Assembly (NCBI GenBank): GCA_964400545.1
Contig: CAYNUG010000004.1
Span: 1 to 50,631, forward strand
Length of the DNA stretch: 50,631 nucleotides
Direction: 5' to 3'
Source: an uncultured Clostridia bacterium
GTDB taxonomy: Bacteria > Acidobacteriota > Aminicenantia > UBA2199
The notes under the pieces were generated by a model. The model did no database searches, was not told the DNA's origin, and saw only the letters and a program-made list of their open reading frames with translations. Below, piece after piece: positions 1 to 50,631 of this stretch (positions are counted from its first letter, which is position 1; each line of letters opens with the position of its first letter). The position numbers and the translations under genes are program-made.

Positions 1-32
1 CATCCGGATAACATGAGACAGAGCCTTTTCAA
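1..32 (-). CDS. Possible 5' end of a gene running off the window (TTG start, MKRLCLMLSG...)
   Basis: GGAG at 37-40 (minus) followed by TTG at 32 and a basic/hydrophobic signal-like start; only 10 codons visible. Confidence 0.25.
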   Translation of the reverse strand, partial: MKRLCLMLSG

Positions 33-87
33 TTATCTCCGTTTGATCTTTCCTCATTTAACAGGCTTTAAAGATATGACCCGAAAG

Positions 88-1158
88 TTATTTACTTCTA
101 ATTGAGTCAACTATATTTTTCTCTATTCCATAGATAATGGTCATGACACCATATTCCGGATCAAACAATATGGACATCTTGAGTTCGCTAAAATAATCTT
201 TGATATTCTTCCTCAGAACAGGCATTGCCTTCTTTTTCGTATTATAATGATCCCACACATCCCAGATAATAATTCCAACGGCAATAAGAGTCCCGACAAA
301 TTTCCCACCCGCTCTCAGAGCCACTTTCCCTCCGGTTTTCGCAGCCATCGCTGCAGCAGCTTTAGTAGACAATTTTGCCGATATTTTTGATCCTATTTTT
401 GTAAATACAGGTTTTAAAGATCTGAATAACACAAGAGCTCCGCCTGCTCCGGCCCCGACAAGGGTTTTGAGTGTAAGAGATATTCTCCTGTCTCCCGAGA
501 CATTACTTGTAATAACCGCAATATCTCTTAGAAATCTTTCCCAATCAACACTTCTGATTTTATATTTTCCCGGGATGCTCTCCAGTTTAGAAGACAAAAA
601 TGTAGAATAATCATTCATGATCTCATTTATCATCCGCTCCAGTTCCAATTGAGCTATTTTCGGGCGAAGAACCCTGTTTGAGAATTCCTGCTGAACATCT
701 TCGGTAATCTTTTCAACAGCAGAAGGGCTGTCACTGTCAACCCAGTGCCAGATCTGAGCAAGCAGACCTTTGATTCCCATACTCTGCTGGGTCCAGTACC
801 CGAAGTACCATTCAAGAAAATCCGAATCCACCCTTGACATCAAACCCTCAGTCCATTTACTAAGCTTTTCCTCTGCGAGTTTTTCAGATCTTTTTCGGCT
901 TTCCTTCAGTATCTCACGAACATCGTTGTTAACGCCATTCCAGTCTATATCAAGTATGATCGGTTTTTCCAGAGGTGGAGGAGGAGCATTACCTTTAGAT
1001 GATTTGAACAACAATATCTTCCCCAGTCCTGCGATCAGTATCAGGACAACAAGTATCCACAAGACCCTGGAAACAGACCTTAAGAGATTACTCCAGGCAA
1101 ATAAACGATCCGATCTTTTCTCATAACGATCTTCAAGATGTTTACGGTCTTTGTCCAT
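88..1158 (-). CDS. Hypothetical membrane-anchored protein, helical, with Gly/Ala-rich C-terminal hydrophobic segments
   Basis: 356-aa ORF, GGAG RBS, N-terminal TM (VLWILVVLILIAGLGKILLF); no family recognised. Confidence 0.75.
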   Translation of the reverse strand: MDKDRKHLEDRYEKRSDRLFAWSNLLRSVSRVLWILVVLILIAGLGKILLFKSSKGNAPPPPLEKPIILDIDWNGVNNDVREILKESRKRSEKLAEEKLSKWTEGLMSRVDSDFLEWYFGYWTQQSMGIKGLLAQIWHWVDSDSPSAVEKITEDVQQEFSNRVLRPKIAQLELERMINEIMNDYSTFLSSKLESIPGKYKIRSVDWERFLRDIAVITSNVSGDRRISLTLKTLVGAGAGGALVLFRSLKPVFTKIGSKISAKLSTKAAAAMAAKTGGKVALRAGGKFVGTLIAVGIIIWDVWDHYNTKKKAMPVLRKNIKDYFSELKMSILFDPEYGVMTIIYGIEKNIVDSIRSK

Positions 1159-1196
1159 TGCGCATCTCCTCCCTTTTCGGGACCTTCCTCTTCCCT

Positions 1197-1889
1197 CTAT
1201 TCTTTATCTTTGGTAATGTCAGTTTTCAATCTGATTATAAGAAGAGGACTTTTAAAAGCATTGGTTCTGATCCTTAGAAAAGTTGAAAACTGGCCTTTCT
1301 GTAACGGATAAAATGTTATTGTCAATTTTCCTGTTTCTCCGGATTTAATGACCTTTTTTGTGAACATTGTAGATACTTCGGGACTATGAGTTATCTCAAG
1401 AATCCTCAGATCAATGGTCCCGGTATTTTTTATTGTAACTTCTTTCGAAGGATTCTCATTAATTCCAATTTTCCCAAAATCGATCACTTCGTTATCGATC
1501 TCCGCTACTGAGAAATCTTTCAACTTCACCATTCCGGAAAGTGTTAAGCGAAGATACGGATTCTTTTTATCATTTGAAACAATTGTAATTATCTTTATTA
1601 CTCTCCCTCTATATCCTTTTGAAAAGAACTTCACCGGTATTGTTCCTTTTTCTCCCGGTTCATATTCTTTTTTATCCAATCTCGTATAGGTACAACCACA
1701 GGAAGTATTTACATTCTTTATTACAAGAGTTTTATCACCTGTATTTTCAAAAGTGAAGGTTAGATCAACGACCTTCCCGCTTCTGATTTCTCCAAAGTTT
1801 ATTTTTCTCTTATCAACGGTAAGTTCCGGATCTGCATAGACAAATCCTGATACAGCAAGGATCAAAATTAGTATAATTACTCTTTTCAT
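1197..1889 (-). CDS. DUF1573 domain-containing secreted protein (tandem Ig-like domains)
   Basis: Signal peptide; [19 protein letters not shown] motif, second Ig-like repeat ([13 protein letters not shown]); ATGA overlap with lpxD. Confidence 0.8.
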
Positions 1890-2902
1890 TTTTCCTCCGT
1901 TTCTCCTGATTTTTTCTCAAGGACCTTTATTCTTTCAATATATTTTTCAATATTCCTAAGTATCACTTGACTCTTCTTCCATGACATTAGATCTTGGTGA
2001 GGTGCTCCTGCAACCACACTTTTTTCTTTAACATTTCCTGATACTCCCGATCTCGCTGCTATCATAACACCATCACCGATCCTGATATGATCTGCAAGTC
2101 CTACCTGTCCTGCCATGATAACATTTCTCCCGACCTCGGTTGAGCCCGAAATTCCGCTTTGAGCTGAGATCGAAGTACCCTCGCCAATTTTCACATTATG
2201 TCCTATCTGAACAAGATTGTCATTTTTGACAGAATCAGATATCTGGGTCGTTTCAAGTGTGGATCGGTCGACACAAGTATTGGCACCAATCTCACAATTA
2301 TCCCCTATCACAACATTGCCACGTTGCGGAATTTTCAACGGTTTCCCGCTTTTATCTCTGGCAAATCCAAATCCATCAGATCCTATGACCGCACCAGGTT
2401 GAATGACAACATCATTACCGATCACAACACCCTCCCTGATAACAACATTCGAATATACAAGAGCATTCTCACCTATTCGGACATTATCATATATTTTCAC
2501 CCCGGAATGAATCTCACAATTTTTCCCGATCTCAACATTTTCTCCCACATAGGAGAATTCACCCAGAGATGTTTTCATACCTATTCTGGCAGACTCGGCA
2601 ATACTTACAAATTTTCCATAGCCATGGCTGAAACGACCGAGGGGACGGAAGTGTGAAATAAGTATTGACAGTGCAATAAAAGGATCTTCCACATATATCA
2701 GATTTTTATATTTTATATTACTCGACTCTTTTACAACAAGGGCACCCGCACCGATCACTTCCGGATCAATTCCCTGTTTCGCAGCAATTGCGATCTCATC
2801 AGGTCCCGCATAATCAACAGAACTAACCCCATTTATAATAAATCCGGAATCCCCATCAAGTCTTCCGTTTATAAGTTTACTTAGTTCTTTTAGATCGCTC
2901 AT
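1886..2902 (-). CDS. lpxD: UDP-3-O-(3-hydroxymyristoyl)glucosamine N-acyltransferase
   Basis: Hexapeptide repeats, [34 protein letters not shown] motifs; start taken at ATG 2902 (track gives TTG 2917). Confidence 0.95.
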
Positions 2903-3770
2903 TCCTTTCTCTGTCAAAGATCGAGGTTAATTTTGCTCCGAAGAGCATTACACCCATTGAAAATTCCATCCAGAAACCGAATAAAATTATTGCGATTATA
3001 GGACCTCCGAATTTGCCCACTATCGACACCTTAACGAGATAATAAGTATACACTCTCTTAGTGAATTCCCAGATCAAAGCCGATATCAACGCAGAAATAA
3101 ATGCCCCTTTGATACACACTTTCTTCTCAGGTATCCATTTAAAAAGGAAGAAAAATATAAGAAATGTTATTGTAAAGGGTGCAATAAATTTAACTCCGAA
3201 TCTGTTCAAAGCTTCTATCGAATCCGGATTTATATGTTTTGCAAGAATAGTGCTCTTAAAAAGCGATGTTACTGTGGTAATGAATCCTGTTATAATAAAA
3301 GAAACGACCGCAAGAAGACCCACAATGAACAATAGGGCGATCTCACTTACTCTCCGCACCCAGAATGCCCTGTTCCTGTTCTCAACAGAAAGGTTTATGT
3401 GAAACATTTCATTAACATATTGGACAACTTTTTTAAAGATAAGTACAGCAAGGAAAAATGAGAAAAGGACACCTACAATACCGATATTTTTTAAATTTGA
3501 AGATATCTCATTTGCCTTGGCAAGAAAATCGGGAGAGATCGAATTGAAAAATTCAGGCGAGAACGGGTAGACCCCTTTTATTGAGATATCTTTACTACCG
3601 ATGACCTTAGTAAAAATAAAAGAAAAAAAAGTGAGAAGAAACAAGGTCGATATGATCGAATAATAAGCAAGAACGCTGGCTTTATCGAAGACATTCTCTT
3701 TTAATAATTCTGTGAATGCAGTACGAAGCCCTTTGGTTACACTCAACTCTCTGAATGAAATTTTTCTCAT
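2877..3770 (-). CDS. YihY/virulence factor BrkB family inner membrane protein
   Basis: [50 protein letters not shown] pattern, about 6 TMs. Confidence 0.85.
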
Positions 3771-3780
3771 GATAAAGAAA

Positions 3781-3801
3781 TGGGAGGGCAGAACCCTCCC
3801 A
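3781..3801 (-). terminator. Intrinsic terminator of the atp F0 operon
   Basis: TGGGAGGG-cagaa-CCCTCCCA hairpin followed on the minus strand by TTTCTTT, just after the atpE stop. Confidence 0.7.
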
Positions 3802-3824
3802 TTAATGTTATTCGATATTACCTT

Positions 3825-4169
3825 CTAAAAAGTGTACTTACCCCACTTTACAAAGAAAATAATAAGGTCAATGAGAAGTACATATATGACCAGTGATTCA
3901 ATTAGAACCAGGCCCAGAATAAGTACTCCTCTGATCGAATCGGTTGCAGCCGGATTTCTTCCGATATTCTCGACTGCAGCACTCAGTGCTTTTGATTGAG
4001 CAAAAACACCACCAATAGCGGCAAGTGTCAAACCAATGACGCCGGCGATGATCGACCACAGAAAAAGCGGGGTAGCATCTGCTACATTATTTGCCACTCC
4101 CTCTTCTGCTGATACAGTTACTGACAATACCAGCACGATAAAAATTATTAACATTAATTTTTTTGCCAT
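3825..4169 (-). CDS. atpE: F0F1 ATP synthase subunit c with N-terminal signal-peptide-like extension
   Basis: Q..AVENIGRNP loop, GLVLIESLVIY; AAGGAG RBS upstream of ATG 4169. Confidence 0.93.
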   Translation of the reverse strand: MAKKLMLIIFIVLVLSVTVSAEEGVANNVADATPLFLWSIIAGVIGLTLAAIGGVFAQSKALSAAVENIGRNPAATDSIRGVLILGLVLIESLVIYVLLIDLIIFFVKWGKYTF

Positions 4170-4188
4170 TTTATATATCTCCTTATGA

Positions 4189-4908
4189 TTAATGTTCAGA
4201 TTCCATAGCCCCTGCAAGATATATAGTTGTCAGCATAACAAATATATATGCCTGAAGGAGTGAAGTTATCAAAGCAAGCCCCATGATCGGAAGGGGCGCA
4301 ATAAATGGTACCAGTGAGGCAATGATAATAATTACCATATCCTCCCCGAAAATATTTCCGTAAAGTCTTATTGAAAGTGATAGTGGCCTTGCGAAATGAG
4401 ATATTATCTCTATCGGGATAAAAAGGATCGCAAGCCACCAGATCGGTCCGGTAAATGTTTTTAGGTAACCGAAAAATCCGTGTTTTCTGATGCCCTGAAA
4501 ATGGTAATAAACAAAAACAAAAAAAGCACAGCCTACCGTAACATTCAGATTGGCAGTCGGTGAACCCAACTCCGGTAAAAGTCCCATGAGATTTGAAACT
4601 GCAATAAAAATCCCCAGGGTAGATATGACCGGAATAAATTTTCTTCCCTCAACACCAATCGTGTCATCAATCATCCCTCTGAATCCTGTATACAGCATCT
4701 CCAGCATATTTTGCATTTTCCCCGGAAAGAGAGAGAGATTTTTTACAGTGAGTTTGAAAAAAACAATTATTATCAATGTCGCAATAAGGGCCATTAAAAT
4801 ATGGGACTGGATGATTTCCGTTCCCTGATCTGTATGCATTCCGAACAGACCGAGGATCTTTCTCAGTATTCCATTCACAAATTCAACGATCACCAACTTA
4901 TGTTCCAT
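4189..4908 (-). CDS. atpB: F0F1 ATP synthase subunit a
   Basis: SNLMGLLP, SPTANLN, EIISHFARPLSLSIRLYGNIFGE, LLQAYIFVMLTTIYL. Confidence 0.96.
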   Translation of the reverse strand: MEHKLVIVEFVNGILRKILGLFGMHTDQGTEIIQSHILMALIATLIIIVFFKLTVKNLSLFPGKMQNMLEMLYTGFRGMIDDTIGVEGRKFIPVISTLGIFIAVSNLMGLLPELGSPTANLNVTVGCAFFVFVYYHFQGIRKHGFFGYLKTFTGPIWWLAILFIPIEIISHFARPLSLSIRLYGNIFGEDMVIIIIASLVPFIAPLPIMGLALITSLLQAYIFVMLTTIYLAGAMESEH

Positions 4909-5284
4909 TTCTAAAGCTCCTGAATACCTGCCTGACCGCCTCTCCTGTGATCGACAATATGATCACAGAAAGTCCAAACAGATAAAATATCACTGCCGGT
5001 TCCGGATAGCCTGCCACAATAACAAAGATAACAGAGATCAAGATCATTTTACCAAGACCGGACAGAAGAAATATCCATTTCCCCGACCTTTTGAAAATAA
5101 TCCTGTCAACCACACGGATCATCAAATAGAGACCGAGAAAACTAATACTACTTCCAACAAAAAATATTATACAATAAAGGGCACTCTTTGTAAAAAAAAA
5201 TATTGCTGCAATTAGCACTAAAGTTATAAATAATGCTCTTTGGAATACCCGTTTTAACATCCTCTCACTACTTTCTTTTTTCAT
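4898..5284 (-). CDS. atpI: ATP synthase protein I (AtpI/UncI-like)
   Basis: 128-aa 4-TM protein immediately upstream of and overlapping atpB. Confidence 0.7.
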   Translation of the reverse strand: MKKESSERMLKRVFQRALFITLVLIAAIFFFTKSALYCIIFFVGSSISFLGLYLMIRVVDRIIFKRSGKWIFLLSGLGKMILISVIFVIVAGYPEPAVIFYLFGLSVIILSITGEAVRQVFRSFRNGT

Positions 5285-5534
5285 ATTTGTTAATTACTTT
5301 GAAAAAATTATAAAACCCTGCAGCAATTCCATAAAGGGTTAAAATAATTGTCAGTACAGGAGAAGTCCCCAACACATCATCCAGAAAAACACCAAGAAAA
5401 AGACCTGTAGCTATAGATACCGGAAACATTAGACCCAGAGTTGAATAAGCTGCTAATTTTTTTTTCTGTTCTGCAGAGTCAGAACCTGTTTCCGGTCTGA
5501 TACCCCTGTTTCTCAATAATTTCATAACAGGCAA
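5268..5534 (-). CDS. atpZ: AtpZ/AtpI family protein (ATPase gene 1)
   Basis: STLGLMFPVSIATGLFLGVFLDDVLGTSP..GIAAGFYNF motif; start uncertain. Confidence 0.85.
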   Translation of the reverse strand: MPVMKLLRNRGIRPETGSDSAEQKKKLAAYSTLGLMFPVSIATGLFLGVFLDDVLGTSPVLTIILTLYGIAAGFYNFFKVINKYEKRK

Positions 5535-5561
5535 AGATTTCCAGGATAAAGTTGATGTGGA

Positions 5562-5918
5562 CTAATAATCGTCCTCATCACCATTTTCTTTGATATTATA
5601 TCCATCAAAATTTTCAGAAGAATTTTCATCACCAAATTCATTTTCACCAGTAAAATATTCAATAGACCCGAACTCTTCTTCTCCGAAATCTTCTTTCCTT
5701 TCCTCGATTGAAGAAAAGAACTCATCTTCATCATCAAAATGTCTGATATAACTCGATTCCATTTCGCTATAGTAAAGTTCAATATAATCTTCGTCAAACT
5801 GGCAAAAAACCGACATATGCTCATTTGTATCTATGTCACCAATAACTTCATAAGTTTTCGAAGCAGCATTTCTTATCGCATCGAGAACTTTCCAGGAAAT
5901 GATCTCGAGTTCTTCCAT
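5562..5918 (-). CDS. Highly acidic hypothetical protein
   Basis: ORF with AAGGAG RBS 6 nt upstream of ATG 5918; D/E-rich throughout. Confidence 0.7.
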   Translation of the reverse strand: MEELEIISWKVLDAIRNAASKTYEVIGDIDTNEHMSVFCQFDEDYIELYYSEMESSYIRHFDDEDEFFSSIEERKEDFGEEEFGSIEYFTGENEFGDENSSENFDGYNIKENGDEDDY

Positions 5919-6041
5919 AAACAACTCCTTAGTTACTTTTTAAAAATTACATTATATTTAAAAGTATATTTCCCATTTGTCAAGCATTTTTTGATAAAAT
6001 ATCAGAATAAACAGAAAAGTCAGTCAACTTCTCCTTGAAAT

Positions 6042-6060
6042 ACCGGGAACAGGTTCCCGG

Positions 6061-6061
<1 letters not shown>
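6042..6061 (-). terminator. Probable terminator hairpin after eno
   Basis: ACCGGGAA-cagg-TTCCCGGT directly at the eno stop; weak U-tract. Confidence 0.55.
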
Positions 6062-7695
<1,634 letters not shown>

Positions 7696-7703
<8 letters not shown>

Positions 7704-8070
7704 TCTTTCCTCCTTTCCTTTTTTTCATAAATCTCCATCCAAGCTTAAGTGCAGGGAAAAAAGCAAGTAATCCTGCAGAATGCTTCACGAAGTTCTTATT
7801 CAGAAACTTAAGTGAATGTGATACAGACCCGACCGATTCCCTGGTTGAATCAATAATTGAATTGATCTTAAGAAGGTCATCATCAACTTTCTCACTTACA
7901 TCCTGAAGCTTTCTCGTAAGTTCCCTTGCCTCTGAAGAAGTTTTCTCCAGATCAGTAAGAAGCGACTTCAACTGATTCAATGCAGGAACCAGGCTTATCA
8001 CTATCATCAGAAATCCAACTGAAAATATCAGCGCAACTATAAATATGATCACTATTGTTACAGAGTCCAT
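7696..8070 (-). CDS. DUF948 (YtxG/YoxC-like) membrane-anchored coiled-coil protein
   Basis: N-terminal TM then LNQLKSLLTDLEKT coiled coil; canonical pairing upstream of YtxH. Confidence 0.75.
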
Positions 8071-8086
8071 TTTCTCCCTTATTAAA

Positions 8087-8115
8087 ATAGTATAATAACA
8101 CTGTCTTTATGTCAA
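8087..8115 (-). promoter_or_regulatory. Sigma70-type promoter for the DUF948-ytxH(-eno) operon
   Basis: TTGACA (8115-8110), 17 nt, TACTAT (8092-8087). Confidence 0.7.
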
Positions 8116-8130
8116 CAAAAAGGTAATATA

Positions 8131-9255
8131 TCAACCGTTTAAATACAATCTGATCAACTCTTCGGCACCGTCTGTCGGAAGCATATCTCCATTAATGATC
8201 TTTTTTCTTATCTCCCCCAATCTTTCCCTGATGATCTTATTGGAATAAAAACTGTCTTTCAAAAAATCTTCGATCAGTGAAATTGTCCAGCTGAATGCCT
8301 GATCTCTTCTTCTGTTTTCAAAAATCCCGCTCTTTTCGGTTTGATCCCTGAATTCCTCAACGATCTCAACTATCTTCCTGATCCCTTTACTTTGTGCTGC
8401 AGATGCAGTTACCACTTCCCTCACCCAACCTTCAGTGGAAGGGAGAAGATAGTGAACTGCTCTCGAATATTCACCCCTGGTCATTTCAGCCCTTTTTATA
8501 TTTCCGCCATCAGCTTTATTAATAACGATCAGGTCGGCAAGTTCCATTACACCCCTTTTTATTCCCTGAAGTTCATCGCCACTTCCGGGATTAAGGATCA
8601 GAACAAAAAAATCTACCATCGACCTGACAGTAATCTCACTCTGGCCTACGCCAACTGTTTCAATAAGGATCACATCGAACCCGGAAGCTTCACATAGCAT
8701 CATCGTTTCTCTGCTCTTTCTTGTAACGCCTCCGAGAGTCCCGCCAGAAGGAGAAGGCCTGATAAAACAATGCTCTTCTCTTGATAACCTCTCCATCCTG
8801 GTCTTGTCGCCGAGAATACTTCCGCCGGTCAAAGTGCTGCTGGGATCAACAGCGAGAATTGCGACCTTGTGTCCATCGGACAGAAGTTCAAGACCGATCT
8901 CCTCAATGATCGTACTTTTCCCCGCTCCCGGAGGACCTGTTATTCCCAACCTCAAAGATCTCCCCCGGGAAGGTTTTATCCTTTTTAATATTTCTCTTCC
9001 TTTCATATAGCGCGGGGCAGAATTACTCTCAACAAGAGTTATTGCTTTAGCCAAAAGAGTTTTATTGTTTTTCCGTATACCGTCTAAAAAATCATCAACC
9101 GAGGGTTCCCCTTTTCGCTCAGGTCTCCTGCCGAAGGGTTCTTTTCCTGTATTGTCAACACCATGCTTAACGACTGTCGCAAATATATCCTCATCACCAT
9201 TATCTGTCCATTCCGGAAAATGATCTTTCTTTTCCCCCACTTTTTTCCTGCCCAT
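8131..9255 (-). CDS. meaB: Methylmalonyl-CoA mutase-associated GTPase MeaB/ArgK
   Basis: GITGPPGAGKST, VAILAVDPSS..TGGSILGDKTRM, ETVGVGQSE, GDELQGIKRG, NKAD. Confidence 0.95.
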   Translation of the reverse strand: MGRKKVGEKKDHFPEWTDNGDEDIFATVVKHGVDNTGKEPFGRRPERKGEPSVDDFLDGIRKNNKTLLAKAITLVESNSAPRYMKGREILKRIKPSRGRSLRLGITGPPGAGKSTIIEEIGLELLSDGHKVAILAVDPSSTLTGGSILGDKTRMERLSREEHCFIRPSPSGGTLGGVTRKSRETMMLCEASGFDVILIETVGVGQSEITVRSMVDFFVLILNPGSGDELQGIKRGVMELADLIVINKADGGNIKRAEMTRGEYSRAVHYLLPSTEGWVREVVTASAAQSKGIRKIVEIVEEFRDQTEKSGIFENRRRDQAFSWTISLIEDFLKDSFYSNKIIRERLGEIRKKIINGDMLPTDGAEELIRLYLNG

Positions 9256-9262
9256 TTTTTAA

Positions 9263-9291
9263 ATTATATCCTACAGAGACCAAGGTCTCAA
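9263..9291 (-). promoter_or_regulatory. Sigma70-type promoter of meaB, leaderless geometry
   Basis: TTGAGA, 17 nt, TATAAT, 7 nt, ATG; no Shine-Dalgarno. Confidence 0.65.
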
Positions 9292-9299
9292 TACATACA

Positions 9300-10205
9300 C
9301 TATTCTCCCAGTAAATTCTTTTCTGTGATCAGATCAAATAGTTTATCTGTGATAAATTCATATCCTTTAGCATTCGGGTGACCATCGGAGATTAAATAAT
9401 CCCCGTAATTAACAGAATTTATCTCTTTATGAAACAAAAAATTATTGTCAATGAATGGCACTCGGTAAGTAATGGCGATATCCCGGATCACTTCGTTAAC
9501 TTTATAACCATGAAAATGGAAATATGTCATAAATACCAAATTGAAATTATGGACCTTGCTCAGTTCTACAAATTTGATAAGATTGTATTTCAGTTGTTTT
9601 CTATGAATATCCCTGTTTATATAGAAAGTCTTATATTTATCGTTCTTTACATCGTCTGCATATAAAAAATTATTGTTTGACCGTACTCCGGTTATTTTCC
9701 CGTAAATCAGTTTATATAATTTATGGACCCGTAATGAGAGAAAGAATATTCTCATTTTGACTTTAAAAAGAGAAAACCCTGTCTTCTTTTTTTTCTCAAA
9801 CTCCCAATAAACACTATTATTCAGGTTCCAATGATCATTATTCCCTGTCATTACAATTACAAGGTGTGGCTTGTATTTGTTCAGGTTTTTTTTCAGAACA
9901 TTGATCGCCGTTGTTGAATTCGAACCCGATATCCCGAGATTCAGGACTTTGATCTCCTTTGACTTGTCTTTAATCATAAACCTTTTTTTCAGCATGTTCG
10001 GATAGTTCCCATCCTGTGCACCCACGGTCCACGAATCGCCAATACAAAAAATTGTCCTGTCTGATCTGTCAGATCTCTTCGAAATATTTATACTTTCTAT
10101 TTTTAAAAGATGAACAAAACCGAGGAACCTGAGAAAAACCTCCAATAATACTAACGAAAGAATAATCAAACCTAAAACCTTAACGGTTTTCCAAACATAT
10201 CTCAT
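9300..10205 (-). CDS. SGNH/GDSL hydrolase family membrane-anchored protein
   Basis: Blocks CIGDSWT, NLGISG, GNND, DGHPN; N-terminal TM. Confidence 0.88.
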   Translation of the reverse strand: MRYVWKTVKVLGLIILSLVLLEVFLRFLGFVHLLKIESINISKRSDRSDRTIFCIGDSWTVGAQDGNYPNMLKKRFMIKDKSKEIKVLNLGISGSNSTTAINVLKKNLNKYKPHLVIVMTGNNDHWNLNNSVYWEFEKKKKTGFSLFKVKMRIFFLSLRVHKLYKLIYGKITGVRSNNNFLYADDVKNDKYKTFYINRDIHRKQLKYNLIKFVELSKVHNFNLVFMTYFHFHGYKVNEVIRDIAITYRVPFIDNNFLFHKEINSVNYGDYLISDGHPNAKGYEFITDKLFDLITEKNLLGE

Positions 10206-10211
10206 TAAAAT

Positions 10212-10240
10212 TTCCTATCACAGCAACAAATTATTGTCAA
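10212..10240 (-). promoter_or_regulatory. Possible promoter of the SGNH gene (leaderless geometry)
   Basis: TTGACA, 17 nt, TG-a-TAGGAA, 6 nt, ATG; -10 imperfect. Confidence 0.4.
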
Positions 10241-10280
10241 AGATTTTGTAAAATAGTAATTCATAAAAACCCTCCCCGTC

Positions 10281-10309
10281 TTGACAGTGGAAAGGGAAAC
10301 AATTAGAAT
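10281..10309 (+). promoter_or_regulatory. Sigma70-type promoter of tatA-methyltransferase-lepA
   Basis: TTGACA (10281-10286), 17 nt, TAGAAT (10304-10309). Confidence 0.75.
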
Positions 10310-10329
10310 TTAAAAGTCAAGGAGATAAA

Positions 10330-10527
10330 ATGTTTGGAAGTCTTGGTATTTGGGAAATTCTGTTAATTGTATTAATTGTGGCACTACTCTTCGGTGGGAA
10401 GAAACTTCCCGAATTGGGCAAAGGCCTTGGGGACGGGATAAAGAATTTCAGGAACTCACTGAAAAAAGACGCTGATGAAGATTCCGGGGAACAAGAAAAT
10501 AAATCGGATAATGAGAAGGGTAATTGA
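10330..10527 (+). CDS. tatA: Twin-arginine translocase subunit TatA/E
   Basis: [40 protein letters not shown]. Confidence 0.96.
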
Positions 10528-11578
10528 GGAATCTGTCGAGAAAAGAAAAAAAGCACAATCAGAAATAGAAAAAGTATTAGTTGAGCTTGGAGAACTTCTC
10601 GGTAATTCAAAAGTTTTCAAAAAGAACAAAAACAGAATAAAAGAAAAACTTTCCGGATTCAGTAAAAAACTTCAGGAACTTATAACTCTACAGGATAAAG
10701 AATGGGATGACCTGTCCAACAACCATTACAATACAATTTTTAATTCTCTGCAATCACAGATCGACAATCTGGATGCGAAATATTCCAACATAAGAACCTT
10801 ACTAAAGAATTTCAGTGACCTGGAAGTATCATTAAATAATCTTGCTGAATCTGTAAAGGACGGATCGGGGAAAAGTGATACGGATAAAATAAAGAATACA
10901 AGCAACCGGATCTCTCCATTCCAGTACTCGGATTTCGAGAAAAGATTCAGAGGAAGTAAAGAAAAGATAAGTAATAACCTGAAAAAATACGTGCAGTATT
11001 TTAAAGATTCAAAAAATGTTCTGGATATAGGATGCGGAAGGGGAGAATTTATTTCATTGCTTAAAGATGAAGGGATCGATTCAGTTGGAATTGATATTTC
11101 CGATTCAATGCTCAGAGAGGCAAAGGAGAAAGGCCTGCAATGTCTGAATAAAGATGCACTCGAATATTTGAGAGCAATGAAAGATGATTCTCTCGGGGGA
11201 ATATTTGCCTCTCAGGTAATTGAACACTTCGAACCGGAATATCTGAAGGAGATCATAAGGGAATCCTTCAGAGTACTTCGCCCCGGTTCTCCAGTTATCC
11301 TTGAAACAATAAATCCGCTCTCCCTGTTCGCACTTGCCAACATATATTTTCTCGATATAACCCATCAAAAGCCACTACACCCCGAATTCATAAGATATAT
11401 GCTTGAAAGTGCAGGATTCTCAAAAGTAAATATACTATATTCAGATCCCCTCAAAGATCTATACCTGAATGAGATCCCGACAGAAGAGCAAATTGCACAA
11501 ATTTTTAATTCTAATGTCGATAAATTGAACAAACTACTATTCACTTCTCCCGATTATGCTGCATACGGAATAAAATGA
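10511..11578 (+). CDS. Class I SAM-dependent methyltransferase with N-terminal coiled coil (O-antigen chain-end methyltransferase-like)
   Basis: [35 protein letters not shown]; start taken at ATG 10511. Confidence 0.85.
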
Positions 11579-13371
11579 TAGACAAAATAAGAAATTTTTC
11601 AATAATCGCCCATATCGATCACGGAAAGACCACACTCTCAGACAGAATTCTTGAGATCACCGGGGCAGTTGCAAAAAGAGAAATGCAGGAACAACTCCTC
11701 GACTCAATGGAACTCGAGAGGGAGAGGGGAATAACGATCAAATCACATTTTGTAAGTTTGAAGTATAAATATAAAGATGGACAAGAATACATGCTGAATT
11801 TGATCGATACGCCCGGTCATATCGACTTCAATTATGAAGTTTCAAGATCGCTCTCCGCATGCGAGGGAGCGCTCCTGGTCATTGATTCCACCCAGGGTGT
11901 TGAAGCTCAAACCGTTGCAAATACTTATCTGGCAATTGAAAATGACCTTACTCTCATCCCGGTAATGAACAAAATTGACCTTCCTAATAATGAACTTGAG
12001 AAATCCCTCGATCAGATGGAAAATGTGATCGGGATCTCAAGAGATGAAGCATTGAATGTTAGTGCCAAGACCGGAGAGGGAGTTAAAGAAACTCTCGATG
12101 CGATCATAGAGAGGATACCGCCCCCACAGGGAGATCCCTCCAAACCGCTTAAAGCAATGATATTTGATTCCTGGTTCGACCCTTACAGGGGCGTCATAGT
12201 TCTTGTCCGTATCATTGACGGGGTACTTAACAAAGGTGAGAAAATAAAGTTCCTTTCAAATAATGCTATATATGAAATAAATGAACTTGGTGTCCAGACA
12301 CCAAAAGCAAAACCGCTGAAACACTTGTCAGCCGGGGAAGTAGGATACCTGATAGGAAGTGTTAAAAATATATCGGAAATAAAAATAGGTGATACGATAA
12401 CACTGTCAAAGGAAGAAAATGTTAAAGCACTGCCGGGATTCAAAGAGCCCCTGCCCATGGTATTTGCAGGTTTTTATCCCGGTGAAGGCTCCAATCATGA
12501 TGAATTGAGGGAAGCGATAGAGAAGTTGACTCTGAACGATTCATCCCTGAAATTTGAACCTGAAACATCACCTGCACTCGGAATAGGATTCAGATGCGGT
12601 TTTCTGGGACTTCTGCATAAAGAGATAATCCAGGAGAGGTTGGAAAGAGAATACAATCTTGCTATTGTAACAACATCTCCATCTGTCCGTTATAAAGTAA
12701 CTACAACAAAAGGTGAATCTTATGAGATAGAATCACCCGGAGCTCTCCCTGATCCTCAAAATCTTGCCATGATTGAAGAACCCTATATCGAAGCTATTAT
12801 AATCACACCCGATGAATACCTCGGTAATATTATGAAAATCCTCCAGAACAGAAGAGGGATTCATAAAAAAATGGATTACATAAGTTCACAGCGGGTTCAC
12901 CTGACCTACCAGCTTCCTCTGGCAGAGGTTCTTTATGACTTTTTCAACAAGATCAAATCGGTCTCTCAGGGATATGCTTCATTTGATTATGAATTGATCG
13001 ACTACAGACAATCCCCTCTTGTAAAACTTGATATACTTATTAATGGAGACCGGGTTGATGCTCTTGCCCTTATCGTTCACAAGGACAAGGCTTTCTCTTT
13101 CGGAAATCTCCTTACATCCAAAATGAAAAAAGTGATCCCAAGGCAGATGTTCGAAGTTGTTATTCAAGCTGCTATTAATAAAAGAGTTATAGCAAAAACA
13201 GTTGTTAAGGCATTGAGGAAAAATGTTCTGGCAAAATGTTACGGCGGGGATATTTCAAGAAAGATGAAACTTCTGGAAAAGCAAAAGAAAGGTAAGAAGA
13301 GGATGAAACGAATAGGGAAAGTTGATATACCTCAGGAGGCTTTCCTTGCAGCTCTTGAACTTGACGAGTGA
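11575..13371 (+). CDS. lepA: Translation elongation factor 4
   Basis: [64 protein letters not shown]. Confidence 0.99.
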
Positions 13372-13392
13372 TCCATAAATAAAATAAAGGAG

Positions 13393-14778
13393 TTGACCAT
13401 GAGTGATGAAATTAAGAAAGAGACCTTTCCACACAGTTTCTGGACCGCCAATATGACCGAATTATTTGAAAGGGGCGCATATTATGCGATGGCAAGTTTT
13501 GTTGTTCTTTACCTCGGACAATTGGGACTTGGCGACTACTGGCCGAGTACTTTGAACGGATTATTATGGACCCTTGTATATTTTTTACCTATTCTATCCG
13601 GAACAATTGCAGATCATATAGGTTTTAAAAAATCATTGCTCGCCGCATTCGTCCTTCTCTCAGCAGGATATATGCTTATGGGTTACCCTGTCTGGTTCGG
13701 CGGGAATGTACTAAGATCCACAGTTGAAAGTGAAGTGACCGCCGGTCTTGGGATAGTTCTTCCTGTTGTCTTTGCAATTCTTCTGATCGGATTAGGCGGA
13801 TCGGTCATAAAACCCTGTATCTCAGGAACAATTCAGAAAACATCCGGAAAAAGGGCGACCCTTGCTTTCGGAATATTCTATATGATCATCAATGTTGGTT
13901 CACTATTCGGAAGAGGTGTCAGTTATTTTGTCAGGACAGAATTTAATAACCTGAGTTTCATCTTTGCAGTGTCTGTCGCATGTTCAATACTCGCATTTTT
14001 TGTTGTATTGTTCTTCTATACTGACACAGAAAAAGAGCTTGGGACAAATATTGAAAAGAAACAGAAGAAATCAGTCAGGAAGATCCTTCTTGACATGGTC
14101 CTCGTCTTAAAGAATAAAAGATTCGCTCTGTTCCTTATCGTATCAAGCGGATTCTTCTTTATTTATTCTCAAGTATATAACGTAATACCTCTATATCTTA
14201 AAAAAGTAGTTGAACTTGATCCTGCCGTAGATTTGATCACAATGGCGAATCCATTTGTGATAGTCTTTTTTCAGTTATTAATAACAAAAAAATTCGGAAA
14301 GCTTAAACCGATAAATTCAATAATAGTAGGTATAATAATAATCGGACTTGCAATGGTCATAAACCTTGCCCCGATATTCATGGCTGGAGGAGTCACGAAA
14401 ATGGTCCTCGGTGATTTCATTCCGATAGGATCACTTTTCGCTGTTCTTACAGTTGGGATGATCGCATTCGGTGAACTTTTCACTTCAGCAAGGACCTATG
14501 AATATATCGGAGCTCTTGCTCCCAAAGGACAGGAAGGACTTTTCCTCGGATATGCAAATCTTCCGGTGGCAATAGGAGCATTGATAGGCGGTCCTGCAGG
14601 AGCATATATCTTTAACGGAATAATGTGTACAAATTCTACAAAACTTCCGTCCGGATTATTGGAATTGAACCCATTCTGGAATTCAATGGGCTGGGTGATA
14701 TTGATGACAATAGGACTAGTATCCGCATTCAGTATGTGGCTCTATAACAGGTGGCTTACAGCAAACCCAGTGAAGTGA
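13393..14778 (+). CDS. MFS transporter, proton-dependent oligopeptide (POT/PTR)-like
   Basis: ELFERGAYY (ExxERxxYY), KPCISG, FYMIINVGS; about 12-14 TMs. Confidence 0.85.
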   Translation: MTMSDEIKKETFPHSFWTANMTELFERGAYYAMASFVVLYLGQLGLGDYWPSTLNGLLWTLVYFLPILSGTIADHIGFKKSLLAAFVLLSAGYMLMGYPVWFGGNVLRSTVESEVTAGLGIVLPVVFAILLIGLGGSVIKPCISGTIQKTSGKRATLAFGIFYMIINVGSLFGRGVSYFVRTEFNNLSFIFAVSVACSILAFFVVLFFYTDTEKELGTNIEKKQKKSVRKILLDMVLVLKNKRFALFLIVSSGFFFIYSQVYNVIPLYLKKVVELDPAVDLITMANPFVIVFFQLLITKKFGKLKPINSIIVGIIIIGLAMVINLAPIFMAGGVTKMVLGDFIPIGSLFAVLTVGMIAFGELFTSARTYEYIGALAPKGQEGLFLGYANLPVAIGALIGGPAGAYIFNGIMCTNSTKLPSGLLELNPFWNSMGWVILMTIGLVSAFSMWLYNRWLTANPVK

Positions 14779-14804
14779 AATAGGTCGTTTTTGACACAAT
14801 GGTT

Positions 14805-16301
14805 TTAACCGTTTGCTTTGATCAACTTCCGTCTTTTCAGAAAAGATTCGATCAGAGATTTGAATGAGAGGAACGCAATAAACAGGTAACCGTATTGGAA
14901 CAACAAAAGGAACGGGAGTACAAGCCACATATGATTAATAAATGCAATATATACTGCAATTGAAAAATAGACACCCATAATAAATTCTATGGAGGGAATA
15001 AGCAATTTCCTTTTCGCACGATATTTCTTTTTTGTCCAGTTCTCACCTCCGCTCTCGACACCGAACTTTGGCGTTCTTACAAATTCGGTCTTGTAGTTAA
15101 AAAGAGCCTCGAGTACTGCAACAGAATTGTTTACCGATAATCCGATACCGAGTCCCATTAAAAAAGGGAGGTATTTAAATGTGCCTTTCCAAGACGGGAA
15201 AATATACTTTTGTGATAGCAGATAAAAAGCCGATATTGATGTTGTGGCAAGAAGAAACAGAGGAATATCAACTATCAGCCATTTACCCCAATCAAGCTCT
15301 GTACGAACAATTATCAGGGGAAGTATCAGCAATGAAAATGGTATCATTACAAGATAATTTAAATTTCCCGCAAGATGAAATACCGATTCTATTTTCACCT
15401 TGAGGGGATAGTCTGACCTGAATATATCGCCAAGAAGTTTTTTCGCTGTCTGGATAGAACCTTTTGCCCATCTGTGCTGCTGGCTTTTAAATGCAATTAT
15501 ATCAACCGGTAACTCCGCAGGAACCTCATACATAGGAAGATAGATGAACTTCCAGTCCTTCATCTGCGCTCTATAGCTCAGGTCAAGATCTTCTGTTAAT
15601 GTATCGTGCTGCCATCCACCGGCATCGATAATTGTCTTTTTTCTCCATATCCCTGCAGTTCCGTTGAAATTGAAAAAACGGCCTGTCCTGTTCCTTGCAG
15701 TATGCTCAATAACAAAATGACCGTCAAGAAAAATTGCCTGTAATTTTGTAAGGAGAGAATATTCCCTGTTCACATGTCCCCATCTCATCTGGATCATTCC
15801 GACTTTCTTGTCCGTAAAATAATGGATCGTTTTCTTTATAAATGAAGGGGTCGGTATAAAATCCGCATCAAAAACCGCAATAAATTCACCTTTTGCCTTT
15901 TCCATCCCCTTTTCAAGAGCCCCGGCTTTAAATCCTTCCCTGTTGGTCCTGTGAATATAATGAATATCAAAACCTTCTTTCCTGTAGTGATCGACCCGGG
16001 ATTTCGCTATTTGAACTGTCTCATCAGTAGAATCATCCAACACCTGTATCTCTAATAATTCTTTCGGATAATCGGTCTTGACGATACTATCGATCAACCG
16101 CTCCACAACATACATTTCATTGAAAAGCGGGAGTTGAACAGTGACGGGCGGAAGTGATTTGAACTTTTTTTCAGGCACTTCTTTATCATTCAGCGTTTTT
16201 ATAAAAAGAAATGCAAGATAATAACGATGGCTACCATAAATTGACAGAAAGGCAAGCAGCACGAAATATAAGATTATTAGAGTATAATTAAAATCGTTCA
16301 A
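14805..16301 (-). CDS. Processive glycosyltransferase family 2 (cellulose synthase/CslA-like)
   Basis: TVQLPLFNE, QVLDDS, GFKAGAL, FDADF, TLTEDLDLS, QQHRWAKG; TTG start uncertain. Confidence 0.92.
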   Translation of the reverse strand: MNDFNYTLIILYFVLLAFLSIYGSHRYYLAFLFIKTLNDKEVPEKKFKSLPPVTVQLPLFNEMYVVERLIDSIVKTDYPKELLEIQVLDDSTDETVQIAKSRVDHYRKEGFDIHYIHRTNREGFKAGALEKGMEKAKGEFIAVFDADFIPTPSFIKKTIHYFTDKKVGMIQMRWGHVNREYSLLTKLQAIFLDGHFVIEHTARNRTGRFFNFNGTAGIWRKKTIIDAGGWQHDTLTEDLDLSYRAQMKDWKFIYLPMYEVPAELPVDIIAFKSQQHRWAKGSIQTAKKLLGDIFRSDYPLKVKIESVFHLAGNLNYLVMIPFSLLILPLIIVRTELDWGKWLIVDIPLFLLATTSISAFYLLSQKYIFPSWKGTFKYLPFLMGLGIGLSVNNSVAVLEALFNYKTEFVRTPKFGVESGGENWTKKKYRAKRKLLIPSIEFIMGVYFSIAVYIAFINHMWLVLPFLLLFQYGYLFIAFLSFKSLIESFLKRRKLIKANG

Positions 16302-16430
16302 TGTAGTGTTTCCAATAAATATTGTAAGGTTTATATTACCTCATTCTTTTATATAATTCAAGTCCCTAAAGGTCAAACTGATATAAAACAAGTACTGCAA
16401 TTATCATATATTTTTTCTTTTCAAAGTGTG

Positions 16431-16526
16431 ATGGGGAACAATGAACTCCCGGGATGGATAGCTCACTTTATGATAGGTATAGTTCTCGCATTCATATTTG
16501 CGTCAGTATTTTATAAAAAATTCTAA
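16431..16526 (+). pseudogene. 31-codon membrane ORF or gene remnant (MGNNELPGWIAHFMIGIVLAFIFASVFYKKF)
   Basis: Read manually, below the track cutoff; one TM helix with a GWxxHFMIG pattern I recall from larger uncharacterised membrane proteins; no RBS. Confidence 0.4.
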
Positions 16527-16593
16527 TTTTTATTGAATAGAAAAAATGGAGGGAGTAGAATTTAATAGATATAATACCATAGGAGGTGTCATC

Positions 16594-19242
16594 ATGATTC
16601 ATAGATCATATAAGTCTTTTTTGATCATTACCATCATTTTATTCTCAACCACATTGTTACTGCTTCCACAGGAAGAAGTTGTTAAGAATACAGATCCCGG
16701 ACTTAGGCTGAAGTGGTATGCCGAACATGAGGCTATGAAGAAAGACTCCATATTCAAAAACCTCCCATGGCAATTTTTGGGACCACTTAATGTCAGTGGG
16801 CGAATGACTGATGTCGAAGTTATTGTTCCAAAGGGAAAAAACTATTCTATCTATATTGCAGCAGCTTCCGGAGGTGTCTGGAAAACTCAAAATGAAGGTA
16901 CCACATGGGAACCTGTTTTTGAGAACAAAGCTTCAACATCGATCGGGAATATTGCCATCGCTCCTTCCGATCAAAAAACGATCTGGGTTGGAACGGGAGA
17001 AGCAAATATCTACCGGAGTTCACAAACCGGAGCGGGGATCTATAAATCTACTGACGGAGGAAAAACCTGGCAACATATGGGCCTTACCGATACAAATACA
17101 ATCTCAAAGATCATTATTCACCCGAAAAATCCCGACATAGTATACGTGGCAGCTTCCGGGCATGAGTGGACCGACAACTCTGCAAGAGGACTATATAAAA
17201 CTTCTGATGGGGGTAAAACCTGGGAGAAGATCAAATTCATTAACGGCAGGACAGGAGCAATAGATCTCGTTATGGACCTTTCAAACCCCGACACCCTATA
17301 TGTTTCATTCTGGCAGAGAATAAGAAGAAAATGGAATGATCCAAGAATAGAAAAAGGATATAAATGGAGCGGATTATACAGAACAAATAATGGCGGGAAG
17401 AACTGGACAGAGATCAATAAAGGGCTTCCTGAAGCAAAATACAGAGGAAGGATCGGCATCGATCTATGCAGGGCAAAACCAAATATTCTATATGCTTTTA
17501 TTGATAACTATGAGATAGCCGGAGAGTGGGAACCCGGAGACTTCGACACTTACGGAAGACCCAAAGGAGGAAAGATAAAGGGTGCAACCGTATTTAGAAG
17601 TGATAATTCCGGATCATCATGGAAACGGGTTAGTGAAGAGAACGGATATATGGAAAATCTTTCCAATACATATGGATGGGTCTTCGGTCAGATCAGAGTT
17701 GACCCCAACAACGAGAACAGGATTTACGTGATGGGACTTGCCCTGAATGTTTCAGAAAACGGTGGGAAAACTTTTCATCCCATAGGTCGTCAGCACGGAG
17801 ACCACCACGGACTGTGGATAGATCCTGATAATTCTGATTATCTCGTTAACGTTAACGATGGAGGGCTTGCCATCTCTTATGACGGAGGAAAGCATTTCAG
17901 GACCTTTGCCAACAGACTTCCTCTCGCTCAATTTTTCAATGTAAATTATGATATGGGGAAACCCTTCCGTGTGTACGGTTCTGTTCAAGATCATGGAAGT
18001 TACAAAGCGATAGTCGATACAAGCCGTGGAAGGTTTAATATCCCGGCACAGAAATGGGAGAATGCCCCGGGAGGAGAAGGTAGCAATCATGCTATTGACC
18101 CCACAGATGCAAATACTGTCTATTCCGCAGGGTTTTATGGAACACTGATGAGGACAGATATAAAAAATGACAAAACAAAGGTCATAGTTCCCAAATCAGA
18201 GAAAGACAAAGAGAAGTTCAGAGGGCAATGGCTAGCTCCATTTATCTTATCACCTCACGATCCGAAAGTTATCTATCACGGAATGAACTACATCTTCAAA
18301 TCTTCCGATAGGGGTGAAACATGGAAAAAGATCAGTCCTGATCTCTCCTATAACAAAAAGGACATGAAAGGGGACATCCCATATCAAACTATCTTTGCAA
18401 TTTCAGAATCACCTCTGAAAGCAGGTTTCATATATGCCGGAACAGATGACGGAAGGGTATGGTTCACGGATAATGATGGGAAGAACTGGAAGAATATTAC
18501 CGGCGATCTTCCATATAGAAAGTGGGTCTCAAGGATCGTTGCCTCTCAATATGACCTCGGGACCGTATATCTTACTCAGAACGGGAAAAGGGATGATGAT
18601 TTCACTCCCTACATCTGGAGATCAACAAACTTCGGTAACACCTGGGAAAGTATTGTTTCCAATATCCCTACAGGACCTGTTAATGTTATAAGAGAAGATC
18701 CTTCAGACAAAAATATACTATATCTGGGTACAGACTTCGGAGTATATGTATCCCTGAATGCCGGAAAGAAATGGCATACTCTCATGAACAACCTGCCTAC
18801 AACATATGTTCAGGACCTTGTCGTACATCCCAGGGAAGATATTCTGATTGCTGCAACTCACGGTAGAGGGATGTATGCCATCGACATCAGATACATTCAG
18901 GAAATGGCAAAAACAGGATTAAACAATGACCTTTTCTTATTCCCGCCTGAGAATGCAAAACTGCCGAAATGGAGAATGTGGTATTGGGCAGGAAAGAAAC
19001 CGGGTAATTTCGGGTTCTGGCTGAATAGTGATGCAAAAGTAAAGATCGTGATCACCGGTCATGATGGCAAAACCGTAAGGTCGATTGTATCCAACGGAAT
19101 AAAGGGATTCAATTTTATAAAATGGGACCTGAGACCGGATAAGCCGGAAAAGAAAAATCCTTTTGTGATATCTGGAATATACAAAGTGAAAATAACTGCA
19201 GGAAAATTTTCATCCGAATGCTCTATTGAAGTAAAAAAATAA
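16594..19242 (+). CDS. Secreted VPS10/BNR-repeat beta-propeller protein (glycosyl hydrolase-like) with C-terminal FlgD-like Ig domain
   Basis: Many S/TxDGGxTW Asp-boxes, signal peptide, AGGAGG RBS before ATG 16594. Confidence 0.88.
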   Translation: MIHRSYKSFLIITIILFSTTLLLLPQEEVVKNTDPGLRLKWYAEHEAMKKDSIFKNLPWQFLGPLNVSGRMTDVEVIVPKGKNYSIYIAAASGGVWKTQNEGTTWEPVFENKASTSIGNIAIAPSDQKTIWVGTGEANIYRSSQTGAGIYKSTDGGKTWQHMGLTDTNTISKIIIHPKNPDIVYVAASGHEWTDNSARGLYKTSDGGKTWEKIKFINGRTGAIDLVMDLSNPDTLYVSFWQRIRRKWNDPRIEKGYKWSGLYRTNNGGKNWTEINKGLPEAKYRGRIGIDLCRAKPNILYAFIDNYEIAGEWEPGDFDTYGRPKGGKIKGATVFRSDNSGSSWKRVSEENGYMENLSNTYGWVFGQIRVDPNNENRIYVMGLALNVSENGGKTFHPIGRQHGDHHGLWIDPDNSDYLVNVNDGGLAISYDGGKHFRTFANRLPLAQFFNVNYDMGKPFRVYGSVQDHGSYKAIVDTSRGRFNIPAQKWENAPGGEGSNHAIDPTDANTVYSAGFYGTLMRTDIKNDKTKVIVPKSEKDKEKFRGQWLAPFILSPHDPKVIYHGMNYIFKSSDRGETWKKISPDLSYNKKDMKGDIPYQTIFAISESPLKAGFIYAGTDDGRVWFTDNDGKNWKNITGDLPYRKWVSRIVASQYDLGTVYLTQNGKRDDDFTPYIWRSTNFGNTWESIVSNIPTGPVNVIREDPSDKNILYLGTDFGVYVSLNAGKKWHTLMNNLPTTYVQDLVVHPREDILIAATHGRGMYAIDIRYIQEMAKTGLNNDLFLFPPENAKLPKWRMWYWAGKKPGNFGFWLNSDAKVKIVITGHDGKTVRSIVSNGIKGFNFIKWDLRPDKPEKKNPFVISGIYKVKITAGKFSSECSIEVKK

Positions 19243-19266
19243 CAGACTATTCTCTTGATAATACTA

Positions 19267-19300
19267 GAGGTGAGTGGAGGAATGTTTCTCCACTCACCTC
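19267..19300. terminator. 13-bp perfect hairpin between convergent genes (bidirectional terminator candidate)
   Basis: GAGGTGAGTGGAG-gaatgttt-CTCCACTCACCTC. Confidence 0.65.
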
Positions 19301-19309
19301 CAGTGGGAA

Positions 19310-20413
19310 TTAAATAAACACCTCTTCTTCTTTTTCTTCTATTCTTTTCAGTTTTTCTTTAAGTTCTTTCTTCATGAGCTTATTCATTTTTTTCATTTCT
19401 ATTTCTTTTTTCATCATTATCTGTTTCATCTTTTCTTTCTCTTTTATCAACTTTAATTTTAACTTAAGGAGATTCCCATCCGAATCACGCCAAACTTTTA
19501 CATCCTCCATGATCTCAGGAACATTGATGGGAGCATTCTGAAAGTCAAAACGAAAAATATTATTACCCTTATCTCCGAAGAACATTGCACCGCCAAAAGA
19601 CCTCTCACCTAATTCTACTGTTATTTTTTTTACTTTCTTATGTCTAAGAATATTGAGAATGATCTTATCACCTTTTTTCTTTCCCATAATGGCCTTCGAA
19701 ACATCTCCCGGCCCTTTTATCATTTTCCCCTCAATTTTCAGAATAACATCACCGGAAAGAATTCCGGCCTTTTCAGCCGCACTTCCCTTTGTTACATTCA
19801 TGATCAGAGCACCACCGTCCTTTTTCACACCAAAGTATTTTGCAAAATTTTCATCCATTATCCTCATCTCAACGCCAAGATAAGCACCTTTTTTCATCTT
19901 GAAGTTTTTCAGTCCATTCAATTTCTCTAATTCTTTTAATTTTTTCAATTCACCATGAAGCTTATCTCCGAAGAACCGGAGCTTATTCCCTGCCTGATCT
20001 AAATATAACTCATTCATCTCCCACTTCCCGAGTACGACAGTGGCAGACATACCCTTTCCGTCCCTGACATATTTGATCTTCACTTTTGTGCCGGGGGCAC
20101 TTCTGCTTACAGCTTCAGCCACGTCATCAGGCCTGCGTGTCTTAATATCATCAATATACTGAATCACATCATATTTTTTCAATCCGGCTTTGAACGCAGC
20201 CTCATCTTTGGTAACACCCGTCACAAGGACACCGAATCTGACACCGAACTCTTCTCTGTCATCACCGGAAAGTTTCTCAATATTTACTCCGAGATACCCT
20301 TTCCCTTTCGATTTTCCCGCATAAGTCTGAACGGTTATCATCGCAAAAATCACAAGAAAAGCTAAAATGACCAAATGGACTTTCCCATATTGTTCCTTTT
20401 TTAAAAATTTCAT
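19310..20413 (-). CDS. Exported tandem-PDZ domain protein without protease domain
   Basis: Two GYLGV/AYLGV PDZ domains (AAFKAGLKKYDVI; AAEKAGILSGDVI), N-terminal signal/TM, GGAGG RBS before ATG 20413. Confidence 0.85.
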   Translation of the reverse strand: MKFLKKEQYGKVHLVILAFLVIFAMITVQTYAGKSKGKGYLGVNIEKLSGDDREEFGVRFGVLVTGVTKDEAAFKAGLKKYDVIQYIDDIKTRRPDDVAEAVSRSAPGTKVKIKYVRDGKGMSATVVLGKWEMNELYLDQAGNKLRFFGDKLHGELKKLKELEKLNGLKNFKMKKGAYLGVEMRIMDENFAKYFGVKKDGGALIMNVTKGSAAEKAGILSGDVILKIEGKMIKGPGDVSKAIMGKKKGDKIILNILRHKKVKKITVELGERSFGGAMFFGDKGNNIFRFDFQNAPINVPEIMEDVKVWRDSDGNLLKLKLKLIKEKEKMKQIMMKKEIEMKKMNKLMKKELKEKLKRIEEKEEEVFI

Positions 20414-20532
20414 AACTGCCTCCAATCTGTTTTTACTTCTTTAGACAACAGGAGAAATCAAAAAGTTTCAATCAGGGAATTTTTTCAGGATTATTTCAAG
20501 CTGAGATCGAACCGTAAATAATGGAACGGATA

Positions 20533-20838
20533 TCATTGTTTTTCAATTTTGACAAGCTCCTCTAAAAGTGAAGGATCGGATATCAACTTAAGTTTATCAT
20601 TTCTGGAAAGCTTTTTGATCCCTATTTCATATTTGAGAGCAAGGCTGTGTGATCCGGCATTTATTTTGAATACTATATCCAGAGGGCCTCTTCCTCTCAG
20701 ATATTTTGATCCCTTTCCGGAAACATGATCTTTGAACCTTTTTTCAATATTCTTTGTGATCCCGGTATAATAACTGCCGTCACCACCTTGAATAATATAT
20801 ATTACCCAATTGTCATGCGGTGAAGACTCTTCAGTCAT
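20533..20838 (-). CDS. GIY-YIG nuclease family protein (UPF0213/YhbQ-like)
   Basis: WVIYII...SYYTGITKNIEKRFKDH..GKGSKYLRGRGP, ALKYEIGIKKLSR. Confidence 0.92.
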   Translation of the reverse strand: MTEESSPHDNWVIYIIQGGDGSYYTGITKNIEKRFKDHVSGKGSKYLRGRGPLDIVFKINAGSHSLALKYEIGIKKLSRNDKLKLISDPSLLEELVKIEKQ

Positions 20839-21667
20839 CTATTATTCCGAGATCATCAATCTCTTCCCCTGATGCCCTGATCCTCGCAAGGATATCCGAA
20901 GCAATCTCTTCAATTGGTTTGTTTGTGACATCGATTACAGAACACTCATTGATGCCTCTGAATATCTTTCTCGCATATCTTAATTCTTCTGTAACATAAT
21001 CGATATCAGAATAATTCCCGGTGGAACCACCGAGATGGCTGTCACGAACACTTCTCAACTCGGATAAGTTTGTCGGATAAGTTGACAAACCGAACACATG
21101 AAGACCCTTCAGATCATAGATCATTTCCGGCGGTTCAATATTCAGAATTATAGGAACATTTGAAACTCTCCAGCCTTTGAAGGCAAGATATATACTGAGA
21201 GGAGTTTTAAATGTTCTCGATACACCGATAAGCACAACCTCGCCTTTATCAATTTCTTCAACCCTCTGCCCGTCATCATGTCTGAACGCAAATTCCATTG
21301 CCTCTATTCTTTGAAAATAGGCTCTGTTAAGCTTTCTGAACATTCCCGGAGTTTCAACAGGAGAATAATCAAGCTGACGGGAAAGCTGGGCAAGAAGAGG
21401 TCCCATAAGATCAATGGTCTCCACATCGTTCAGCCTCCCTAGTATCAGTATCCTGTCCCTCAATCTCTTGGATACAATGGTATGAACAACAAATCCCTTA
21501 TTCGCTTTGGCTTCCTCAATAATATCTTTGATCTCAGAACCCATATGAATATGAGAACGGATATTGATCTCAATATTCACCTTACCGAACTGAGCCATAG
21601 CGGACTGCAATGCACCTTTTGCCGTTTTTCCTGTCCCGTCCGAGATCACATATACTTGATGTTTCAT
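20831..21667 (-). CDS. ppsR: PEP synthase/pyruvate phosphate dikinase regulatory protein (kinase/pyrophosphorylase, DUF299)
   Basis: ISDGTGKTA, YFQRIEAMEFAFRHDDG, LIGVSRTFKTPLSIYLA, IDVTNKPIEEIA. Confidence 0.92.
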   Translation of the reverse strand: MKHQVYVISDGTGKTAKGALQSAMAQFGKVNIEINIRSHIHMGSEIKDIIEEAKANKGFVVHTIVSKRLRDRILILGRLNDVETIDLMGPLLAQLSRQLDYSPVETPGMFRKLNRAYFQRIEAMEFAFRHDDGQRVEEIDKGEVVLIGVSRTFKTPLSIYLAFKGWRVSNVPIILNIEPPEMIYDLKGLHVFGLSTYPTNLSELRSVRDSHLGGSTGNYSDIDYVTEELRYARKIFRGINECSVIDVTNKPIEEIASDILARIRASGEEIDDLGIIDD

Positions 21668-21748
21668 TTAATATTTCAATCCTAATCCCAAATACAAAAA
21701 AATTTCCTCAACAACAATAACAAATATAGATCATAATATAATATAAAT

Positions 21749-22681
21749 TCAAGTCCTAAATTCAGGAGCACTCTCAACATCTTTCCAGAAAGTATCATCT
21801 ATCTTGAGATTATGAGAACAGCATTTTACTTTTCTCACAAAATTGTTCAGATTTAAAAAATATGCTTTATTAAATTCCTGAATCTTACTTCTTTCCATAT
21901 TTAACACAAAATATTCATTTGCCTGCTTAACCAATTCCGCAAGGAGACAAAGCGCTTCACCTTTTCCGAGAGATTTCATCTTTGACTCAGGGCCCCTGTC
22001 AATAAAGATCACAGTTTTAAGTCTGACAGGTCTTTCAATGATAACAGACTTGAACTGCACTTTGTCCTTTTTCCAAAGGACTCTGCTCCATGTTGGGAAA
22101 GGGTAAGCAAAATATTCCCCGGAACTTAACCTCACAACAAGAGTCAGATCATCTGATAATGAGAACCATGGGAAACGGAACATCCCGCTGGCAGTTGATT
22201 TTCCCGAACCTGATGCGCCGGCAAGGAGAACTCCTTTACTTTCATTTTTATTTCCCGGATCAAATCTGACAAGTCCGGAGTGGATCAGGAAACCTCCACT
22301 TTCAAAAAAGCAACTGCCGATCAGTGCCGAAAGTTTCGATAATTGCCTCCACATCCACTCCTCTTCGGACAAAAAGTTAACCGAGCCGTCGCTGTTCCTG
22401 ACAGGAGTTCCATCCCTCATTAAGACCCTCGGAGTTTTTTCAGGGTCAAGCACAAAAGAAATGTTATTCTCATTATTGAAGTTGTCCTTTTTTTTAGATC
22501 CGTTGATTATTACATCTGTTCCTGCAGAACTCAAAATAATACGATTATTTATCTCTTCCGGAACTTCCGTCCTTTTCAGACTGAGGGACTCACCGAATAT
22601 AGATAAAACCTTCTCCGCTTTTGAATCACTGGCAGTGACTGCAACCCCACCTGTTTCGATCTTAATAATATAACCTTCCAC
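21749..22681 (-). CDS. HPr-kinase-related P-loop protein, SynChlorMet ScmC-like
   Basis: FLIHSGLV, GVLLAGASGSGKST, LSDD, YFAYPFPTWS; GTG start; adjacent to PqqD-family gene. Confidence 0.75.
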   Translation of the reverse strand: MEGYIIKIETGGVAVTASDSKAEKVLSIFGESLSLKRTEVPEEINNRIILSSAGTDVIINGSKKKDNFNNENNISFVLDPEKTPRVLMRDGTPVRNSDGSVNFLSEEEWMWRQLSKLSALIGSCFFESGGFLIHSGLVRFDPGNKNESKGVLLAGASGSGKSTASGMFRFPWFSLSDDLTLVVRLSSGEYFAYPFPTWSRVLWKKDKVQFKSVIIERPVRLKTVIFIDRGPESKMKSLGKGEALCLLAELVKQANEYFVLNMERSKIQEFNKAYFLNLNNFVRKVKCCSHNLKIDDTFWKDVESAPEFRT

Positions 22682-22682
22682 T

Positions 22683-22997
22683 TTAATCGGTCTCCCGATC
22701 TTCCGGAATCAGGTGGTTCTTTTCTCTGAGATCTATAAACATTCTCCGGTGCATTCTCCCAATAAGATCTGCGACATCTTCTTTCGCCTTCTCAAATTCC
22801 ACCAAAAAATTATCGCTGATAACTTTGGAAATATCTCTGATCGTTCTTTTCCCGTCAATTTTATTCCATACTAAAAGACTTGTGGAATTCAGGCCCATGG
22901 TTTCCGCTGTCAGAGTATTAAAAAGGACAGCATAATCTTCAAGATCATCAATTAAGATAATACTTTTTGATCTTTCAGGTGTAAAACTGATGTTCAT
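22683..22997 (-). CDS. PqqD family / RiPP recognition element protein (ScmD-like)
   Basis: AVLFNTLTAETMGLNSTSLLVWNKIDGKRTIRDI...DVADLIGRMHRRMFI, a typical RRE winged-helix pattern. Confidence 0.88.
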   Translation of the reverse strand: MNISFTPERSKSIILIDDLEDYAVLFNTLTAETMGLNSTSLLVWNKIDGKRTIRDISKVISDNFLVEFEKAKEDVADLIGRMHRRMFIDLREKNHLIPEDRETD

Positions 22998-23003
22998 ATG
23001 AGA

Positions 23004-23012
23004 ATTATATCA
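23004..23012 (-). promoter_or_regulatory. Extended -10 promoter of the RRE gene (leaderless geometry)
   Basis: TG-a-TATAAT, 6 nt, ATG 22997; no SD. Confidence 0.5.
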
Positions 23013-23026
23013 GAAATAAAAAAAAA

Positions 23027-23320
23027 TCAGGTAACGTACATTCCTGTTCTGCAATCATCAGGGTCACTATCTCCACCGGATCCGGCTTCACAATAGTATG
23101 GACTATTACCGGAAATACAATCACCCGCTCCCGGAGAAGAACCGGTACTACAATAGGTACCAGTCCATCCATCACCACCGGTTGCACATTGTTCCGGGGT
23201 CGGTCCGGCAGCACTTCCGGTAAAACAGCCCAAAACACTGTCCTGGCCGGTAACAGTTCTCGATTTGGCTCCGAGATCTATGCATTCTGGAGAAACATAC
23301 TTTTTTTTATTAATATTCAT
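23027..23320 (-). CDS. Cys/Gly/Ser-rich RiPP precursor peptide (97 aa, six CxxG repeats)
   Basis: Leader KKKYVSPECIDLG; core CFTG, CATG, CSTG, CISG, CEAG, CRTG; directly upstream of an RRE gene. Confidence 0.82.
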   Translation of the reverse strand: MNINKKKYVSPECIDLGAKSRTVTGQDSVLGCFTGSAAGPTPEQCATGGDGWTGTYCSTGSSPGAGDCISGNSPYYCEAGSGGDSDPDDCRTGMYVT

Positions 23321-23358
23321 ATAGTTATTTTCCAAACAATCATTCCATTATTGTTCCC

Positions 23359-23387
23359 ATTCTAATAAATAAAAATCCGATTGTCAA
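23359..23387 (-). promoter_or_regulatory. Sigma70-type promoter of the precursor peptide gene
   Basis: TTGACA (23387-23382), 17 nt, TAGAAT (23364-23359). Confidence 0.72.
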
Positions 23388-23398
23388 GACTCCTTGGA

Positions 23399-25255
23399 TC
23401 ACAACCTGTAGGTTACTCCCGATATACCAAGATTTTTTTTCATTTTCTTTAATTGACCAATAAAGTAGGACTTGTCTCCATCTGCCAAATCTAATGCCTT
23501 GACCGCAGCCTGAACAGCCTCCTTATATTTTTTGTTGATCAGGAATGCTTCCGCAAGGGTATCATAAATATGTGCTGCACTTTTAAGAGATACAGCATCA
23601 ATCGCAAGTCTCAGACTTCTTTTTCTCTCTCTTAATGATCCATCTTTGCTTTTAACAAGGAGCCAGGCCAGATTATTAAGTGTTTCCGGCTGTTCATATT
23701 TGATTGAAAGTGATATCTCATAATAATTCTTAGCTTTCTCCATATCTCCCTTTTCATGATATATAGCAGCAGCAGCAGCATATAATCTGAAGTCTGACGG
23801 AGATTTTCGGATCTCTCTTTCGATAGCCTGAATTAAAACTTTCTGCTCGATCCCGTTACTGATATTTTTCACAAAGGGATTCACGGTCAAACCAAACAAT
23901 ACTATCAGAACAATAGTATAACCGAGAACACTTTTTCTTACCTTTTTTTTATGTTTCAATATCTCCGACCGGTCTCTGATACATTTTTTCAAAAAATCTA
24001 TCCTCTCCCCGATCGAATAGTGATGCCAGTTGGATCCTTTCTTTTCACTGATCCCGCCCCCGAGTTTCTCAAATGAACTTATCAATTTTTCAGGATCAAC
24101 ACCGGAATCGAAACAATACAGATCCGCCTCACGTTCAAAGTTCCGCATGAAATAACCAAAAATGTATCTGAAATACAGGATAAACATAAGAATAGATAAG
24201 ATCCCTCCCAAAATATGAAACAGATCGATCCCGTGAACAACTGTATTTCCTGTAAGAATATCAATACCCAGAGATGAGTTCAGGATAGCAAGATTAACAA
24301 TGTTCATGATCCCGCCACTTAACACTGCAAATCCAACAAACAACAATAAATAATAAAGAATATGCTTCCCTTTGACATGCCCTGTTTCATGACTTACTAC
24401 AGCTATGATCTCTTCAGTTGAAAGAATTGCCATAAGTTCAGGTGTTATAAGGAGGTATCTGACGAAAGGAAAATACCCGAGCACTCCTGCTGTCATAAGG
24501 TTTCCGCTAAGAGGATCCCAAGATAGTATCTTACTGAATGCCACCCCTTCTTTTTGAGGAAATTTCAATATTTCAGTTCTCAGATCTCCTTCAGAAAGCG
24601 GTTTGCAATTCCAGAGCTTTATTATAAGGACCGGGCCGATCACCAGAAATATCAAGAGGAAAAAAGCAAGAAAGAGCAACTGGAGATATGGAGATCCATA
24701 GCTCTCCGTGATCCATCTAATATTAAAAATCTTTAAAATATCAACACTCAGGACAAGTATCAGCCAGGGGATCATTATTGCAAGATTGAATTTGATATTT
24801 TCAGAAACAAATTTTCCTGCGCTTACAGACATCCCTGATATATCTCCCGCCGTCATAAAACCCCAATACCATACTATCGCAAAATGCAGTATAAATACCG
24901 ACAATACCCCGATGTCCCCCGCAAAAGTAATTTCACCGAACTTAAGAACTGACATTATTATAACTTTAAGATCAAAAACATACATTTCAATTATAAAAAT
25001 GACGATCGCTTCAATAAGTAAAAAGTTGGTTGTTCTGGTATATTCGGATCTGAACAAATAATGACGATCTTCATCTTCAGGATACTTCTTTTTCAGTTTC
25101 AGGAATGAACTCCTGACATGAATTGAGAAAAGAAACACCAAAGCAGGAATTATCAGAATATCCAGATGAACAGGTAACAGATCATTTGAAGTCACCGGTG
25201 CACTTACAAAAGCAACTACAGCTATAATAAAATATAAAAAATTTTTGTATATCAT
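23399..25255 (-). CDS. M48 family membrane zinc metallopeptidase with C-terminal TPR repeats
   Basis: VVSHETGH (HExxH), RNFEREAD, HHYSIGERI; multiple TMs; TPR (AKNYYEISL, ETLNNLAW, HIYDTLAE). Confidence 0.9.
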   Translation of the reverse strand: MIYKNFLYFIIAVVAFVSAPVTSNDLLPVHLDILIIPALVFLFSIHVRSSFLKLKKKYPEDEDRHYLFRSEYTRTTNFLLIEAIVIFIIEMYVFDLKVIIMSVLKFGEITFAGDIGVLSVFILHFAIVWYWGFMTAGDISGMSVSAGKFVSENIKFNLAIMIPWLILVLSVDILKIFNIRWITESYGSPYLQLLFLAFFLLIFLVIGPVLIIKLWNCKPLSEGDLRTEILKFPQKEGVAFSKILSWDPLSGNLMTAGVLGYFPFVRYLLITPELMAILSTEEIIAVVSHETGHVKGKHILYYLLLFVGFAVLSGGIMNIVNLAILNSSLGIDILTGNTVVHGIDLFHILGGILSILMFILYFRYIFGYFMRNFEREADLYCFDSGVDPEKLISSFEKLGGGISEKKGSNWHHYSIGERIDFLKKCIRDRSEILKHKKKVRKSVLGYTIVLIVLFGLTVNPFVKNISNGIEQKVLIQAIEREIRKSPSDFRLYAAAAAIYHEKGDMEKAKNYYEISLSIKYEQPETLNNLAWLLVKSKDGSLRERKRSLRLAIDAVSLKSAAHIYDTLAEAFLINKKYKEAVQAAVKALDLADGDKSYFIGQLKKMKKNLGISGVTYRL

Positions 25256-25371
25256 GATAAATAAGGCTTTAACTGACCATTTCCAATGAACACATTTTAT
25301 ATCTAACCTTCAGGAATTGCAATAGGTATGATCCGGTGTTAAAATATCCGATTGGTAAAGGGGCTTCTATA

Positions 25372-26349
25372 ATGAGTAAAAATGTATATAACAATATTCT
25401 TGATGTTGTAGGAAATACACCGCTCGTAAAACTCCGGAAAGTAACTGCCGGAACAAAAAGCGAAATATTTGCAAAACTTGAATTTATGAACCCGATGGGC
25501 AGCGTAAAGGACAGGGCGGCAAAATATATGATCGAAAAAGCTGAAGAAGACGGCAGAATAAAAAAGGGACAACTCATAATAGAGAACTCGTCCGGGAACA
25601 CAGCTTTGGGACTTGCTCTTGTTGCTATTCAAAAAGGATACAAACTTAAAGTGATTGTAAGAGACAGGATCAGTCCTGAAAAGATCAACCAACTTGAAGC
25701 ACTCGGAGTCGATGTCCATAAAGTGGACAGTTCTCTTCCGCCTGAGGATCCGGACAGCTATAACAAGGTAACACCAAGGATAGTAAAAGAAAATCAGGAT
25801 TCATACTTTCCCGACCAACATAATAACAGAGAGAACAACGATTCACATTACAACTCAACAGGACCGGAGATATGGGAACAGATGGACGGGAAGATCGATT
25901 ATTTTATTGCCGGAATAGGTACCGGAGGAACTATCGGCGGAGTTGCCAAATATCTGAAAGAAAAAGATCCAAAAATAAAAGTGATAGCTATCGATCCGTT
26001 CGGATCCATATTCTACAATTATTTTAAGACCGGAAAAATAACCGAATCATCTCCATACCTTATTGAAGGGCTCGGAGATGAGTTCCTGATCAATTGTGCC
26101 GATTTTTCAAACATTGACGATATATATCAGATCTCGGATAAAGATTCGTTCAAGTTTGCAAGAAAACTCATGAAAGAAGAAGGAATACTGGGCGGAGGTT
26201 CAAGCGGTTCAGCCCTCTGGGGAGCCTTGAAACTTGCAAATTCCCTCGAGAAACCTGCAAGAATAGTTACAATTTTTCCGGACGGATCAGCCCGTTATCT
26301 CAGCACGATATTCAATGATGAGTGGATGAAAGAAAAAAAACTTTTTTAA
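25372..26349 (+). CDS. PLP-dependent cysteine synthase / cystathionine beta-synthase family protein
   Basis: VGNTPLV, KLEFMNPMGSVKDR, SSGNT, GIGTGGT, IEGLG, IFPDGSARYLS. Confidence 0.93.
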   Translation: MSKNVYNNILDVVGNTPLVKLRKVTAGTKSEIFAKLEFMNPMGSVKDRAAKYMIEKAEEDGRIKKGQLIIENSSGNTALGLALVAIQKGYKLKVIVRDRISPEKINQLEALGVDVHKVDSSLPPEDPDSYNKVTPRIVKENQDSYFPDQHNNRENNDSHYNSTGPEIWEQMDGKIDYFIAGIGTGGTIGGVAKYLKEKDPKIKVIAIDPFGSIFYNYFKTGKITESSPYLIEGLGDEFLINCADFSNIDDIYQISDKDSFKFARKLMKEEGILGGGSSGSALWGALKLANSLEKPARIVTIFPDGSARYLSTIFNDEWMKEKKLF

Positions 26350-26384
26350 CTATAGCAGACATATATTAAGCCCGGCTTTTGAGT

Positions 26385-28022
26385 TCATTCTTTTTGGACA
26401 GATTTAAAAGATCTTATAAGTTCCGTTGTTGAGCTATCATCTTCACTTCCGGGAGATTCCCCCGACACTAATTCTTCAGCAATTTCAGAAGCGATCTTTT
26501 TCCCGAGTTCCACACCCCATTGATCAAAAGAGTTTATATTCCATATAACCCCCTGGGTAAAGATCTTATGTTCATATAGGGCGATCAGCATACCTATCGT
26601 TTCCGGTGTTAACTTGTCAAACAGCAAAGTGTTGGACGGTCTGTTCCCGGGGAAAGTTCTGAATGGCATCTGTTCTTCAGATATTCCAGAGCCAGCGATT
26701 TCTTCCGCTGTCCTTCCGAAAGCCAGGGCTTTTGACTGGGCAAAAATATTTGCCATAAACTTCATGTGGTTTTCTCCGGAATCATTCAGAGGTTGGGCAA
26801 ATCCAATAAAATCAACCGGAACAACCCTGCTTCCCTGGTGAAGTAATTGAAAAAAAGCATGCTGTGAATTAGTCCCAATTCCACCCCAGACGACCGGCCC
26901 TGTCCGATAATCTGTAGGTTCACCTTCAAGACTTACACTCTTTCCATTAGATTCCATATCACATTGCTGAATATATGAAGGGAAATCTGTCAGATATTGA
27001 TCATAAGGGAGAACGGCATAAGATCCGTAATTAAAAAAATTATTATACCAAATACCGATCATGGCCATTATAACGGGAATATTTTCACTAAACGGAGAAT
27101 TTTTAAAATGTTCATCAATTTTATATGCCCCTTTAAGAAGTGATATAAAATTATCATAGCCGACTGAGATCATTACAGAAAGACCTATTGATGAAGTGAG
27201 TGAATATCTTCCGCCTACCCAATCCCACATCTCGAAAGTATTATCTGCAGAGATCCCGAAAAGCTCCGAATTTTTCATATTTGAAGTAACGGCAATAAAA
27301 TGTTTTGAAATAAACTCTGCATTTCCCGCAGCTGAGCCTACCCACTTCTTTGCTTTTTTTGCATTGGTCATAGTTTCAATGGTCATAAAAGTTTTAGATG
27401 CTATTATAAAAACAGTTTCATCGGGTTCAAGATCGAAGAGGGATTCAATGAGATCGGTCCCGTCAATATTTGAAATAAATCTGACCGTCAGTTCTCTATT
27501 CGAATACCATTTCAATGCATTACAGACAAATCTCGGACCCAGATCTGATCCGCCGATCCCTATATTGACAATATTCTTTATCTTTTTTCCCGAGAAACCC
27601 TTCCATTCTCCATTTCTTATCCTCTCTGAAACAGATCTCATCTTCTTATGAGTTTCAAATATTCCGGGCATTACATCCGCCCCGTCAACGATAACAGGTT
27701 CACCGGAAAAATTTCTCAAAGCAGTGTGAAGAACAGCTCTTTTTTCAGTATTGTTTATCTTTTTTCCTGAGAACATATCCCTGATCTTTTCTCTGAGACC
27801 GGTTTTTTCAGCAAGATCAAAAAGAAGACCCAGCGTTTTACTATTGATAAGATTTTTTGAAAAATCGAAATATAGCCCGTCTTCTTTTAAAGAAAATCTT
27901 TGCCCTCTTTTCTTATCTTCTTTAAAAAATTCTCTTAAATGAGTATTTTTGATTCCATTAAAATGCTTAACCAAAGAGCCCCACTCGGCAAATCTTTTAG
28001 GACCTGTGATCTTTTTTACCAT
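26385..28022 (-). CDS. pgi: Glucose-6-phosphate isomerase
   Basis: NIGIGGSDLGP, DWVGGRYSL, MESNGK, GTNSQHAFFQLLHQG, NSFDQWGVELGK. Confidence 0.98.
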   Translation of the reverse strand: MVKKITGPKRFAEWGSLVKHFNGIKNTHLREFFKEDKKRGQRFSLKEDGLYFDFSKNLINSKTLGLLFDLAEKTGLREKIRDMFSGKKINNTEKRAVLHTALRNFSGEPVIVDGADVMPGIFETHKKMRSVSERIRNGEWKGFSGKKIKNIVNIGIGGSDLGPRFVCNALKWYSNRELTVRFISNIDGTDLIESLFDLEPDETVFIIASKTFMTIETMTNAKKAKKWVGSAAGNAEFISKHFIAVTSNMKNSELFGISADNTFEMWDWVGGRYSLTSSIGLSVMISVGYDNFISLLKGAYKIDEHFKNSPFSENIPVIMAMIGIWYNNFFNYGSYAVLPYDQYLTDFPSYIQQCDMESNGKSVSLEGEPTDYRTGPVVWGGIGTNSQHAFFQLLHQGSRVVPVDFIGFAQPLNDSGENHMKFMANIFAQSKALAFGRTAEEIAGSGISEEQMPFRTFPGNRPSNTLLFDKLTPETIGMLIALYEHKIFTQGVIWNINSFDQWGVELGKKIASEIAEELVSGESPGSEDDSSTTELIRSFKSVQKE

Positions 28023-28038
28023 TATTTCCCGACTGTCC

Positions 28039-28818
28039 TTAATTCAAAAAATTTTCCTTATAGTATTTTAAAGACTTTATCATATCGGCTTTCGAATGCG
28101 GCTCAAGGGTCACGGAAAATCCGGTTCCAAGTTTGATTATATCCCTTCTCGCTTTCCCCCAGTCTATAATTCCTTCACCCATTGGGAGATGATCATCACC
28201 CGCTCCTTTATTATCATGAAAATGAAAATGAATATGCTTTCCGGAATTAATGCGATTGAGCCATTCGGTGGAACTGATCTTTCCGAAAACCTTATGATGA
28301 CCATAATCAAAGCAATGAATTATTCGTTCATTTCCGGATCTTCTCACCAGGTCGAGAGCAACTTCAGGATCAGGATCATCAATATTCTCGATCGCAATGA
28401 GTGGATGTCCCGGAACGGCAGAAGAAAATCTCATAAAAAATTCCACAGACCTTTCCAGCCACCCTTCAAGGGTCTGCCTGTAATATAACCTGTCATAATT
28501 GTAATGAACAACAACCAGTTCAGATCCCCACTCTTTGCCCAGTTCAAGTACTTTTGATAATTTCTTAAAACTTAATTCTCTGATATCTTCATCGCTTCCA
28601 CCTGTCGAGATATCAAGAAAAGGAGCATGGATGGTATGCGATCTGAATTTTTTAAGAATTGATCCGACCTCTTTCGCCCCTTTAGCAGTCAACTTATTCA
28701 GAATGCAACTATCCAGATAAACCTCAGGTGAAATTCCAAGATCAAGAACCTCGTTGAACTCTGTTTTTAATATGTCACAGGTGATCCTGACAAAATAATT
28801 ATCAAATGACATTTCCAC
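28039..28818 (-). CDS. Sugar phosphate isomerase/epimerase (AP endonuclease 2 TIM-barrel) family protein
   Basis: TIHAPFLD, AIEN, CFDYGH, HFHFHDN.G..DDHLPMGEG, TLEPH. Confidence 0.88.
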   Translation of the reverse strand: MEMSFDNYFVRITCDILKTEFNEVLDLGISPEVYLDSCILNKLTAKGAKEVGSILKKFRSHTIHAPFLDISTGGSDEDIRELSFKKLSKVLELGKEWGSELVVVHYNYDRLYYRQTLEGWLERSVEFFMRFSSAVPGHPLIAIENIDDPDPEVALDLVRRSGNERIIHCFDYGHHKVFGKISSTEWLNRINSGKHIHFHFHDNKGAGDDHLPMGEGIIDWGKARRDIIKLGTGFSVTLEPHSKADMIKSLKYYKENFLN

Positions 28819-29194
28819 TCAGCATTTCATTGAACTTGCGGGAGAGGGATTTCACACTCAAAGGCTTAGGAATAAAATTTTCTATTTTTTTACTGAATAT
28901 CTTCTGTTCAAGATATTCTCTGTCATAACCACTTATAAACAATATCCTTGCATCGGGGAATTCTTCTGAAATTATATTTGAAACAACCTCTCCTGAAATC
29001 CCCGGCATCTCAACATCGAGGATAACAATAAGAATAGCACCGGAATTCTTCCTGAAGAGCTCAACACCTTTCTCACCATTCTCAGCGGTAAGACACTTAA
29101 ACCCCAGAATCTCGATCATCTCCTTCCCTATTTCTCTTATAACTTTCTCATCATCTACAAGAAGAATATAATTCTTTTTTATCTCTGATCCCAT
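28802..29194 (-). CDS. Stand-alone response regulator receiver (CheY-like)
   Basis: ILLVDDE, VILDVEMPG, LFISGY, FIPKP. Confidence 0.92.
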   Translation of the reverse strand: MGSEIKKNYILLVDDEKVIREIGKEMIEILGFKCLTAENGEKGVELFRKNSGAILIVILDVEMPGISGEVVSNIISEEFPDARILFISGYDREYLEQKIFSKKIENFIPKPLSVKSLSRKFNEMLSGNVI

Positions 29195-29201
29195 ATGTCA
29201 A

Positions 29202-29230
29202 AGGATATAACAATTAACCGAAAGTGTAAA
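29202..29230 (-). promoter_or_regulatory. Possible promoter of the receiver gene (leaderless geometry)
   Basis: TTTACA, 17 nt, TATCCT, 7 nt, ATG 29194; no SD. Confidence 0.45.
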
Positions 29231-29235
29231 ATATA

Positions 29236-30276
29236 CTATTCCGGTCTCTCATTCACGATCCTTACCCCCTTAACTTTATTTTTCACCGGATATACACCCA
29301 GAGATTCATATCCGGTTTCCATTCCTTTTATCATTATTTTTACTGTGACCTCATCCCACTCGAAAGTATTGTTATAAAGAGCCTGAAGAGAAGATGCATT
29401 GATCCCGTATTCCGATCTCATAGTGATCTCGTTACTCAAAGAACCCGGTTCTATTCTTCCACGAACCGCCGGATAACCGAAATTCTGTCTTTCGTTATTC
29501 CCTTCGAAGCGAAAAATTCCCTTAAAACCAAGTTTGCTCAGGGTTGAATTGCTATTGTTCTTTATCTTAAAAGTAATTGAGGGATATACGATAACATTCT
29601 TTCCTTCTAACATCTTGTATACCCAACCTGAGTCTGAGATCATTATTTCCACTTTATCGGAAATACCTTTATGCTCTACAATATTGATATCTTTTCGAAA
29701 ACCTGTGATATTCTGATCCACAGGATAAAGACCACCAACCCTTACATGAGTGGACCCGTGAGTCCTTGCAAATATTTTAGCATTCACTTTTCTCCATTTA
29801 TCTTTATTCTCATAAAAGGCCTCTTTTGCTGAGGCAGTATAACCATTAACACCTTTAATAAAGATCTTCCCGCTCATTTCTCCGACAGCAAGTGGAGAAC
29901 TGAATGCGGAATAAAAACCTGAAGTCTGAGTGGTACCATCCTCCCTGAACTCAAAAACACATTCAAAATTAACAAAATGGAGAGCATTAGCTCCCTTGTT
30001 CTTTACTTTAAAAGATACAAAAGGGAGAATTCGCGTTTCCTTTTCTCTCAATTCCGATTTCCCTTCGATCCAACCTGTTTCCACCGAGACTATTTCAATT
30101 GAATTTTCAACATCAGCCTGGGACCAGGTATTCTTAAAAGATTTATAGATTATTACCATAAAGATGAGAAATGCGATCAAAAGAATATACTTTATCCAGA
30201 ATTTCGGATTTTTCATTCTTTCCGCCATTGTTCTCTCTCTTGTATATTCCTCGAATATTCCTCCCGAATTCTCCAT
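29236..30276 (-). CDS. Hypothetical membrane-anchored protein with two homologous beta-rich domains
   Basis: AAGGAG RBS, single TM, internal duplication (ETGW..PFVSFKVKN..VFEF / DSGW..PSITFKIKN..IFRF). Confidence 0.78.
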   Translation of the reverse strand: MENSGGIFEEYTRERTMAERMKNPKFWIKYILLIAFLIFMVIIYKSFKNTWSQADVENSIEIVSVETGWIEGKSELREKETRILPFVSFKVKNKGANALHFVNFECVFEFREDGTTQTSGFYSAFSSPLAVGEMSGKIFIKGVNGYTASAKEAFYENKDKWRKVNAKIFARTHGSTHVRVGGLYPVDQNITGFRKDINIVEHKGISDKVEIMISDSGWVYKMLEGKNVIVYPSITFKIKNNSNSTLSKLGFKGIFRFEGNNERQNFGYPAVRGRIEPGSLSNEITMRSEYGINASSLQALYNNTFEWDEVTVKIMIKGMETGYESLGVYPVKNKVKGVRIVNERPE

Positions 30277-30316
30277 TTCTCTCTCCTTATATCTATCGTA
30301 ATTTTAGCAAAAGAAC

Positions 30317-30348
30317 AAAAAAAAAAAAAGGGGAGCAAAAGCTCCCCT
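30317..30348 (-). terminator. Intrinsic terminator of gdhA
   Basis: AGGGGAGC-aaaa-GCTCCCCT hairpin with a long T-run on the minus strand. Confidence 0.85.
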
Positions 30349-30374
30349 CTTTATCTGTTATCTTTACTTAAGTT

Positions 30375-31733
30375 TTATACTATACCGTAGGCAAGCATTG
30401 TCTTTGCAACTTTCGTGAATCCTGAAATATTTGCCCCAAGAGGATAGTTCCCCGGTTGTCCATATGCAACTGAAGTTTCGTAAGCTGCTTTATGGATACT
30501 CTTCATAATGTTATGAAGCTTGCTATCTACTTCTTCTCTTGTCCAACCATATCTAAGGCTGTTCTGACTCATTTCGAGTCCGGAAACTGCAACTCCACCT
30601 GCATTTGCAGCCTTTCCCAGTCCATATGCGATATCGTTTGTCAGGAAAACATTAATTCCATCCGGAGTTGTAGGCATATTTGCTCCTTCAGAAACTGTTT
30701 TAACACCATTGCTGACCAGGTGTTGAGCATCTTTCTCATTGATCTCATTCTGAGTTGCACTCGGGAATGCTACATCAGCCTTGTGGTTCCAAAGAGGGTT
30801 ATAACCGAGATTAGGGTCAACCGGAGTATAAACCGCACTTGAATACTTATCAGCAAACTCTTTTACTCTGCCTCTTCTTACATTTTTGAGATCCATAATG
30901 AACGCCAGTTTTTCGCGATCAATTCCTGCCTCATCAAAAATATAACCTGAAGAATCAGATATTGTAACTGCTTTTGCACCGAGATCAAGAAGTTTTTCTA
31001 TTGTATACTGAGCAACATTCCCTGATCCTGAGACAAGCGCTGTCTTCCCGTCAAGAGTTTCCTTCTTTACATTTAACATTTCAGCTGCAAAATAAACTGA
31101 ACCGTAACCTGTAGCTTCCGGTCTGATAAGACTGCCACCATATTCAAGAGCTTTTCCTGTCAGAACACCGGTATGTTCATTTCTTAATTTTTTGTAATAT
31201 CCGAAGAGGAATCCGATCTCTCTTCCACCAACTCCGATATCCCCTGCAGGAACATCTGTGTCAGGACCGATATGCCTGAACAACTCTCTCATGAAAGCCT
31301 GGCAGAATCTCATTACTTCGTTGTCAGATTTTCCTTTAGGATCAAAATCCGATCCGCCTTTTGCTCCGCCCATCGGAAGTGTTGTTAAAGAGTTCTTAAA
31401 TGTCTGTTCAAACCCGAGAAACTTGATTATACCCAGATTGACCGAAGGGTGAAATCTCAGTCCGCCTTTGTATGGGCCGATTGCATTGTTGAACTGAACT
31501 CTGAATCCTTTGTTGACCTGTACATTGCCTTTGTCATCCATCCATGGAACTCTGAACAAAATTGCTCTGTCCGGTTCTACGAGTCTGTCATAGATACCTG
31601 CTTTAACAAATTCAGGATGTTTTTCAACAGTAGGTTCAAGAGATTCCATGACCTCTTCTACCGCCTGATGAAATTCAACTTCCGCAGGATTTTTTACTTT
31701 TACTTTCTCGAAAATTTCTTTGGTAAGTGACAT
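30375..31733 (-). CDS. gdhA: NADP-specific glutamate dehydrogenase
   Basis: GPYKGGLRFHPSV, GGAKGGSDFDP, DVPAGDIGVGGREIG, RPEATGYG, GSGNVAQY, KAANAGGV. Confidence 0.97.
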   Translation of the reverse strand: MSLTKEIFEKVKVKNPAEVEFHQAVEEVMESLEPTVEKHPEFVKAGIYDRLVEPDRAILFRVPWMDDKGNVQVNKGFRVQFNNAIGPYKGGLRFHPSVNLGIIKFLGFEQTFKNSLTTLPMGGAKGGSDFDPKGKSDNEVMRFCQAFMRELFRHIGPDTDVPAGDIGVGGREIGFLFGYYKKLRNEHTGVLTGKALEYGGSLIRPEATGYGSVYFAAEMLNVKKETLDGKTALVSGSGNVAQYTIEKLLDLGAKAVTISDSSGYIFDEAGIDREKLAFIMDLKNVRRGRVKEFADKYSSAVYTPVDPNLGYNPLWNHKADVAFPSATQNEINEKDAQHLVSNGVKTVSEGANMPTTPDGINVFLTNDIAYGLGKAANAGGVAVSGLEMSQNSLRYGWTREEVDSKLHNIMKSIHKAAYETSVAYGQPGNYPLGANISGFTKVAKTMLAYGIV

Positions 31734-31855
31734 TAAATATCTCCTTTAATACAAAAATTTTTTTTGAATACAACTTTTAACAAAATTATGTTAATATGTC
31801 AACTATTTGTTTGTGTTAAAATAAATTAAATCCAATTTGTTTTCGGAGGGATAAA

Positions 31856-33037
31856 ATGGTCAATTTATCAGAGCGGATCGATCGGATTTCAGCATCTCCA
31901 ACTTTAGAGTTATTGAAGATCAAAAATTCCCTGACAAAACAGGGAAAAAACATCCTCGATTTCGGGGCGGGAGAACCGGATTTCCCCACTCCGGAGATTA
32001 TCAAAAAGAGAGGGATTGAAGCTATAGAGAACAATTTCACAAAATATACACCTGTAACCGGAATTCCCGATCTCAAAGATGCAATTAGCAAATCTTACAT
32101 GGAAGAACAGGGATTCCTCCCAGGGAATGAACAGATAATAGTAACACCCGGCAGTAAGTTCGGACTTTATCTCATTCTTCAGGCAATAACTGATCCCGGT
32201 GATGAAGTAATAGTGCCCAGACCGTATTGGGTTTCGTACCCGGAGATCGTAAAATATTCTGACGGAAAAGTTGTTTATGCAGATCACTTAAAAGAGGGCT
32301 CCTTATTTGAATTAACGGCTGAATCATATATTGAAAAATTCTCTCCGAAGACCAAAGCATTAATAATAAACTCTCCCTCCAACCCTACCGGAATGATGAT
32401 GAAAAAAGCCGAACTTGAGAAGATTATTTCAGCGTGTCTTGAAAAAAACATCTTCCTCCTTTTCGATGACTGTTATAGAAGGATCATTTACACAGATGAA
32501 GAATTTATATCACCATTAAAACTTTTCCCTTCTGCAATTGATAATATAGCCATTGTAAGTTCACTTTCAAAAACTTTTTCAATGACAGGCTGGAGACTGG
32601 GATATACCATTGCATCGGAATATATCTGTAAAGCCATGTCCAAACTTCAGGGTCATTCTTCTTCAAATCCCTGCTCAATCTCTCAAAAAGCTGCGGTCGG
32701 TGCACTTCTGGATGATCAATCCTACCTGAAACCAATGATAGATGAATATCGGGAACGTAAAGATGTGATCAAAGAAAAATTCAGGGAAATCGGAAACATA
32801 AAATTTGTAGAACCCGAAGGGGCATTTTATTTCTTCGCTGATTTTTCATACTATATTAACAAGATGGGATTTAAAGATGATAATGACTTTTCTATGGATA
32901 TCCTCAATAAACTGCAAATAATAGTTGTCCCCGGATCTGCATTCGGCGCTCCCAATTATCTCAGGATCTCGTATGCCACTTCACTTGATAAGATTAGGGA
33001 GGGACTGATCAAGATCGAAAAATATTTAAAAGGGTAA
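31856..33037 (+). CDS. PLP-dependent aminotransferase class I/II (aspartate aminotransferase-like)
   Basis: FGAGEPDF, PYWVSY, NSPSNPTG, DDCY, SLSKTFSMTGWRLGY, PEGAFY. Confidence 0.95.
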   Translation: MVNLSERIDRISASPTLELLKIKNSLTKQGKNILDFGAGEPDFPTPEIIKKRGIEAIENNFTKYTPVTGIPDLKDAISKSYMEEQGFLPGNEQIIVTPGSKFGLYLILQAITDPGDEVIVPRPYWVSYPEIVKYSDGKVVYADHLKEGSLFELTAESYIEKFSPKTKALIINSPSNPTGMMMKKAELEKIISACLEKNIFLLFDDCYRRIIYTDEEFISPLKLFPSAIDNIAIVSSLSKTFSMTGWRLGYTIASEYICKAMSKLQGHSSSNPCSISQKAAVGALLDDQSYLKPMIDEYRERKDVIKEKFREIGNIKFVEPEGAFYFFADFSYYINKMGFKDDNDFSMDILNKLQIIVVPGSAFGAPNYLRISYATSLDKIREGLIKIEKYLKG

Positions 33038-33038
33038 G

Positions 33039-34706
33039 ATGGATCTTGATTTTAAAGACAGAACCTTTTCTTTTCTGAAACTGAAAAAGAAAAAAATGAG
33101 GAGGCGGGTTCTTTTCTTTTCATTTATTTTCATAATATTTGCTTCCTTTCTATCCTACAAAGATCATTCTTCACTTAAAAAAATAAAAAAAGCAGAGGAT
33201 CTGCTTGTATCCGGAAAAATAATCAAATGTCTCGATCTCCTTGAAGATCAGGGGACGCCTTTCTTTAGAAGGTCATCATTCCGGGAGCTGAAAGGTGTCG
33301 TGAACCTGATCCTGAATAACACAAACAAGGGGAAAGAAATACTCTCCGGGACAACTCCCGGGAGATCATCTGTCGGTTCCGAAAAAATTTTGGCATTTAT
33401 GTCTGATAATTGTTACTACAGACCTCTTGAGATATATTCTGCCCTCCTCCCTGAGAACTCTGACTATGTTAAATTCTACAAAATTGTTTCAGCCACATCA
33501 CTTTACAGTCAGGAAGAATCAGAAAAAAGGATAAGAAACTTCGATCCGAAAGAACATGATAAATATTTCAAATATCTTGAGATACTTAAAAACATTAATA
33601 AAAAAGTAAGAGAAGGAAGAATTGAGTTTGCATTCGACCGGAACGGAGAGGCCCTGGCCTCCTTTGATATCAAAACCGGAAAATGCATCTCCATGGTGCC
33701 CGGGATAGATTTTAGTGATTTTGATAAAGATCTAAGAATGGGATTAAAATATATCAGACTCTCGATCAACAAAAATATCCAGTTAAAGCTTCATAAACTT
33801 TTCAAAAACTATTTCGGGTCTTTTGTTCTGAACGATCTTGAAGATGGAAGCATTGTTGCATCCTACTCGAAACCGTTCAAAAAAAGAACAGGAAATGCTG
33901 CACTTACCGATGAATATGAACCCGGTTCAATTATTAAACTGATCACACTTTTTTCTTACTTCAATTCAACAGGGGTCAGGATCTTCCCATTCAATTGTAT
34001 CGGATACACTTCATACGACGGAAAGATCTTTTATGACTGGATAAGACACGGAATACTCCAGTCTCCGGAGATGGCTCTTTCCCGCTCATGCAATATTGCT
34101 TTTGCCGAGATGGGGATAAAGACCGGGAAGGAAAAAATTTTCAGTACACTCGAAGGCTTTATGTTCAATTCAAAGCCGGTCAGGGATGGTATCTTTCAAT
34201 TTAAATTCGGAAAATTTATTTCGGAGTTCAATGGAGAAAGAGACCTGGCAAATATTTCAATAGGACTTGATCATATTTCGATAACCACGATCCACTCTGC
34301 TATTATATCTTCCATAATTGCTCAGAACGGAAATATTATATTCCCTTACATCATTATGAGCAATCAGAACGTTTTCGGACTTGGATACTATAATCATACA
34401 ACTGCATATAAAACAGTCTTTTTAAATAACCGATATTTCGAAGATGTTAAATTGGGGATGAGAAAAGTTACCACTGATACTGATGGAACAGGGAGACGAG
34501 CAAAGGTGGATTTCATGGACATAGGGATCAAAACCGGAACTGCCGGTGAAAAAAGTAAGGGACTCGACTCCATTTTAACCGGGTTCTTCCCATTTGAAAA
34601 ACCTAAGTATTCATTCGCTTTTCGTCTCGAACACGGGGGCAAAGCGGAATACAACGGTGCTCTGTTTTTGAAGAGGTTCTTAAAAGAATTCTACAACAGG
34701 AAATAA
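33039..34706 (+). CDS. Penicillin-binding transpeptidase domain protein with atypical helical N-terminal region
   Basis: EPGSIIK (SxxK), SCN (SxN), IKTGTA (KTG); N-terminal TM. Confidence 0.82.
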   Translation: MDLDFKDRTFSFLKLKKKKMRRRVLFFSFIFIIFASFLSYKDHSSLKKIKKAEDLLVSGKIIKCLDLLEDQGTPFFRRSSFRELKGVVNLILNNTNKGKEILSGTTPGRSSVGSEKILAFMSDNCYYRPLEIYSALLPENSDYVKFYKIVSATSLYSQEESEKRIRNFDPKEHDKYFKYLEILKNINKKVREGRIEFAFDRNGEALASFDIKTGKCISMVPGIDFSDFDKDLRMGLKYIRLSINKNIQLKLHKLFKNYFGSFVLNDLEDGSIVASYSKPFKKRTGNAALTDEYEPGSIIKLITLFSYFNSTGVRIFPFNCIGYTSYDGKIFYDWIRHGILQSPEMALSRSCNIAFAEMGIKTGKEKIFSTLEGFMFNSKPVRDGIFQFKFGKFISEFNGERDLANISIGLDHISITTIHSAIISSIIAQNGNIIFPYIIMSNQNVFGLGYYNHTTAYKTVFLNNRYFEDVKLGMRKVTTDTDGTGRRAKVDFMDIGIKTGTAGEKSKGLDSILTGFFPFEKPKYSFAFRLEHGGKAEYNGALFLKRFLKEFYNRK

Positions 34707-34711
34707 AAACA

Positions 34712-36229
34712 ATGAAGATCAGAATAAACATAACATTAACTATACTATTATTATTACAGGCATCCTTGTTCTTCCCGAGAACAGTAGTATTCCCTTTCAA
34801 AGTGAATTCTGCAGAGAACAGATCACACCAATGGCTCGGAAGAGGGATATCTCTCTATCTGAGTTATGGCCTTAAGCTGAATGGCATAGACACTTTTTCT
34901 GATAATGAAGGAAGATGTTTACTGAAAAGCCTTCACATCAAATTTCCGTATAATGTTTCCAAAGCGTCAATTATCAGAGCGACAAAACTTATGCGGGCTG
35001 ACCGACTGATATGGGGAGAGATAATAACCTCTCCCGATCAGGAAAAAGAGATATTGAACATCAGGGCCTTTATTTTAGACGTCCGCAATTTAGATCACAA
35101 ATACCTCCCCGTGATCAAAGGAAAGATAACAGACCTGTTCTCAGTTCAGGAAGACCTTTTAAGGAACCTTATCGCATATTCATCTGAGACAAGAACAGAT
35201 CCCGGTTTCCCTGAATTGAAACTTGACCTCAGAAACTATGAAAGATTAATAAAGGGACTCATGATCGATGACAATAAAAAAAGAGTGAAATTCCTTGAAA
35301 AGATCAGCACTGAATTGAGTAGTGATCCTGAAATACTATCATTTGAACTTGCCAGAGCTTATTTTTTAAATAGCGATCTTACTTCTGCCAAAAAAGCACT
35401 CGACCGGATCGATCCAAATGGACTTTTCAGGGGAGGGAAATTCTTCCTTTCCGGAGTTATAAATTATCTTTCCAGTGATATTGATACAGCTTTCTCAGAT
35501 TTTTCAAAAGTTCTTGAATGTGGCGAATGTAAATATGAAGCAATGAATAATATTGCACTTGTTCATGCATTGAACAATGAATATTCTGAAGCAATGGATT
35601 CAATAAAAAGGTCGGTTAGATCGGGGCAAAGATCCGAGTCGTTCTTTAATGCCGTAAACATATCCAGTCTTATAAAGGACAGGGAAACAGCCTGGAACTT
35701 CCTTATGGAAGGGTTGATCCTATATCCTTCAGATGGAGACCTGATAATACTGTTCTTTGATTTTCTTGAACAATCCCCCCATAAAAATTTGATAAAACCG
35801 GCATTTCTTAAATTCCTTCCCGGATTTGCTGCAGATCAGAATGAGAGAAAGATATTTTTCAAACTTATTAATCCGTTTGTGTTTTCCGGAGAAAAATATG
35901 ACATGGAATTTCCAAATGGCAATAATGATTCTGCTCTTATTAAAAGCAAATATAACAAAGATGAGATCGAAAAAGAACTGATCACAAATCCTTTCCTCCC
36001 TGAAAATCACTCGAGACTTGCATTTATTTTCTTTAAAGAAGGGAAATTGGAATCTGCCCTTAATCATGGCCATGCAGCATTGTACCTTCTGAGAAATCCC
36101 CAAAATTTCATCTTCATTCTAAAAGTACTGAAAAAGCAGAGAAACAGAGATGAGCTCAAGAACATGCTGATCGAAGCACTTAAATATTTCCCTGACAATG
36201 AAGAATTAAAGAACTTCCCCCTTAATTAA
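34712..36229 (+). CDS. Exported TPR protein with TolB-N/CsgG-like N-terminal domain
   Basis: Signal peptide, VVFPF..QWLGRGISLYL..ADRLIWGEI, then TPR-like repeats. Confidence 0.72.
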   Translation: MKIRINITLTILLLLQASLFFPRTVVFPFKVNSAENRSHQWLGRGISLYLSYGLKLNGIDTFSDNEGRCLLKSLHIKFPYNVSKASIIRATKLMRADRLIWGEIITSPDQEKEILNIRAFILDVRNLDHKYLPVIKGKITDLFSVQEDLLRNLIAYSSETRTDPGFPELKLDLRNYERLIKGLMIDDNKKRVKFLEKISTELSSDPEILSFELARAYFLNSDLTSAKKALDRIDPNGLFRGGKFFLSGVINYLSSDIDTAFSDFSKVLECGECKYEAMNNIALVHALNNEYSEAMDSIKRSVRSGQRSESFFNAVNISSLIKDRETAWNFLMEGLILYPSDGDLIILFFDFLEQSPHKNLIKPAFLKFLPGFAADQNERKIFFKLINPFVFSGEKYDMEFPNGNNDSALIKSKYNKDEIEKELITNPFLPENHSRLAFIFFKEGKLESALNHGHAALYLLRNPQNFIFILKVLKKQRNRDELKNMLIEALKYFPDNEELKNFPLN

Positions 36230-36247
36230 AGATCTTACATGATCATC

Positions 36248-39200
36248 CTAAATCCCGGTGATATTTGAAACAGCCAGTTTTTTCCCATTCTGGTCATAAG
36301 CACTGAACTTGTAACTATAGTTTTTATCTTTTTCCAGATATTTATCCAGATACTTGAATGAGTCGTTGGTAAGGTCCGAACTTCCGAATTGAGTGAGAAA
36401 AACAAAGTTCCCTCCATCTGTACTTCTCTCAACAACAAAGTTCGATATGGCAGTATGTAATTTATTATCAACTGTAAATGTAAGTTCACCATAATTCCGG
36501 GAGAGGATCCAGGCTCTCTCATTTTTCCTTTCTGCAGTGATATTCAGATTAATAATTACACTCTTCTGAAAAGTTACTACAATACTATGGTCGTCCCGGA
36601 CATTTGGAATAATATAGGGATTCGAGACCGGTTGAATAACTCCATTATCGGTTATTGTCGCTATTTCATAACCGGCATTCGGAGATATATTTATTGATGC
36701 CGCCTCGTTGTATGAAACATTCTGAGTCGAAGGAGAAACACTACCGTTTCCTCCGCTTACTGACGCATTTACCGTGTAAGATTCAAGAGAAAATGTCACC
36801 TCTACTATATGATCTGCTATCACATTATTGATTTCGTACGGATCTGCTAAAGCCTGGGACACTCCGTTATCAGTGATAGTTGCTATTATATAACCGGCAT
36901 TCGGAGATATATTTATTGATGCCGACCCGTTGTATGAAACATTCTGAGTCGAAGGAGAAACACTACCGTTTCCTCCACTTACTGATGCGATCACGGTATA
37001 ATTCGTTGAAATGGTAACAGAATCCGAGTCATTCCCGCCTGCAGGATCGTCCTCGGTGAAAGTATTGACCGTGGCGGTATTAGTAAATGACCCCCCTGTT
37101 GTAACGGTGGCAACTATCTCAAGGGTCTCTGTTGTCCCGTTTGATATATTCCCCACACTCCACAACCCAGAAACATTATTATAACTCCCGACAGTAACAT
37201 TTGCCGATTGAAACAAAAGTCCTGTAGGGAGAATATCGGTCACATCTACACTTGAAGCATCTGCAGGACCGTTGTTTGTAAGATTTATGGAAAAAGTCAC
37301 ATCGCTTCCCTCATTGGGATAACTATTGTCCACGGTCTTTAAAACCGATAGATCAGCATTGAACGAGAACTTTGTGACAAGACCATCATAACCTCCGGAA
37401 TGATTTCCCTGATAAGGATTAAATGTAGGAAAGTTAGAAGAAAGTGTATGGCCTGTAATATAAACATCTCCAATGTGATCAACATCAATACTGTGCACAT
37501 ATTCGGTATTATTTCCACCAAGATATGTGGAATAGACCAGTACATTTCCTGAAGAGGAAAGTTTGGTTACAAAAGCATCCCCCCCACCGACGTTGCCAGC
37601 CTGATAAGGATATAATGTGGGATAGTTAGCAGAATTCGTGTAACCGGTAATGTAGGCATTGCCTCCGGAATCAATTTTAATATCATACCCATAATCGCTA
37701 TTGGTTCCTCCAATATATGTTGAATAAACAAGGGTGCTTCCCAAAGGGGAAAGTTTGGTTACAAAAACATCAGCGGACCCGGCATTATTCGCTTGATAGG
37801 GATTTAATGTGGGAAAGTTAGTTGAATCCGTGTAACCGGAAACATAAGCATTTCCACTGGCATCAATGTTAATTCCCTGGACACGATCACTTCCATTTCC
37901 TCCGAGATATGTGGAATAGATCAAGGTACTTCCCGAAGGAGAAAATTTCGTTATATAAGTATCCCAACTTCCGGAATTACTAGACTGATAAGGATTTAAT
38001 GTGGGATAGTCAGCAGAATTCGTGTAACCGGTAATGTAGGCATTGCCTCCGGAATCGACCTCAATTTCATACTCATATTCATTACCACTTCCTCCAATAT
38101 ATGTTGAATAAATAAGGGTACTTCCTGAAGAGGAAAGTTTAGTTACAAAACCATCATTAACTCCGGCATTATTCGCTTGATAGGGATTTAATGTGGGAAA
38201 ATTAGTTGAATATGTGAAACCGGTAATGTAAACGATCCCAGTGGCATCAAGGTTAAGATCATATCCGAAGTCGTCAGCATTTCCTCCAAGATATGTGGAA
38301 TAGACCAGGGCATTTCCCGAAGAGGAAAGTTTGGTTACAAGAACATCATAACTTCCGGCATGACTACTCTGATAAGGATTTAATGTGGGATAGTCAGAAG
38401 AATTAGTAAAACCAACAATGTTGGCTATACCGCTGGCATCTACTTCGATAGCCTCTGCATAGTCTCCTCCACTTCCTCCAATATATGTTGAATAGACAAG
38501 GGCATTTCCCGAAGGGGAAAGTTTGGTTACAAAAACATCATATCCTCCGGCATTATTACCCTGATAATAATTTAATGTGGGAAAGTTAGTTGAAGATGTG
38601 GCTCCGGCAATGAAAGCGCTTCCACTTGAATCAACAGTAATACCAAAACCCCTTTCTTCAGAGCTCCCACCCAAGTAAGTTGAATATACAAGCACCATCG
38701 GGTCGATTACCAATGGTCTTTTTTTATCGTATTTTCCTATTGCAAATCCGTAAGTATTTTTATCTGTTTTTTTAAAGGTAGCTTTGATCTCTGCAAATTC
38801 ACTCTTTACCTGAGGGCTGAAAGACACACCCCCAACATTAATATTTTGATAGGCAAACGGTTTCTTATGAACCAGGGTCCCGAATCTTGTCCTGATATCG
38901 AGATCACCCTTTTTATTTACAGAAACTTTCTTTACATTTTTATATTCAAATTTTATATCTGAAGGATCACCATCAGGTTTGATTATCCAGTCGTACTCGA
39001 TCTCTTTTTCGATCCCATAGATCTTAAGGTCAATATTCGGATAAATATCTTTATACAATACGGCTTTGGACGTAACTATATCTTTTTTCCATTTGGATGG
39101 ATCCTTTCCTATAAAATAATTTACTCTGTGTAGTGTTTCTTCCACAGCCACAATTTCAGGGTTCCTGTTCGCTCCGACAAACAACAATCTCGAAACATCC

Positions 39201-39625
39201 CTGAAAGATGCCTTTGAATTAAGATCTGTAATAATATTCTCAGCCTCTTTTGGCTGAAGCTGATGGTTGAAACCAGATGGTTTAAGGTTTTCTCCTGTCC
39301 CCTGATTACTTATGCTGTCAAATATTAATCCCTCTTTTGTAATCCACAGAGTGTACCGGGATGCCTTTGCATAGAAAGCAGATCTCTTATCCACCTGCCC
39401 CTCATTGGGAATAAAATAGATTGGGATTTTCCCGTAGTTGACATCAACTTTTGGTGTTTTCCCGGGCTTTGATCTCTCCCCTTGCAACTTAACTGCAGAC
39501 GAGAACAGCCCCTCTCCTCCGGATTGAATACCTTTCTCGGCAGATTCCGCTCCAGTAAAGGTACCTGTCCCTAAATAGACCAACACAAAAATAACGAGTG
39601 TAAAAATCCGCAAACATTTCTTCAT
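36248..39625 (-). CDS. Secreted SBBP beta-propeller repeat surface protein with DUF11 and InlB-B-like repeat domains
   Basis: GGAGG RBS before ATG 39625, signal peptide, N-terminal YFIGKDPSKW/YPNIDL domain, 7x64-aa YSTY(L/I)GG repeats, ADLSVLKTVD..TNNGP (DUF11), 2x74-aa YTV.ASVSGGNGSVSP repeats. Confidence 0.88.
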   Translation of the reverse strand: MKKCLRIFTLVIFVLVYLGTGTFTGAESAEKGIQSGGEGLFSSAVKLQGERSKPGKTPKVDVNYGKIPIYFIPNEGQVDKRSAFYAKASRYTLWITKEGLIFDSISNQGTGENLKPSGFNHQLQPKEAENIITDLNSKASFRDVSRLLFVGANRNPEIVAVEETLHRVNYFIGKDPSKWKKDIVTSKAVLYKDIYPNIDLKIYGIEKEIEYDWIIKPDGDPSDIKFEYKNVKKVSVNKKGDLDIRTRFGTLVHKKPFAYQNINVGGVSFSPQVKSEFAEIKATFKKTDKNTYGFAIGKYDKKRPLVIDPMVLVYSTYLGGSSEERGFGITVDSSGSAFIAGATSSTNFPTLNYYQGNNAGGYDVFVTKLSPSGNALVYSTYIGGSGGDYAEAIEVDASGIANIVGFTNSSDYPTLNPYQSSHAGSYDVLVTKLSSSGNALVYSTYLGGNADDFGYDLNLDATGIVYITGFTYSTNFPTLNPYQANNAGVNDGFVTKLSSSGSTLIYSTYIGGSGNEYEYEIEVDSGGNAYITGYTNSADYPTLNPYQSSNSGSWDTYITKFSPSGSTLIYSTYLGGNGSDRVQGINIDASGNAYVSGYTDSTNFPTLNPYQANNAGSADVFVTKLSPLGSTLVYSTYIGGTNSDYGYDIKIDSGGNAYITGYTNSANYPTLYPYQAGNVGGGDAFVTKLSSSGNVLVYSTYLGGNNTEYVHSIDVDHIGDVYITGHTLSSNFPTFNPYQGNHSGGYDGLVTKFSFNADLSVLKTVDNSYPNEGSDVTFSINLTNNGPADASSVDVTDILPTGLLFQSANVTVGSYNNVSGLWSVGNISNGTTETLEIVATVTTGGSFTNTATVNTFTEDDPAGGNDSDSVTISTNYTVIASVSGGNGSVSPSTQNVSYNGSASINISPNAGYIIATITDNGVSQALADPYEINNVIADHIVEVTFSLESYTVNASVSGGNGSVSPSTQNVSYNEAASINISPNAGYEIATITDNGVIQPVSNPYIIPNVRDDHSIVVTFQKSVIINLNITAERKNERAWILSRNYGELTFTVDNKLHTAISNFVVERSTDGGNFVFLTQFGSSDLTNDSFKYLDKYLEKDKNYSYKFSAYDQNGKKLAVSNITGI
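36669..36985 (-). repeat. Near-identical 95-nt direct repeat (36669-36763 and 36891-36985; 222-nt period)
   Basis: Manual alignment gives 92/95 identity; encodes the ASVSGGNGSVSPSTQNVSYN..SINISPNAGY units. Confidence 0.9.
37367..38689 (-). repeat. Seven tandem 192-nt SBBP blade repeats
   Basis: 64-aa period; DNA-level near identity, e.g. 37617-37673 vs 38001-38057 (offset 384). Confidence 0.9.
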
Positions 39626-40119
39626 TGTTCCTCCAGTATTATAATAAATACAGAACAACTCCTTCTTAGCAGTTCCGCTTATAATCACATTAAATGGGGT
39701 TGTTATGACCATATTCATGGTTTGTACAACAACCTTTTTTTTAACTATATAAAATGTTTGCAGAGATCACACAAAATTAAAATATACATTATCTGAAAAA
39801 ATATACAATGTTTTTAACAAAATAAAAAAACATTTCAGAGAATATAAAAAACTCAAAAGAGCTTCCCCCTTAACCGGAATTGAGATATTTTTACTATTTC
39901 CTGACAATATTATTGCTTTATGCCATTATGTATTTGTGATAATCTCATTTAAAGAAAAAGAGACTGGAAAAATTTGAAGTGGAAATTAAGAGAAAGTTAA
40001 TTAGGGCAGAATTAATAAGAATCAAGAAATTTATGTTTAATGATAAAAGCTCTTTACAACATCATGTTCAATAACAGGAAGAAGATAAATAGATCATATA
40101 ATAGGTAATCGGAGGAAAT

Positions 40120-40572
40120 ATGAAAAGAATGACATTTTTTATAACAGTAATAGCAATGCTGTTCTCTCTGCCTGTTCTTTCGGCAGAAGCAAAGATGGAT
40201 ATTTTAAAGAAAGAGATCAAGATCGTTCTTGATGATTCTGAGCAGGGATGGAACAGCGGGGATCTCGAGAAATATATGGAGTGTTATCACAGATCTGAAA
40301 AGATGAGATTTGCCGGGAACGGTTCATACAACTTCGGATGGGAAAATACTTTAAAAAGATATAAGAAAAGCTATCCTGACAAGAAAGCAATGGGAATACT
40401 TTCCTTTACAGATGTTGATATCACAGTTATCAGTAATGATGCAGCACTGGTATTCGGAAGATGGACCCTGACCTATCCTGATAAAAGAAGGACAGGCCTT
40501 TACACTCTCCTTCTGAGAAAATTTAAAGAAGGGTGGAAAATCGTCCATGACCACTCCTCCTCCGGGGAATAA
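40120..40572 (+). CDS. Exported NTF2-like / DUF4440 (YybH-like) protein
   Basis: Signal peptide; WNSGDLEKYMECY, GWENTLKRYKKSYP, GWKIVHDHSS. Confidence 0.88.
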   Translation: MKRMTFFITVIAMLFSLPVLSAEAKMDILKKEIKIVLDDSEQGWNSGDLEKYMECYHRSEKMRFAGNGSYNFGWENTLKRYKKSYPDKKAMGILSFTDVDITVISNDAALVFGRWTLTYPDKRRTGLYTLLLRKFKEGWKIVHDHSSSGE

Positions 40573-40596
40573 GCTGCATAACACCCTGAAGTTTTC

Positions 40597-40625
40597 TTGA
40601 CAGATTTCGGAGTAAATGCTACTAT
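40597..40625 (+). promoter_or_regulatory. Sigma70-type promoter of the YfgM-like gene
   Basis: TTGACA, 17 nt, TG-c-TACTAT. Confidence 0.7.
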
Positions 40626-40676
40626 CGGTTTTTCTTTCCGGGCTTGTTCCGGTTTATTACAAAATGTGAGGTATCA

Positions 40677-41327
40677 ATGAAAAGGAAAGAGAGAGAACAT
40701 CTCAAAGAAGATCCATTTGCAAATTTTATTCAGTTGGTTATTGAAAAATTCGAAAAATTCAGGAGAGAGATATTTATTATATCCGGAGTTCTCGTAGTCA
40801 TCGTTCTAATTATAATAGCTGTTCTACTACTAAGGTCCGGTTCCATCTCCAAAGATAATCAGAATTTTGCATCGGCACTTGAGATCTGGAATTCTACGAC
40901 TATGACATCCGATCAGAAGATAGAGGAACTGTCATCTTTAAAAAAAGATAAGGGTATATCATCTGTGATAACTTTCTACATGGCCTCACTCTATTATGAA
41001 AAAGAAGATTTTTTAAAAGCGAAAGAGGTCCTTTCCGAATACAAAGGGAATAATAAGCTTTTAGATGACCAAAAAAAGCTTCTGGATGCTGAACTTTATA
41101 TTGCACTAAAAGAAGTAAAGAAAGGACTCGATATACTTCACCAGTTGCTCTCGGACTCAAGATCAGAGATCACAAAAGATTTTCTCCTTCTCAGGATCGC
41201 TAAGATCAATATAAAGGAAGGGCTGAAAAAAAGTGCAAAAGAAAACTTGATCAGATTAATGAATCAATTTCCTCAATCAATATACACCAGAGAAGCACAA
41301 GTTCTTTTATCCGGTTTTTCAGAATAA
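40677..41327 (+). CDS. YfgM-like membrane-anchored tetratricopeptide repeat protein
   Basis: KRKEREHLKEDPF N-terminus, single TM, TPR helices ending QFPQSIYTREA; GAGG RBS before ATG 40677. Confidence 0.78.
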   Translation: MKRKEREHLKEDPFANFIQLVIEKFEKFRREIFIISGVLVVIVLIIIAVLLLRSGSISKDNQNFASALEIWNSTTMTSDQKIEELSSLKKDKGISSVITFYMASLYYEKEDFLKAKEVLSEYKGNNKLLDDQKKLLDAELYIALKEVKKGLDILHQLLSDSRSEITKDFLLLRIAKINIKEGLKKSAKENLIRLMNQFPQSIYTREAQVLLSGFSE

Positions 41328-41341
41328 TTATTATATAGCAG

Positions 41342-42871
41342 TTATTTCTTATTATTATTTGAAAATTTTTCTTTTACGATCTCGGTAACTTTTCTAAAAT
41401 TAACTTTCCCGCTTCCCATCTTCGGAAGTTCATCCATAACCAGAAAATTTTTCGGTAAAGCAATAGAGGGGAGATCGGATGCCATTTCTTTCAAAATACT
41501 TTTCTCGTCGATCGGTTTTGTTATTGCAGCAATGACCTTAGCACCCTTCAAATAGTCGGGGATCTCCACAACACAGCAATCAGTTTCAGGAGGCAGCAGC
41601 TCCGTCAGTACACTTTCAACCTTTACAAGTGATACCATTTCACCACCGATCTTTGCAAATCTCTTTAGACGGCCTCTGTGCCACACATATCCGTCCTCAT
41701 CGATCATACCCATATCTCCAGTGTCATACCATCCGTCTTTGATCCTTAAAGAAGTTTCTTCCAGATCATCGAAATATCCCTTCATTACATGATCACCTTT
41801 CGTAAGCAGTTTCCCTTCCTGCCCTCTGGGGACTTCGTCACCACTATTTATATCTGCGATCTTTACTTTTACGTTTGGCAAAGGTTTCCCGGTACTTCCC
41901 GGCTTGTTTGCATTTGGAAGATTTACAGAGATAACCGGACTTGTCTCGGTGCATCCATATCCTTCCAGAAGAGTTATTCCATGCTTCTTCTTATAACCTT
42001 CACGAAGAAGTTCCGGGCACTTGTCCGCACCTGCAACTGCAATTCTGATCGAAGAAAGCTCTCCCGGCTCGGACTGTCTGAGATACCCGTTGAAGAATAC
42101 CGGGGTTCCCAACATCAGAGATACATTCTCTTCTTTAATTATCTGTACTGTTTTTCTATATTCCAGAGGATTCGGATAAGTAACGACAGTGAGACCTCTC
42201 AACAATGGAAGCCAGAAATTAGTATTGTATCCGAAGACATGGAACAGAGGCAGGTTCCCGAGGAAAATATCATCATTCGATAGTTTAAGACTGTTAAATA
42301 TATCGACAACATTAGCAGCAATGTTCTTATGGGATAACTGAACTGCCTTAGGATCTTTCTCACTTCCTGATGTAAACAAAATCACAACGTTATCCTCTTC
42401 ATGTGCTTTAGGTAAAGATCTTTTTATAAAACTGAACGGCATTTTTGATCTTAGTGCCGCCCTGATCTTATCGAACGGGGAGATCTTCGTCATAATGTCC
42501 TCAATAAATACCATTCCGTGGACGAAACGACATCCGATCTTTTCTACCAGAGCCTTAGATGTTATTATGGTATTAAACCCGCACTTATTCTGTGCATATT
42601 CACAATTCTCTGCTGCACCGGTAGAATAATTGATCATTACAGGGACATTTCCCGACATCAATATTCCCATCGTTGTTAACATTGCACCTGCCGAATTCGG
42701 GATCATAACACCTATAAAACCTTTTTTATAACTTTTGAATTTTTCAGAAAGCATGAGTGAGGCAATAAGAGCTTTCCCAAAATTAACCTTAGATTCTCTT
42801 CCTCTGTCAATTATCGCATATTTTTTTCCGTTCTTTTTAGCAATCTTGATAAATTCTTCATGTAAGATCAT
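41342..42871 (-). CDS. AMP-binding acyl ligase, Aas (acyl-ACP synthetase) C-terminal-domain type
   Basis: VILFTSGSEKDPKAVQLSH, EGYGCTETSP, WYDTGD, GRLKRFAKIGGEMVSL. Confidence 0.92.
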   Translation of the reverse strand: MILHEEFIKIAKKNGKKYAIIDRGRESKVNFGKALIASLMLSEKFKSYKKGFIGVMIPNSAGAMLTTMGILMSGNVPVMINYSTGAAENCEYAQNKCGFNTIITSKALVEKIGCRFVHGMVFIEDIMTKISPFDKIRAALRSKMPFSFIKRSLPKAHEEDNVVILFTSGSEKDPKAVQLSHKNIAANVVDIFNSLKLSNDDIFLGNLPLFHVFGYNTNFWLPLLRGLTVVTYPNPLEYRKTVQIIKEENVSLMLGTPVFFNGYLRQSEPGELSSIRIAVAGADKCPELLREGYKKKHGITLLEGYGCTETSPVISVNLPNANKPGSTGKPLPNVKVKIADINSGDEVPRGQEGKLLTKGDHVMKGYFDDLEETSLRIKDGWYDTGDMGMIDEDGYVWHRGRLKRFAKIGGEMVSLVKVESVLTELLPPETDCCVVEIPDYLKGAKVIAAITKPIDEKSILKEMASDLPSIALPKNFLVMDELPKMGSGKVNFRKVTEIVKEKFSNNNKK

Positions 42872-42990
42872 ATTACCTCCAGATAAAATATTTTCATTTT
42901 AGAAAAATATAGCATAAATATAATTTTTTTTAAACAAATACAAAATTCTCCCACCACCCACCCCGAAGGGGAAGTACCAATTCTAAATTT

Positions 42991-43030
42991 TGTACACATA
43001 AATGAGGGACGGTTCTCAACTTTGTGTACA
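42991..43030. repeat. Nested inverted repeat TGTACACA-taaa-TGAG-ggacggtt-CTCA-actt-TGTGTACA
   Basis: Seen directly in intergenic DNA. Confidence 0.6.
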
Positions 43031-43047
43031 GTTTCGGATTTAATTAA

Positions 43048-43115
43048 GGCGAAATACCTTTCGCCCCTACGACCTCCGGTCTCATGAACAGGGTAGACGC
43101 AAGGCCTACCCCTAC
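43048..43115 (-). repeat. Two GTAG-type REP-like palindromes (43048-43070, 43091-43115)
   Basis: Minus strand GTAGG-GGCGAAA-ggta-TTTCGCC and GTAG-GGGTAG-gccttgcgt-CTACCC: GTAG foot plus imperfect palindrome. Confidence 0.65.
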
Positions 43116-43212
43116 AATCACTATTATCCTATGCACTAATGATGTTCACGAAGTGAACCAATGACTATCAATGACAAGCCCTATAATTCTAAATTTAAGG
43201 TTTTTATTTTTA

Positions 43213-43254
43213 GCTGAATGCTGAATGCTGAAAGCTGAGGGCTGAAAGCCGAAA
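43213..43254 (+). repeat. Six tandem GCTGA(A/G)N-type heptamers
   Basis: gctgaat gctgaat gctgaaa gctgagg gctgaaa gccgaaa. Confidence 0.85.
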
Positions 43255-43320
43255 ACTTCCATTTCATATCAGCCCCTCAATCCCATATCCCAAACATGCC
43301 GAAGGCTGTGAACTGATGAT

Positions 43321-43349
43321 TTGATACAATTTATGAATGTTGATATAAT
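43321..43349 (+). promoter_or_regulatory. Sigma70-type promoter of the amidase-ppiC-flavin reductase-nuclease operon
   Basis: TTGATA, 17 nt, TG-a-TATAAT; implies the true start is downstream (ATG 43390). Confidence 0.68.
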
Positions 43350-43389
43350 AAAAATTGGCAATTACTATTACAATTATCCGTTTGACCTT

Positions 43390-44727
43390 ATGAAAGCATT
43401 GATCAAATATAAATTAATATACATACTGTTCTTATTGTTATTTATTCCTGTCGGAAACATGAAACTGATCTCCGGGAAAAGAAATGCAGATCTCAAAATA
43501 ATCAACTACCAAAAATATCTCAATAAAGAATTCAAAAAGAGAAAACGGATAAATACAAAATTTATCATAATACATACTTCAGAAGCCGGAAAAGTAAGTA
43601 CATTGAGAACCCTTTCAAGAGGGAAAAGGGTCGGACGGAGAAGGACGAAAGGGGGGCATGCCAATTATACCATTCTGAGAGACGGGAAAATTTACAGGAT
43701 CTTGAATCACATATACAGAGCGGATCATACCGGATTAAGCATGTGGAACGGAATAGATGACCTGAGCTCTCATTCCATAGGTATTGAACTGGTAGGTTAC
43801 CATTACGGAACCATCACCTTTGAACAATACAGATCATTAACCCCTCTCCTCAAAGAACTTCAAGGGATCTATAAAATACCTGACAAGAATATACTTACTC
43901 ACAGCCAGGTTTCATACGGAAAACCCAATTTATGGTTTAAAAGAAATCACAGAGGCAGGAAAAGGTGTGCTCTAAATTTCAACAGGTCCAGAGCCGGACT
44001 GATCGGCAGATGGACATTTGATCCGGACGTACGGGCTGGAAGACTTACCTCGGATTTCCAAACCAGAAAAATATTCTATTCTTCATACAATAATAAAATG
44101 GTAAAGATAGAACCCTCGAAAAAAGAAGAAGTGACCCCGTTGGAACAAACAGTCGAAGAAAGTAAGAAAGAAGCCGTCCGTACATCAAATATAATAAATC
44201 ATGACAATACCGCATGGAATATTGCCGGTGAAGATTATGACGATCCGGAAACACTATATATCCTTCCCTCCGGGAAAAAAATAAGAGGCAATAATGCCGG
44301 AGCCCTGATAGGATGGGGAAATATCCCCCGGGGAACCCGAGTGGTCCTGAATCAACCTGAAGAAATTGAAACGTCCCGTGGCCCTATCTTTACTATTTCC
44401 GGAAACCTTACAGCATGGAGTTATGCGGGGAAAGAGTATAAAAAAAGATCAACATTCTATATATTCCCGAACAATAAGATCAAGAACGGTACAAAGATAA
44501 AAGACTGGGACTCACTTCCGTCCGGGGTCAGAATGATAATCGGATACAAAGGCCCTTTCATCCTCGGTGCGAGGAAGGGAAGGACAGCATGGAGCATTGC
44601 AGGAAAAGATTACAACAAAGAGAATACTATATACTATATACCCGGGAAAGGGATCGTAACCGGAAACAAGATGACCTCATTCAGTAACCTTCCTCAATAT
44701 TCAAAGATCTTTTTAAAAGGAGAATAA
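43390..44727 (+). CDS. N-acetylmuramoyl-L-alanine amidase (Amidase_2) with three C-terminal repeats
   Basis: IIIHTSE, HANYTILRDGKIY, ADHTG, SIGIELVG, LTHSQV..RKRC; N-terminal TM/signal. Confidence 0.88.
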   Translation: MKALIKYKLIYILFLLLFIPVGNMKLISGKRNADLKIINYQKYLNKEFKKRKRINTKFIIIHTSEAGKVSTLRTLSRGKRVGRRRTKGGHANYTILRDGKIYRILNHIYRADHTGLSMWNGIDDLSSHSIGIELVGYHYGTITFEQYRSLTPLLKELQGIYKIPDKNILTHSQVSYGKPNLWFKRNHRGRKRCALNFNRSRAGLIGRWTFDPDVRAGRLTSDFQTRKIFYSSYNNKMVKIEPSKKEEVTPLEQTVEESKKEAVRTSNIINHDNTAWNIAGEDYDDPETLYILPSGKKIRGNNAGALIGWGNIPRGTRVVLNQPEEIETSRGPIFTISGNLTAWSYAGKEYKKRSTFYIFPNNKIKNGTKIKDWDSLPSGVRMIIGYKGPFILGARKGRTAWSIAGKDYNKENTIYYIPGKGIVTGNKMTSFSNLPQYSKIFLKGE

Positions 44728-44729
44728 TA

Positions 44730-45005
44730 ATGGAATGGAGAGCAAGCCATATTTTAATAAAAAACAACAGCCTTGCAAATAAAATACTTAAAGACCTGAA
44801 AAGCGGAAAAAAATTTTCTGACCTTGCAAAGGAATTCTCAATATGTCCGAGTAAAAGCAAAGGGGGAGACCTGGGGTGGTTCGGCCCCGGACAGATGGTA
44901 AAAGAATTTGAAGAATCTGTAAAAAAGCAATCTAACGGAAGTATCAGTAGAATTGTAAGGACCAAATTTGGCCTCCACATCATAAAAAAAACAGGACAGC
45001 GATGA
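44730..45005 (+). CDS. ppiC: Parvulin-type peptidyl-prolyl cis-trans isomerase
   Basis: RASHILIK, FSDLAKEFSICPSKSKGGDLGWF.PGQMVKEFE, TKFGLHIIK. Confidence 0.95.
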   Translation: MEWRASHILIKNNSLANKILKDLKSGKKFSDLAKEFSICPSKSKGGDLGWFGPGQMVKEFEESVKKQSNGSISRIVRTKFGLHIIKKTGQR

Positions 45006-45607
45006 CCGGAAAGAGTGTAAAAAAAACGATCTGGAAAGGGGGGACAATGATCTATCCTCTCCCGACACCAATGATCACATGCGGAGATATTGACGGAGAA
45101 TATAACATTATTACTATCGCATGGACAGGAATAATATCGACCGAACCCCCCAGATGTTATATATCGGTAAGACCAAAAAGATATTCACATAAAATGATAA
45201 AAGAGAATGGCGAATTCATAATAAACCTGACCACAAATGAACTCGCCTTTGCGACAGACTGGTGCGGCGTCAAATCCGGAAAGGATACCGATAAGTTCAA
45301 AGAAATGAAATTAACCCCTCAACGTGCCATTGACGTCAAACCTCCTCTTATAGCCGAATCCCCTATAAATCTGGAATGCAGGGTTTTTGATGTTCTGAAT
45401 ATGGGATCCCATGATATGTTCATGGCAGACATTCTGCGGATCCATGCAGACGAAGAATATATTGATAAGAAAACCGGCGCTTTCAATCTTAACAAAGCTG
45501 CTCCTATCTGCTATTCACACGGGAAATACTATACTATCGATAAATTCGTTGGGAAATTCGGCTTCTCGGTTAAAAAGAAAAGGAAGAAAAGAAGGAGGAA
45601 AAAATAA
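45002..45607 (+). CDS. Flavin reductase-like (flavoredoxin) FMN-binding protein
   Basis: YPLPTPMITCG, NIITIAWTG, ISVRPKRYSH, PLIAESPINLECRV, GSHDMFMA. Confidence 0.9.
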   Translation: MTGKSVKKTIWKGGTMIYPLPTPMITCGDIDGEYNIITIAWTGIISTEPPRCYISVRPKRYSHKMIKENGEFIINLTTNELAFATDWCGVKSGKDTDKFKEMKLTPQRAIDVKPPLIAESPINLECRVFDVLNMGSHDMFMADILRIHADEEYIDKKTGAFNLNKAAPICYSHGKYYTIDKFVGKFGFSVKKKRKKRRRKK

Positions 45608-46482
45608 TGGCCGGATACAGTTATTCATCTCTTTCAAACTTCGATAATTGCCCGAGAGCTTTCGAGTTCAGATATATCAAAAAAATACCCGAGGCATTCC
45701 AATCGATAGAAGCTTTTATGGGAAGTACTGTCCATTCAGTGCTTGAGATGATCTACCGGAACAGGGATATAGGGCTGACAACCGACGAATTGGAACTGCC
45801 GGGAATATTCAGGAAGATATGGGACAACACATATAATGAAAAGATCAAAATAATAAAAAGTGAGAATGATATTCTTTATTATATTGATCGGGGGATCAGA
45901 TTACTCACCGGATATTATAAAAACTCATTTATAAATGATACAAGCAAGACCATCTCGCTGGAAGAAAAGTTCAAGATCAATCTGAAGGAAGGAACAGAAT
46001 TCAGGGGAATAATCGACAGGCTTTCAAGGACAAATGATGGCATCCTCCGGGTAACAGATTTTAAGACCGGATCAGTCTCAGGTCCCCTCGAGAATCTCCA
46101 GCTCCCATCCTATGCACTCTATATTTTTGATACAAATAATGAAGCAGAGATAGAACTCTGTATTGAGGACCTGAAGCAGAAAGAAACAAAAATTGCCAAA
46201 GTAAAAAAAGAGATCGCAAAAAGTACAAGAAATAAACTTATTTCAAAGATCAGCGTAATTGAAAAAACCACTGAGTTTAAAGCTATTTCCGGCCCACTAT
46301 GCAGATGGTGCGGCTACAATGAGATCTGTTCTGATTATCTAAAAAAAAAGGACAGTGATCCCGGAGAGATCAAATACTGCCCGAAATGCGGAAGTCCTCT
46401 GAGGGAAAGGAATGGGAAGTTCGGGAAATTCCTTGGATGCAGTTCTTATCCACAATGCACCTTCACGAGAAAGATGGAATAA
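45607..46482 (+). CDS. PD-(D/E)XK (RecB/AddB-like) nuclease with predicted Fe-S cluster and C-terminal topoisomerase-type C4 zinc finger
   Basis: YSYSSLSNFDNCP, GSTVH, RGIIDRL, TDFKTG, QLPSYAL, CRWCGYNEIC, CPKCGSPL..FLGCSSYPQC. Confidence 0.88.
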   Translation: MAGYSYSSLSNFDNCPRAFEFRYIKKIPEAFQSIEAFMGSTVHSVLEMIYRNRDIGLTTDELELPGIFRKIWDNTYNEKIKIIKSENDILYYIDRGIRLLTGYYKNSFINDTSKTISLEEKFKINLKEGTEFRGIIDRLSRTNDGILRVTDFKTGSVSGPLENLQLPSYALYIFDTNNEAEIELCIEDLKQKETKIAKVKKEIAKSTRNKLISKISVIEKTTEFKAISGPLCRWCGYNEICSDYLKKKDSDPGEIKYCPKCGSPLRERNGKFGKFLGCSSYPQCTFTRKME

Positions 46483-46495
46483 GATCACAGAGTAT

Positions 46496-47428
46496 TTATA
46501 ACAGAAGTTCTTTGATCTTTCCCGTTTCTCTTTTCATCAGTCTGTAACCTTCTTCTATTGCTTCATCTGCCCGGTCAAAATCGAAAAGTCTGAAATCTCC
46601 GAGTCGCGGTTCAATAACAATATCTGGCGGATCAGTTTGAAATGCGTTCTTTGTTATGCTCCTCTGCATAATGTGAGCAGAGTTATCAATAATCTCCAGA
46701 ATATTAGGAATATGTTCCTTAGAAAGGATATTATCAAATTTCGTCCTGATAGCTCCGCTGATCTCTTTGTATTTCTCTTCCAACATTTCCGGAATACGTT
46801 TGTTCCGGTCTGTATCTTCATCACTCCCGGGATTCGTTCTGAGCCCCACTCGTTCTTTACCGTTGGTATTTCCTTCAACTATACAATTGTTAAGATCAAC
46901 TGCAATAACAACATCCGCCCCCATCTTACGGACAATATTTACAGGAACCGGATTAACTATACCCCCATCAACAAGTACCCTGTCCCCATATTTGAATGGA
47001 GTAAATACCCCGGGTATGGCTACACTTGCTCTTACTGCATCCATTACTTTTCCTGAATCAAATCTCATTTCATCTCCGGTTAAAACATCAGCTGCAACTG
47101 CACAAAAAGGTATCGGAAGATCTTCCAAAAGAATGTTCTCGTAATACTTTGAAAGTATTCTGAACAATTTTTTCCCCCGGATAAATCCACTCCCCGGAAT
47201 AATAACATCAAGATATGATACTATTTTTTTCCAATCCAGACTTCTTGCAAATTTTTCAAATTTTTCAAGATCTCCTAAGGAATAAACCGCTCCGACAACA
47301 GACCCGATCGATGTGCCCGAAATAAAATCAACACTGATCCCCGCTTCATCCAGAGCATTGAGGACCCCAATATGGGCCCATCCACGAGAAGCACCGCTTC
47401 CGAGTGCTATACCCAGTTTTTTTCTCAT
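46496..47428 (-). CDS. Patatin-like phospholipase (RssA/NTE family)
   Basis: LGSGASRGWAHIG, GTSIG, ASVAIPG, LVDGG. Confidence 0.94.
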   Translation of the reverse strand: MRKKLGIALGSGASRGWAHIGVLNALDEAGISVDFISGTSIGSVVGAVYSLGDLEKFEKFARSLDWKKIVSYLDVIIPGSGFIRGKKLFRILSKYYENILLEDLPIPFCAVAADVLTGDEMRFDSGKVMDAVRASVAIPGVFTPFKYGDRVLVDGGIVNPVPVNIVRKMGADVVIAVDLNNCIVEGNTNGKERVGLRTNPGSDEDTDRNKRIPEMLEEKYKEISGAIRTKFDNILSKEHIPNILEIIDNSAHIMQRSITKNAFQTDPPDIVIEPRLGDFRLFDFDRADEAIEEGYRLMKRETGKIKELLL

Positions 47429-47537
47429 TTAATTATCTCCCCGGCCATTCTAACCGAATGATCTTCAAATTTCCATTTCCTGCAAAGAACAAAATCAGTT
47501 ATAATAATATTGAACTACGAATACTCAGGAGGCTGAG

Positions 47538-48188
47538 ATGAAAAATTTCACACAGGATGATTCAAAGGTCGAAGTTACAGGAACCGAAGCAAAATATTAT
47601 GATACCTTCATGAATATCATAAGTCTCGGGACCTATCCTTCATTCATTAAGAAAGCTATAAGGGACATGAAATTAAAAGAAGGTGAGGAAATCCTGGATC
47701 TGGGATGCGGCACCGGCAGAAATGATTGCCTGATGCTCAAATATATAGGCGACAAAGGAAAGATCACAGGGATAGAAATAGGCGAAGAAATGAAGAAAAA
47801 ATTCCTGGCAAATTGTAATAAACCGAATGTCGATCTTATTAATAACAGGATAGATCATCCTTTTGATTTGCAGAAAAAATTTGATACGATCTTTATCTCA
47901 TTTGTTCTTCATGGATTTATCCAGGAAAAAAGAGAGATCATTATCAACAATGCGAAAAATTCCCTTAAACCGGGAGGAAGATTCATAATCCTTGATTATA
48001 ATGAATTTGATATTGACAGATCAGGTTTTATAACAAGATTTGCCATTAGAAAAATGGAATGCCCGTTGGCAGAAGATTTTATTAACCGGGACATTAAATC
48101 AGTATTGAAGAAAGTGGGTTTCAATAGTTTCTCCGAAGATCTTTATTATGGGAAAAAGGTAAGACTTTTAACAGCCGGACTTAACTGA
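47538..48188 (+). CDS. Class I SAM-dependent methyltransferase (UbiE-like)
   Basis: ILDLGCGTG, FDTIFISFVLH, LKPGGRFIILDY; GGAGG RBS. Confidence 0.9.
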   Translation: MKNFTQDDSKVEVTGTEAKYYDTFMNIISLGTYPSFIKKAIRDMKLKEGEEILDLGCGTGRNDCLMLKYIGDKGKITGIEIGEEMKKKFLANCNKPNVDLINNRIDHPFDLQKKFDTIFISFVLHGFIQEKREIIINNAKNSLKPGGRFIILDYNEFDIDRSGFITRFAIRKMECPLAEDFINRDIKSVLKKVGFNSFSEDLYYGKKVRLLTAGLN

Positions 48189-48308
48189 TTTCTTATTCTG
48201 AAATAAAAACAATCTGCACAGGGTCAATGGTATTTCAAAAACAATATCATTATTACCAGACACCTTCTGTTCCGGAAAAACAGATCCGGCTGACATTAAT
48301 TTGAAAAA

Positions 48309-49361
48309 ATGGAAAAACTCAAAAGTGAAATAAGAGATCTTCCAGGGAGAGTTCCCTATCTGGATTATTTCCGCGGAATTATTATTCTATTAATGATACA
48401 GGGACACACATTCAGGGCTCTTCTGGACAAAAGTGTTAAAGCGGGATCATGGTTCGAAATTCACGAATTCATTCATGGAGTTGTTGCACCCGGTTTTCTT
48501 TTCCTCGCAGGATTTCTTTTCTATCACACAATTCATAATAAAGAAATGCCCCGACTTATTCAAAAAGGGAAACATATTTTCGGTGTTATCATTCTGGGAT
48601 ATTTTCTTCATCTCCCATTCTTCTCTTTGCAGAAGATCATCCATCTCTGGGGAACCGGGATTGAATACAAATTCTTAAATATGGATATCCTTCAGACAAT
48701 AGGATATTCACTCCTGATCGTCCTGCTGATCTGGATCCTGATAAGAAAGTACTTTATTTTTACCGTTATTCTTATGATGTCTGCAGACATAATTTTTCTA
48801 ATGTTTAAAATCATTCCGGATAATATATTTCTTGCATCATTTTTTGATAAAAGCATATCGCAGTTTCCCCTTTTCCCCTGGTCTTTCTTCCTTTTATTGG
48901 GAATTCTAACGTCACGGTTCGTTAAAAAATTCAATCCCGCAGTTTTACTATTCTCCTTACTTCTCCTTTTTACCGCAGGTCTTTTCCCCGATGTTCTGTT
49001 CCGTACAATTTCGGATTCGGGAAAAGTGCTGTTCCTGTTTTCCGTAGTTCAACTTCTTCCTGAAACATCATCGAAACCTCTTACCTTATTCCTCAAAGCA
49101 TCAAGAGAAAGTCTTTTCCTGTATATGTCTCATCTGATGATCGTTTATGGTTCGGTCTTAAATCCGGGATTGAACTATTTTTTTAAAGACTCACTCAGTT
49201 TCCCGATCACAACATCGGTATTTATTGCACTTGCGGTCACTGTTTACTCATTTTCATATTTACTAACCGGAATTAAATCAAAAAATCCGGGGTCATTCAA
49301 CAGGTTTAAATATTCCGTTTATACTTTTCTAACAATAATTTTTATTTTTAGAAAATGGTAA
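48309..49361 (+). CDS. DUF1624 / heparan-alpha-glucosaminide N-acetyltransferase-like membrane acyltransferase
   Basis: LDYFRGIIILLMIQGH, VAPGFLFLAG, MDILQTIG, FPLFPW; about 10 TMs. Confidence 0.82.
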   Translation: MEKLKSEIRDLPGRVPYLDYFRGIIILLMIQGHTFRALLDKSVKAGSWFEIHEFIHGVVAPGFLFLAGFLFYHTIHNKEMPRLIQKGKHIFGVIILGYFLHLPFFSLQKIIHLWGTGIEYKFLNMDILQTIGYSLLIVLLIWILIRKYFIFTVILMMSADIIFLMFKIIPDNIFLASFFDKSISQFPLFPWSFFLLLGILTSRFVKKFNPAVLLFSLLLLFTAGLFPDVLFRTISDSGKVLFLFSVVQLLPETSSKPLTLFLKASRESLFLYMSHLMIVYGSVLNPGLNYFFKDSLSFPITTSVFIALAVTVYSFSYLLTGIKSKNPGSFNRFKYSVYTFLTIIFIFRKW

Positions 49362-49372
49362 TTAACAAACGA

Positions 49373-50467
49373 TTATCTGTTTTTAGGAATTACTTTTCCT
49401 TCTAATGTCAGATAAGATCCGGAAAGATTTGCGGTCAGACAGGAATGTACAGGGATAATCCCGATAATGTCACCAATCGATATCGAATTAAAAAAACCCT
49501 CATCCACCTTTATAACCGAGTGTTCCTGAGAAACAGAAGTTACAAATGCTTTATCTGAGAACCTGTCCCATCCGTCCGCTTTAATATGTACCGGTCTGCC
49601 AAAGATGGTTATACCTGAGGGATTTTCCAGTCTCTCTTTTGAAAGCCGGACTGCTCCGCCATACACGACAATTTCCCCTCTGCTCAAATTTTTTGAGATG
49701 ACCGGAGTTGCCAGAACAACTGCAATATCATCAAATCCACATGAACCGAGTTCCAGTTGCATAAGATCATAGAAAACAAAGTTACCCGGTCTGACCTCAT
49801 CAACACCGGAAATATCATCCGCGATAGATATGGAAGGAGTATCACCGACAGAAATTATCAGATCGGGGAATTCTCTTTTATATTTATTTTTCAATCCGTT
49901 AAGTTTGATCTTTGCTTCTTTAAAAATGTTCTCGATCTCCGATCTTGAACCCGCATTATAACTATGTCCCGCATGGGTAAGGAATCCGGCAAAATCAAGA
50001 TATTTTCCGCTTGCAATTATATTTAACACTTGATCAATGGTGGAAAGATCATCAAAGCGAATTCCGGTTCTGTGGTATCCTGTATCGATCTTGATAAAAA
50101 CCGATGCTCTGCCTGAAAGTTTATTATTTAGAAATCGGGCTACTTCAAACGAGTCAACGAGGAGATTGAGTTTTACTCCGGCTTTAAGGAGATCATTTAT
50201 CTTTTCGATCTCAAGGATATTTACAGTCAAGGCAACGGTAATATCATCCCATCCGTCTTCAGCAAAATACCGTGCCATGTTAATAGAAGAAACAGTTATC
50301 CTGTCAACCCCTTCATCTCGAAACCACCTGCCGATCTCAATTGAATTGTGTGTCTTGAAATGGGGTCTGAAGATCACATCCGCCCCGGTGGCTTTCTTCT
50401 GCATTGATCTTATATTTGAGCGGCATTTCTTTTCATCAAGAATAAAAGTTGGTTCTGTTATATCCAT
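49373..50467 (-). CDS. Fold-type III PLP enzyme, D-threonine aldolase / D-serine dehydratase (DSD1) family
   Basis: FRPHFKTH, IKIDTGYHRTG, LTHAGH, SVGDTPS, EVRPGNFVFYD, QEHSV, PVHSCLTAN; start taken at ATG 50467. Confidence 0.9.
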   Translation of the reverse strand: MDITEPTFILDEKKCRSNIRSMQKKATGADVIFRPHFKTHNSIEIGRWFRDEGVDRITVSSINMARYFAEDGWDDITVALTVNILEIEKINDLLKAGVKLNLLVDSFEVARFLNNKLSGRASVFIKIDTGYHRTGIRFDDLSTIDQVLNIIASGKYLDFAGFLTHAGHSYNAGSRSEIENIFKEAKIKLNGLKNKYKREFPDLIISVGDTPSISIADDISGVDEVRPGNFVFYDLMQLELGSCGFDDIAVVLATPVISKNLSRGEIVVYGGAVRLSKERLENPSGITIFGRPVHIKADGWDRFSDKAFVTSVSQEHSVIKVDEGFFNSISIGDIIGIIPVHSCLTANLSGSYLTLEGKVIPKNR

Positions 50468-50546
50468 TTTTCCCATTCCCGATTGTATTACTTCCGACAC
50501 AATATTTCCACTTTCACCAACCCCATACCCTAAATCCCATCCGATG

Positions 50547-50581
50547 GCTGTGGGCTGAAAGCTGAAGGCTGAGGGTTGAGG
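50547..50581 (+). repeat. Five tandem GCTGA-type heptamers (same family as 43213-43254)
   Basis: gctgtgg gctgaaa gctgaag gctgagg gttgagg. Confidence 0.8.
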
Positions 50582-50631
50582 TCCAGTGAAAAATGATAAA
50601 CATTTTTGCGGTAGCAAAAGTAATCACGACA

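Follow-up and report, generated by a model that had tools for sequence, protein, structure and literature searches.

In a 50,631-nt stretch of DNA from an uncultured bacterium of the Aminicenantia (contig CAYNUG010000004.1; hereafter the window), three co-oriented genes encode a cysteine-rich precursor peptide, a stand-alone PqqD-family RiPP recognition element and an ScmC-family P-loop phosphotransferase. We propose that they form a SynChlorMet (SCM) cassette that has been reduced but is still functional, in which ScmC would serve as a chaperone-guided, ATP-dependent peptide kinase; for this proposal as a whole we regard the case as about evenly balanced. The CxxG-repeat peptides with a Y-x-x-P leader, to which the window's precursor belongs, are, as judged from their sequences and gene neighbourhoods, the unannotated precursor family of SCM cassettes generally.

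Organization of the cassette and its three gene products

The precursor gene (23027..23320, minus strand; 97 aa from ATG) is followed by the gene of the ScmD-like PqqD-family protein (22683..22997, minus strand; 104 aa), whose ATG lies 29 nt past the precursor stop codon, and by the ScmC gene (21749..22681, minus strand; 310 aa). The GTG start of the latter lies 1 nt past the PqqD stop codon, a spacing that suggests translational coupling of the two genes. A promoter-like site, TTGACA-17 nt-TAGAAT (23359..23387, minus strand), lies within the 78 nt that separate the precursor ATG from the stop codon of the next gene upstream. With 11 of 12 consensus positions matched it is the top sigma-70-type match within 20400–25500, as a consensus match alone, and its −35 box coincides with the upper coordinate given in the earlier note (23387). 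The upstream gene (23399..25255, minus strand; 618 aa) encodes an M48 (HExxH) metallopeptidase with a C-terminal TPR domain, as assigned by the Pfam M48 and TPR models. An earlier note on this DNA had described three co-oriented genes of this content, and all three open reading frames were confirmed on the minus strand.

The precursor reads MNINKKKYVSPECIDLGAKSRTVTGQD... and has a leader of approximately residues 1–27, marked by Y8-x-x-P11-x-C13-x-x-L16-G17 and by G25-Q26. Its core carries six C-x-x-G units, at Cys32, 45, 57, 68, 77 and 90, exactly where the earlier note had placed them, and additionally GDC, YYCEAG and DPxxC motifs; leader Cys13 has no Gly at +3. In composition-preserving shuffles of the precursor, six CxxG units were reached 12 times in 200,000. 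Among its relatives, the core Cys residues are followed by Gly at +3 in 90–99%, and this Gly is, family-wide, the sole conserved residue following the Cys of the unit. Twelve positions are invariant in precursors from loci both with and without radical SAM genes, namely Y8, P11, G25, C32, G35, C45, G48, C68, G71, P87, C90 and G93. Searches against Pfam and NCBIfam gave no match for this peptide, and classic SCM precursors are likewise unmatched there.

Purifying selection on the peptide is strong, and its conservation exceeds that of the enzymes. Its homologues share 59–89% identity, versus 31–64% for the PqqD protein and 34–65% for ScmC, and dN/dS among them is 0.05–0.2, with dS saturated. 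An autonomous fold was considered and set aside, as AlphaFold2 predicted disorder for the precursor alone (pLDDT only 36, from a shallow alignment); disorder of this kind would be as expected of a substrate. Two candidate phosphorylation sites were also rejected. Thr/Ser at the third position of the repeats had been named as a natural candidate for the acceptor, a suggestion that does not survive comparison, since Cys+2 is simply small (S/T/A) across the family and Ala is the commonest residue there in classic cassettes. A paeninodin-like C-terminal Ser/Thr acceptor fares no better, the window clade ending in ...MYVT and the wider family in GPSFA, GPVP, GPTP and other sequences. Both the Cys+2 Ser/Thr and the C-terminal Thr vary, and no conserved phosphorylation site was found across the precursor family.

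The second protein bears out the description of a stand-alone PqqD/RRE: its match to Pfam PF05402 (E 2.7e-10, 40.9 bits) exceeds the gathering cut-off of 23.4 bits and covers model positions 3–67 of 67. ScmD (TIGR04248) tops its NCBIfam matches at 48 bits, under the 100-bit cut-off, on which even the ScmD of a bona fide cassette (L007) reaches only 89 bits. It is 28% identical to BsfB1 (pairwise E 1e-10), the chaperone of a lasso peptide kinase. Natural PqqD–ScmC fusions occur in other organisms (P0020, P0031, P0036 and others; L014, L019, L022), as does a fusion of an S26 peptidase to ScmC (P0053).

For the third protein, PF27840 (ScmC) is the precomputed Pfam assignment, and the top NCBIfam match is TIGR04249 at 104.3 bits, under the 125-bit cut-off; this match is full-length (residues 7–305 on model positions 4–291), and ScmC proteins of the window clade score 107–112 bits on the same model. 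Its motifs, H134, G155-x-x-G158-x-G160-K161-S162-T163 and D177-D178, are invariant or nearly so in the family. With the AlphaFold2 model of the protein (pLDDT 86.5), Foldseek returned PEP carboxykinases on top (E from 3e-6). In a profile search of PDB sequences, the His, P-loop and Asp-Asp of ScmC aligned with those of HPr kinase/phosphorylase at E 0.01–0.02. None of the NCBIfam HprK models passed, the only match being HprK-related kinase A at E 0.012.

Among characterised enzymes, ScmC is linked to BsfK, whose motif H148-G163-G166-G168-K169-S170-D186-D187 has been validated by mutagenesis (PMC10368454) and has its counterparts in H134-G155-G158-G160-K161-S162-D177-D178 of ScmC. Alignment of the ScmC family profile with BsfK by hhalign gave a probability of 93% and E 2.7e-7 over 150 columns; the likeness is one of superfamily level, with 22% identity over aligned columns. 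On these profile and model comparisons, ScmC is assigned a PEP-carboxykinase/HPr-kinase fold and homology to the lasso-precursor kinase BsfK, in line with the HPr-kinase-like ATPase that had been recognised from the motifs by eye. Inactivating changes in this ATPase had been raised as a possible objection. The catalytic His, P-loop and Asp-Asp are intact; in the conserved AHPxPTWS motif, however, the window's protein reads A-Y193-P-F-P-T-W-S, and this H193Y replacement, at a His that is otherwise 98% conserved, is unique among 160 family members and might impair the window's ScmC.

Related loci and the occurrence of radical SAM genes

Neighbourhoods were inspected over 10 kb on each side of the relatives' loci and over about 50 kb for the window. 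As the earlier note had stated, maturases are absent from this DNA. None of the window's open reading frames of at least 80 aa contains a CxxxCxxC motif. Pfam scans of 36 of its larger open reading frames returned housekeeping functions only, without radical SAM, YcaO, lanthipeptide, lasso or ABC exporter families, and a lasso cyclase (the asparagine-synthetase-like C protein) and a B2 leader peptidase were absent from the same scans. Searches by phmmer with ScmE and ScmF of L007 gave no match, whether in the window or up to 10 kb from the clade loci. The closest transporter in the window is an MFS/POT gene at 13393–14778.

Of the adjacent genes, the one for the M48-TPR protein lies directly upstream of the precursor gene and in the same orientation. 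Its product is of a polytopic membrane type and is a possible leader peptidase. It adjoins the cassette in the window and in L001, L002, L004, L008 and L174, where synteny is common to both sides, and is not beside the cassette in the second genomic context (L006, L011, L012). The cassette, for its part, has a promoter-like site of its own, and the peptidase gene is at most a possible member of it. A downstream PSRP kinase/pyrophosphorylase gene was considered as a cassette member and is better regarded as a neighbour, because it is absent in L002, L006, L011 and L012.

The three-gene module recurs in about nine loci of the window clade, in two unrelated genomic contexts, and none of these has a radical SAM gene within 10 kb. 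More broadly, scoring the neighbourhoods of homologues for radical SAM genes, a check that the earlier note had suggested, covered 63 ScmC genes for which 5 kb or more of upstream sequence was available, with absence scored within 7 kb: 41 have two such genes nearby, 2 a single one and 20 none. ScmE/ScmF radical SAM genes are thus present at about two thirds of ScmC loci and missing from the remaining third or so, which argues against the expectation that homologous cassettes always contain them. In 41 of the 43 radical-SAM-containing loci, both genes stand beside ScmC. The module without them is also found in Chloroflexota, in other Acidobacteriota and in further Aminicenantes loci, and some of the loci that lack them encode an ScmC above the NCBIfam cut-off (L015, 176 bits; L013, 141 bits). 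For the precursor homologues P0066, P0068 and P0078 the contigs are only about 1 kb long and their neighbourhoods uninformative.

CxxG-repeat precursors are encoded beside bona fide ScmE/ScmF cassettes in L007, L099, L170 and approximately 60 classic loci. The closest outgroup precursor, P0067 (YYCESG...NDPNGCRTG), belongs to the complete PqqD-precursor-PqqD-ScmE-ScmF-ScmC cassette L170, which suggests that ScmE and ScmF were lost or relocated from the window's locus. In L019, the three-gene module directly adjoins a classic cassette.

Comparison with known RiPP systems

SCM is a computationally defined system of four families, ScmD (TIGR04248), ScmC (TIGR04249), ScmE (TIGR04250) and ScmF (TIGR04251), and no characterisation of SynChlorMet, ScmC/D/E/F, TIGR04248-51 or PF27840 was found in the searchable literature. 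The window's cassette is akin to it, as had been proposed, in that its two proteins match ScmC and ScmD best, ScmC with PF27840 membership, and its precursor falls in the same CxxG-repeat, Y-x-x-P-leader family as those of L007, L099 and L170. It departs from SCM in lacking ScmE and ScmF throughout the 50 kb (and, in the clade, within 10 kb) and in scores below the equivalog cut-offs (ScmC 104 versus 125 bits, ScmD 48 versus 100). Moreover, its peptide is a long one that evolves slowly and has GDC, YYCE, DPxxC and a leader Cys, whereas most classic cassettes carry variable C-T/S-A-G repeat peptides.

Chaperone and kinase pairs are known from lasso peptide pathways, as BsfB1/BsfK of Bradymonas sediminis (PMC10368454) and PadeB1/PadeK of the paeninodin pathway (reviewed in PMC8498205). 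BsfK acts on the linear precursor and requires the leader, and BsfB1 strongly speeds its action (PMC10368454). The window resembles these systems in its stand-alone PqqD-type protein, in the H...GxxGxGKS...DD motif and profile homology that ScmC shares with BsfK, and in the Y-x-x-P-x-hydrophobic motif of its leader, so that the likeness to lasso leaders noticed earlier stands. Unlike lasso systems, it has no lasso cyclase, B2 protease, ABC exporter or nucleotidyltransferase; its core is about 70 aa long with six Cys and without the macrolactam Gly1/Asp-Glu pattern, and ScmC has a different N-terminal domain from lasso kinases and the extra conserved AHPxPTWS motif.

With HPr kinase/phosphorylase and PEP carboxykinase, ScmC has in common the fold, the catalytic His, the P-loop and the Asp-Asp arrangement; its sequence similarity to HPr kinase/phosphorylase is marginal, however, there is no HPr/PTS context in the window, and its genomic partners are the peptide and the PqqD protein. 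Ranthipeptides, SCIFF peptides and freyrasin are similar in the six-cysteine repeat architecture of the precursor, and the weaker matches of the SPASM maturases from classic SCM cassettes include PapB- and sactipeptide-type models. In those pathways radical SAM/SPASM enzymes, absent from the window, cross-link Cys-rich repeat precursors, and the window's repeat is C-x-small-G rather than CxxxD or the SCIFF pattern; having no NCBIfam or Pfam match, the precursor matches no SCIFF model. Like PQQ and mycofactocin, the cassette combines a PqqD-family chaperone and a highly conserved precursor with the lack of an exporter. In contrast to them, it has no PqqA/B/C/E or MftC, its PqqD protein scores 23 bits on the PQQ model, under the 46-bit cut-off, and the partner enzyme is of a kinase fold.

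Readings of the module and its significance

In the pathway that we propose, the operon would be transcribed from its own promoter, for which the consensus match is the candidate. The PqqD-type protein, by homology, would bind the basic N-terminal leader through the Y-x-x-P-x-hydrophobic...L-G motif and may present the disordered Cys/Gly/Ser/Thr/Asp-rich core to ScmC; the conservation of the leader motif and the natural PqqD–ScmC fusions lend such binding indirect support. With ATP-Mg, ScmC would then phosphorylate the peptide, most likely on at least one Ser/Thr hydroxyl, as its homology to BsfK suggests; in this lineage the locus would have lost ScmE and ScmF. Because the peptide evolves slowly and neither an exporter nor a dedicated protease accompanies it, we infer that the product resembles a fast-evolving antibiotic less than it does a conserved physiological peptide, which could be cofactor-like, redox-active or, by way of its six Cys, metal-binding. 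It is possible, though we would not put it beyond the tentative, that the three genes are a self-sufficient RiPP pathway of a new type, with ScmC, the PqqD protein and ATP turning the slowly evolving six-CxxG peptide of this lineage into an intracellular product and ScmC, rather than the radical SAM enzymes, being class-defining for SCM peptides. Such a product would be multiply phosphorylated or ATP-activated (e.g., backbone-cyclised at Cys), and would be cofactor-like, redox-active or metal-binding, not an antibiotic.

What a Ser/Thr kinase leaves unexplained is the cysteine chemistry to which precursor conservation points. The conserved Cys, Gly at +3, GDC and DPxGC are common to peptides adjacent to ScmE/ScmF (L007, L019, L170), and this sharing suggests a fit with radical SAM enzymes acting in trans. 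The SCM pathway would then be split, with the cysteines cross-linked by radical SAM/SPASM enzymes of the ScmE/ScmF type, whose genes lie at other places in the genome, and with ScmC in an accessory role, an alternative that we take seriously while thinking it rather doubtful. The complete cassette around the closest outgroup precursor, the strong selection that keeps the Cys, Gly+3 and Asp positions of radical-SAM-associated precursors, and the three-gene module of L019 lying directly beside a classic cassette speak for it. However, ScmE/F-like genes are missing from the 50-kb window and from the 10 kb on either side of the nine clade loci, and classic cassettes are nearly always contiguous (41 of 43 with both genes beside ScmC). 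Among the best 80 of 158 matches in the genome collection, window-clade genomes have one ScmC locus each, and modules without radical SAM genes recur independently in several phyla.

ScmC itself could instead be an ATP-dependent activating enzyme that works at the C-x-small-G units and defines the class, with radical SAM chemistry as optional tailoring. Examples of such activation would be phosphorylation of a backbone amide or enol oxygen that drives Cys cyclodehydration, or S-phosphorylation. In favour of this, ScmC and the CxxG repeats are the sole features that every cassette has, about a third of cassettes doing without radical SAM genes; the precursors have no conserved Ser/Thr position; and PEP carboxykinases, which phosphorylate an enolate oxygen, are the nearest neighbours in structure. 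We nevertheless consider this improbable, since HPr kinase/phosphorylase and the lasso kinases, the only homologues to have been characterised, phosphorylate Ser/Thr hydroxyls, such chemistry is without precedent in the fold, and the reading is purely inferential. Still less probable is that the small open reading frame encodes an ordinary, unmodified Cys-rich metal- or redox-binding protein, with PqqD and ScmC as unrelated neighbours or regulators. The higher conservation of the peptide relative to the enzymes, in a module without protease or exporter, would suit such a protein; the linkage of precursor, PqqD and ScmC across phyla and contexts, the gene fusions, an N-terminal leader motif conserved as in leader-dependent RiPPs and the predicted disorder of the peptide all argue against it. 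As for the earlier suggestion of decay, the missing radical SAM genes, the scores of ScmC and ScmD under the NCBIfam cut-offs and the unique H193Y at a 98%-conserved His could mark an SCM remnant without current function. We reject decay as highly improbable, most firmly for the clade, because the cassette is conserved and under purifying selection, with its catalytic motifs intact. The three open reading frames are intact in about nine genomes so diverged that dS is saturated, peptide dN/dS is 0.05–0.2, the catalytic His, P-loop and Asp-Asp are invariant, the operon keeps its structure and its promoter-like site, and H193Y is limited to this one genome.

SCM cassettes are widespread in anaerobes, including Desulfobacterota, Chloroflexota, Acidobacteriota/Aminicenantes and methanogens, and have so far existed as gene-family models only, with no assigned precursor or chemistry. 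The Y-x-x-P-leader peptides with C-x-small-G repeats described here provide a precursor family for them. A minimal natural system of peptide, chaperone and ScmC renders the activity of ScmC approachable free of radical SAM chemistry, and homology to the chaperone-dependent lasso kinases makes its role directly testable. Should the module prove self-sufficient, it would represent a RiPP class built around an enzyme of PEPCK/HprK fold, and would hint that an uncultured phylum has a conserved physiological peptide.

The cassette and its surroundings

The three cassette genes are co-oriented, head to tail on the minus strand of the window. A 97-aa peptide (23027-23320) starts with an ATG at the position where its homologues begin; the ATG of a 104-aa PqqD-like protein (22683-22997) follows 29 nt past the peptide stop, and the GTG of a 310-aa P-loop protein (21749-22681) one base past the PqqD stop codon. 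The 78-nt gap 5' of the peptide ATG contains the best sigma-70-like site within the surrounding 5 kb, a promoter-like match to consensus only (TTGACA-17-TAGAAT, 23387-23359, minus strand, 11/12 matches). The PqqD-like protein covers the Pfam PqqD domain in full (E 2.7e-10), with the SynChlorMet (SCM) family ScmD as top NCBIfam match (TIGR04248; 48 bits, below the 100-bit cut-off). The P-loop protein belongs to Pfam PF27840 'ScmC' and matches NCBIfam ScmC best, over its full length (TIGR04249; 104 bits, below the 125-bit cut-off).

In line with the earlier note, the 50 kb is free of radical SAM, YcaO, LanC/LanM, lasso cyclase and ABC exporter genes, as judged by Pfam scans of 36 of its larger ORFs and by a search of all ORFs of at least 80 aa, in which CxxxCxxC is absent. 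Those 36 ORFs have housekeeping functions, including enolase, ATP synthase a and c subunits, LepA, MeaB, glutamate dehydrogenase and PGI; an aminotransferase, a PBP, an amidase and a PDZ protease are also present, and the nearest transporter gene, of the MFS/POT type, is 7 kb off. The best named relatives of LepA are from Acidobacteriota (87%) and Candidatus Aminicenantes (80-81%), which places the host among the uncultured bacteria of that group. A 1156-aa protein with DUF7948, SBBP beta-propeller repeats and a DUF11 domain (36248-39718, minus strand) is a probable large surface protein, unrelated to the cassette.

Directly upstream, a 618-aa polytopic membrane protein with an M48 HExxH peptidase domain and a C-terminal TPR domain (23399-25255, minus strand) is a candidate leader peptidase; it holds this position in one subclade, where the association is inseparable from shared synteny. 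At the related locus L008 its M48 and TPR parts are separate ORFs (403 and 143 aa). Downstream of ScmC by 81 nt lies a PEP-synthase/PPDK regulatory kinase-pyrophosphorylase (20831-21667, minus strand; PF03618, 268 bits), although none of the ORFs scanned in the 50 kb encodes PEP synthase or PPDK. Of the five M48-context subclade loci whose sequence continues beyond ScmC, four have this gene next to ScmC; it is absent in L002, L006, L011 and L012, and is probably an unrelated neighbour.

A constrained CxxG-repeat precursor

The window peptide (MNINKKKYVSPECIDLGAKSRTVTGQD / SVLGCFTGSAAGPTPEQCATGGDGWTGTYCSTGSSPGAGDCISGNSPYYCEAGSGGDSDPDDCRTGMYVT) carries C-x-x-G units at exactly the six cysteines listed in the earlier note (Cys32, 45, 57, 68, 77 and 90), a number attained in only 12 of 200,000 composition-preserving shuffles, and is predicted to be disordered (pLDDT 36). 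The lasso-like leader proposed there also stands: Y8-x-x-P11-x-C13 resembles the lasso YxxPxL, and relatives have Val or Ile at C13. Only 44 clusters of the window type emerged when 1.84 billion representative proteins were searched exhaustively by profile; about 40 of them are 85-125-aa peptides that start M-[RK]-Y-x-K-P and share GDC, YYCE and DPxGCxxG motifs.

Iterated peptide HMMs also revealed relatives of the peptide, encoded by small ORFs, next to most classic cassettes (those with the radical SAM enzymes ScmE and ScmF), where a leader K-Y-E-x-P-hydrophobic-...-L-G precedes 2-10 C-x-small-G units. Gly occupies Cys+3 for 90% of 354 core cysteines in radical-SAM-containing loci versus 99% of 113 in radical-SAM-less loci; Cys+2 is merely small (S/T/A), Ala being commonest in classic loci, and no Ser/Thr acceptor is conserved family-wide. 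We assign CxxG-repeat peptides as SCM precursors, a link absent from the Pfam and NCBIfam models queried, which include none for these peptides.

Tracing ScmC homologues (35-65% identity) back to their contigs showed that peptide, PqqD and ScmC genes recur in the same order in nine loci of the window clade (the window, L001, L002, L004, L008, L006, L011/L090, L012 and L174), set in two unrelated genomic contexts: PALP, M48-TPR, cassette, sometimes PSRP, GIY-YIG and PDZ; or C1 peptidase, sulfatase, AftB-like and cassette. Identity within the clade is 59-89% for the peptide, 31-64% for PqqD and 34-65% for ScmC. Because synonymous sites in the peptide gene are saturated while dN is 0.05-0.34, dN/dS is 0.05-0.2 where computable. 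The peptide, core included, is therefore more constrained than its enzymes, the reverse of typical antimicrobial RiPPs. Given this selection and conservation in nine loci, the earlier suggestion that the cassette has decayed is rejected for the clade as a whole. L008 (same contig as L010) has a tandem pair of precursor genes (8723-9019 and 9101-9403), the second diverged (…CTTGLNPS) and without GDC and YYCE motifs.

ScmC and the recurrent absence of radical SAM genes

The AlphaFold2 model of the window ScmC is confident (pLDDT 86.5, pTM 0.86), and the 50 PDB structures closest to it are PEP carboxykinases (E from 3e-6, TM ~0.45 on query). This fold class also includes the catalytic domain of HPr kinase/phosphorylase (HprK/P), two structures of which, 1ko7 and 1jb1, align with the ScmC family profile at H134, the P-loop and D177-D178 (E 0.01-0.02). 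The strongest functional lead is the published lasso pathway of Bradymonas sediminis. There the HPr-kinase-like enzyme BsfK acts on the linear precursor, phosphorylating Ser3; it needs the leader, works much faster with the PqqD-type protein BsfB1, and depends on H148-G163-G166-G168-K169-S170-D186-D187 (PMC10368454). In related kinases of the PadeK type the target is a C-terminal Ser (PMC8498205). Our ScmC profile matches BsfK over 150 columns, the whole catalytic domain (93% probability, E 2.7e-7), and the BsfK residues correspond to H134-G155-G158-G160-K161-S162-D177-D178 of the window protein, invariant or nearly so across 160 ScmC sequences; the window PqqD is 28% identical to BsfB1. This homology to chaperone-dependent lasso kinases is not captured by the Pfam and NCBIfam models queried. 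Direct action of ScmC on leader-bound peptide is favoured by naturally occurring PqqD-ScmC fusions and by one S26-peptidase-ScmC fusion.

Among the motifs specific to ScmC, A-H-P-x-P-T-W-S is the most conserved, with His in 157 of the 160 members (98%). The window alone has Tyr at this position (codon 193, 22103-22105, CAC>TAC); an independent Logan assembly (contig L169) has the same base, and the closest relative, L001, keeps His. H193Y, which may impair the enzyme, is a caveat specific to this genome.

No paper on the SCM cassette was found in the literature searched; it exists solely as computational family definitions. We scored ORFs at 169 loci with HMMs (ScmC, PqqD, peptide) and phmmer, using ScmE and ScmF of the classic locus L007, which exceed the NCBIfam cut-offs (584 and 530 bits versus 400). 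Where an ScmC gene has 5 kb or more of sequence upstream (63 genes), 41 have two radical SAM genes within 7 kb, 2 have one and 20 have none; homologous cassettes are thus not always radical-SAM-linked, and this recurrent architecture is not captured by the models queried. The radical-SAM-less set comprises all window-clade loci, Chloroflexota L014 and L015, other Acidobacteriota (L013, L022), Aminicenantes L016/L017 and L087, and others; ScmC of L015 (176 bits) and L013 (141 bits) lies above the NCBIfam cut-off. No window-clade locus has an ScmE/F-like gene within 10 kb, and the sole CxxxCxxC-bearing ORF in their flanks (731 aa, L008, 7 kb downstream, motif at residue 354) is unlike a radical SAM site. 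In a crude neighbour-joining tree the window clade is monophyletic and without radical SAM genes, its sister group being mixed. Since the closest outgroup peptide, P0067, sits in a complete PqqD-peptide-PqqD-ScmE-ScmF-ScmC cassette (L170), the radical-SAM-less state is derived, by loss or relocation.

Other loci vary the theme. In L019 (7659-13667; Chloroflexota, Candidatus Aquidulcis), ScmE, precursor, a PqqD::ScmC fusion and ScmF are followed immediately by a separate precursor-PqqD-ScmC module, so that the three-gene unit stands as a module of its own even next to a classic cassette. L007 (6820-8502) and L099, classic cassettes close to the window clade, each have a single Wzz/GNVR plus ParA-like gene (chain-length-determinant/BY-kinase type) inserted between ScmE and ScmF. 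In the radical-SAM-less L016 (4886-5434, minus strand) and L017 (8851-9399, plus strand), one labelled Eubacteriales and the other Aminicenantes, a CxxG precursor seems to form a C-terminal extension of an S24/S26 signal-peptidase-like domain, with no Met ahead of the Y-x-K-P leader, and may be self-processing; an ABC exporter and a pair of ScmC paralogues are present at each locus. The gene right after ScmC in L013 (4416-5624; Acidobacteria, radical-SAM-less) has weak sulfotransferase-family matches (Gal-3-O-sulfotransferase, E 2e-5), a hint that certain cassettes without radical SAM genes use other tailoring enzymes; the L013 PqqD gene is on the opposite strand, 2 kb downstream.

Possible functions of the three-gene module

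What the analysis shows is the gene content of the module, its conservation and the selection on it, the fold of ScmC and its homology to a characterised kinase that depends on a chaperone, and the repeated lack of radical SAM genes. The best-supported reading, to which we give an even chance, is a functional, reduced SCM module with ScmC as an ATP-dependent peptide kinase: the PqqD protein would bind the leader and deliver the disordered core to ScmC, which would transfer a phosphoryl group from ATP to the peptide. The main rival, that ScmE/F-type enzymes act in trans, is rather unlikely; in its favour, peptides linked to radical SAM genes have these conserved Cys, Gly and Asp positions too, and the sequence inspected for such genes was local. 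A bolder possibility is that ScmC acts on the C-x-small-G units themselves, because ScmC and CxxG are the sole universal features of the SCM system. The three-gene module offers a minimal system for learning the role of ScmC.
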